From: Octopus vulgaris | Taxonomy: Eukaryota | Reading direction: 5' to 3' | DNA length: 64,000 nucleotides | Assembly (NCBI GenBank): GCA_951406725.2 | Contig: OX597818.1 | Coordinates: forward strand, 119,288,001-119,352,000 | Shown here: positions 1 to 64,000 of the stretch, piece after piece | How positions within the stretch are numbered: position 1 is the first letter of the stretch | Layout of the letters: every line of letters begins with the position of its first letter | Made by a program: the position numbers and the translations under genes | The notes under the pieces: generated by a model | Told to the model about the DNA's origin: nothing | Seen by the model: only the letters and a program-made list of their open reading frames with translations | Database searches by the model: none

Positions 1-580
1 ACAGTTTATGAATAATTATGGTCTTGATATGTACACACAACACACGCATACACACACACCATCACACCCTTACAAACACAGTTACATTTAGACGGAGACA
101 AGAGGCAGATAAAGATAACGCATGATATTATCAATGAACAGTAACCTGTGACCCATAAAAATCACGCGTGTAGTAACCTTTTGTTTTGTCTTGTTCAATC
201 TATATAATGAACACGCCGAATCAGAAAAGCCTCAAAGATTTAAATATACTCATGAAGTACATATCGTTGCATAATATCCTATATCTGTACCAGCAATTTT
301 TCACCTCTCTCCAGAAATTAGCTAAATTTATGCTCCCAGACTCACGATTAAAGCTTTATACTCAAAGGTCCAGTAGATATGATCTTCCTTCAGAGACCCC
401 AGTAGAATTCTCAAGAACTGTGATTGTCTTTATATGTCAATGCTTTTACCGCTGTGCTCAAATTAATCCACTTACTGCCTTCCTTAGATTGCAGACTTTG
501 TGCCAAAATTTGAAACCATTATTATAGAGAAATATCATTTAACTATATTCCATTTTATTTTAAAGTGATAGATTATTTAT

Positions 581-772
581 TATCTCTTTATAGCCCACAA
601 GGGGCTAAACATAGAGGGGACAAACAAGTACGGACAAACGGATTAAGTCGATTACATCAATCCCAGTACGACACTGGTACTTATTTAATCGACCCCGAAA
701 GGAGGAAAGGCAAAGTCGACCTCGGCGGAATTTGAACTCAGAACGCAGCGGCGGGCGAAATACGGCTAAGCA
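581..772 (-). mobile_element. SINE family B (tRNA-derived, CCTTTCGGGGTCGATAAATTAAGTACCAG core), 5'-truncated
   Basis: Matches the fuller copies at 16978-17207 and 43769-44173. Confidence 0.85.
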
Positions 773-1594
773 AATAATCCTCTCTTTCTTAAATAGGTCT
801 TCTTAACTTTTTCCAGCCCGTGGAATTTCCACGTGTCCTAATAGTTTCAAACTAAAGTATTTAGAATTCAAGTCGGGTGTTTATGTATGTGTAGGAGTAA
901 CAGAGGGCATTAAAATAGCTGAAGGTAGCGCCAAGAAAACGAAGGAGAGAAGTGTTTATTCAATATTTGTCAATAAATTATCTTCTTTAAAATAATTGTT
1001 ATTCTTTTCTTAGGCGTTCAGTGTACAATGGTTTGCCGTGATACGTGTGAAGCGACCATCATCGCAGTGTGCTCTGCAGTTGACAATGCGTAATTTCGTT
1101 TATAATTAATCAATTAAGTATAATCTGACAAGATAATCTGTCACTTCAATCGAATTACTATTTAAATCCAATGGAAGTTAAGCAGCTTCTTTTCAAAACC
1201 ACGAGCAATTATCAAAGTTAATCATGGCTCTTCTGGTTAACAGTTTAATATGAATAACAGTCTGTCAGGTTTGCTAATAAAGCTGACATAATGAATAGCT
1301 ACGTGAAGTAAATAATTCAGCAAATATATGTTTACTAAATTTTATAAGGAAGAACTAAAATTCTTGTTTACCTTCATTGATCTAGGATAGTTTTGACTAA
1401 CTGAAGAAGTAGAACCTGTTCGAAACGTAGATGTCTATATAGATCGATTGTTCAGGACGAGGCAAATTGCCTAAAAGTAGATATTCAACGAAAACGAAAT
1501 AGAGGTCCAATTAATATATTGAAATCTGCGGAATTATTTTATATATGAACATTATATCATCGTATATAGATCGACAGGCATAGATATAAAAGTA

Positions 1595-2019
1595 ACTCTT
1601 TACTTGTTTCAGTCATGTGACTGTGGACATGCTGGAACACCGCCTTTAGTCGAGCAAATCGACCCCGGGGCTTATGCATTGTAAGCATAGTACTTATTCT
1701 ATCGACCTTTTTGCCGAACCGCTAAGTTACGGGGACGAAAACAGACCAGCATCGGTTGTCAAGCGATGTTAGGGAACAAAACACACACACAAACATACAC
1801 ATACAAGCATACATACACACACACACACACATATATATACATATATATAATATATACGACGGGCTTCTTTCACTTTCCGTCTACCAAATCCACTCACAAG
1901 GCTTTGGTCGGCCCGAGGCTATTGTAGAAGACACTTGCCCAAGGTGCCACGCAGTGGAACTGAACGTGGAATCAGGTGGTCCGTAAGCAAGCTACTTACC
2001 ACGCAGCCACTCCTGCGCC
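1595..2019 (-). mobile_element. SINE family A, full length (tRNA-like head, internal TA/CA tract, AAAAGAGT-type tail)
   Basis: Reverse complement of head GGCGCAGGAGTGGCTG.GTGGTAAG and tail TGACTGAAACAAGTAAAGAGT; about 20 related copies in the window. Confidence 0.9.
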
Positions 2020-2336
2020 TACACACACAACCACTCCTACGCCTATATTCCTAAATATTAAGAAGTAATGTTCATCTCAATATTGGTGTTCCATGGTACT
2101 ACCTTTTTAGCCATAGGCAGATCCTGCGCCAGCTGGTTACTGGTGCAACCTGTACGCAGTATATATTGCAAGCAGGAGAACGAAAAGCTACCATGCTCTA
2201 ACAGACGACGGAATCACGAGACCCATCAGTTTCGAACAACGTGTGCCCGACCGCTAAAAATAGCAGAAATTTGCTCCAGCTCGCAAATTTCTAGTATATA
2301 GAAAATTAAGCTACCACCAGTTATTGATCTTGCAAC

Positions 2337-2672
2337 AAGCAGGGTAGCTAGTTACAAAATCTCAGTAAGAAAAGAAATAATAACTATACAAAGAAGTAAT
2401 ATTTATCGCCATATCAATATGGCTGTTCGACATTTACGAGCGTTTTAACCCCAAGCAGATCGTCCGCCTGCTGGCTACCGGTGCAACCAGCCCCCTATGT
2501 ACATTGGAAGCAGGGTAGTAGGTTACACCTGCAACAAGGTGGAGGAGGATCTGCCAGGGATTAAAAAATTCGTAACGTCGAACAGCCATATTGATGTGTT
2601 GATAAACATTACTTCTTAGTATAGATATTATTTCATCTCTTACTGAGATTTTCTTACGAGCTACTTCGCTTG
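2337..2672. repeat. Imperfect foldback with about 115-bp inverted arms
   Basis: AAAATCTCAGTAAGA...ATCAATATGGCTGTTCGAC (about 2337-2452) versus GTCGAACAGCCATATTGAT...TCTTACTGAGATTTT (about 2557-2672). Confidence 0.75.
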
Positions 2673-2893
2673 TTTCGTTAATATTCTCAAATATATATAA
2701 ATATATATATTATATATATACCTACAGAAAATTTACAGAAAAAAACAAAAGGCGGAGACAGGTGTATGAACAAGTTGATGTATTAGTTTGACGCTCGGGA
2801 AACATGCAAATATATATATATGCACACATACACTCACAAATACGTACACAGACACACACATATTCAAACACACACACATATACATTTATAAGA

Positions 2894-3023
2894 ATATTCA
2901 TATCCTTATTAATACTTCTACGACCTGTACCGATACCTTTGCAGTTTAAACAAACACACTGTCAATATTCATATCTTATTAATACTTCTACGACCTGTAC
3001 CGATACCTTTGCAGTTTAAACAA
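2894..3023. repeat. Local direct duplication of about 60 bp
   Basis: CTTATTAATACTTCTACGACCTGTACCGATACCTTTGCAGTTTAAACAAA occurs twice about 70 bp apart. Confidence 0.9.
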
Positions 3024-3826
3024 AGGCGGAGACACTGTCAACAATTATTATTGGTTCTGATGTGACTAAACTACAGCAGGCAAATAACCTTACAGACCCA
3101 TTTCTAATTGCAATACTCGTAAGCAATAACGTATTAACGCTTATTGCTTCGCTAAAAATATAGCGAGCAAAAGTACCGTTCCGTCGCTTACCATAAATAA
3201 AGTTTATGTTTATTTCAGAACTAATTCGTTCGAAACAAGGTTTTATTCTCATTCACATCTTTAATGAATCCTTCTACATAATTTCTGCCATTTTATTGGA
3301 TTCACTTTCGAAATTAATAGAAGAGGAACGAACCTGCTACGTTATTAAATATTGTATAGCAGGGAAACCTCGCTCTATATTCATAACAGGAAAGATAACA
3401 ACGGCTGAAAAAAAATTAGAAATTTTATTTTCTAAGGATTCATGATTAAATAACACCCACAAATTTACATGCTACGTTTAAAAAAGTGCTCGTAAAAAAT
3501 GTTCCATAAATCCATTAATTTATATCAACACCTATTCCTAAAGATTAAAATTTTGTCGTGTTTTTACTAGTTACGACAACGCGGATTTTCGAATTAATAT
3601 CCGCTAAATTATTTTATGTATTCTACTCTGACTTTCAGAATTTCAGTTTGCTGATATTTACTTCTTTACTTGATACTTCAAATTCCATTCCTACACAATC
3701 TTTAGCACAACAATGCAACTATGATTGCCCATCATATTCTACATACATGCAGTTATTTGATTCGAGCGTTCTTTCACATGTTATTCTTTTCAGCTGACAT
3801 ACATGCATATACATATACATACATAT

Positions 3827-3876
<50 letters not shown>

Positions 3877-5881
3877 GCGTATATATATGTATATATATAT
3901 ATATATATGTATGTATATATATATATATATATATGTGTGTGTATATATATGTGTGTGTGTGTATTTATATATAGACACACACACACATACACACATATAT
4001 TTATATATATCTGTTATTCTTTTATTATTTTACTTGTTTCACTCATTTGACTGTAGCCAAATCAAAGACAGTCTACCTCAAAGAATGGCTCTGCACATAT
4101 CCCAGATCAAAATTCTGAAATACAGAAAAATAGCATTTACCGAACACATCGAATTTTAGGCCAATAACAAACAATCTAGCTTCAGAATTTTTCCCCTCTA
4201 TCAGTTCAGGGATGATGCAACGGGTAGTCAGCACATTAGTAAAGAGTCATTTTTTATCAGAAAATATAAACCCCTTTTGAATGCATCCACCACAAATGAC
4301 ACTATTACAAGGGCCTTAGAATAATACCCACGCAAATATTCTAAACGCTATATTCAGAACGGCCATTTCACATGAATTCAAAACAATTCCAACCACTACT
4401 ATTACCACTACAACAGGTCACTTTTAGGTCACTTGAACATTTAAGAGGATTCCACAAGCATCCTGCTACTGTCATACAACTCTCGCATTTTCTTCTTCTT
4501 CTTTTTCCTTTTCTTCTTCTACTCTTCCTTTTTCTTCTTCTTCTTCGCCGCCGTCTCATTACAAGGAGTTAGTCTTTCCAGACATTTTAAGTAAGGCCGG
4601 GAGCAGGGACACGGTGATTCTTGAGAGGAAAAAAATTAGTCGAGGTCATTTTGCTGACAGTGGGAGAATAAGAACCCGATGAAGGAAAATCTCCCTTAAA
4701 AAACCTGATTGTATCTTGAGTTACTGAGGTTTTATACTGGAATAATACTCTATTTTAAACAAATTATTTTGCCAACGGAACGATCTTGTCAGTCTCGGCA
4801 GTTTTAAGGACAATGCTAAATAATATTATATCTCTGATGGATTGTTCCGTAGCTGCTATGATACGAATCCAAGTAGAATTTTTTCGGGTTTTTCTTCTTT
4901 TGTTTTGTTGTGTCTGGGGGGAGTAATTTTCTTTTTGTGGCTTATAATATAACACACTCATCGGTAAAATTTCCACTTATTTCTTATTTTCATTTTCCTA
5001 AAATTTTTGTTGCCTCTTCCCCAGACACAACAGAATATACATCAACACACAAACTCATATAAAGAATCTTGCAAACCAAATCCAAAAACGAAATATTCTT
5101 TTGTTTTGTTTTCACTACAAATTGTCCAACCTACCGACAGTTTAACGTAGCCCGATTAAGTAATTGAATGCAAAATGCAAAATAGATTAATGACTTTTAA
5201 GAATTTCATCACAGAATTAATGATAGTGCCTCACAAGGCACTAAATAATAATCGTGATATCATGAACTCTTTACTTTTTCTCTTACAACACTTGAGGATT
5301 TTATACAATATGGCGGTGTCAAACTCTATATTAACTGTTTTATTTCTGTTTATTCTGTTCGTCTGTTGACAAATGGGTTTACAAGGTCGGCTACAAAACA
5401 GTTTGTTTTTCTTGTCAGTGACCACATTAATCCTGCTCGTGTGACTATTTCGTCTTTCGGATTGAAGTCCCACGACAAATTCCCTTGTCGCTTCCACGGT
5501 ATTGCATTTCGTCGCAGAGTGGCGATGATGTATTTCATTGCATGCAAAACGAATGTTTTTCTCCGACAACCTGCATGCATACGGTTCGTCCTCTAGCACT
5601 ATATGCTGAGGACATTTTCTTTATTCATCACCAATGAACGAACATGATACCGTTAGATATCTGTTAATTTCTGTCTATATTTGTTTTTCTCTATAATATT
5701 TCTTATAATTTATTTAAGTATTTATTTTCATTTTGGCACATACTGAGATATCGTCAAATTTGAAATATAGTGTATGTATGAATGTATGCATGTATGCATG
5801 TATGCATGCCTATATGTATATATAGAGATGGAGAGAGAGAGAGATAGACAGACATGCAGACAGAAAAACAGACAGACAAAC

Positions 5882-6346
<465 letters not shown>

Positions 6347-6348
<2 letters not shown>

Positions 6349-7470
6349 CCTTATTTACTCGAGTACCATGCAATGTCGAATTTAATATGACTGCCATCCA
6401 CTTTTTTCCTGCAAAGTTTCAGTAATACGTTTTATCCACTTTTAAACTTACTGATATATTGAAAGAAAGAAATTCAATATGGAAGTAAATTTTAAAGCAT
6501 AAGAACCGCACAAAACGTCTAAAACACAAATATTAGATGAACAAATATCTTTTTTACAGGAAAAATTTTGCATAAAACCGGTTTACCTCGTGGAAACCAC
6601 TTTAAGTATATGAATCGCCAGCAATTTTGTTTATCAAATGTTTTTATAGCTCGGTAACTTAATATGCTGCTGTTGCAATATGTCATCTCTTCTACGTACT
6701 AAAACAACTCTTTCCCCAATTCTGGATAGTGAAACAGGTTTTTACCCTTATAGAATTTTTAATACTTGGTACTTTTTGGAGATGAACTTTCTCCATGGCC
6801 CAACTGTTTTTTTAAAGCAGAATTTCTCCAGTATGTATAATATGAATGGCGCGTGTATGTGGTTTTCGAAAACTCGTGGTATCAATAACCAAAGTTTACG
6901 ATATCTGCAACCCTAATTTTTAATAAAATGATAGACAAAAAAACAAGTCTTGTAGGAAGTTATCATATTTTGGAGAAAATGGTGAATAAAAATTATCGTA
7001 GAAGATCAATTTTATTAAATTTTGATAACTTTTTCTATATTTCCAAGAATAGTAATTTTTCCGTGGCCCACTTCGAAATATTTTGCACTAAACATTATCA
7101 AATTTCCCAGGGGTTGCAGTGCTGTTTTTCTACTCAGTACTTTAAGATTTATATATCATATTATGCAATATGTTTGCTTTTAACGTCCACAACTTTGTTG
7201 GCTGCACAATGAAATTATTTTTTTCCGCAACTGCAACGGAAGTTTCGTATGTTAAACAATAATCTTCCAATTTCAAAAAAAGAACTTGAAAAAATAGAAG
7301 AAGTAATCACCCATCGCGGGTACAAACTTCACAATTTTCATTGGAGGATCGCTACCCAGGCAATGCGAGGTACCGTCACATTTAGATACCTCATGGTTAT
7401 CAATCAACTGCCTGCGCAATTTTTGCTATCACCGTCTTGATTTTGCCTTCATTTCATTTACACTTTCAGT
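6347..7470 (-). mobile_element. Possible highly decayed pogo/Tigger-type DNA transposon remnant
   Basis: End TACCTTATTTACTCGAGTA resembles pogo-type TIRs; broken minus-strand frames (VAEKNN..CAA, FRSGPRK, YPELGKEL) resemble pogo N-terminal DNA-binding domains; second TIR not found. Confidence 0.3.
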
Positions 7471-7554
7471 ACAATGCTACCAACACAGTCATGACACTGA
7501 TCTATGCTTAAGTTAACTTTTCACATAGTGCACGATAAATAAAATATATACATA

Positions 7555-8824
7555 CGAGGGGCGTTCAATAAGTAATGCCCCTGACCCACTTCTCATAGCA
7601 GTAGAGCAACGAAACTTGGCACAGTTATTAGTCTTTTTCTACATATGAACCACCCAGAGTTACGCATTTCTCCCACTGTTTGATGCAGCTCTGGAGACCG
7701 TTTTTGTAGAAGACCCCAGCTTGGTGCTCCACCCACGACGTGACTTCAGAAATCAAGGCTGAATCATCTGGGAAACGCTTTCCTTTCAAAAACAACTTCA
7801 TGGCTGAGAAGAGGTGAAAATCAGAGGGTGCAAGGGAGGAGTTCAAAACTGCACGCCTGTGCTTCTGATCTGGCGACACGCGAATTGTGGACCGGAGCGT
7901 TGTCCTGCATGAGGAGGATGACTTTGCTGATCTTGCCCCGCCTCTTGATTTTGATAGCTTCTCTTAATTTCCTCAAAAGTGAAGCATAATAGGCTCCTGT
8001 AATTGTGGTACTCTTTGCCAGGAAATCTGTCATCACTACTCCGTCCTGGTCCTAGAAGACTGTGAGCATGACCTTGCCAGCGAAGGGCTGCACCCTTGCC
8101 TTCTTTAGAGGAGGTGAGTAACGGTGCTTCCACTGCATTGACTGGGCTTTGGTCTCTGGATCATCGTGATGGACCCAGGTTTCATCCTGTGTAATCAGTC
8201 TTTTGAAAAATGTTGACTCATCTTCTTGGCACATCTCCAAATTCATCCTCGAGCACTCGATGCGTTCTTGCTTCTGGAAAGGTGTGAGCAACCTGGGAAT
8301 CCAACTGGCAGACACGTTTTGCATATGCAAATGGTCATGAATGATAGTTTTCACAGACCCGGTACTAATCTTGACCTCATGGGCTATTTGGCGAATAGTT
8401 ATGCGTCGATCTTCCAAAATGGCAGCCTCAACTTGACGGACAGATGCCTCATCAATGGCAGAAGGAGGGCGACCAGATCTGGAAGCTGTTTTCACAGAGT
8501 TCCGACCATGTTTGAATTCATGATGCTATCCTTTTACAAGGTCATGTGATGGGGCATCATCACCACAAGTTACTTTCATTTCATCAAAAGTCTCCCGTGG
8601 TGTGCGTACTTTCAAATACAAAAACCGGATCACTGCTCGACACTCAACAGGCTCCATTTCACACTTGACTCAGTTCAAACACCTGTAAATCAGAAACCAC
8701 AATTAGTTCAGAGCTGTAATTTGCCACTTAATCTATAGAGATACAAATAATTGCACATGCAAAATTTCAGCTAGTTCAATCAACTGCAAGTGGGTCAGGG
8801 GCATTACTTATTGAACATCCCTCG
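7555..8824 (-). mobile_element. Full-length mariner (DD34D) DNA transposon, 1270 bp
   Basis: 37-bp TIRs CGAGGGGCGTTCAATAAGTAATGCCCCTGACCCACTT (7555-7591 and 8788-8824, 2 mismatches), flanked by TA on both sides. Confidence 0.97.
7628..8657 (-). pseudogene. Mariner transposase pseudogene
   Basis: Starts MEPVECRAVIRFLYLK; motifs WIPRLL, TQDETW, QDNAPVH, LAPSDFHLF; in-frame TAG at 8526-8528 and 8052-8054; frameshifting deletion near 7835 removes the YSPD motif. Confidence 0.95.
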
Positions 8825-8887
8825 TATATACGAATGCAAAAAAGTCTACGTTTGTATGGGAGAAAAAGGGAGAGAAATAGACGGATA

Positions 8888-8952
<65 letters not shown>

Positions 8953-8959
8953 GTATATA

Positions 8960-9150
8960 GGGAGAATTCACAAAAAACTAGAGACGAAGGCAGCTGGTGT
9001 AGACAACAAACAGATGTTTTAGTATAACGCTCGGGAAGTAGAAAAGCCTTTAACGTTTCGAGCCTATGCTCTTCCACAGAAAGGAACACAGAAAGAAACA
9101 AGGAGAGAAAATAAAGAATGTGTAGTGGCTAGCGATCTATCATGGCGAAT
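8960..9150 (-). mobile_element. Hammerhead-bearing short element between (TA)n tracts (Penelope pLTR/retrozyme-like)
   Basis: Flanked by TA tracts; related end fragments at about 2726-2802, 16308-16377 and 27830-27901; similar to 20205-20400 and 26774-26890. Confidence 0.65.
9047..9084 (-). ncRNA. Minimal type I hammerhead-like motif with variant core CUGUGGA
   Basis: CCTTT-CTGTGGA-A-GAGC atag GCTC-GAAAC-GTT-AAAGG: 5-bp stem I, 4-bp stem II, palindromic ACGT stem III. Confidence 0.65.
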
Positions 9151-9184
9151 AATAGATACACACACACACATATATACATAAATA

Positions 9185-9233
<49 letters not shown>

Positions 9234-9326
9234 TTAGAGACAAAACCAATATTATGCAAATCAAACAAAGAAAGACTTAATCCAATACATAAAAAAATTT
9301 ATATAAATTAAATAAAATTAAGTTAT

Positions 9327-9372
9327 CCACTACAATTGTTTCTTGTCACTTCTAAGGACATTCATCAGGTGG
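9327..9372 (-). ncRNA. Minimal type I hammerhead ribozyme
   Basis: CCAC-CTGATGA-a-TGTC cttagaagt GACA-a-GAAAC-AATT-GTA-GTGG: intact core, palindromic stem III ACAATTGT, GUA site. Confidence 0.8.
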
Positions 9373-9398
9373 TTTTCATACCTTCTATTCAATTTTAA

Positions 9399-12300
9399 AT
9401 TTATTATTATTTAATATATTGATAATTTTGTATATTGAGTGTAATACCTCAATTTCGTAAATTATTTGGATTTATTCCCTAATATTTATTACTATTTAAT
9501 ATATTGATAATTTTGTATATTGAGTGTAATACCTCAATTTCGTAAATTAATTGGATTTATTCCCTAATATTTATTATTATTTAATATATTGATAATTTTG
9601 TATATTGAGTGTAATACCTCAATTTCGTAAATTATTTGGTTTTATTCCCTAATATTTATTATTATTTAATACATTGATAATTTTGTATATTGAGTGTAAT
9701 ACCTCAATTTCGTAAATTATTTGGATTTATTCCCTAAAATTTATCATTATTTAATATATTGATAATTTTGTATATTGACTGTAATACCTCAATTTCGTAA
9801 ATTATTTGGATTTATTCCCTAAAATTTATTATTATTTAATATATTGATAATTTTGTATATTGAGTGTAATACCTCAATTGCGTAAATTATTTGGATTTAT
9901 TCCCTAATATTTATTATTATTTAATATATTGATAATTTTGTATATTGAGTGTAATACCTCAATTTCGTAAATTATTTGGATTTATTTCCTAATATTTATT
10001 ATTATTTAATATATTGATAATTTTGTATATTGAGTGTAATACCTCAATTTCGTAAGTTATTTGGATTCATTCTCTAATATTTATTATTATTTAAAATATT
10101 GATAATTTTGTATATTGACTGTAATACCTCAATTTCGTAAATTATTTGGATTTATTCCCTAATATTTATTATTATTTAATATATTGATAATTTTGTATAT
10201 TGAGTGTAATACCTCAATTTCGTAAATTATTTGGATTTATTCCCTAATATTTATTATTATTTAATATATTGATAATTTTGTATATTGAGTGTAATACCTC
10301 AATTTCGTAAATTATTTGGATTTATTCCCTAATATTTATTATTATTTAATATATTGATAATTTTGTATATTGAGTGTAATACCTCAATTTCGTAAATTAT
10401 TTGGATTTATTCCCTAATATTTATTACTATTTAATATATTGATAATTTTGTATATTGAGTGTAATACCTCAATTTCGTAAATTATTTGGATTTATTTCCT
10501 AATATTTATTATTATTTAATATATTGATAATTTTGTATATTGAGTGTAATACCTCAATTTCGTAAATTATTTGGATTTATTCCCTAATATTTATTATTAT
10601 TTGATATATTGATAATTTTGTATATTGAGTGTAATACCTCAATTTCGTAAATTATTTGGATTTATTCCCTAATATTTATTATTATTTAATATATTGATAA
10701 TTTTGTATATTGAGTGTAATACCTCAATTTCGTAAATTATTTGGATTTATTCCCTAATATTTATTATTATTTAATATATTGATAATTTTGTATATTGAGT
10801 GTAATACCTCAATTTCGTAAATTATTTGGATTTATTTCCTAATATTTATTATTATTTAATATATTGATAATTTTGTATATTGAGTGTAATACCTCAATTT
10901 CGTAAATTATTTGGATTTATTCCCTAATATTTATTACTATTTAATATATTGATAATTTTGTATATTGAGTGTAATACCTCAATTTCGTAAATTATTTGGA
11001 TTTATTTCCTAATATTTATTATTATTTAATATATTGATAATTTTGTATATTGAGTGTAATACCTCAATTTCGTAAATTATTTGGATTTATTCCCTAATAT
11101 TTATTACTATTTAATATATTGATAATTTTGTATATTGACTGTAATACCTCAATTTCGTAAATTATTTGGATTTATTCCCTAATATTTACTATTATTTAAT
11201 ATATTGATAATTTTGTATATTGAGTGTAATACCTCAATTTCGTAAATTATTTGGATTTATTCCCTAATATTTATTATTATTTAAAATATTGATAATTTTG
11301 TATATTGTGTGTAATACCTCAATTTCGTAAATTATTTGGATTTATTCCCTAATATTTATTATTATTTAATATATTGATCATTTTGTATATTGAGTGTAAT
11401 ACCTCAATTTCGTAAATTATTTGGATTTATTCCCTAATATTTATTATTATTTAATATATTGATAATTTTGTATATTGAGTGTAATACCTCAATTTCGTAA
11501 ATTATTTGGATTTATTCCCTAATATTTATTATTATTTAAAATATTGATAATTTTGTATATTGTGTGTAATACCTCAATTTCGTAAATTATTTGGATTTAT
11601 TCCCTAATATTTATTATTATTTAAAATATTGATAATTTTGTATATTGTGTGTAATACCTCAATTTCGTAAATTATTTGGATTTATTCCCTAATATTTATT
11701 ATTATTTAATATATTGATAATTTTGTATATTGAGTGTAATACCTCAATTTCGTAAATTATTTGGATTTATTCCCTAATATTTATTACTATTTAATATATT
11801 GATAATTTTGTATATTGAGTGTAATACCTCAATTTCGTAAATTATTTGGATTTATTTCCTAATATTTATTATTATTTAATATATTGATAATTTTGTATAT
11901 TGAGTGTAATACCTCAATTTCGTAAATTATTTGGATTTATTCCCTAATATTTATTACTATTTAATATATTGATAATTTTGTATATTGAGTGTAATACCTC
12001 AATTTCGTAAATTATTTGGATTTATTCCCTAATATTTACTATTATTTAATATATTGATAATTTTGTATATTGAGTGTAATACCTCAATTTCGTAAATTAT
12101 TTGGATTTATTCCCTAATATTTATTATTATTTAAAATATTGATAATTTTGTATATTGTGTGTAATACCTCAATTTCGTAAATTATTTGGATTTATTCCCT
12201 AATATTTATTATTATTTAATATATTGATCATTTTGTATATTGAGTGTAATACCTCAATTTCGTAAATTATTTGGATTTATTCCCTAATATTTATTATTAT

Positions 12301-12977
12301 TTAATATATTGATAATTTTGTATATTGAGTGTAATACCTCAATTTCGTAAATTATTTGGATTTATTCCCTAATATTTATTATTATTTAAAATATTGATAA
12401 TTTTGTATATTGTGTGTAATACCTCAATTTCGTAAATTATTTGGATTTATTCCCTAATATTTATTATTATTTAAAATATTGATAATTTTGTATATTGTGT
12501 GTAATACCTCAATTTCGTAAATTATTTGGATTTATTCCCTAATATTTATTATTATTTAATATATTGATAATTTTGTATATTGAGTGTAATACCTCAATTT
12601 CGTAAATTATTTGGATTTATTCCCTAATATTTATTACTATTTAATATATTGATAATTTTGTATATTGAGTGTAATACCTCAATTTCGTAAATTATTTGGA
12701 TTTATTCCCTAATATTTATTATTATTTAATATATTGATAATTTTGTATATTGAGTGTAATACCTCAATTTCGTAAATTATTTGGATTTATTCTCTAATAT
12801 TTATTATTATTTAATATATTGATAATGTTGTATATTGATTGTAATACCTCAATTTCGTAAATTATTTGGATTTATTCCCTAATATTTATTATTATTTAAT
12901 ATATTGATAATTTTGTATATTGAGTGTAATACCTCAATTTCGTAAATTATTTGGATTTATTCCCTAATATTTATTAT

Positions 12978-12981
<4 letters not shown>
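9399..12981. repeat. 85-bp AT-rich tandem satellite, about 42 copies
   Basis: GATAATTTTG-type motif recurs at 9421+85k up to 12906 with no indels and only scattered substitutions. Confidence 0.98.
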
Positions 12982-13011
<30 letters not shown>

Positions 13012-13049
13012 GAGTGAGTGTGTGTGTATGTGTGTGGTGAGTGTATGTT

Positions 13050-13343
13050 CTTTTATTCTTTTACTTGTTTCAGTGATTTGATTGCGGCAATGCTGGAGCA
13101 CCGGCTTTAGTGCATTAAATTGACCCTAGCACTTATTCATCGTAAATCTAGGATTTATTCTATCGGTCTGGGGAACTTCTGCTGACACTTTCGCCACAAC
13201 TTTCTCTCACTCTTTGCTCCTGAATCTTGCAGCTCACCTGCGACGGACCGGCGTCCAGTTCAGTTGGGGAACCTATACGCAAAGGTAACCGGGAAACCGT
13301 CCCTTATGAGTCAGGAATGGCTCGAGAGGGAACAAACAACAAT
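13050..13343. mobile_element. SINE A tail (minus) fused to a SINE C core plus tail (plus)
   Basis: 13050-13148 is an A tail; from about 13175 CTTTCGCCACAACTTTCTCTCACTCTTT core, ending AACAAACAACAA. Confidence 0.7.
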
Positions 13344-13535
13344 ATATTATATATGCAGTGTTAAATGTTTACAATCGACAATTTAAATCTCATGTTGCGG
13401 GAAAGGTACCGGACTAGGTTAAGGGGGAAGCCTTCGACACATTTCATTTCTGTTACTCGCATTGTCATTCTTTCACATCATTTTGCCTCCAAATTTTTAA
13501 TTTTGTCTGAATCTCATAATTTGTCATTCTTCATA

Positions 13536-13583
<48 letters not shown>

Positions 13584-13791
13584 CATTCTCATTTTCTCTC
13601 ACTCTCTATCCCCCTCTTTCTCTTTCCCTTGAGAATAAAGGATAGTGAGCAGAGATGAGTAATGCAGACATGAGACTGGTGTAAGGAGAGACAAGCGGGC
13701 TGAGAGGGTTACACTTTGCTAATTTGTATCCTATGTTTTGTTTTCTTATAAAATCAGTGTGAGACGTTATAAACAGTAGCTGCAACACATC

Positions 13792-14024
13792 GTGACGTAT
13801 ATTTGCCATTTAAATACGGCTAACCCCTAAGGGTGGGTGCTACTGTAGTTTGTAGCCCCAGGAGGACACCTCCTCCAGCTGGCTTTAGACACATTTTGCA
13901 AATACTAATAGGGCACAGAAAGTGTGTCTAAAGCCAGCATGAGGAGGTATCCTCTTGGGGCTACAAACTACAGTAGCATCCACCCTTAGGGGTTAGCCAT
14001 ATTTAAATGGCAAATATACGTCAC
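13792..14024. mobile_element. Palindromic MITE with about 105-bp arms
   Basis: GTGACGTATATTTGCCATTTAAATA...GACACA and TGTGTC...TATTTAAATGGCAAATATACGTCAC are near-perfect inverted arms around a short spacer. Confidence 0.85.
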
Positions 14025-14205
14025 AGTGTGAGACTGAGCTAGACAAAAACAAAAAATATAAGAGAGAGGGAGAAATGTAGAGAAATATAAGGAGAGAGAT
14101 AGAAGAAAGGAGTTAATAAATGAATAAGTGGAAATAAAAGAAAGAGAAGACAGAGATTGTGGCAAAAAAGGAGCGAAAAGAAGAGGGGAAAAAGACTACT
14201 CATTG

Positions 14206-14426
14206 CTCTCTTTTACTCTTTTACTTGTTTCAGTCATTTGACTGCAGCCATGCTAGAGCACCGACTTTTGTCGAGCAAAGCGACCCCAGGACTTATTCTT
14301 TGTAAGCCTAGTACTTATTCTATCGGTCATTTTTGCCGAACAGCTAAGTTACGGGGACGTACACACACCAGCATCCGTTGTCAAGCGATGTTGGGGAACA
14401 CAGACGCACAAACATATACACACACA

Positions 14427-14491
<65 letters not shown>

Positions 14492-14511
14492 ATTTATGTA
14501 TATGTATACAC

Positions 14512-14572
<61 letters not shown>

Positions 14573-14647
14573 CATATATACGACGGTCTTCTTTCAGTTT
14601 CCTTCTACCAAACTTTGGACGACTCGCGGATTCCACGCAGTGGGACT
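14206..14647 (-). mobile_element. SINE family A with deleted head
   Basis: Tail and body match the family; expanded internal TA/TG tract. Confidence 0.85.
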
Positions 14648-15406
14648 AGTCGCAGTTATTTTGCTGAGAGGGAGAGACTAAGAAAAAAGTAGGAATAAAG
14701 GAAGAACGAAAGGGAAAAATATTTGGATAAAGTTGTTCATAAAAAAAAAAGAGAATGAAATAACGAATGAAAGACAGCATATAAAGAAAGAGTAGGAGAA
14801 GAAATGAAGAAAAAAATCAAAATTTATGAGAAACATTGAATGAATGAAGATAATAGGAAAACAAAAAAAACAACTAAACGCAGAATAAAAATACAGAGGA
14901 TAATAATACAAATATGTATCGTGGGTGCAACAGTAAAATCATTTCTATAAATACACACACAGACACAGAGAAAAGCACACACGCAAGCAGATATGCACAT
15001 CCAAACACACACGCACACAAACACATATACACACATACACACATACACGCACGCACGCATACACACACGCACGTGAACACACACACACACACACACACGG
15101 ACTACACATAAAAACACATTTAGAGCGGAATTGCTTGGAATCTTATTGTATCTTTGTATTAAATAGAACGAAAGAGAGAGAGATAGAGAGAGAGAGAGAT
15201 AGAGAGATAAACGTAGTGTGTGTGGGGAAAAGAAAAAAGCGAGAGAATGAGTAAAAGGGGGGGCGTGTGCACCAGCATGGGCGTGCATCTACACATATGC
15301 ATGTGTGTGCATGGCGTGTGGGTGTGTGTATGTGTGCATGTGTGTGCGTGTGTGTGCGTGTGTGTGCGTGTGTGTGCGTGTGTGTGCGCACACACACACA
15401 CAAACG

Positions 15407-15450
<44 letters not shown>

Positions 15451-15452
<2 letters not shown>

Positions 15453-15679
15453 CTCTTTTACTTGTTTCACTCATTTGACTGCGGCTATGCTGGAGCACCG
15501 CCTTTAGTCCACCAAATGGACACCCCAGGACTTATACTTTGTAAGCCTACTTCTTATCTTATCGCGGTTTTTTGCCGAACCGCTAAGTTACGGGGACGTA
15601 AACACAACAGCATCTGTTGTCACGCGATGTTGGTTGGGTGCAAACACAGGCATACAAACACATACACACACATACGTAT

Positions 15680-15680
<1 letters not shown>
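15451..15680 (-). mobile_element. SINE family A, 3' half
   Basis: Family tail and body. Confidence 0.8.
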
Positions 15681-15731
<51 letters not shown>

Positions 15732-16023
15732 GTATGCAAGCACGCATGCATGGACTAAAATATACCCTTACATACACACGCGCGCGCACACACGCACACA
15801 GAGTTCTATGTCTGTGTTTTAGGCATATGTTCTATGCACACATTCAAACAAGTGTGCATAAATTTGTCCATATGGAAAGCATTTCTTTAAATCATAAAAT
15901 ATTGGAGAATCATAACATATACTTCATACGCTGACGTAGATGCGCACACAAAACATTCACAGATTCATATATTCAGACACACACACAAACACACACATAT
16001 ATACGCACACACACACACACACA

Positions 16024-16085
<62 letters not shown>

Positions 16086-16168
16086 GGTCCCGGGTTGATT
16101 CGGGGTTAACCACAGTAAATAAGGTACTCAATACATAGCAGAGTAAAATTAATTTATTATATAGAAGG

Positions 16169-16219
16169 AGCTTCTACAGGACTAGAACTGTTTCATTCAA
16201 GAGAAATCTTCAGGAAGCT
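16169..16219 (-). ncRNA. Type I hammerhead ribozyme (mirror copy)
   Basis: Exact reverse complement of 16216-16266. Confidence 0.85.
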
Positions 16220-16266
16220 TCCTGAAGATTTCTCTTGAATGAAACAGTTCTAGTCCTGTAGAAGCT
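16216..16266 (+). ncRNA. Type I hammerhead ribozyme
   Basis: AGCTTC-CTGAAGA-tTTC tctt GAAt-GAA-ACAG ttctagtc CTGT-A-GAAGCT; GUA cleavage predicted after 16260. Confidence 0.85.
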
Positions 16267-16277
16267 CCTTCTATATA

Positions 16278-16308
<31 letters not shown>

Positions 16309-16379
16309 GTTGAAATTGATAGAAAAAGAAAAGATTAAGACAGGTGTATGAACAACAAACAGGTGTATTAGTTTAACAA

Positions 16380-16800
16380 GTGGTAAGTAGCTTGCTTACT
16401 AACCACATGGTTCAGGTTTCAGTCCCACTGCATGGCACCTTGGGCAAGTGTTTCTTACTATAGCCTCGGGCCGACTAAAGCCTTGTTAGTGGATTTGGTA
16501 GACGGAAACTGAAAGAAGCCCTTCGTATATATGTATATATATAGATATGTATGCATGTGTATATGTTTGTATGTCCGTGTTTGCACCCCCCCCCCCCACC
16601 AAACTTTGTTTGACAACCGTTGCTGGTGTGTTTATGTCCCTGTAATTTGGCCGTTCGGCAAAAGATACCGATAGAGTAAGTATTAGGCTTACTTAATGAG
16701 AATAAGTCCTGGGGTCGAGTTGCTCCACAAAAGGCACTGCTCCAGCATGGCCGCAGTCAAATGACTGAAAAAGTAAAATTACAAAAGAAAGTAAAAGAAT
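16380..16800 (+). mobile_element. SINE family A
   Basis: Near full length; first bases of the head missing. Confidence 0.88.
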
Positions 16801-16977
16801 ATACGCTCACACACTACTCACGCGCGCACGCACACATTAAATTGCAAATTAAGATATGCACAAGTAATGTAAACTTTATCGAGTACACATAATATATGCG
16901 CTCTGTTTATTCGCCGTATTTGCTGCGGCGTAACGCTAAGAGTAAACTCCCTAATAACGCTGGGTGTTAAAATACCT

Positions 16978-17207
16978 ATTTCTTTATTATCCACAAGGGG
17001 CTAAACATAGAGGAGACAAACATGGACAGACATAGGTATTAAGTCGATTATATCGACCCCAGTGCTTAACTGGTACTTAATTTATCGACCCCGAAAGGAT
17101 GAAAGGCAAAGTCGACCTCGGCGGAATTTGAACTCACAACGTAACGGCAGCCGAAATACCGCTAAGCATTTCGCCCGACGTGCTAACGATTCTGCTAGCT
17201 CGCCGCC
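16978..17207 (-). mobile_element. SINE family B, full length
   Basis: Head GGCGGCGAGCTAGCAGAATCGTTAGCAC; flanking direct repeat TTAAAATACCT at 16967-16977 and 17209-17219. Confidence 0.92.
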
Positions 17208-17775
17208 TTTAAAATACCTTAAAGTCTTAGATCAGGCGAGACTACTCGCCTTGGATCGAACCAGGAGTGGTGGATATCGATATTTCACTATTATTGTGGC
17301 TTATGTACGTCACTTATTTAGATCGAAACGAAGACGAACCGAGTGCCTGGTCTATGAATATATACAATTAGTGTAAGGGCTGTTTGGTAATGTAAGAGTA
17401 AATGAAATTACGAATTGAACGCAGTAATATTTATGTATGCGTATGTGTGTGTGCGCGCAAGTGTGTGTGCGTGCGCGCGCATGGATAAATGTATTTGTAT
17501 GTTTGTGTGCGTGTGTTTGCGCGCGTGAGTCAAATGTATTTCTGTGTGTGTGTGTTTGTGTGTTTGTGTGTGCGTTGGCAAAACGATGCAAGACAAGTAA
17601 GTGGGTGTTGATTGATTTGTGTTCGATCAGTGTCTTACCGTTTTACAGAATATGGAGCTTACTTAATTTAACGCTATTCACTTTCTTGCTGTTATCGTAA
17701 GTAATGCTAATCATCCTTGGAGTTGACGGGTCAAACGGAAAACTAGAAGGCACTATTTGGGGTAGAATGGAATTC

Positions 17776-18190
17776 GGATCTCTTCGGTGTGAACGGTAGT
17801 TTTTAACATAATTTCTAGGTAACTAAAAAATTTTAAACTTCGTATACTGGTAGAATGTGCTTATAAAATATCTTTTTCTCTTTACTTTATTGAGAAAATT
17901 CTATAGTTTTTAAGATATTTGTTGTTGTTTTTCTTCAATTTCTGCAATTTCAACCAATCAAATACGTCTATTGAGTTTAAAAGTATTCTGTGTCGTATGA
18001 ATATGTCCCTCGTTTAAGAAACAGATTGGGTTTATTTACATTTGTGAAGAAAAAAAGATACCCTTCCCCCACCCCTAATCCTAACCCTAAAAGAGATTGA
18101 AATGCAATAGATCAATTCTAGGGTCATAATTATGGGTGACAATTTCATATGACACCGCTAGAAAAACTGCCGTTCAAACCGAAAAGATCC
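17776..18190. mobile_element. Non-autonomous DNA transposon with 8-bp TSD (Merlin-like)
   Basis: About 29-bp TIR GGATCTYTTCGGTKTGAACGGYAGTTTTT; exact TSD TGGAATTC (17768-17775 and 18191-18198); internal CCCTAA-like repeats; superfamily is inferred. Confidence 0.88.
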
Positions 18191-18410
18191 TGGAATTCTT
18201 TCACTCACATTCTCTCTTTCTATTTCTGTTTCTGGCTCTCTCTCTTTCTCACTCTCCTTCTCTCTCCCACTCTCTATCGTTCTATGTTTCTTTATCTCTC
18301 TGTCACTCGCTCGTTATATGAATGTCTCCTCCTTTCTGGTCTCCTCTTTTTTTTTATATGTACGTGTGTGTACGGATGTCTCTTAGAATAGTACCATATT
18401 CAGCATTATT

Positions 18411-18770
18411 TTGGGGTAGGGGACCAGTCGATTAGATCGACCCCAGTACGCAAGTGGTAATTAAATTATTGACCTAAAGAGGAGGAACTACAAAGTCGAC
18501 ATCGGCGGGATTTGAACTTAGAACGTAAAGACAGACAAAATACCTATTTCTTTACTTTACTACCCACAAGGGGCTAAACATACAGAGGACAAACAAGGAC
18601 AGACAAACGGATTACGTCGATTATATCGACCTCAGTGCGTAACTGGTACTTATTTAATCGACCCCGAAAGGATGAAAGGCAAAGTCAACCTCGGCGGAAT
18701 TTGGACTCAGAACGTAGCGGCAGACGAAATACCGCTAAGCATTTAGCCCGGCATGCTAACGTTTCTAATT
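18411..18770 (-). mobile_element. SINE family B, two joined copies
   Basis: Junction AAATACCTATTTC near 18538. Confidence 0.85.
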
Positions 18771-18795
18771 TCTTTACTGTCCAGTCCACAAGGGG

Positions 18796-18869
<74 letters not shown>

Positions 18870-18999
18870 TTGTGTATATGCATATATATATGTGCAATAT
18901 GGATATATAATGTACACATATAAATATGTGCGTGAGTTCGTGTGTGTGTGAGATGTGTGTGTGTGTGTGTGTGTGTATGTTTATATACGAGGTGGCTGA

Positions 19000-19420
19000 A
19001 ATGTAAAGCTTTGATAATAATAAGAAAATGTTAAAAACAGTTTACAAGAAAGTATTTAAGAAAGTAATCAGAATGGGACTCGAAAAATGATAGTTCAATA
19101 AAAATCATATTTTGTTTCGTAGTATATATATATACACAGAAGAAGATATATTTAAGAATTTATAAAAATTGTAGAAGAATAACTGACCTTTCTGACATTT
19201 TTCTTTTGTGTAGCTAAGGAATGCTTGCTATCTTAAGGGACAGTGTGGGAGCAAAATAATGTATTTCTGTTTTTTAATACTTTTGTGATAACCAGTACTT
19301 AACACAACAAAGCTTATACAAAGCCTTGGATTTTACTTTCGACAATCTTTTTCTAAAAAAGGGAAACCGGTCAAGTGAATAAATATATTTAAAATTGCAT
19401 TTTCAAACCTTCTTTTATAT
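19000..19420. mobile_element. Rearranged copy of the arms of the 28.6-30.2 kb foldback element
   Basis: 19007-19240 matches 28736-28935; 19260-19415 matches 30092-30240. Confidence 0.8.
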
Positions 19421-19458
19421 ATATTTCCACTCGTGCGGTACCTTACAACTTTACTTCG

Positions 19459-19586
<128 letters not shown>

Positions 19587-19591
19587 CAGAG

Positions 19592-19623
<32 letters not shown>

Positions 19624-19642
19624 TTGTATATATATATATATT

Positions 19643-19674
<32 letters not shown>

Positions 19675-20168
19675 CGTGTGTATGTATGTATGTATGTATG
19701 TATATGTATATATCGTTTTAAGAGATAGACGTACATCTTAAGCGAGAGAGCGTGTTTGTGAAATATTCAAAGCTCTTTGATGTTAGATACGCTTGATTAG
19801 TGCTAGCATGGGAATAACCAACACCAAAAACAAACATGCCTTCATTCGAAGTCTAATAGAGAACGACGTTCTTGCATTACTTCGAAATGTACTTGAGAAA
19901 CATACCCATACAGGTATATAAACACAGAGTTGAAATCATACCCATGCACGTATGAACGACACGTTTAGACGAAATCACATGGGCGATAGACAATCATTTC
20001 CTTCTTAAATTAAATTACTCAATTCATTAATAACTGTATTACTAATTAAATTGCAAGTGTACTTTTCGGGTAAGTCTGAAGGAAAATTGGTGTAATAGTG
20101 TGTGCGACTGTATAGATATATACATACATTTCTATCTATCTATCTATCTATATATCTATCTATCTATT

Positions 20169-20204
<36 letters not shown>

Positions 20205-20208
<4 letters not shown>

Positions 20209-20400
20209 CGCGTGTGTACCGTTGGCGATTTTTTCCTACGTCTTCCCTTCTCTGGATCTTTCCTTTTCCTATGTTTCTGACGAAGAGCTTTGCTCAAAAC
20301 GTTAAACCCTCCTTCTTTCCTGAGCGTCCAATAATACTATACTTGTTCCACCTCCCCGCGTTGTTGTGTTTTTTCTTTGTGTTTTCATGTGTGGATTAAC
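20205..20400 (+). mobile_element. Hammerhead-bearing short element between (TA)n tracts
   Basis: Contains GTTT-CTGACGA-A-GAGC ttt GCTC-aAAAC-GTT-AAAC (20273-20307); its 3' part is the reverse complement of 26774-26890. Confidence 0.7.
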
Positions 20401-20407
20401 TTTATAC

Positions 20408-20442
<35 letters not shown>

Positions 20443-20489
20443 TTTATTTCTGTATTTATCTACCTATACATATATATCTATCTTTTTAA

Positions 20490-20632
20490 CAGCAATTTTA
20501 GCAAAACATAATGAGCAATACTATTAATACATCAAAAACCATAAAAATAAATAAACTGTTTACAGTTATATAGATATTTCAAAATTATAATGACATGATG
20601 CTAGGTGTTTCCATCATTTTGTCCAACCGCTG
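20490..20632 (-). mobile_element. Tc1-like transposon terminal fragment
   Basis: TA-CAGCGGTTGGACAAAATGATGGAAACACC end typical of Tc1 TIRs; only one end seen. Confidence 0.5.
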
Positions 20633-22050
<1,418 letters not shown>

Positions 22051-22417
22051 GTAACATAGTGGTTCGGCACAACAGACTGATAGAATAAGTGCCAAGCTTA
22101 CAAAGAATAAGTTCAGGGGTCGATTTCTTCGACAAAAAAGGCGGTGCTCCGGCATGGTCGCAGTCAAACAACTGAAAGAGATAATTGGATAAAAGAATGC
22201 ATGCATACTGATATATATATATATACATGCACACACACAAATATGGGAATAGTTTTGCTACATATATATATATATACACACAAGTATATATATATATGTG
22301 TGTGTGTGCGTGTGTATGTGTGTATGTATGTATTGCATTCATTTACACAGCACTGCGAGTCGAATCTCTCTCTCTCTCTCCCTCCCTCTTCCCTTCTTTC
22401 CTACTGCATTGTAAATA

Positions 22418-22475
<58 letters not shown>

Positions 22476-22917
22476 GTATGTATGTATGAATGTATGTATG
22501 TATGTATGTATGTATGTATGTATGTATGTATATATCCGTGTATGTATGTATATATGCATGTATGTATATATGTTCGATTTTTGTAACTCCCTTTGGTGTC
22601 AATAGATAAGCGACCTCTGTTGGTCGATGAACTACGCGACCTTCTCGCTAAATTTCGGTAACTCAGTGTGAAAGGTTTATCTTCAAATTACAAGCATAAT
22701 CTATCCGATGTGCTTTAACAGTATCCGCTATTTCAATATTCACTCGATTTGAGCCAGCTCGTGGCTGCATTAAAGAGACTCCCCGTAGAGAGTCCGTGAA
22801 GCGGAATCGCATTAATATACACAGGACAGCGAGGCGAACTTCACTCTCTCTCACCTTCTCTTTCTATCTCCCTTACTCTTTCTCTCTCATTATATATATG
22901 TGTGTATATATTTTTAA

Positions 22918-22993
<76 letters not shown>

Positions 22994-23127
22994 ATGTATG
23001 TATTTATATATTGCATTCATGTATACAGTACAGCGAGTCGAATCTCTCTCTCTCCCACCCTCACTCTTCTCTTCTCTCCTACTGCGTTGTAAGTATATAT
23101 ATATGTATACTTACATATTTATATATC

Positions 23128-23214
<87 letters not shown>

Positions 23215-23250
23215 GTATATGTATATGAATATGTATATATATGTATGTAT

Positions 23251-23303
<53 letters not shown>

Positions 23304-23506
23304 ATTTACAAAATAGTTGTAAATTTAATAGTGTTCACTTCCGGATTCCCTCACTCTATGAAAGTTTCTAGTTCGAATCACATGTGTCTCGAGATGTACC
23401 GAAGATTTTCTATTTTGAATATATTTGGGGTACTTAGGTCTGCTCAGGACTTAGTGCTTCCTTTTTCCATGGGTATGAGTAAGTATTTCATTTATGTCTC
23501 ACGTAT

Positions 23507-23567
23507 TTATCGCTGAAGAGGGGAAAATTCTTATGAATTAACCCCGAAATTGGGACCAATACGGTAA
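23507..23567 (+). ncRNA. Type I hammerhead ribozyme
   Basis: TTATCG-CTGAAGA-GGGG aa AATTC ttat GAATT aa CCCC-GAA-ATTGG ga CCAAT-A-CGGTAA; all three stems pair; AUA site at 23561; inside a roughly 480-bp island between (TA)n tracts. Confidence 0.88.
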
Positions 23568-23797
23568 TAACGGATTTTTTACAAATTTCTACCGGTTTGT
23601 TTCGAGACGCATAAGTTATAATGGTTATTGGCAATTTTGTCTTTTTTACGGCATATTTGACATTAGAATTTTTCTTTTGCCCTTATTTTGTAAATTATTT
23701 ATACATTTAACCTTTAAAGGTATTTTTTGATATGCTGACCACTGATAGAATTTTTTTCTCGAAAAACATTTTATCCTACATTAGTTATATATATATA

Positions 23798-23955
<158 letters not shown>

Positions 23956-24252
23956 TGTGTGTATATGTGTGTATGTGTGTGTATATATATATGTATATAT
24001 ATATATGTATATATATATGTATATACATACATATAAGAGGGAATACCACAAGGTGGATATCCAATATGCTAAATGTAGAGCTCATATGGTCTGACCACTA
24101 AGAAATGCAATATAATTTTTCTGAATCTTCAACATTTTTTCAATATACTAGGCCACTGGTTTAAATTGATACTAATCAAATTAATATTAATCTTTTACAC
24201 TTATGATTTAAATTTATATATGTATGTATATGTACATAAATGTATATATGTA

Positions 24253-24610
24253 TGGAAGGCGCATGGCTCAGTGGTTAGAGCGTCGGTCTCACAATTATGA
24301 GGTAGTGGGTTCGTTTCCCGCTCTGGCCTGTGTGTTGTGCTTTTGAGCAAGACACTTTATTTCTCGCTGCTCCAGTTCACCCAGCTAATGAATTGCGATG
24401 TCATTGATGCCACAGCTGTGTCGGCCCCTGTCTTTCCCTCAGATAACATTAGTGGTGTGGAGAAGGGGGCATTTATGCTGCATGGGCAACAACTGGTCTT
24501 CCACAAACTTTGCGCGGACTGGTGTTTTGCAGAGGAACTTTCTAGGTACAACGCCTTGGACATTAATAACCGAAAGGGAGTCTTTACTCTCTATATTAAT
24601 AATAATAATA
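24253..24610 (+). mobile_element. tRNA-derived SINE, family D
   Basis: A box TGGCTCAGTGG, B box GGTTCGTTTCC, core TTGAGCAAGACACTTTAT, (TAA)n tail. Confidence 0.75.
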
Positions 24611-24699
24611 TGACAACAAAAGTATGAATGCGACCTCGATATTATGTAAATAGAGGGATTTATCTATAAACATAATATAGGACAAGCAGTCAGTTGTCA

Positions 24700-24762
24700 T
24701 AATAAAACTCAGAGTTTCGAGTGTCGGGGCTGAAGCCTGCTCCGGCATCTCATCAGTTATTA
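24700..24762 (-). ncRNA. Type I hammerhead ribozyme
   Basis: TAATAA-CTGATGA-long imperfect stem II-GAA-ACTC t GAGT-T-TTATTA; 6-bp stem I, GUU site. Confidence 0.8.
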
Positions 24763-24781
24763 ATATATAGCGTTTTTGTCT

Positions 24782-24829
24782 TAACTTATGAGATGCCGTA
24801 GCAGATGACATCCGAAACTCTGAGTTATA
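24782..24829 (+). ncRNA. Degenerate inverted partner hammerhead (core CUUAUGA)
   Basis: TAA-CTTATGA-GATGCCGTAGCAGATGACATCC-GAAAC-TCTGAGTT is homologous to 24700-24762; runs into (TA)n. Confidence 0.6.
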
Positions 24830-25867
24830 TATATATATAATGTGAGGTTGCGTGCCCTAGTGGAGAGTGTTGCACGTGCAACCGTGATTTCGAATATCAT
24901 ACCGGCTGCTGCGTTCCGTTCTTTGCTACTTTAATGATTTTAAACTTAGGAGAAAGACAGTTATTTTACACAAGGGGCTTTCATTAAAAGTTTTATTTGC
25001 TACCATAACAGCTTCTCTTAATTTATTCTGAATGCGCATGTCAAACTGGATAATTCTGCGAGCATAAATGAAATAATGAACTATCATTTCGGCGTTCGAT
25101 AAAAATGCGTTCTCCGCGAAAATGAAATACAGACAACTAAGTAGCTTTTCCACCAGTGTATGCCCACAAAAAGAGTATAGTTGGTGGCAGCAATAGGTGA
25201 ATTTTTATTATCAAATAAGTAGAATTTTCGTTTTTCGGTACCGTATATCTTTACTGCTTTAAGGGCCCAATAACAGGGACGTATTACATCGTTTTTTTTT
25301 TATGTAAATCATGGGCATATTCGATAACGTTACGACAGGTAACATCTTCCGTGTTAGAGACATAGAATTCTCAAATTTGAGAGCGAGAAGACAACGATCC
25401 CCGTTTCACAAGCCACAAGTATGTCATTGTAGCCATTGGACGTAAGTTTTTTTTTAATATTTGAACTGTCAAGAAGTATTGGGACACTTTGTAGTTGTGT
25501 CTGGCAGCAAAATATGTAAACTATTTACAGTTGAAACGTGGTTTGAAAACTTCTGGTGTTATAACTTTCCTCGGTCTTCCTCTATACATACATACCTACA
25601 TACATACACACACATACATACATACATACATACATACATACATACATACATACATACATACATACATACAAACATACATACATGAGTGCATGCATACACA
25701 CAGATTCATATATATGCATACACTCACATACATACATTCATGCATACATTATCAAAATAGCCGCCGAGTTACAACACAACCGGCCAAATACTCTTAAATC
25801 CTGTAAAACATCTTATCTCTTTCTCCGTCTCTCTCTCTATATATATATATGTGTGTGTGTGTGTATA

Positions 25868-26362
<495 letters not shown>

Positions 26363-26374
26363 CAAATAAAGACT

Positions 26375-26471
<97 letters not shown>

Positions 26472-26704
26472 TAAGAAAAATAAAAACCGAAAATACGCAC
26501 ACTTACATGGTTATAATATAATTTTTAATGTATCGACCGGTTTCGCAATCGCTATTCATGGTACAATGTTTAATTTATATGAGAATATTTTTTTTCTTAA
26601 GAAGAAAATGGCTCCATGTTGTTTATAATGAGATTCACGAGTGAATCATTAAAATTATACTATAACCATGTAAGTGTACGTATTTTCCGTTTTTATTTTT
26701 CTTA
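26472..26704. repeat. Foldback with about 58-bp inverted arms and a hammerhead remnant
   Basis: Arms 26472-26530 and 26647-26704; minus-strand GAAACCGGTC-GATACA at 26529-26544. Confidence 0.8.
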
Positions 26705-26773
26705 TATACATTACAATCCACCACGTGGGGACAACCGAAATTCCTTTTTTCTGTTACTATATATATATATATA

Positions 26774-26890
26774 GTTAATCCAAACAAGAAAGCACAAAAA
26801 AGCACAACAACGCGAGGACGTGGAACAAATATAGTATTATTGGACGCTCAGGAAAGAGGGAAAGCAAGAGGGTTTAACGTTTCGAGCGGA
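26774..26890 (-). mobile_element. Truncated copy of the 20205-20400 hammerhead element, in (TA)n
   Basis: Keeps GCTC-GAAACGTT-AAACC and the downstream sequence. Confidence 0.7.
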
Positions 26891-27137
26891 TATATATATA
26901 TATATATAAAGTAAAAAACACAACATACGGAAATCTTCAAAACATAACAAGCAGTAAAAGGACAATAGCACAACGATCATTCGCAGCCAATTGCTTCTTC
27001 AGTCGGAATCTGGAATCACGTACTTTCGCCCAATAATGAAAAAATAAATGCTATAGTTATCCACATTATACAGCTCAACCTATTAGCGTTCTAATGGAGC
27101 TTCAGGAACATAAAATTAACTACTCTTTGAATCCCTT

Positions 27138-27226
27138 AACTCTGATGAACGAAATATAGATAACTGCTAAGGCTGGAGTTAGCTCGCCCATATCAATCTA
27201 TATCTCCTCGAAACGGCCGTAAGATT
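27138..27226 (+). ncRNA. Type I hammerhead with long stem II
   Basis: CTGATGA 27142-27148; ATATAGAT/ATCTATAT helix; GAAAC-GGCC-GTA 27210-27221 (palindromic stem III); stem I weak. Confidence 0.7.
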
Positions 27227-27589
27227 GTGTACTTATTTAGGATTCGTCATGAATCATCTTATACTAACTTTCTTATCTACACTCCTCGTTTATTCCAATA
27301 CGGACATTCGGACATTACAAGTTCGCAAGTACATTTATGTATTTATATCTATGTGTTTATATATTTATGATTTTTTATGTTTGTAAATTTTTATATATTT
27401 ATGAACTTTTATATGTTTATAAATCTTCGTATGTATGTGTGTTTATAAATTATTATAAATTTTTATCATATCTCATATATGTTAACGCATCTATGTATAT
27501 TGTATATTGTGGATAATTTCGATAATTTGAAATGGATTGAATAAATATATATACTAATCTTTGATCATTGAAATTTGTTTCTCTCCTAC

Positions 27590-27645
<56 letters not shown>

Positions 27646-28614
27646 GTGTGTGTGTAGATGTAGATATACAGATAGATATATATGTATGTATGTAACTATG
27701 CAAATAGACAAATAAAATTCCTTCGGATATCATTTGAACGCTACTAAGTGTTTCCTATATTGAGTCTCTAGATCTCACCTATTGTGTGTGAATGTGTGCG
27801 TGTGTGTGTTCATATATTCTTATGTGTGGTTCAAATCTTTAGAAAACAAAAGACAATGACAGGTGAAGAAGAAACAACTCGCAGGTGCATTCGTTTGACG
27901 TTTATTAAGACATGATAATCAACAACGGAAAATTATACATTTCTCGGATATATTTATTAACGTATTTTCTTCATTTTCCATTACAGATATGTTTTCATTA
28001 TATATTCTATATGCTACAAGCGTTCCAATGAAACGACATTTAGATTTGCGTATCAGATTATGTACATTTTAATTGTTAATCCTAAATGTTTGCGAATATT
28101 CCTGAATATTTTCTGGGTTAAGTGGATCTGGATTGTATAAGAGTGCTCCTAGGGTAACTGCACAGACTTTTAATCTTTAATCCTGTAAATCATATGTGTG
28201 CGTGTGTGTTTATGTCTGTATACACGCACGCACACAGGTGCGCACTTAAGTGCAAAAGAAAGTGGAAGAAATAGTATAGTACTCAAATATCAAAGGTAGA
28301 GTAATGTCATTTTATTAATGCTGCAAAATGATTACAGAACAGTCATTGAGTTTCACGTGAAACTCTGAGAAACATTTCTGTGACAATTTTACAGATTTAA
28401 TATATATATATATATATATAGATATATATATATATATATATATATATCACAAAACTTTGATTGACCCGAGGCTATAGCAGAAGATACCCAAGGTGCCACG
28501 CAGTAGGACTGAACCCGGAACTATGTTCTTGGGAACTAAGCTTCTTACCGCACAGACAGTCCTACACCTATATATATATATATATAACAAAGTAACGTTT
28601 TAAGATACCGCACG

Positions 28615-30241
28615 AAGGAAAGAAGTTTTGAAAATTCAATTTTAAAGATGTCAAAAGTAAAATGAAAAGCTTTGTATAAGCTTTGTTGTGTTAAATACTG
28701 GTTGTCGCAAAAGTATTAAAATACAGTTATACATTCTTTGATAATAATAAGAAAATGTTAAAAACAGTTTGCAAGAAAGTATTTAAGAAAGTATTCAGCA
28801 AAATGTATTAGGAGTTCAATAAAAATTGTTTGTTTGGTAGTATATATACATACACACAGAAGGAGATATATTTAATAATTTGCTATTTTTTTCTGTCTTG
28901 TGTGTCGCTAGGGAATGTTTGCTATTGTAAGGGAGAGTGTTGGAGGATGGTTGGGGTGGAGCAAGTAAGAGCAATGTGGAATTAAAAGGATTTTCTTGAT
29001 TCTGGACTATTCTGTCATGGTTCAGTGGTTTTCAGAACTGGTCTTAGAGGTCAGAATGATGTTTGTGTCTCTTTGTACCTCTCTTTGTATGTGTGTATAT
29101 ACATGTGTTTGTGTGTGTGGGCCGTTTTTGATTGGTCCTAGAGTTTATTGTGGCTTGTGTGTATGGGCTTCTGTGTGTTTTATATTTTGTAGGTTGGTGT
29201 GTGTATATGTGTGCACGTTCGTGTGTGTGTATGTGCGTGATTAATATTTGTTAGGGTGTTGTGTGTGCGCATGTGTGTATGTGTTTATTCGCGTGTGTTT
29301 ATGTGTTCGTCTGTATGTACGTGTGTACGTTTGTTGATTTGTTTTGGTGGTATGTTATGTGTGTGTACTTGAGTGTGTGTGTGTGCAAACGTATGTGTGT
29401 AAGAGTGCATATGCATGTGTGTGTGGGTATGTATGTGTGTGAGTGTGTTGTATTTATCAGGGTTTCTGTGCGCATCCGTGTGTGTTGGGTTTATCCGGGT
29501 GGTGTGTATGTGTGTGCAAGTGCGTTTTGTACATGTTGGTATTGAGTATGCCTTTGTGTGTGAGTGTATATATGTGGGTATGCTTTATGTACTTTCCGGG
29601 TGTGTATGTGCACATGTGCGTGTGCTGTATTTGTAAGTGATTCGTTTTGTTTGTATTGTTAGTGCAGTGTGTGTATATATGTGTGGGTGTGTTTGCGTGA
29701 GTGTCTATGTGTCTCGTATTTGTCGGGGAGGTGTGTGTGATTGTGTGTGTGCATTCTTGTGTGTATGTGTGTTTGTGAGTGTGTGTTGTGATTGTTGGGA
29801 TTGTATTGTGTGCATATGTGTGGGTCTTTTTTAGTTTGTGTGTGTGGTCCCTTAAAATAGCAAACATTTCCTTGCTACACACAAGACAGAAAAAATGCCA
29901 AAAAGACAGGTAGGTTCCTCACCAATTTTTTGCAAATTCTTTAATATATCTCCTTCTGTGTATATATATACTACCAAACAAACAAATATGATTTTTATTG
30001 AAATCTTAATACTTATTGTTGAACACTTACTTAAATACTTTCTTGAAAACTGTTTTTAACATTTTCTTATTATTTTCAAAGTATGTATATATGTATTTTA
30101 ATACTTTTGTGACAACCAGTACTTAACACAACAAAGCTTTTACAAAGCTTTACATTTTACGTTTGACAATCTTTTTCTAAACAAAGTGAAACCAGTCAAG
30201 TGAATAAACATCTTTAAAATCGCATTTTCAAGCCTTCTTTC
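28615..30241. mobile_element. Large foldback element with 320-390-bp inverted arms around decayed GT-rich sequence
   Basis: Arm at about 28615-28935 is the reverse complement, with indels, of about 29848-30241; flanked by TA runs. Confidence 0.85.
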
Positions 30242-30635
30242 ATATATATATATATATACTACGGCTATGCAAGGTTATGGCTTAGTTGGAGCGCCGGCTT
30301 GGCTGTAGCGAGACAAGTCGAGTCTAGCATTTGTTTTGTTTAAGTCTGAAATTTATTGTATAAGCCTCTTTTTGCCGAAATATTATATTACTTGGACATA
30401 TACAAACCAACACCAATTGTGAAGTGTTGTTGCGGGAAACACAAACATAAAGACATACGCCTATATACATTCATAGAAGGCAGGCTTCTTCCGGTTACGT
30501 GTACCAAATCCACATACCAGATTTTGAGCGACCCGATATATAGTAGAAATCATCTAGAGAGGGTACCTCACCAAATCACCGAATCTAAAACCACTGGGTG
30601 GGAATCAAACGTCTTACTACAGCAATTACGCCTGC

Positions 30636-30679
<44 letters not shown>

Positions 30680-31176
30680 GAATACTAAAAATGGGACAAG
30701 AACGCTATACATCCAGACAGATGATACAAAAATGGGATAATCAAGAACAAGGATGGATCATTCTGAGTTTTCTTTCCTCAGTCGAATTCCAGAGTATCTT
30801 TGCAATTTCGGCTGGTTATTCTCGAGATTGCTCCAATCTGGCCAGCTCCAAGGGAATAATAAGCTAAGAGCATTAGATTCCATGGAAGAAAGCAGGGAAT
30901 GCGTAGGAAAACAAAGACGGAGAAATGGTCCACATTTACAAATGCAAGTAAAAGGTAATTAACAACAGGTGTCTTTCGACTACGGACGAATTAAATTAAG
31001 CTGGCGCGTGTGGAAGTGAAGCCTTATGTCTTCATATCTGTTTAATATAAGTTTTCTAATGTTAATGATAAGTAAGCTGGGTAGCGCAGTGATATATGGC
31101 TTACAGCAGGCGGAGTGTTCGAACCTCACATACCGTTGTTACTACTACTTCACGCCTTCCTCTACACACACACACA

Positions 31177-31267
<91 letters not shown>

Positions 31268-31272
<5 letters not shown>

Positions 31273-31690
31273 GGAGTGGCTGTGTTGTTCTAAGTAGCTT
31301 GCTTACCAACCACATGGTTCCGGGTTCAGTCCCACCGCGTGGCACCTTGGGCAAGTGTCTTCTACTATAACTTCGGGTGGACCAAAGCCTTGTGAGTAGA
31401 TTTGGTATAGGGAAACTGAGAGAAGCCCGACATATACATATATATATATATATGAGTGTAAGTGTGTGTGTGTGCATGTTAGTGTGTCTGTGTTTTTCTC
31501 CCCTACCATCGCTTGACAACCGATGTTGGTCTTGTTACGTTCCCGTAACATAGCATTTCCACAAAAGAGATCGATACAATAAGTACTTGGCTTAGAAAGA
31601 ATAAATCCTGGGGTCGATTTGTTCGTGTAAAGGCGATGCTCCAGAATGGCCGCAGTCAAATGTCTGACACAAATAAAAGAATAAAAGAGT
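31268..31690 (+). mobile_element. SINE family A, full length
   Basis: Head, TA tract and tail present. Confidence 0.9.
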
Positions 31691-31867
31691 ATATATGTTT
31701 TTTATGTATATATGTATTTATTTCTGTATGCATGTATATATGTATTTACATATATCATCATGTGTGTATGTGTACGTATGAGGTATAGTGAATACTGATA
31801 GTTAATCACTGACTCTATATTTCTCAACACAACGAATTTCGGAACCACCGCCCCACATCTAATCCAA

Positions 31868-32288
31868 CCGTCCAAGAATTTGGACCTGGAGATCTCCATT
31901 TCCAGCGACTTTGAGGGCCACCCTCCAGTGGTGTTGGGCGTCAACGAAGAGCCCTCGGCTACAACAAGACAACCGTTTTATTTTTTCTTCCAAGGTCTGG
32001 GGTCTCTTGCCCTAAGCCTTAGACCCTCACCTAATCACCCTTATCCGTCTTGTTGCTTAACAACAACAACAACAACAGCACCAGCAGCAGCAGCCGTCCA
32101 AGAATTTGGACCTGGAGATTTCCATTTCCAGCGACTTCGAGGGCCACCTTCCAGTGGTGTTGGGCGTCAACGAAGAGCCCTCGACTACAACATGAAGACC
32201 AAATTCTTTTTTTTTTACAAGGTCTGGGGTCTCCCGCCCCTAAGCCCTAGACCCTCACCTAATCACCCTTACCCATCTTGTTGCTTAA

Positions 32289-32319
<31 letters not shown>

Positions 32320-32333
32320 AACAACAACAACAG
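31868..32333. repeat. Tandem dimer of a 226-bp unit with (CAA/CAG)n tails
   Basis: CCGTCCAAGAATTTGGACCTGGAGAT at 31868 and 32094. Confidence 0.92.
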
Positions 32334-32863
32334 CTAATCCGCGTGATATAATCAAACACCATATTGTAAGTTTACTAAACAAATATACAGTTTTATTCCC
32401 CTCGCCATTCATTTTCCTGTGTGTCTGTTTACCCTGACTGTGAATTTGTTAAACATTTCCGATCCATAATTGTTTATGAATGAACGACATTCATATTTAA
32501 ATTTTACCAATGTTTTACGTCAAATGTGTTTCTGCTGGTGCGCTCGGTTAAGTGTGTGGGGTGGATTGAGTTTGTATTAAAAATACATAATACATTCGTA
32601 TGCAAGAACACAGAGTCTAGCCAGTCACGTATTGAATTATATAACAATTAGTTATTCACTGGCTCGAGCACACTCGCACACACATACTCATACAGAAGTA
32701 CACGCAAATATACACACACGCGCGCGTACTTTCGGTCTTTTCCTCGCCCTTTCCCTCTCTCTCTCTCTCTCTCTCTCTATTTATCTGTCTGGCTATTTCT
32801 AAATCAATCAATCTCTATGAAACACGCACACGCAAACAACTATGAAGATAGGTAGACAGACAG

Positions 32864-33020
<157 letters not shown>

Positions 33021-33544
33021 TACACACAGAGACACAGGCACATATAGATATATATATATATATATATATATACTTACATACATAATATAGATATACTGTT
33101 TGATTGATTGATTAGATGAGTAATTGAAAGATTATTAAAGGACATATATTCCCTAATTCACTAAGGTGTTTAAACTGCTGTTCAATGTAGAAGACTGTCG
33201 TGTTTTTGAGTCAATCTGTATACAGAGGAACTATGAACTGGGGTAGACGAAATGAGAGGGATAAAGAGCAAAATGGATTCCAAGACATATCCAAAGAATA
33301 GCAGTTTTAGAACGTAAGAGACCGTAATCTTGAAGAAGAAGAAACTGTGAGGAGTGAGAACTCAGAAGACACAGAACGGCTGTGAGATTAGATGTGCGGT
33401 AAGTAATGTAGATACAAGACGGGAAGCATACGTAGAAATATCTATCTACCCATCTGCCATCTAGCTACCGACGCAAAATATCCGTATAGCTATCTTTATC
33501 GGTGTTTCTATCACTCTGTCTCACTTTTTACTCTTCCCTGTGCC

Positions 33545-33593
<49 letters not shown>

Positions 33594-33853
33594 GCCTCTC
33601 TCTTTCTCTCTACATGTGTGTGTATTTATGTGTGTGCATCATCGACCCAGACGCATGCGTACAAACGAACAAAAGGACGTAGCTCCGACAACGGACAGAA
33701 TCAATGACTATTGAAAGGGGTGCAAGACGCAACGATAACTTTCGGAAAACTAAATAAGGAGATGAGTGGAAACTGGACCAGTGAGTGTGTTAAATTTATA
33801 GGGCACTAAAAAAGAATGACTCTCCCCACACACAATAAAATACATATATACTC

Positions 33854-33921
<68 letters not shown>

Positions 33922-33979
33922 ATTTATATATATATGTATATATACATATATGTGAGTGTGTCTGTGTGTGTGTATATAT

Positions 33980-34029
<50 letters not shown>

Positions 34030-34156
34030 ATATGGATACACACATACACACGCGCATATATATATATATATACATATATACATATACATACATATATATA
34101 TTATATATATTTATATATATGTTATATTGTATATGCACATAAATTTATATATCACG

Positions 34157-34212
<56 letters not shown>

Positions 34213-35182
34213 CATGTATATACACGCATATATATAAGTGTAATATATGTGTGTGCGTGCATGTGTCCGTGTGTGTGCGTGTGTGTGTTTGCGCGCGTGT
34301 GTGTGAAGTTTGTGTGTGTGTGCGTGACGAGATCGATAGACAGTTACATAGTTAAGCAGATAAGTATTTAAGCAGTTTAGTGTGAAAGGGGGAGTGAATC
34401 ACTGTTACTGAGAGAGGGTGGTGGGAGACGCATATCTAATGAATATGCATAAAACAGTTTTGTAATGGGCGTGTTTCTAACGAGCGCGAAAGCTGTGTAG
34501 GAGTAGGAACCGCGTACGGATATTGTACGTGCGTCTGTGCCCGTGTGGGTGTGTTTGTCTGTGTGTTTGTATGTGTTTGCGTATATTTGCCTGCTTGTCC
34601 TGAATGTTTGAAAGTGTAAGTGTATTTCATGTGCACGTATATGTGCAGCAATCTACTCTACCCTGCCATGTGCATTATGCGAGGGCAGCGCGTAAGTTAC
34701 GGTGGGTGGGTGTACTGAATAAACGTTCTGTGAGTTGGCGTATGGGTGGGACTGCGCGATACGTCTGTGTCTGCAGTTTTGTTTCTGTTTACGTTGCTGT
34801 GTGTGTCTGTATTACGTTGCTGTGTGTGTCTGTATAAGTATAATGCTTTTTGCATGCTTGTGCATATGCGTATATGTGAGTGTGTGTGTGTGTGTTTGTT
34901 TGCCTAACATGTCTGTATATGTTTGCGTTTGACTGCGTGAGACCGTGTCTGTACGTGTACGTTTCCCGCTGTGTGTATTTGTAAGTCCTGTGTGTGCTTT
35001 GCACCACGCAGACTTTCCTCATTATTTAACACCAAGATGGGTGTGTATAGCAATTTCAGTGGAAGGATGAAAGGAATAGATAGAAAGTTAGGTAGGCAGA
35101 CTGAAAAAAAAACAATCGATGAAAACAAAAGTTATATGGATAAATCGACAGACGGACAGATGGATGAGATGGACGTGTGAAT

Positions 35183-35733
<551 letters not shown>

Positions 35734-36129
35734 TAGAGAGTGATAGTTAAAAATTGAGGAAACAAATAATACACGGAGGAAAGTGAAAAAAGACAGATTG
35801 AATGGCTGAGACGGGAGAAAGAAAGGGTTTTGAGAAGAATAAAGGAGATGAGAGGAACGGAAACAAAAACACACAAAGAAAGAGAATAAGTTTGTTGGAT
35901 GGTAACAGAGTATAAGAGACAGAAGGCTGGAACTCAGAGAGAGAGAGAGAGCGAGAGAGAGTGAGTGAGTGAGAGTGAGTGAGTGAGTGAGAGTGAGAGA
36001 AATAATGAGGGCGGAGAAAAGTGAAAGTAAAACTAAGAAAACCTGATGGGTGTAAGTGAAGTTGGACAGAAGATATACGTAAACAAATGTTTACACTCAC
36101 ATACATAGATGTACGCACACGAAAACATA

Positions 36130-36177
<48 letters not shown>

Positions 36178-36296
36178 GACGGGAACATTACAGGGAAACG
36201 CATGCTTCATACAGTCACGTAAACTTAACGCGGACCATGCACAACCAAACACGCTCGTACGCAAGTAATTATACATAGATACACATGCGAGAATTC

Positions 36297-36333
<37 letters not shown>

Positions 36334-36699
36334 TATGTATATATATATATATATATAAATATATAGAGATATATAGTGTGCTGATGTTTGTGGGGGTGCA
36401 TGTGCGTGCGTTTGTTCTGTGTGTATGTTCTGTGTGTATAAGTGAGTTAATGCATATAAGAGTGTGTATTTATTTTTCTGTGCGCTGTGTATACATATAT
36501 ACGCTGATAAAGGGGGTGTGAGATACAACGCACATGGGAGGGAAGTAAGAATAATATCGGAGAGAGAGAGAGAGAGAGTGAGAGAGAGAGTGAGAGAGAG
36601 AGTGAGAGAGGAAGGGAGAGTAAGACTGCAAGTGATCGAGACAGCGAAGGAGGGAGGTATAGGCGAAGGCAGGTGCTTGCATTAAATGGCGCGCTTCTT

Positions 36700-36777
36700 C
36701 AACTTGTTCGTCAGTTTTTCCTTATAAAAGCGAGAGTTAAGTTGAATCTTCCGTAACAGACAGCCACAACGGTGAGT
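36700..36777 (+). promoter_or_regulatory. Candidate Pol II core promoter and short first exon
   Basis: GA-repeat tract upstream, TCAGTT (36711-36716), TATAAAAG (36723-36730), splice donor ACG|GTGAGT (36772-36777), all in unique sequence. Confidence 0.45.
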
Positions 36778-36849
36778 TGAGAAAATAGCTTCATTGTATA
36801 TTTTGAAACTTTCATGCGGCACATGTTGTTGGATAATTTGTGTGCATAT

Positions 36850-36853
36850 GTGT

Positions 36854-36906
<53 letters not shown>

Positions 36907-37048
36907 TGTGTGTGTGTGTGCCTGTTTTATTGTGTGCGTGTATCTACTTGTGTATGTATATGCGTGTGTGTGTGTGTGACTATGTGTCTGTGTGTCTGTG
37001 TAAGTGTGTATTTATACACACATATATGTACGCGGGTATGTATGTATG

Positions 37049-37079
<31 letters not shown>

Positions 37080-37191
37080 ATATATATATATATATATATG
37101 TATACGTATACACACACACACACTCATATATATATATATATACATATACATATGCATGAACATACATACATACATATCTATATATATATAT

Positions 37192-37224
<33 letters not shown>

Positions 37225-37351
37225 CATACATATTTATACATATATATATATGTATGTATATATATATACATTTGCATGAACATACATACATATCTATATA
37301 TATATATACATACATGTATATATATATATATACATACATACATATTTATAC

Positions 37352-37399
<48 letters not shown>

Positions 37400-37830
37400 A
37401 TGAGTATATATATATATATATATGTATATATATACACACACACATATATATATATACATATATTCATATACATTACATTTGTTCATCATATGAAAATTTC
37501 TTTAACTACATCTTCGTGTCTATTTTAATTCATTATGTTAAACCTCTTTCAGGTTCTTCATTGACTTTTACACTATCACGTTCAATTAACCGTTTCAAGC
37601 GTTTTAAATTGCCGTTTTACAATTTTTTTATTTTATTTCTTTCATTCTTTATTTCTTTCCTTTTCGCGTTCCTTCACTTAAAAAAAAATATTATTCAACT
37701 TTCTGTTACTTCCATAAAATGTTACGTTTAATTATTTTCCTGCTGATTAGTATTTATTGATGACGCTTCGCTTAACTTGAAATTCTTTTTTTATTCAGAT
37801 TACATTTACAACACACTTGCATACACACAG

Positions 37831-37864
<34 letters not shown>

Positions 37865-37877
37865 TACACATTCATAC

Positions 37878-37935
<58 letters not shown>

Positions 37936-38141
37936 ATCTTTAGTTAAATATATTCAATGAGAATATTATATACTGAAGTTATATTGAAAACTCTATTGTA
38001 TCAAAGTATTAATTCTATTAAAGTATTTATATATTTAATACGAGCAATTATATATATATTTTTAATAATATCTTATTATTATCAAGAAATCAATATTAGA
38101 AAATTGATTTCCTGATATTAATAGAAAAAAAAATATATATA

Positions 38142-38178
<37 letters not shown>

Positions 38179-38241
38179 CTTAGAATAACATAGAAAGGTT
38201 TTGGCCAGTATTGGCCCAGGCCATGTCTAACTTAATAGCAC

Positions 38242-38300
<59 letters not shown>

Positions 38301-38409
38301 CATATATATACTTACATAATATATCTACATACATATATATACACACATATACATATATATATATATATATACATACAAACATATATATACATATATGTAT
38401 GTATATGTG

Positions 38410-38448
<39 letters not shown>

Positions 38449-39318
38449 CACGCACGCACACACACATTTATGATGATATAGATATACCACTAGAGAGGAT
38501 CAAAGGCCCTCTCGTGCCATAGGAACACAATACTGCTTACCCGAATCTGTGCTGTATATATTAGCACCAACCTGGACGGAACGCCGGACCGTCACAGGAT
38601 TACTTTGCTTTATATACAACGGGAAATGTTTTGTTCAAGAAGACGAAACATTCCCTCGTCCAGGAATCAGAACCGCATTCATGCGATCAAGACTGCAACA
38701 GTCTAAGCAGACATATATGTATGCATGTATGTATATATGTATATATGCATATATGTATGTATGCATGTATATATATATGTATGTATGTATATAGGTATAT
38801 ATGTATGTATATATGTATGTACATATGTATGTATGTATGTATGTATGTATATATGTATGTATATATGTATATATGTATGCACTTATGCGTGTGTATGTGT
38901 GTATGTATGTGTGTATGTATGTAGGTATGTTTGTATGTATGCATATGTGTATGTATGTGTGTATGTATGTACGTATATATGCGTGTATGTATGGGTGTAC
39001 CTATCATGGATGTATGTATGTATGAATACGTATATACATATGTGTGCGTGTGTGTGTACGTATGTATATATGGGTGTGTCTACAAATATATTTATATACC
39101 ATATATGACATGTATATAAAATGTATAAATATATATATATATATATTTATATATGTGTTTGTGTATGTGTGTGTGTGTGGTTGTTATTTATACGTAAACA
39201 TATACACATACATGTATACATACACATGTATGTATATTTATATATATTTATATAGCGTTCTACGTATATATATACATATATATATATATGTATGTATGTA
39301 GATATATGTATATATATA

Positions 39319-39357
<39 letters not shown>
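36850..39357. repeat. Microsatellite-dense block (TG, TA, TATG, CA) with short unique inserts
   Basis: Directly visible. Confidence 0.9.
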
Positions 39358-39359
<2 letters not shown>

Positions 39360-39586
39360 TTGTGTGGGTGTGGGTGTAAATTAATATATACGTCTGTTTT
39401 ACAATTAAACATAAGTAAAAATCCATTACTTCATATCTACTTGTGCTATTAAATGTTCTGTACCATATGTACATCCTAACAATAAACTGGGCGAACCTGC
39501 AAAACTTTAAAACTATAATCATTTATGTATTCATGGGCGAGTATTATGGACGATATCTGAAACTGTTTTAAACTATTTTCATATAC

Positions 39587-39671
<85 letters not shown>

Positions 39672-40224
39672 AATTTATCTATCTAGTTATCTATTTAATT
39701 GTATGTTTATATTTATTACCTTACGCGTATATCAACATAGCATGTTTGCAAAGAAATGATCAATTATGCAAATGAAGAGAAAGCGAAACATAAGTTTACG
39801 AAAGATATATTTCGTCAGCCTCGCTTTCGATGTGCGTAAGGAAATCCCAAGAAAGAGATAAACAGAAGCCGTCTCAACCTGACGATGGCGTTCGGATTTC
39901 AAACTGACTCGGTTTACATCATGAACCTTAATGCTTTTCTTACGATGAGAGCTTGTTAGGGTTTTAAATCTATTCAGAAGTGCTATATATATATGTATGT
40001 ATATATATATCTTTAAATATATTATGTCTTATGCCGGTTATTTATGCATGGTAATCACTGATAATAAATTAATTTAATTTTTACCCTCGTATTTACGATA
40101 ACACACACACATATGTATATACACACACTCACACACACACACATGTATACACACACACATATATATATATGCATATCATATGTTTGTGTGTGTGTATGTG
40201 TGTGTGTGCATGTGTGTGTGTGTG

Positions 40225-40619
40225 CAACGCTGGATTAACCATTAAGCAAACTAAGCATCAAGAGAAGGAGGGGGCACCGCAGAAATAGGAAATTGTTTAC
40301 GGCACAAAAGAAATCACTTTAAACTTGCTAAAATAATATTCGGGATGCCTTTATCTCTATTAAGTATAGATGCAGATGTGTTACCTGAGATTTATTCTGA
40401 GGATCTGATTAAAGTAGGAGGAAACTTTTTAAATATAAATAAAGTGGAATTATACAAATATAAACATTATTTTCCCCTCTTACTGTTTTGTTTCGTTTTC
40501 AAAAATAGAAAATTATTTTATGGTTTGTTATTCTTTACATATTGAATTACTTAATCTTTTATGGGGGCACCAAAATCTTTTAAGTGCTTAGGGCCTCGAT
40601 GGTTCTTAATCCGGCCCTG
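40225..40619. mobile_element. hAT-like non-autonomous element
   Basis: Ends CAACGCTGGATTAA and TTAATCCGGCCCTG (CAGGGCCGGATTAA type); subterminal GGGGGCACC motifs; flanks TGTGTGTG and TGTGTTTG fit an 8-bp TSD. Confidence 0.7.
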
Positions 40620-40974
40620 TGTGTTTGCATGCATACAGATATTGTGTATATGTGTGTGTGTGAGTGCATGTTTCTGTGATTTATTGCATATACGTGTATG
40701 TGTATGCGTGTGTGCGTGTGTGTGTGTGTGTTTGTGTGAGTGTGTGTGTGTGTTTGTGTGTGTATGTGATCGTGTAAGCTTATTCACATCTGCCACACGT
40801 TCATTAAGGAACATCCTAAGGCTATTAGAACCTATCTTATGAATAAACGCTCTGTTTGAATAGATTGCATTATAGTTGCAGAAACCAAATATATTGTTAT
40901 TCTGCAGTTGTAATAAGTCAGTGCCTATTGTAATAATCTCTCTGCTCTGGGCAGAAGGACTGAAATTCTGTTGG

Positions 40975-41571
40975 AGAGGGCCTATTGATGACATTGGCCC
41001 AATAATTGATTGGTATTCATTTTACCATCCACGACCCCGAAAGGATGAATGACAAAGTCGATCTTGGCGGAATTTGAACTGAGAACGAAAAATCCGAAGA
41101 AATGCTGCTAAGCATCTTGTACGACGTACTCGCCATTCTGCTTGCTCATTGACTTCCCGTCTGCTGTAATATTAGTTTCAAATTTCTGCATAAGGCCAGC
41201 AATTTTGTGGGAGGCGTGTAAGTTGATTACTTCGAGTCCTGAGTTCGAATGGTACTTGTTTTATCGAGCTCCGAAAGGGAGAAGAGCAAAGTCGACCTCG
41301 GCGAAATTATAACTCAGAACGTAAAGACGAGCGAAATACCTATTTCTTTACTACCCACAAGGGGCTAAACACAGGGAGGACAAAAAAGAACAGACAAACG
41401 GATTAAGTCGATTATATCGATCCCAGTGCGTAACAGGTACTTAATTTATCGACCCCGAAAGGATGAAAGGCAAAGTCAACCTCGGCAGAATTTGAACTCA
41501 GTACGTAACGGCAGACGAAATACCGCTAAGCATTTCGCCCGGTGTGCTAACGTTTCGGCCAGCTCGCCGCC
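40975..41571 (-). mobile_element. SINE family B cluster (two old copies and one young full copy)
   Basis: AAAGTC.A.CT.GGC core three times; junction AAATACCTATTTC near 41334. Confidence 0.85.
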
Positions 41572-41699
41572 TTCGTGTCATTGTAATTATACTTTCCAAC
41601 AGATATTGACAAATATTTCTGATTTTTAATGTCTTAATGATCAGGTTAAGTTTCTAAGTTATATTTTAAATCGAAAGAAACGCCGGAACAAAGGCCCAA

Positions 41700-42180
41700 C
41701 CACATCACCCAGAGATTACTTTCCAAAGAACAGGATTTCTGAACAAGCTGCAAAATATTTCAAGTACATATTTCCGATCCTGGTACACATCACATAGAAT
41801 GTTAAAGGGGTTAACGGTATACTGCGAGTGGAAGACAGCAGAAACGCAAGAGATGAAGATAGTTAAATCCCTGGAGTTGGTGGATGTCAGCCGCAACAAT
41901 TTATAATAAAGGAGGTGCTTGCCAAGGCGAGGGTGGCACTTGCGGTTTACCATATCGAATCTCGAGTAAGACCTCTGGAACTTTCGGCCTGGTGCAACAG
42001 CACAGAAGCTGGCCGACAAGGTATATATATGGCTCTGGTTGACAGATAATCGGTGAGGCCAGTACAACGGATGTCTATGCTTCATCATCCTAGGTCGAGT
42101 CGCCTAACAGAGTTTATGCTGTAAGACCCGAAACTCCTTATAACTCCATGATACAGAACGGATAATGTCCAGGTTTTGCA
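41700..42180 (+). mobile_element. Degenerate 3' end of a Hero-like RLE non-LTR retrotransposon
   Basis: From 41808 GLTVYCEWKTAETQEMKIVKSLELVDVSRNNL**RRCLP, then EGGTCG and ADKVYIWLWL, resembling ELTVPWE...KY.EL...RCLPVEVGCRG...AEKASRWLWL; tail GTCGCCT...AAGACCCGAAAC. Confidence 0.65.
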
Positions 42181-42524
42181 TCTGCAAATGTATGTTGAAG
42201 TATCAGGAAATAAAAGAGAAGGGAATCTGATGGTATATTTAATGCTGCAAATGGCTATTATCATTAATCTTCCATAAAAATATTTTTAGATTCGATGCAC
42301 GAAACCAGATCAAAACATTTCGCTAAAAATCATAGAAGATTGCGTCTAAGTGTTCGTGAGTGTGTGTGTGTGTGTCTGTCCATATAGGTTTTTGGCGTGT
42401 GTAATAGTGAAAGCTTTCAATGTTTTATTCTTAATGAAAGTCTTGTTAACAAGTAAGATGTAAAAAAATCGGTTTTACAAATGATACAGTTTTAAACGTT
42501 TCGAATAGCCGATACAATGATGGG

Positions 42525-42586
<62 letters not shown>

Positions 42587-42681
42587 TTTGAAGGCTAAAA
42601 ACAATGCGAAGCGCATTGTGACCAGCGATGTGTAACATCATCTGATAGCCTGGTCGGTCACATGATCCCGTGATATATATA

Positions 42682-42714
<33 letters not shown>

Positions 42715-43051
42715 ATATGTATGCCCGTAAGCTGTGAGATTCATGAATAGAGATTGATCAACTCCAATGATCACAAGTTCCGAAACTTCATATTTTAAAC
42801 AATTACAATGTTGCTATTAGAAAAAGTAAATAAGTAAATGACTGCAATTAGAACTGGTGAATGTGTTAATTAATAAGGCATTAAAACAGAATGATTGACC
42901 CCAGACACAATGAAATATGCTTCAACACACGAATTCACATAAAGAATCTTGCAAATCAAACAACAAAAAAAGAAAACGAAACACATATATATATATATAT
43001 ATGCAGACATACACATAATTGTGTGCGTAGGTGTGTGTATGTGTGTATGTG

Positions 43052-43127
<76 letters not shown>

Positions 43128-43214
43128 AGTCATATTTCAATTTCAAATAGAAAGATATAGAACCCAGCACATGAAAATATTTTTTATTGCTCTAGTGAAT
43201 TTTTTTAATTTACC

Positions 43215-43437
43215 ATCCAAATAGGGTTCTTTGTACAAAGGGCTCAAAACCCGAATGTTTGTGGGTAGAGCTATTCGATTACGTCGAACCCTGTACACAG
43301 CTGGCACTTCTTTTCTCGACCACGAAGGGATGAAAGACAAGATCGACTTCGGTGACACTTAAGCTTTAAACGTAAAGCCGGAAGAATCGTTGCTACATAT
43401 TTTGTCCGGCGAGGTAAAAATTCTGCCAGCTCGCCGT
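43215..43437 (-). mobile_element. SINE family B, old copy
   Basis: Diverged head GGCGAGCTGGCAGAA and core. Confidence 0.7.
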
Positions 43438-43768
43438 CTTGTCCCATCATACAAATAACAAGGACGAGAAGGATGAAGAAGACAAAGACACCGTAGAGGA
43501 AAAGGAGGACGAGGAGGAAGACGGGGAGGGAGAGAAAGAGTAAGATGAGGACAACGAAAAGAAAGCTATGGGCGACGAAGACGAAGCGAAGCACGGTGAG
43601 GAGGAAGAGGAGAAAGACGAAGTGGACGATAATGATGATGAAGATACTGATGGTTGCTGTAGATATTTTTATGAACGCAACGTTCAGAAGTCGATCATGA
43701 GATATCATGCTTGCTGCGGATAATATTTATCTATGGTGAAACGTAGGTTATATTTCTGCAGAAATTAG

Positions 43769-44173
43769 GGCGGCGAGCAGGCAGAATCGATAGCACGTCA
43801 GGCGAAATGCTTAGCGGTACATCGGCTGCCGTTACATTCTGAGTTCAAATTCTGCCGAGGTGGACTTTGCCTTTCATCCTTTCGAGGTCGATAAATTAAG
43901 TACCAGTTACGCACTGGGGTCGATGTAACCGACTTAATCCGTTTGCCTGTCCTTGTTTGTCCACTCTGTGTTTAGCCCCTTGTAGGTAGTAATGAAATAG
44001 GTATTTCGGCTGCCGTTACATTCTGAGTTCAAATTCTGCCGAGGTGGACTTTGCCTTTCATCCTTTCGAGGTCGATAAATTAAGTACCAGTTACGCACTA
44101 GGGTCGATGTAACCGACGTAAGCCCTTTGTTTGTCCCCTCTGTGTTTAGCCCCCTGTGGGCAATAAAGAAATA
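43769..44173 (+). mobile_element. SINE family B with tandemly duplicated body
   Basis: Head, body, tail, body, tail; 17-bp flanking direct repeat TATATTTCTGCAGAAAT (43749-43765 and 44174-44190). Confidence 0.92.
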
Positions 44174-44554
44174 TATATTTCTGCAGAAATCAATGTCAGG
44201 TAACGAAGTACAAACCATAAACAATATCACAGATCCATCTACATTTAGTTTTAAATACAAATATTGCCATTAAACAGAAATTAATTTACCATAAATTACC
44301 ATAAAATGCCGTTGAATGCATAAAATTATCAACATGCAAAACGCATTTATTAACGAAATACCCAAATGGGAATTTAGCTGCCATTTACTGTAGATTACAT
44401 AAAATTGAATTAGAGCAAGGTTTTCTAATTGTTCCCTGTTTAAAATATATAACTTTGAAATATATATTTTTTATGAATAGTATTTTTGTAAAAATCCTTT
44501 CTTTCTTCGGTAGATGAAGTTTATTTTATGTGTTAAGGAAAGTATAAAGTCGCA

Positions 44555-44811
44555 TCTTTAATCAGTCATTAGACTGTGGCTTTACTGGAGCAGCGTTTGG
44601 AAGAATTTTTAGTCGAATGAATCGAGCCCGTACTCTTTGTTTTTTTTTTTGTTTTTTTTTTGTTCAGCCTGGTACTTATTCTATCGGTGTCTTTTGCCAA
44701 ATTACTAAATTACAAGGATGTAAGCACTCCAACACCGGTTATCAAGCGGTGATAGAGGTACAGCCACAGACACGAAGACACACACACGTATACGCATACA
44801 CACACACACAG

Positions 44812-44842
<31 letters not shown>

Positions 44843-45056
44843 CACACATACACACACACACATGCACTCACACACATACACACACACACGCACAGGGTGA
44901 GTTTCTTTCAGTTTCCTTCTACGAAATCCACTCACAATGCTTTGGTCGGCCGGAGGTTATAGCTCAAGACAATTTTCCAATGTTCCACGCTGTGTGACCG
45001 AACCCGGAAACACGCTGTTAAAAGTAAGCTTCTTACCACACAGCCATGCCTGCGCC
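44555..45056 (-). mobile_element. SINE family A, old copy with CA tract
   Basis: Diverged but colinear with the family. Confidence 0.8.
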
Positions 45057-45192
45057 TATCTGCAATATTTATTGCGATACCCATACACATGCACTTCAAG
45101 ACTCGCAGAATCTATATAAACAGATGCAAATGTGATCTTGTTTGTATTCATAAATACGTTTGTATAATCGCGGCTGGATCGACAATGTGTTG

Positions 45193-45527
45193 CTTCTTCT
45201 TCTTGCTCTTCTTCTTCTTCTTTTCTTCTTCTGTTTCTTCTTTTCTTCTTCTTCTTCTTCTTCTTCTTCTTCTACTTCTTCTTCTTGCTCTTCTTCTTCT
45301 TCTTCTTCTTGCTCTTCTTCTTCTTCTTTTCTTCTTCTGTTTCTTCTTTTTCTTCTTCTTCTCCTTCTTCTTCGTCGTCTTCTTTTTCTCCTTCTTCTTT
45401 CGCTTCTTCTTCTTCTCCTCCTCTTCCTTCTTCTTCTTCTTCGTCGTCGTCGTCTTCTTCTCCTTCTTCTTCTTCTTCTTCTTCTTCTTCTTCTTCTTCT
45501 TCTTCTTCTTCTTCTCCTTCTTCTTTT
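45193..45527. repeat. (CTT)n trinucleotide tract
   Basis: Directly visible. Confidence 0.98.
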
Positions 45528-45569
45528 TCCAATCAGGTCTCACGCCATTAGCCACAAAGAATAATCTCT

Positions 45570-46012
45570 AATTCGAGCCTTCTCTAAGCTACTAAGAATG
45601 CGTGCGACAACTTGAAGATCCACCCACCACACGCGATAGACTGCTGGTTTCACGGGCACGAAACCTACGTTGTTATCCTCATTCCGTAAACGGTGGCTTT
45701 TAACGGGTGGAGAGCTGAACTATCCTGGGGTATAGAGGATTCGCAATCTAGACTAGGGTCAGAAAATTTACCACACCATAGTCGGTTACACCATGGTTCC
45801 TCTATTTTGTGGCAGAAGTAGGAAGAAAGAGTGAGAGAATGTAGTGGTAAAAGAGCACAGCGGGGTTCATCCCCACCACACCCCCGCCGGAGCCTCGTGA
45901 AGCGTGGGTGTTTTTGCTCAATAAACACTCACAATGTCTGGTCTGGGAATTGAAACCGCGTTCTTATGACCGCGAGTCCGCTGCCCTAACCACTGGGCCA
46001 TTGCGCCTCCAC
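45570..46012 (-). mobile_element. SINE family C (tRNA-Arg-like head)
   Basis: GTGGAGGCGCAATGGCCCAGTGGTTAGGGCAGCGGACTCGCGGTC head; 3' boundary approximate. Confidence 0.85.
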
Positions 46013-46514
46013 TGTGTTGCTGCTGGAATGCTTCTCTTGGCTCCACTAAGAATAATCTATTACGTGCTCACCTTGTTTTGGGGGATTTGTCTTAGATGAT
46101 CTTAGATGCTACTACAAACCTGTTGGTTTGCAACAATGAATTTGAGTACCTAAGTTGAATGCCAACACTAAAACGAATCACTAGTCAGGATAAATATCGT
46201 AAAGAATTTCACCCGAAGCGTTACTAGATTCGCTCACCAGTAGTTATGGGTTTGTTCTTCATTGCAACCATGTAAAGCAAATACGACCTCCGTGAGATAT
46301 CAGAGCTCAGACAACCCGTCGCAGCAAATACTATCCGTTGTTCTAATGATTCCTATAATTTACTGCCCCTCCATTGATAACAGCTTATATATAACATACA
46401 TGTGTGTATGTGTGTGTTTGTGAGTGAATAACAATGGGGGCTTGTCGCTATATGTGTGTGTGTGTATGCCGGGGTTACAAATGAAGTATATGAGAGGAAA
46501 AAGCAACGTATGCA

Positions 46515-46865
46515 GGCGTAGAAGTGGCTGTGTATTAAGTAGCTTGCTTACCAACCAGATGGTTCCGAGTTCAGTCCCACTGCGTGGCACCTTGGTAGAC
46601 GGAAACTGAAAGAAGCCCGTCGTATATATGTATATGTGTGTGTGTGTGTGTGCGTGCGTGTGTGTGTGTGTGTTTATCCACCAACATCGCTTGACAACCG
46701 ATGCTGGTGTGTTTACGCCCCCATAACGTAGCGGTTCGGCAAAATATACCGATCGAATAAGTACTAGGCTTACAAAGAATAAGTCCTTGAGGCGATTTGC
46801 TCGACTAAATGCGGTAGTCCAGCATGGCCACAGTCAAATGACTGAAACAAGTAAAAGAGTAAAAT
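46515..46865 (+). mobile_element. SINE family A with internal deletion
   Basis: GGCACCTTGG joined directly to TAGACGG (TTGG microhomology). Confidence 0.88.
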
Positions 46866-46929
46866 AGTAAAAAAGTATAAAACTACATAAACGTATTCGC
46901 ACAAATATATACATACATAACATATATAT

Positions 46930-46992
<63 letters not shown>

Positions 46993-47639
46993 CGGGTATG
47001 TGTGAGTTTGTGTGTCTACATAAGTGTGTTTGTGTATGCATTAATATATATGTGTATGTGTACAGTGCTAGCAAAAAGCCAGCCGACAGTAAACCAAAAT
47101 TCTATAAATACTATCTGTATTGATTCCAATGGAAAAATGTGTCGCTCAAAGACTTCAGTTTGAACAATTTTCATATTTCATATTTAGATGCTTTTATTAA
47201 ATTAATTCAGTTGTTAAACATAAACAAATCTTGGAATTAAATGGTTTTGATTTATTGTCAAGTGAATTTTGGCCAACCTTCTATATTCCCGTGTTTATGC
47301 GAGGGCGCGTGCACTGGGGTGTGTGTGTACTGGCAAATGGATGAACGACTTCATAGTTTTCTAGATTCACCATTCACCCTATAGGACAGAACTACTCGCT
47401 TTCTGAAGTAGAAACTAGCCTAATTAATTAGAATTCCAACGGTGCGCTAATTAGTAATAGATTTTTCAGTTTTAATTATATAAATTATTTATACAAATAT
47501 GGATCTGATTTCTAACAACGAGACCAAATCCTAACAGTGAGAATTTAGATTATTTACATAACAACAATGAAAAAATGGCTATTAGATATAGCTTTCATAT
47601 TTTTCAATATCCGTCTTACAAATTGTATTGCTGAGTATT

Positions 47640-48080
47640 GTGGTGGCGCAATGGCCCAGTAGTTAGGGCAGAGGACTCGCTGTCATAGGATCGCGGTTTC
47701 GATTCCCAGACCGAGTGTTGTGAGTGTTTATTGAGCGAAAACACCTAAAGCTCTACGTAGATATAGCAGGTGTAGGTGGCGGACTCTGCTGTATTCTTTC
47801 ACCACAACTTTCTCTCCCTCTTCTTGTTTCTCTTGTCCCAGTATTTCAAAGGGCCAGCCTTGTCACACTGTGTCACGCTGAATCTCCTCGAGAACTACGT
47901 TGAGGATACACGTGTCTGGGGAGTGTTCAACTACTTGCACGTTGATTTTGAGGTCGACATTGCCTTTCGTCCTTTCAGGGTCGATAAATTAAGTACCAGT
48001 TGCGTACTGGTGTCGATCTAATCGAATGGCCCAATACTGGTGTCGATCTAATTGCGTACTGGTGTCGATCTAATCGAATG
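47640..48080 (+). mobile_element. SINE family C followed by a family B core fragment with short tandem repeats
   Basis: C head at 47640; B core from about 47950; TACTGGTGTCGATCTAAT three times. Confidence 0.8.
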
Positions 48081-48379
48081 GCTCAATAAAAGACTTGTTG
48101 CAGTAGAGTTGTGCATGCCATAAACCATAACTCTGACCCTTCGTTGCTTGACATTACTCTGTTTGTTTTTCTGACGCATATCCAGCTCCATATGCACCAG
48201 CTAGCGAATAATATGAACCTACTTCGATTTCCTCCCTCTATTTAAGGGAATATGCAATAGGAACCAATAAATCAAAACTCTGGGTTGCCCTGATTTGAAA
48301 CCTGATACCACTGATTGCAACAAAGCGGACCTCAGTAAACACGTACCCAAAGCTCGACTGGTGTTAGTTGTATTCTAGA

Positions 48380-48769
48380 CTAGCAGTATCGCCCGGCGTT
48401 GCTCAGGTTTGTTTTAACCCTTTAGAATTGGAATTTATGAAAAGTATGAATTTTGCATTATGTAGCTTGTTATTGCCTTTAAGTGAATACTTTTTCTGGT
48501 TGAAATACACCGAAAAATGGCGACACAGTAGTCAAAAATTCATAAAAATAGCGCTATTCATAGAAAAAAAGCACCTTTTTGATGTAAATAATTTTTGGTG
48601 TTAATATGGTCCGATTTGAATTTTATCTCCTACGGAATGAAGAACTATCCTTCTTCTATCATACTCTCAATTTTGGTCAACTTGCACCGCAGGGTCTCGG
48701 AGAAGATAGTGTTAGTTGAAGGCTACCAAACCTGCCATACACAGACAAATTCAGCTTTATATATATTGA
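48380..48769 (-). mobile_element. Non-autonomous Helitron
   Basis: Minus strand starts TC(AATATATATAAAGC), has a subterminal hairpin CCTGAGCAACGCCGGG and ends CTAG; sits between A and T with no TSD. Confidence 0.85.
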
Positions 48770-49456
48770 TGATTAGTTTTACATAGAACTACAGTAAATC
48801 TTTCAGTCAAGTGATGACGGAAACTCAGTTAAACGAAACTGCGGACGAGTCAGAAGGCGATAAATGGGAAGTGTATGAGGAACGAACTGACGAGCAATGA
48901 GGGAAGGAGCAGATCTGTTCTACTCTAGGCACAAGGCCTTGAGGGAAGGACCAGATGTAGAGTATGAAAGCGCGCGTGTGTATGTTTATATGAGAATTCT
49001 TTGAAGTCAAAGTAATGTAAATACTATCATTTTGGACGCAGTGTTGTAAGTGATTGTATGTCGATATGTGCATGTGTGTAGGTATGGGTATATATTAGCA
49101 CAGAATTGCCGGATAATTAAGAAAAGTATTATATATGTGAAAGGTGGCCGCATGGTTAAAAGTTCACTTCGCATGCCCCTCCATATGCGTTCGATGTATT
49201 TTTTTGTCATAGACTCGGGTCGACTTCAGATTTGTGGATGAAACCGGGGGAAGTTGAAACTTGTCTGAACGATTGTACCTATATTTGGAAGGTCCATCTT
49301 TTCCAAATTTGTTCCTGCTGATTCTGTCTCATGATTTCGTTAAGCGTATACGTGTCTGTGGAATATGCAGCCACTTACATGCTAATTCGGGGAGTAGATA
49401 CTTTAGTTGGTTGATTAGCTGTGTATGTATGCATGAATGTATGTATGTATGTATGA

Positions 49457-49515
<59 letters not shown>

Positions 49516-49559
49516 CATACATGTATGTATGCATGAATATATGTATGTATGTATACATA

Positions 49560-49616
<57 letters not shown>

Positions 49617-49699
49617 ACATACATACATGCATACATTCATGCATACATACACAGCAATGTATATGTTTATGCGTACATGCACTGATGTATGCATACACA

Positions 49700-49922
49700 T
49701 GTACATACACATACACGTGGGTGTTGGCAAGGATGTTGGTGCATATTTGGATTTCATTGCAACGCTTCTTAAATATTTTACATATTAGGACAATACTCCT
49801 GATAGCTTGTAGGTGTAAAAGTTTGAAGAGGCGTATTCTCTTATGTCTTGTACAACCCATCTTCTCAACAGTCACGTAACCGAGTGCTGTAATAATTGCT
49901 GGATGAAATCTAAATCTATAGT

Positions 49923-49926
<4 letters not shown>
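49700..49926 (-). mobile_element. 3' end of an R4/Dong-like RLE LINE
   Basis: DYRFRFHPAIITALGYVT...LQAIRSIVLICKIFKK resembles RLE C-termini; homologous to 53887-53997. Confidence 0.6.
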
Positions 49927-49957
<31 letters not shown>

Positions 49958-50113
49958 AGATAAGAAAATAGAGAAATACATTTAAATCAAATATCAATTA
50001 CCAGATAATACTCAATCACATACTTTATTAAACCACCACATAAGAGACTGTAGGGTTAGATATAAAAAGCAGAACAAATCAGTGTACATAAAGGAATGTA
50101 CATATATATATGT

Positions 50114-50190
<77 letters not shown>

Positions 50191-50359
50191 ATTCTAAGAA
50201 ATTCCAACTCTGCATTTTGATGTTTTTTATATTCTTTATAATATTAATGTAGAATATAGAATATATAGTATAAAATGTATATATAGCAGTATAATGAAAT
50301 GAAGTATTGATTGTCTTATTGAATAGATGAAATATTGAATATCAAATATTAATACATAC

Positions 50360-50415
<56 letters not shown>

Positions 50416-51570
50416 GTATGTGTGTATGTATGTATATCGTTAGTTCGGCATAAATGCCTTCTCTTACACTCTTCTTCATCATAAACTTGACGTCTGTTAT
50501 GCAACTGATTTCAAATTCTGTGCATGGTTTGTTTCCTCTCTCTCTCCTGAACCTCGATGTTTAATCTGTTATGCTTGCATCTTACTTACGTATTGACAAG
50601 GACGTTCCCTCAATAAAATTTTTATAATATGTGTTCTTATGCCAGTCATATCACTGTCGCTTCGTATAGTTCTAAACATGCTTCTCCTTTGTACGAATAT
50701 TTTAATATAATTTTCTCGCCACGACAGCATAGCTAATATATAGATAATGCATTAATTATATTTTCGTATTTGCTCTATGTTAACTCCACACTGCCTGCAT
50801 AGGTTATTGCATCTTGCTGGTGTGCCTACATCCTTATCCCTGCTCTCTGATTCTTTACTCTAATACTTGTTTCAGCCATTTGATTGTTGCCATGCTGGAG
50901 TACCGCCTTTAGTCGAGCAAATCGACCCCAGGACTTACTGTTTGTAAGCCTAGTACTTATTCTATCGGTTTCTTTTGCCGAACCGCTAAGTATATGTAAT
51001 AAATAAATGAAGTTCTCTCGACTGTAGTGATATTTTAAGGAAGAAATAATCGCTGATTTACAACTTAAACGGAGAACCATATTGTTTTTGCTGGGTAGGG
51101 GTTGTAATTGAGGGAATAAGCATAGTAAGTATACTAGGAAATGAGAGATATTGGACTGACTTTAGTTTCTTCTCAACAAATTCAATAACATTGGACATAT
51201 TGTAAATTATCAAAACGAAATCGTTATTAATTTTTAAAGCTATGAACTGATCGAAAACTTTGCTGGATCCGGTGATGGATTTCCAGATTGGGTGTTCAGA
51301 AGTTTGACAGACTATAAAGAAACCCTTTGTCTCCTACATTCTTAACTGGGGTGGTCGGACGCAACAAGGACCCCAGTTATGGATCAAGAAAATGCCCCGT
51401 AGCTAAATCGTACAGAACACGGTGAAAGGCTGAACTGTATATACATCACGTGGGACCAAAAGATTGTAGACAGTCTCTGATGTCACTTGAAGCAGTCTTC
51501 TGGCGTCTTGGTTGAATTCATACATTGCTTCAAAGTTATGTAGGTGAGAGCAGGATACTTACTATTTTTT

Positions 51571-51796
51571 CTCTTATTCTTTTACTTGTTTCAGTCATTT
51601 GACCGGGGCCATTCTGGAGCACCTCCTTTAGTCGAGTCAATCGACCCTAGGACTTATTCTTTGTAAGCCCTGTACTTATTCTATTTGTCTCTTTTGCAGA
51701 ACCGCTAAGTGACGGGGACGTAAACACACCAGCATCGATTGTCAAGCGATGTTGGGGGGACAAACACAAACACACAAACATATACGCACACATACG

Positions 51797-51858
<62 letters not shown>

Positions 51859-52012
51859 TACGACGGGCTTCTTTCAGTTTCCGTCTACCAAATCCACTCA
51901 CGAGGCTTTGGTCGTCCCGAGGCTATAGTAAAAGACACTTGCCCAAGGTGCCACGCAGTGGAACTGAACCCGGGACCATGTGGCTTGTAAGCAAGCTAGC
52001 CACTTCTGCGCC
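51571..52012 (-). mobile_element. SINE family A, full length
   Basis: Head, TA tract and tail present. Confidence 0.9.
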
Positions 52013-52184
52013 TAGTAGGAGAGATAACTAGTAGAGATAACTTTAAATACAGCAGAAGAAAGCAACGGGTAGAGAATAGCCATGAATGCCGACGCCTGTA
52101 CTAATATGTGAAGAAAGAGAGGGAGAGAGAGAGAGAGGAGAGAGAGACAGAGAGAGACAGAGAGAGACAGAGAGAAGGACAGAA

Positions 52185-52241
<57 letters not shown>

Positions 52242-52830
52242 GAGATGTACAACCTGCTTAGGTCTGAAGTATTGCAACATTTCAACACGTGTAATTGACA
52301 CTTAACACTTGATGTACAGAAATCAATTGTAAAAGCATATATTTTATTTTTACAGGGGTTAATCAATTTTGTCTCGCATTCTACAATATATATTAAATGT
52401 TTAAGACAATTTCAAGTATCTGTTCCATCCATTATAAAAAAATGTTATAAAACAAGACAGAAATGTTGGTACAGAATCATTAGTTACAGAACACCAAAAC
52501 CTTTTAATTTAGTGGTTTTCGTCAATGACGTTTTGTGTAGCACCTGTTTTCTTATCTACTTTATGATTAAATATGTCGAGACGTTTGACCCAGTTTAAAT
52601 TAAAAACACTCACACACACACACACACACACACACGTGCACACACCCTTATGAATCTCTTTCAGTCTCTCTCTATCTCTTTCTCTTTCTCTTTCTAACTC
52701 ACTTTCCTCCTCTCTCTTTTTCTTTCGATCTCTCTGAGTATATACATACATACATACATATATATATATATATACATATATGTATACACACACATATATA
52801 TGCATATATATATATATGTGTGTGTGTGTG

Positions 52831-52876
<46 letters not shown>

Positions 52877-52880
52877 ATAT

Positions 52881-52935
<55 letters not shown>

Positions 52936-53644
52936 GTTTTACCTGTTACTTATTTCAGTCATCGAAGCAGTTTAGTCGAGGGAATCTACCCCAGTACTTA
53001 TTTTTTAAAGTCTGGTATTTATTCTATCAACCTCATTTGCAGAGCCGCTAAGTTACGGGGACATAAACACACGAACATCTGTTGTAAGCAGTGGCGGGCG
53101 ACAAACACAGACAGAAAGTCTTATGTACATAGTTATTCACGGGGCTTCATTCAGTCTCTGTCTACAAAATGCTCTCATAAGGTCTTAATCGAGCCGAGGC
53201 TGTAATAGGGAATACTTGCTCAAGGTGATACGCAGTGGGACTGAATCCAGGACCACGAGGCTGGGAAGTAATTTTTTTTTTTCACCACGCAGCCAAATCG
53301 AGAAAGGGATATGAAAATGAAGAGACAATAGTCATGCGGATGAAAAATTCGCAAAGCAACATGGTTCCCAGTTCGCTTCCCATTCACAGCTGGTTGGGCA
53401 AATGTTACCGATCGTTGTCTTGGCTTCACAATGATGTCTAAGTGTAGACTAAGGGACGGATTCTACGTGAAAGCCACACACGCGCGCACACAGACGTATA
53501 TATATATATGTATATATATATATGTATATATACACACACACAAACGTATATATGTGTGTACGTGTGTATATGTATATATATTTATCTATATCTACAAACA
53601 CACGCACACGCACACATATATATATGCATGTATTTATGTCATTC

Positions 53645-53997
53645 CGTTTATTTCTTGCTAATAAAGAACCGTTTTCTAACCTAGATCCAAAGCTCCTTCA
53701 TTGGAATTTCAACATCAACAACAGGGTATATTTGTTTGTATATATGTATGCATGCATGTATGTATGTATGTATGTATGTATGTATGTATGTATGTATATA
53801 TGTATGTATGTATATGTACAGATTTGTATGTTTTATGTATGTATTCTCAGACATATAGTTACATATCTAGACATGCTCATAGATATCTAAATGATAAACT
53901 TCTGGAAAGTTTTACAGATTTTTACAGTTCCAGTGATGGATTGGATCTGTAGTCTTTGTATTAGCTTTCTCTTCTCTGGTTTTGAGAAGCCTAATTT
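53645..53997 (-). mobile_element. 3' end of an R4/Dong-like RLE LINE with (CATA)n in the 3' UTR
   Basis: KLGFSKPEKRKLIQRLQIQSITGTVKICKTFQKFII* (stop 53887); truncated at a (TATG)n tract. Confidence 0.65.
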
Positions 53998-54514
53998 ATG
54001 CATGTACATACATGTATGTATGTATGTATGTATGTATGTATGTATATGTGTGTGTATGTATGTATGTATGTATGTATGTATGTATTTGAGTATAGATGTG
54101 TATATGTATACTTGCATACGCTTGGCAAATAATGGGTTGTGTTGCTCTCCTCTAAGCTATAAGACGACATCGCTATTCGATACAAAGAATCTATAAACTG
54201 AGAAACTGCCGAAGCAGTTGGTGAGGTCGATATAATCGGTTAAACAATAATTCCAAGGTGCTGGCCAAACATTTGTGGACCCAAGTGGCTGTAACCGGTA
54301 AAAGAATATATATAAAATATACATATTCTTACTGCACAGAAATTTTCCAATGTACATCGACACGTACGTGAGTGGGCCTGTATGTGCGTGTGAGTACGTG
54401 TGTGGGCGTATGTTTGTCTGTCTGTGTACATATGTGTATGCCAGGCCTTCTCGATCAGAACTGATGTGAGCTCAAACACCAGAATCATCATCATCAACAA
54501 CGACAGCAACAACA

Positions 54515-54900
54515 GTGGAGGCGCAATGGCCCAGTGGTTAGGGCAGCGGACTCGCGGTCGGAGAATCGCAGTTTCGCTTCCCAGACCGGGCGTTGTGTGT
54601 GTTTATTGAGCGAAAACACCTAAAGCTCCACGAGGCTCCGGCAGCGGGTGGTGGCGACCCCTGTTCTAACTCTTTCGCTCCAACTTTCTCTCACTCTTTC
54701 TTCCTGTTTCTTGTCCCCGACTTCCTACGCAACTGCTGAGCCTGGATGCGCATTCGTCCATCCGTCGATGCTCTCGGTGTCGGAGATTGACCTGCTTTCT
54801 CTTCTGCGGGTCTTACGAATAGCAAAGAACGACATTTCGGACTTCTCCTATCCTGCGAGCTCTGAGGCGAAGACCGTTCGCTCAACAGCAACAGCAACAA
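54515..54900 (+). mobile_element. SINE family C, full length, in CAA-type repeats
   Basis: tRNA-like head, shared core, distinct tail ending CAACAGCAACAGCAAC. Confidence 0.88.
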
Positions 54901-55517
54901 CAATAACAGCTACAGCGACAACCACGACGGTGACAAGAACGATAACTCACGTTATCAACGAACTCATTTGCCACAAAATACACACAGTCGCCACTGCATA
55001 CAACAATGCGGCCCGCGTGCTGCATTTGCCCTGAATATACCGGCAGACATTTTATACTGGATATGACATTACCGTAGCTGTATGTTCGTTATCTTCTAGT
55101 AAAAAATAAATACGATCAATATCAGTCGGAATATATTAAATCTTATATTTCAAGCACATATAGAGAGTTGATTATTTATATTATATACAGTTATTCAAGT
55201 GTATGCTTTCAGTGCCTCAGTTCGGCTCTGATCAAACCAAATTATGTTGATTTAATACTATCTCTCACAGCGGGATTCATCTCACACGACGATTGCCTCT
55301 CGGTATTCAGTACTTCCCAGATCATCGTCTTCTACTTTTGGAGAAAATTATTCTACTACTTGGAGAAAAGTATTTACTGCAAGCATTCTCGACAGATTTT
55401 TCAAGTTCACTGAACTTACATCAGAAATAAACGGCCACCATATTATCTTCATCGATCCCACTTATTTGATATCAAATGTGTAGTTTCAATTCCTCCATTG
55501 ACTCTTTTCCCTCTTTC

Positions 55518-55725
55518 TTATTTCTTATTTCTTATTTCTTTATTGCCTACAAGGGCTAAACACAGAGGGGACAAACAAGGACAGACAAAGGGATTAAGTC
55601 GATTACATCGACCCCAGTGCGTAACTGGTACTTAATTTATCGACCCAGAAATAATGAGAGGCAAAGTCGACCTCGACGGAATTTGAACTCAGAACATAAC
55701 GGCAGACGAAATACCGCTAAGCATT
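55518..55725 (-). mobile_element. SINE family B, 5'-truncated, with (AAATAAG)n tail
   Basis: Family match. Confidence 0.88.
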
Positions 55726-56387
55726 ACCAAATTGCTCATCCGATTATCAAAATTCTTCCTTGTTTTTGGTTACTCAGTACCGATTAGAATTTCCATTCCA
55801 AATCTGAAGAAATGCACCTCCAATCTCATATACATTCAGATCGATTATGTAATCATAAACAAGACGATTGATCTCCTAACCTCTAAACATCTACTATCTA
55901 TGTTCCATTATTTTTCAAAGTCCAGCTTTGTAACCTACTATAGAAGGATATAGTCTCCACAACTTCCTGTTTTATACGCTCTGAAACAACAACCGAATGA
56001 AGCTTCTGAAAATAACCGCTTCGCCTCTTTAAATAAAAAACCATTCTCTAGGAACTTTAGTTAGACGTCTTTAAGCCCAGCCAATCATATATTTTACACC
56101 TGTCGCTTTCTCAGTAATACCTCAACAATCACGTGACCAAAATTCCAATGGCGGATTGCCTAAAACATCTGTTGCACATCTGCAATCAGTATATACTCCT
56201 TCACTTGCAAGCATTCCAGTGGTGCATACGTTGAAGAAACAACTCGCTAACCACATGGACTTTCCAATTAGAACATTTCCAGCGTTTCGCAATGTACACC
56301 ATATTAGTCTCTACGCTGCTGTTACGACAAGCTCGCGCACTCCATTCAATCTGTGCCAGAGAGTGACAATTCAATAAACATGGAATA

Positions 56388-56551
56388 GGCGCAGGAGTGG
56401 CTGTGTGGTAAGTAGCTTGCTAACCAGCCACATGGTTTCGGGTTCAGTCCCACTGCGTGGCATCTTGGGCAAGTGTCTTCTGCTATAGCCCGGGCCGACC
56501 AATGCCTTGTGAGTGGATTTGGTAGACCGAAACTGAAAGAAGCCTGCCGTA

Positions 56552-56608
<57 letters not shown>

Positions 56609-56836
56609 CTATGTGTTTGTGTGTCTGTGTTTGTCTCCCTAGCATTGCTTGACAACCGATGCTGGTGTGTTTATGTCCCCGTTACTTAGCGGTTCGGCAA
56701 AAAGAGACCGATAGAATAAGTACTGGGCTTACAAAAGAATAAGTCCCGGGGTCGAGTTGCTCGATTGAAGGTGGTGCTCCAGCATGGCCTCAGTCAAATG
56801 ACTGAAACAAGTAAAAGAGTAAAAGAGTAAAGAGTA
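56388..56836 (+). mobile_element. SINE family A, full length
   Basis: Head, TA tract and tail present. Confidence 0.92.
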
Positions 56837-57177
56837 TATCGCATCAACTTTGCTTTAGAAAGATTTAGGAATGAATTTTCATTTTTTTTTTCACTTATCA
56901 ACTTCGTTATTCCTCTCTAATTATATACATGTAAACACTTTATACATAATTCTTTTATTAGAATAATTTAAGCGCATGCTTAGGCGCACCTGAGCGAGTA
57001 CATGCATGCATTTGGAATTCCATATATCAACGTGTACACTGATTCTGTATATTGTCATACACTTACATTCACTTATCACATCTAAAACACAAAGTAGAGC
57101 ATGTGTATCTGTTTTGAAATATCTGGGCACCCAACCCGCTATGACATGCAAAACAAGAGTTTTAATGTATATATATA

Positions 57178-57590
57178 GGCGTAGGAGTGGCTGTGTGGTA
57201 AGTAGCTTGCTTACCAACCACAAGATTCCGGGTTCAGTCCCACGGCGTGGCACCTTGGACAAGTGTCTTCTGCTATAGCGTCGGGCCGACCAAAGCCTTG
57301 TGAGTGGATTTGGTAGACGGAAAGTGAAAGAAGCCCGTCGTATATATGTATATATATATATATGTATGTGTGTATGTATATATTTGCGTGTCTGTGTTTG
57401 TCCACCCAACATCGTTTGACAACCGATACTAGTGTGTTTAAGTTTCCGTTACTTAGCGGTTCGGCAAAAGAAACCGATAGAATAAGTACTAGGCTTACAA
57501 AGAATAAGTCCTGGGCTTAATTTGCTCGACTAAAGGCGGTGTTCCAGCATGGCCACAGTCAAATGACCGAAACAAGTATAAGAGTAAAAG
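57178..57590 (+). mobile_element. SINE family A, full length
   Basis: Head, TA tract and tail present. Confidence 0.92.
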
Positions 57591-58072
57591 GGATACATAT
57601 ACACACAGATGGTTGGATGGATAGTCTAATATATAGATAGATTGCGAGAGAGAAAGAGTTTCCATAGTCTTTCCTTACTCTCTCCCACTTTTTATCTCTT
57701 TCACTCTCTTCCGTTTTCGTACATCTTTTTCACAATTATAAATTTCTCCGTATCTCTAGGAATCTCTTGAGTTTTTCCTTCCATTTTACTTTTCTAACAG
57801 TTTGTTTACACATGTCACCCATCCAATGTTGACATTCTTATCATTACTTACTTTAATACTTATATCCCGAGGAAAATTCTTGATAATATATTTTTTCATG
57901 AAGAACAAAATAAGTGGGTTTTATGCTTTCTTTCTTATGTTTTTTTTTTTTGTTTTCGTCTTCTTGTGAGGTCTGCTGTATGGTTCCTCCAAAGCAAATC
58001 TCCTACGATATTCAAGCCTACAAACTTGATTATTTTACAAGCGCAATCATGTGAGAAATAATAGCGAGAAAT

Positions 58073-58632
58073 ATAGGTGTGTCGAATTTCTTTCCTCATT
58101 TTTCACAATTTTATCCATCCACTCACATCTTATCTCTCTCCTCCTCTCTCTTACTCTCCCTCAATTTCTCCCTCTCTTTCCCCCTATCCTCTTTATTTAT
58201 CTTCCTATCTATCTATCTTTTTCTCTTTCTCACTTTATATAGACGTGTAAATGTTTGTGCGCGTGTGTATGTATGAGCTTTTATGATAGGTGTGTCGAAT
58301 TCCTTTCCTCATTTTTCACAATTTTAGAACTCCCACTCACATCTTAGCTCTCTCCTCCTCTCTCTCACTCTCCCTCCATATCTCCCTCTCTCTCCCCCTA
58401 TCCTCTTTATTTATCTTCCTATCTATCTATCTTTTTCTCTTTCTCACTTTATATAGACGTGTAAATGTTTGTGCGCGTGTGTATGTATGAGCTTTTATGA
58501 TAGGTGTGTCGAATTCCTTTCCTCATTTTTCACAATTTTAGAACTCCCACTCACATCTCATCTCTCTCATTCTCTCTCTCACTCTCCCTCCATATCTCCC
58601 TCTCTCTCCCCCTATCCTCTTTATTTATCTTC

Positions 58633-58664
<32 letters not shown>

Positions 58665-59000
58665 TTCTCTTTCTCTCTTTATATAGACGTGTAAATAAAC
58701 GTTTGTGCGTGTGTGTACGTATGCACTTATATGATAGGTGTGTCGAATTCCTTTCCTCATTTTTCACAATTTTAGAACTCCCACTCACATCTTAGCTCTC
58801 TCCTCCTCTCTCTCACTCTTCCTCCATTTCTCCCTCTCTCTCTTCCCCTCTCCTCTTTATTTATCTTCCTATCTATCTATCTATCTATCTTTTTCTCTTT
58901 CTCTCTTTATATAGACGTGTAAATGTTTGTGCGTGTGTGTATGTATGAGCTTTTATAATAGGTGTGTCGAATTATTTCCTCATTTTTCACATTTTTATCC
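58073..59000. repeat. Tandem repeat of 213-234 bp, four units plus a partial
   Basis: ATAGGTGTGTCGAATT at 58073, 58286, 58500, 58734 and 58958. Confidence 0.92.
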
Positions 59001-59843
59001 TCCCACGACCCTCATATTTCATCTCTCTCTCTCTCTGTCTCTCTCCCTTTTCTCTCTCTCTATCTATCTCACTCTTTCTCTCTCTTTATATTTATATATT
59101 TGTGTGCTTGTGTGTGTGTGTATGTTTGTACGTTTTTTGTGCGCGCTTATATTTATGTTTGCGACGTGCATGCATATGTGTGTATGCGTGTGCATGCGTG
59201 CGTACGTATGTGCTTTGTGTCTCTTATGTGTACGGCTTGACGCAAAATTGCAACTGGCGCATTTAGAGTTCCATCTACACTATCATCGAACAAACTGCTT
59301 TAACTTAAGCGGTGTGGTTACTACATTACTTACTAGTATTACTGGTTATGATATACGAAACAACTGTTGGGAAAGGTATGATAAACATAAGGTACCGATT
59401 CATTTCAAGCGCTCACTAGGTACGTTTCCCCATTGTGGCTACTAGCATACATGGCAGTGAGTGTTCCAAGTGTAAATTGCACGAAAGTGCACTTTGAACA
59501 CGCTGTGCAGAAGATGTGAATAGCCACATGGTGGAACGTACCTAGGGAACAAATGATATAAAGCATACCTAGTGCTTATCATACATTCTCTCTCTCTTTC
59601 TCTCTCACACATTCATAAATGTATGTATACATATGTATATATATATGTGTGTGTGTGTGTGTACGCATTTATGTATACATATGTATGTATGTATGTGTGT
59701 ATGTATGCATACATGTATGTATGTATGTATGTACATAGAAAAATAAGGATAAACAGGTTCTATTAAAGTTTCTGCGCGCATTTCAGCATGATTGACATTT
59801 TGGAACTATGTGACTCACAACAGATCCTCAGGGAACACTTCGC

Positions 59844-60075
59844 TCTTTATTCTCTCTTTTATTCTTTTACTTGTTTCAGTCATTTGACTGCGGCCATTCT
59901 GGAGCACCGCCTTTAGTCAAGCAAATCGACCCCAAGACTTATTCTTTGTAAGCCTACCACTTATTCTATCGGTCAATTTTGCCGAACCGCTAAGTTACGG
60001 GGGACGTAAACACACCACCATCAGTTGTCAAGCGATGTTGGGGACAAACAAAGATACACACACATATACACACAT

Positions 60076-60139
<64 letters not shown>

Positions 60140-60236
60140 GACGAGCCTCTTTCAGTTTCCGTCTACCAAATCCACTCACAAGGCTTTGGTCGGCCCGAGG
60201 CTATAGTAGAAGACACTTACTTGCCCAAGGTACCAC
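59844..60236 (-). mobile_element. SINE family A, 5'-truncated
   Basis: Family match. Confidence 0.88.
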
Positions 60237-61038
60237 GGATGGATGGCAATTATAAATTCCGTTAGTGATAAGCATGCCATCTCCTCCTCCTTATAATGTG
60301 TTTATTTCTGTGTATTAAGAGCTCTAAGTATAGACATTTAATAGGAATCGTTATACTATTCAGTGAAGTTCTGAGGTATTACTTTTTTCATGTTTTGTAT
60401 TGAAGTCGGTGGAGCTCTACTGTGGGTGCAGAACATCAAGTTAAGTGTAAACATGTGAGGAATATTCAGCGACTCATGCGCTATTTCAGATCACTCCTAT
60501 TTTAACAAGTCATATGCAGAAATTCAACTCCAAATTTGTTTGTTCATCATAGTTTATTTAGATTTATCCTGTAGCTCTTAGGCTTCCCGAACGTGCGCCA
60601 GATCACTCGGACGAGGAAAAATGGACAGTAGTGGGAGACATCTTAGTGTTACAAATAGATAAAAATATTTCTAGCTAAACACACAAGCTGCTATTTCTCA
60701 AAGTCAATAGACATCAGCAGTGCGAAGGACACAGCTATCAAATTCAAACACCTCCAGACATAGTCTTAAACACACACATCCAAGATTTAGTATAAATACG
60801 CGTACATTAAAATTAGACGTACAAAGATATACATAAAAATATAAGTAAATGTGTGTGAATATGTGTGTGTGTGCGTGTGCGTAGTTCTGTGATGTGTGTG
60901 TGTGTGAGTGGTATGAGTGCGTGCTTGCACTGGTTGTTATGTGCACTGGTTTCCTGTATGAAGACGAACGAAAGATTTTAATCTATCGAGGATATATATC
61001 AGCCATTACTATATTTCTACAATTTTTAGTTGCAGTAA

Positions 61039-61392
61039 GGCGTAGGAGTGGCTGTGTGGTAAGTAGCTTGCTTACCAACCACATGGTTCTGGGTTCAGTT
61101 CCACTGCGTGGCACCTTGGGCAAGTGTCTTCTACTATCGCCTCGGGCCGACCAAAGCCTTGTGAGTGGATTTGGTAGACGGAAACTGAAAGAAGCCCGCC
61201 GTGTATATATATATATATGTTTGTGTGTGTATATGTCTGTGTGTCTGTGTTTGTTCCCCTCAACATCACTTGGCAACCGATGCTGGTGTATTTACGTCCC
61301 CGTGACATAGCGGGGAGTCCTGAGATCAATTTGCTCGACTAAAGGGTGCTGCTGCGTGGCCACAGTCCAATGACTGAAACAAAAGAATAATA
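61039..61392 (+). mobile_element. SINE family A with 3' internal deletion
   Basis: Family match. Confidence 0.88.
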
Positions 61393-61682
61393 GAATATTT
61401 ATATGTCTATAGATGTATACATATGTATATATATATCAATATATGTGCGCGTGTGTATGTGTATGTATGTATATGTGTTGTATGTATTTATGGCTGTATG
61501 TGTAAGTGCGTGTATGTGTATGTATGTACGTATGAGTATGAACAGTATATAAGTAGGCATGTATGTACATAGGTTTATTGGCATCCCTGTAGGTGTGTAG
61601 GTAGGTATTTAGTAGGGAAAATAGCGCAAATTTGGAAATATTAAATTTCTAAATATCTCATAGAGATATGTACGGTGGTGGG

Positions 61683-61952
61683 GCGATAGAATGGTTGTAT
61701 ACTGTCAATTTGACGTGACAGTAGGGGATTACATCACCGCTGTTTAGCCCTAGGAAGCATCGATGCTTCCTGATGGCTTCGACACATTTTTTCTTTTTTT
61801 TTGCTGGGGGTGTTTCTCTCCCCTTCGTAAATATATAAGGACACAGGAAAAAATGTGTCGAAGCCATCAGGAAGCGTCGATGCTTCCTAGGGCTAAACAG
61901 CGGTGGTGTAATCCCCTACTGTCAAATTGACAGTATACAACCATTCTAACGC
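61683..61952. mobile_element. Palindromic MITE with nested palindromes
   Basis: About 105-bp arms TAGAATGGTTGTATACTGTCAA...GACACATTTTTC and inverse; each arm holds AGGAAGCATCGATGCTTCCT (one mismatch in the right arm). Confidence 0.88.
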
Positions 61953-62212
61953 AAATTTGCAAGAATAAAAGAATAAAGTTAAATAAAGAACAAAGATCAA
62001 AAGTTAACATTAATAATGCACAGTGACTTGTTTGGGGAACAAACGAATGGGAAAAGTAGTAGATTTTTTTTTATTCGGGTGAAACATTTATGAAAGAGGA
62101 GTAAGAGTGAATTAAGCAAGGAAATGAACGATATCTGTTTTCTAACCCGTGTGTAGCTTTGAGTACTTGGTGTAGCATATATGTATGTCTGCTGGCGTAT
62201 ATATTCATATAT

Positions 62213-62578
62213 AACCACATGGTTCCGGGTTCAGTCCCACTGCGTGGCACCTTGGGCAAGTGTCTTCTGCTATAGCCCCGGGTCGACCAATGCCTTGTGA
62301 GTGGATTTGGTAGACGGAAATTGAAAGAAGCCTGTCGTATATATGTATATATATATATATGTATGTATGTATGTGTTTGTGTGTGTGTGTTTGTCTCCCT
62401 AGCATTGCTTGACAACAGATGCTGGTGTGTTTACATCCCTGTCACTTAGCGGTTCGGCAAAAGAGACCGATAGAATAAGTACTGGGCTTACAAAGAATAA
62501 GTCCCGGGGTCGATTTCCTCGACTAAAGGCGGTGCTCCAGCATGGCCGCAGTCAAATGACTAAAACAAGTAAAAGAGT
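62213..62578 (+). mobile_element. SINE family A, 5'-truncated
   Basis: Family match. Confidence 0.9.
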
Positions 62579-62612
62579 ATATATATATATATATATATAC
62601 GTGTGCGTGTAC

Positions 62613-62773
62613 GCGCAGGAGTGGCCGTGTTGTAAGTAACTTTCTTACCAACCACAGCATTCCGGGTTCCGGCTCTCTATATGGCACCTTGGGCAAGTGT
62701 CTTCCACTATACCCTCAGGCCAACCAAAGACTTGTGATGGGATGTGGTTGACGGAAACTGAAAGAAGCCTGTC

Positions 62774-62847
<74 letters not shown>

Positions 62848-63081
62848 AATATATGTGTGTGCGTATGTTTGTGTGTCTGTGTTTTTCCCAACCACCACCA
62901 TCGCTTGAAGACCGATGCTGGTGTGATTGCATCACCATAACTTAGCTGTTCGGCAAAAGAGACCGATACAATAATCATTAGGCATACAAAGAATAAGTTC
63001 TGGGTTCGATTTGTTCGTCTAAAGGCGGTGCTCCTGCATCGCCGCAGTCAAATGACTGAAACAAATAAAAGATTAAAAGAG
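62613..63081 (+). mobile_element. SINE family A, older full-length copy
   Basis: Family match. Confidence 0.85.
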
Positions 63082-63797
63082 CAAAATATATACTTTTATA
63101 TGAATGTATTTTTTATACATGTACTTACATACATACAAATATATATATATATATATATATATACGTATATAAATATATATATACGCACACACACACAAAG
63201 AGAAAGAGAAAGAAATATATTGGTCTTTCTCTCCCCATCTCCCCATTTATCTTTCTCATTTTCTCTCGCCATATCTATCTATATATATGTGTATATATAT
63301 ATGTGTGTGTTTGTGTGTTTGTGTGTGTGTGTGCGTGTGTGTGTGCTCGCGCGCTTGCTATCCGAACTGCAATATGGCAAACCTTTGCAATCAGTAACAA
63401 TCAAGTAGAATTGACGTTAAACATATTGCAAATATATTTTGGAGATTCCTTTCTTGAATGTCTCTACTTCTCTAGAAAAGAAAAATATTGTTTGTATTAT
63501 ATATTTCCCGTGGAATGACACAAATCATATCATGAGAGCATCGGAGAGTGAAATGGCATATATTGTCAATGTACAAATGATGTTATTATTGATACAAGTT
63601 GTACATTAAGGAAAAAAATGATTCATTATTTCGCTTCAAATTTTTCAACAATTGGCAATTTTGAGCGTATAGAAAATTATGTGCGGTGTAATATCATAAT
63701 TTCTCCAATATTCATATGGGTTGCACATACATGGATTCATAGATACTTATGAAAATTAATGTTCTTTTTCTTTATAGGATGCTTCGAATGTCGTACT

Positions 63798-63901
<104 letters not shown>

Positions 63902-63933
63902 TGTGTGTGTTTACGCACACACATACATATATG

Positions 63934-63986
<53 letters not shown>

Positions 63987-64000
63987 AGTGAGAGAGAGAG

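What the first reader, a model, noticed from the sequence alone, without database searches (positions are those of the whole stretch)
9228..12981. 85-bp satellite grown from a hammerhead-bearing element
Seen: (TA)n, about 100 bp, a minus-strand hammerhead (9327-9372), about 25 bp, 42 x 85 bp, then (TA)n. By eye the unit (TTATTTAATATA...TTTTGTATATTG...TTGGATTTATTCCCTAAT) resembles the reverse complement of 9228-9320 (TTATTTAATTTA...TTTTATGTATTG...TTGGTTTTGTCTCTAAT), the segment 3' of the ribozyme. Established: Penelope RTs are the closest retroelement relatives of telomerase RT. Inference: the array is an amplified pLTR terminal segment in inverted orientation, possibly seeded by reiterative reverse transcription. 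The AT-richness makes the similarity uncertain.
Basis: partly seen in the sequence, partly recalled or inferred. Interest (0 to 1): 0.75.

Follow-up and report, generated by a model that had tools for sequence, protein, structure and literature searches.

The report
Minisatellite beside a Penelope element end
A 42-copy, 85-base tandem repeat sits head to head with the cut-down, ribozyme-bearing tail of a Penelope-like jumping gene; it probably began as the tail of a related but different element and grew by ordinary DNA block duplication, which is a known way for satellites to arise.

Summary
The anatomy is real. In order: (TA)n, 99 bp, a minus-strand minimal hammerhead (9327-9372), 26 bp, 42.15 x 85 bp, (TA)n. 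The left part is the 5'-truncated 3' end of a very abundant (TA)n-targeting Penelope-like element (PLE). Its hammerhead is of the Hydra-clade pattern, and related contigs keep helix III palindromic through a double change.

The unit is also a dispersed repeat. In contigs from four organism labels its end abuts (TA)n, a variant continues into another 3' end, and tandem forms with a different junction occur. Its likeness to the adjacent arm is only marginal (p about 0.01-0.3 by test). Each side matches its own family far better (92-100%) than the two match each other (at most 73%), so the array did not grow from this hammerhead copy.

Variants are shared in blocks, with a ten-unit duplication (p 5e-5). 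That points to DNA-level expansion, not telomerase-like reiteration. A reverse-transcriptase jump could still have made the first dimer or few units; this is untested. Satellites from PLE ends are already described. Ordinary, low to modest interest.

The parts
9170..9230 (.). (CA/TA)n microsatellite, target on the left
   Evidence: Tandem Repeats Finder; loose ends before 9232-9233 are TA-rich in 3 of 4 runs as listed
9228..9326 (-). AT-rich segment 3' of the hammerhead; 3' terminus of a very abundant PLE family ('arm A')
   Evidence: summed contig depth peaks at 9251-9270 (1.28 million in X2) and falls toward the 5' side; (TA)5 begins 104 nt after the cleavage site
9327..9372 (-). minimal type I hammerhead, Hydra-clade-like architecture, palindromic helix III at 9333-9338
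   Evidence: double change at 9334 and 9337 keeps the palindrome, with equal depth and contig number in all 4 runs; compared by eye with File S2 of PMC8557442
9373..9398 (-). sequence upstream of the hammerhead, 5'-truncated end of family A
   Evidence: depth keeps falling to a minimum at 9401-9410 in 3 of 4 runs (X5 is level over 9391-9410); contigs span 9308-9378 and 9315-9385
9393..9403 (.). head-to-head junction at short AT palindromes (6-8 bp)
   Evidence: palindromes this short are common in AT-rich DNA
9399..12981 (+). 42.15 x 85-bp array without hammerhead; begins and ends with the same 13 nt, so the inferred monomer is 98 nt ending at (TA)n
10929..12628 (+). ten-unit (850-bp) block duplication, units 19-28 against 29-38, one difference
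   Evidence: 717 bp exact at lag 10 from 11140; 7 matching variant units at lag 10 against at most 2 at other lags, permutation p 5e-5
12981..13009 (.). (TA)n microsatellite, target on the right

Best explanation
A compound PLE scar that became a minisatellite. (1) Shown: a (TA)n tract holds the last ~170 nt of an abundant hammerhead-bearing PLE (family A) on the minus strand, truncated about 26 nt upstream of the ribozyme. (2) Partly shown: joined head to head is the ~98-nt 3'-terminal segment of a different dispersed, (TA)n-abutting family (U), most likely a sister PLE family's post-hammerhead segment. It arrived either by a template switch between two RNAs in one event or by a second insertion into the AT-rich end of the first. 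(3) Inferred: a first dimer of 85 nt formed through the 13-nt AT-rich redundancy at the two ends of the segment. The route could be the partial-tandem formation usual for PLEs, a second copy landing in the TA run next to the first, or DNA slippage; these cannot be told apart here. (4) Shown for the later history: the array grew by DNA-level duplication of multi-unit blocks (unequal exchange or break-induced copying). It has no ribozyme, no ORF and no evident function.
For: Hammerhead about 100 nt from a (TA)n, as for two more in this window (102 and 105 nt). Hydra-clade PLEs insert almost always in (TA)n and have the same motif layout near the 3' end (PMC8557442 Files S1-S2). Depth gradient and TA-rich loose ends at 9232. 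Unit end followed by (AT)n and other sequence in 8 contigs of X2 and 8 of X8; non-tandem contigs that share 9400/9401-9465 (4-5 differences, 1 gap) and go on into another sequence in all 4 runs (3, 4, 4, 3 contigs); tandem joints with other junction letters in all 4 runs, and one X5 contig with the window's own junction. Same 9-nt AT motif 89 nt before the TA run in both arm and unit. Shared alleles 36 of 46 and the lag-10 block. Satellites from Penelope elements, and local amplification of PLE terminal sequence, are stated in PMC12692304 and bioRxiv 10.64898/2026.07.22.740005.
Against: No hammerhead or ORF was seen upstream of any monomeric U copy; one search listed 24 of 172 loose ends and 32 of 3041 pieces, and the 31 upstream letters of the best monomer contig were not printed. 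Unit-to-arm likeness is marginal. The depth at 9461-9490 may come from other families that pass 80% likeness over about 30 AT-rich letters. Head-to-head joints between arm A and the unit side in other contigs have only 21-28 letters on the short side, which the tool flags as unreliable. No listed contig spans the stretch, so this exact locus was not seen in another individual. No PLE reverse transcriptase or GIY-YIG hit among 105 of 232 candidate frames scanned.
Confidence: 0.6

Rival explanations
1. The unit is not PLE-derived. It is the tail of some other AT-rich dispersed repeat that also lands in (TA)n, and it lies next to the hammerhead element only because both use the same target; the resemblance is compositional.
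For: p 0.04-0.28 in local tests; third of 124 flanks after composition correction; one background window scores as well; (TA)n tracts here are flanked by many unrelated repeats; no hammerhead linked to U was seen.
Against: No TA run lies between the two parts; monomer length 98 nt against 99 nt, and the same motif 89 nt from the TA run; best raw match of 219 flanks.
Confidence: 0.2
2. Reverse-transcriptase reiteration made a multi-unit seed. The PLE enzyme copied a ~100-nt RNA (the 3' product of hammerhead cleavage), re-annealed the cDNA end through the 13-nt redundancy and copied again several times in one integration. DNA-level duplication then enlarged it.
For: The first unit starts in the same register as internal junctions, with no leftover U sequence upstream. 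If U and A are homologous, that start lies within about 10 nt of the cleavage site. Tandem forms with two junction types exist. PLE reverse transcription starts about 110 nt into a fixed RNA site in vitro (PMC11167929). DRT2 makes tandem cDNA from an RNA template (PMC12039810 abstract).
Against: Block-shared variants need DNA-level copying. In X2, X5 and X8 the variant tandem joint has depth 12.5, 5.6 and 8.6, the level of the rarest contigs, so it looks like a dimer there; only X10 has it amplified (1021). Hammerhead cleavage was not needed for PLE insertion in vitro, and no RNA ends were found at the site. Minimal hammerheads cleave poorly as monomers (PMC4209133).
Confidence: 0.11
3. One reading: the array is the inverted copy of this same element's pLTR end, amplified in place by telomerase-like reiteration.
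For: Head-to-head geometry is typical of PLE insertions (PMC8557442; PMC3846280); marginal similarity.
Against: The arms are at most 73% alike while each is 92-100% like its own extant family; the real inverted insertion at 16152-16283 has identical arms; hierarchical variants; no tandem telomeric repeats in the window.
Confidence: 0.04
4. The array length or the ten-unit block is an assembly artefact.
For: No long reads were available; no listed contig spans the locus.
Against: The two blocks differ at one site; 10 singleton alleles lie mostly in the first nine and last units, as expected for real array edges; tandem joints exist in independent runs.
Confidence: 0.05

Closest known systems
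3' ends (pLTR) of endonuclease-bearing Penelope-like elements, closest in motif layout to the Hydra clade (Craig et al. 2021, PMC8557442; Cervera and de la Pena 2014, PMC4209133)
   Same: Minimal type I hammerhead with an extra base after the core and a palindromic helix III, close to the 3' end; (TA)n target; heavy 5' truncation; head-to-head arrangement.
   Different: No ORF in view, so the clade is not fixed (Neptune elements also have hammerheads and a microsatellite bias). The published Hydra-1_Obim and octopus Naiad ends do not match by eye or by four 12-letter motifs. The two arms here come from different families.
Non-LTR retrozymes and hammerhead satellites of animals (PMC7229834; bioRxiv 10.64898/2026.07.22.740005)
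   Same: Tandem array related to a PLE terminal region; local amplification by unequal crossover is proposed there.
   Different: Retrozyme units are 150-450 bp and each carries a hammerhead. This unit is 85 bp and has none, so it cannot self-process into a circle.
Transposon-derived satellites and minisatellites (review PMC12692304, which lists Penelope elements among the sources); Chlamys PLE families annotated with 'tandem repeats at 3' end' (PMC8557442 File S1)
   Same: Tandemisation of a piece of a mobile element followed by DNA-level expansion; more variable array edges.
   Different: Small (3.6 kb) and interstitial, with the (TA)n target and a neighbouring PLE end still in place.
Reiterative reverse transcription: telomerase (recalled) and DRT2 (PMC12039810, abstract)
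   Same: Tandem DNA with a unit that has a short terminal redundancy.
   Different: Not at a chromosome end; variants are inherited in multi-unit blocks; no evidence that one RNA templated the units.

Membership tests
EN+ Penelope-like element 3' end (9228-9398) | Minimal type I hammerhead with palindromic helix III in the terminal repeat | tested here: met
   compensatory double change at 9334/9337 in 10, 5, 3 and 2 contigs
EN+ Penelope-like element 3' end (9228-9398) | Polarised insertion into (TA)n with the 3' end about 100 nt after the ribozyme | tested here: met
EN+ Penelope-like element 3' end (9228-9398) | High copy number with 5' truncation | tested here: met
   depth falls about 190-fold from 9261-9270 to 9391-9400 in X2, and similarly in the other 3 runs; contig depth is not a copy number
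EN+ Penelope-like element 3' end (9228-9398) | Linked RT plus GIY-YIG ORF; clade assignment | not testable with these tools
   no genome held; no such Pfam hit in 105 of 232 frames; collection scans empty
EN+ Penelope-like element 3' end (9228-9398) | Self-cleavage of the hammerhead | not testable with these tools
   needs an assay; not the minimum-energy fold as a monomer
PLE 3' terminal segment (the 85-bp unit) | Occurs dispersed and ends at (TA)n elsewhere | tested here: met
   loose ends behind 9504 (8 + 8 contigs) and behind 9465 (all 4 runs)
PLE 3' terminal segment (the 85-bp unit) | Hammerhead upstream in monomeric copies | tested here: inconclusive
   one search did not print the upstream letters; one opposite-strand joint 9336/9398 (X2, depth 41) can be read in two ways
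PLE 3' terminal segment (the 85-bp unit) | Significant homology to a known post-hammerhead segment | tested here: inconclusive
   p about 0.01-0.3
Single-event inverted PLE insertion | Two arms are copies of one element | tested here: not met
   at most 73% alike with 16 gap letters, against 66 of 66 at 16152-16283
Non-LTR retrozyme | Hammerhead in every tandem unit, 150-450 bp | tested here: not met
   no hit in 9399-12981; unit 85 bp
Telomerase-like reiterative product | Units copied independently from one template (no block-inherited variants) | tested here: not met
Telomerase-like reiterative product | Enzyme re-uses the template in one reaction (seed only) | not testable with these tools
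   needs biochemistry or a genome-wide set of young insertions
Transposon-derived minisatellite | Tandem unit homologous to a dispersed repeat, expanded at DNA level | tested here: met

The most novel reading that the evidence does not exclude
A (TA)n-targeting PLE reverse transcriptase can re-use a short RNA, the ~100-nt 3' product of its own hammerhead, by re-annealing through a 13-nt terminal redundancy. It would then lay down multi-unit 85-nt concatemers in one integration, which later grow at DNA level. That would be telomerase- or DRT2-like repeat synthesis by the retroelement closest to telomerase, acting as a direct source of minisatellites.
Probability: 0.1. Interest if true: 0.75.

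Novelty: new member of a known kind. Interest (0 to 1): 0.25.

Why it matters
As best explained, it is a tidy, young example of a minisatellite born from a retroelement tail, with the target and a neighbouring PLE end still visible; it changes no model. It offers one useful handle. The same terminal segment appears to have become tandem with at least two junction types in related genomes, so a genome-wide census could show whether PLE insertion itself makes short multimers. If it does, that would link PLE reverse transcriptases to the reiterative synthesis of telomerase.

Tried and rejected
No whole genome is held, so monomers could not be pulled with flanks. Rfam gave no hammerhead hit, only microsatellite-driven miRNA noise in the rows shown. 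Folding did not favour the hammerhead as a monomer. The 270-nt arm-plus-unit strand does not fold better than shuffles (z -0.64), so a selected fold-back RNA was rejected. Exact-motif scans found nothing in metagenome contigs (2 scans), viral contigs or prokaryote genomes. No second copy of the unit was found in the masked window. Published octopus Naiad and Hydra consensus ends do not match. An ungapped 25-nt end test was out of register and is discarded; the offset scan gave at best 18 of 32. One distance printed for the arm hit an early TA run and was replaced by the value. Earlier-findings look-ups by sequence, genome and relatives were empty. Retrozyme membership was rejected (no hammerhead in the unit). 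A telomeric origin was rejected: one CCCTAA in 35 of 42 units, but no tandem telomeric repeats in the window.

Full report
Setting. The window is AT-rich animal DNA crowded with microsatellites. It looks octopus-like from recalled SINE-type repeats; no call names the organism, and no genome is held. The finding lies between a broken mariner transposase (7631-8525; Transposase_1 hits in 2 frames), another hammerhead-bearing stub (9047-9084) and a SINE-like repeat on the right (label recalled).

The observation. The array runs 9399-12981, 42.15 units of 85 bp, 97% matches. In the unit frame there are no indels; units differ from the consensus by 1.3% on average, and 18 are distinct. It begins and ends with the same 13 nt, so the underlying monomer is 98 nt ending at (TA)n. 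On the minus strand 9327-9372 has a perfect hammerhead core, a 4-bp helix I, a 4-bp helix II with an extra base on each side, and a palindromic helix III. The scan found 5 motifs in the window (2 with no mismatch), against 0-2 (none without mismatch) in each of 5 shuffles. Rfam misses the motif and it is not the monomer's best fold. Cervera and de la Pena report that a minimal PLE hammerhead from Schistosoma did not cleave as a monomer (PMC4209133, parts 1-2 of 4 read).

The left part is a PLE 3' end. Twenty of 24 listed runs, from four organism labels and nine studies, hold words of 9231-9570, none more than 0.46 of them. I laid 4 of these runs on 9231-9510 at 80% likeness (1808, 376, 658 and 171 contigs). 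Summed depth peaks over 9251-9270 (1.28 million in X2), is about 80,000 over the hammerhead and 6,600 at 9391-9400, and reaches its minimum at 9401-9410 in three runs (X5 is level there). Depth is not a copy number, but the slope is that of a very abundant, 5'-truncated family, and loose ends beyond 9232 are TA-rich. Two changes in helix III (9334, 9337) occur at equal depth and contig number in every run and keep the palindrome. Two more hammerheads in the window lie 102 and 105 nt from a (TA)n, and one lies 224 nt away. In Craig et al. (PMC8557442; passages; supplement parts 1, 2, 24, 52, 53 of 59), Hydra-clade PLEs insert almost always in (TA)n and carry the same motif layout near the 3' end. 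The clade cannot be fixed without an ORF; none was found among 105 of 232 candidate frames.

Is the unit the same thing inverted? The pairwise evidence is marginal: p 0.04-0.28 (local), 0.045-0.10 (end-anchored), 44 of 5000 shuffles and 1 of 2497 background windows (global, 56 of 77 identical). The arm is the best raw match of 219 other TA flanks but third of 124 after composition correction. A 9-nt A/T motif sits 89 nt before the TA run in both; this is post hoc and not independent of the alignment.

The contigs say more. (a) The unit's end runs into (AT)n and then other sequence in 8 contigs of X2 and 8 of X8. (b) In all four runs, 3-4 contigs leave the unit at 9465 for one shared different sequence, and the longest listed ones match 9400/9401-9465 with 4-5 differences and a gap; the unit therefore has a dispersed, non-tandem relative. 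(c) Tandem joints of about 84 bp with other junction letters occur in all four runs, at background depth in three (12.5, 5.6, 8.6) and at 1021 in X10; one X5 contig has the window's own junction. (d) Four kinds of head-to-head joint between arm A and the unit side occur, but with only 21-28 letters on the short side, so they are weak. Against: only 24 of 172 loose ends and 32 of 3041 pieces were printed, no hammerhead upstream of a monomer was seen, the high depth at 9461-9490 may belong to other families, and no listed contig spans the locus.

The two sides are not copies of one element. Contigs match the hammerhead side with 0 differences in 71 nt (X10) and 1 in 83 nt (X5), the unit matches its own family at about 92%, and arm and unit agree at no more than 73% with gaps. 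A true single-event inversion in this window, 16152-16283 between two TA tracts with a hammerhead in each arm, has identical 66-bp arms. The array therefore came from another, probably sister, family that lies head to head with A at short AT palindromes. Head-to-head pLTRs with junction palindromes are the usual PLE pattern (PMC3846280, passages).

How the array grew. There are 19 variant alleles with 46 occurrences; 36 occurrences are in alleles seen more than once, against 7.5 expected for independent changes. Two variants travel together in 6 units. Units 19-28 repeat as 29-38 with one difference: 717 bp exact, 7 matching variant units at lag 10 against at most 2 at other lags, permutation p 5e-5. 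Repeated copying of one 85-nt template would not give this; block duplication at DNA level does. Singletons gather in units 2-8 and 41, the pattern of older edges described for satellites (PMC12692304, passages). The first dimer is not explained by these data. Partial tandems are normal for PLEs; the variant junctions with TA-rich letters suggest a second copy landing in the TA run; the 13-nt redundancy allows slippage or a reverse-transcriptase jump. In favour of a jump, the first unit starts in the junction register with nothing of U upstream. Against, cleavage was not needed for insertion by the one PLE studied in vitro, and reverse transcription there starts at fixed internal sites (PMC11167929, parts 1-2 of 4).

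Comparison with what is known. It is not a retrozyme: those units are 150-450 bp and each has a hammerhead (PMC7229834, passages; bioRxiv 10.64898/2026.07.22.740005, parts 1 and 3 of 5). That preprint already proposes that a PLE's terminal sequence can amplify locally into tandem repeats, and the review lists Penelope elements among satellite sources. Several Chlamys PLE families are annotated with tandem repeats at the 3' end. PLEs cover 6.83% of the Octopus vulgaris assembly in 190 families (PMC13282606, passages and supplement search); that paper's library is on Zenodo and could not be seen, and it may already name both families. PMC9977147 (passages) shows that active PLEs give very short, truncated insertions. 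DRT2 (PMC12039810, abstract only) is the precedent for tandem cDNA. Seven searches listed no paper on a hammerhead-less satellite from a PLE post-ribozyme segment; I saw listings only for most hits, and the library lacks most subscription papers. Earlier notes of this scan on other genomes describe similar PLE stubs and one PLE-derived satellite; they are unchecked leads, not support.

Verdict. Real anatomy, a PLE 3' end on the left, and a young minisatellite probably derived from the tail of a related family and expanded at DNA level (confidence 0.6). New member of a known kind; interest 0.25. The telomerase-like reading survives only as a possible seed (probability about 0.1; interest 0.75 if shown).

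Noticed in passing
window 16083-16283: A 200-bp insertion between two (TA)n tracts with a perfect 66-bp-arm palindrome, a hammerhead-like motif in each arm and about 65 extra nt on one arm: a textbook inverted PLE stub.
   Followed up: partly
window 8949-9170 (-), 20205-20407 (+), 26774-26889 (-), 2721-2809 (-), 16308-16390 (-): Another family of (TA)n-abutting 3' ends, with a minimal hammerhead about 100 nt from the TA run where long enough (9047-9084, 20273-20307); both motifs have one core mismatch.
   Followed up: partly
window 23507-23567 (+): Hammerhead with a perfect core, 6-bp helix I and long helix II, 224 nt before a (TA)n.
   Followed up: no
window 26470-26757: AT-rich insert next to microsatellites with long inverted ends, seen by eye; possibly another inverted PLE stub.
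   Followed up: no
loose ends behind window 9465 in runs X2, X5, X8, X10: The dispersed relative of the unit continues into a sequence that looks like a splice site (consensus recalled); PLE terminal repeats can hold an intron.
   Followed up: no
run X10, joint 9491 to 9416: An 84-bp variant of the unit is amplified in organism D (depth 1021 against about 5 for rare contigs) but not in the other three runs.
   Followed up: partly
window 9399-12981: 35 of 42 units carry one copy of the hexamer complementary to the animal telomere repeat; no tandem telomeric repeats in the window, probably chance.
   Followed up: partly
window 7631-8525 (-) and 21154-21751 (-): Broken mariner transposase, and a LINE fragment with a zf-RVT hit just under the curated cut-off.
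   Followed up: no
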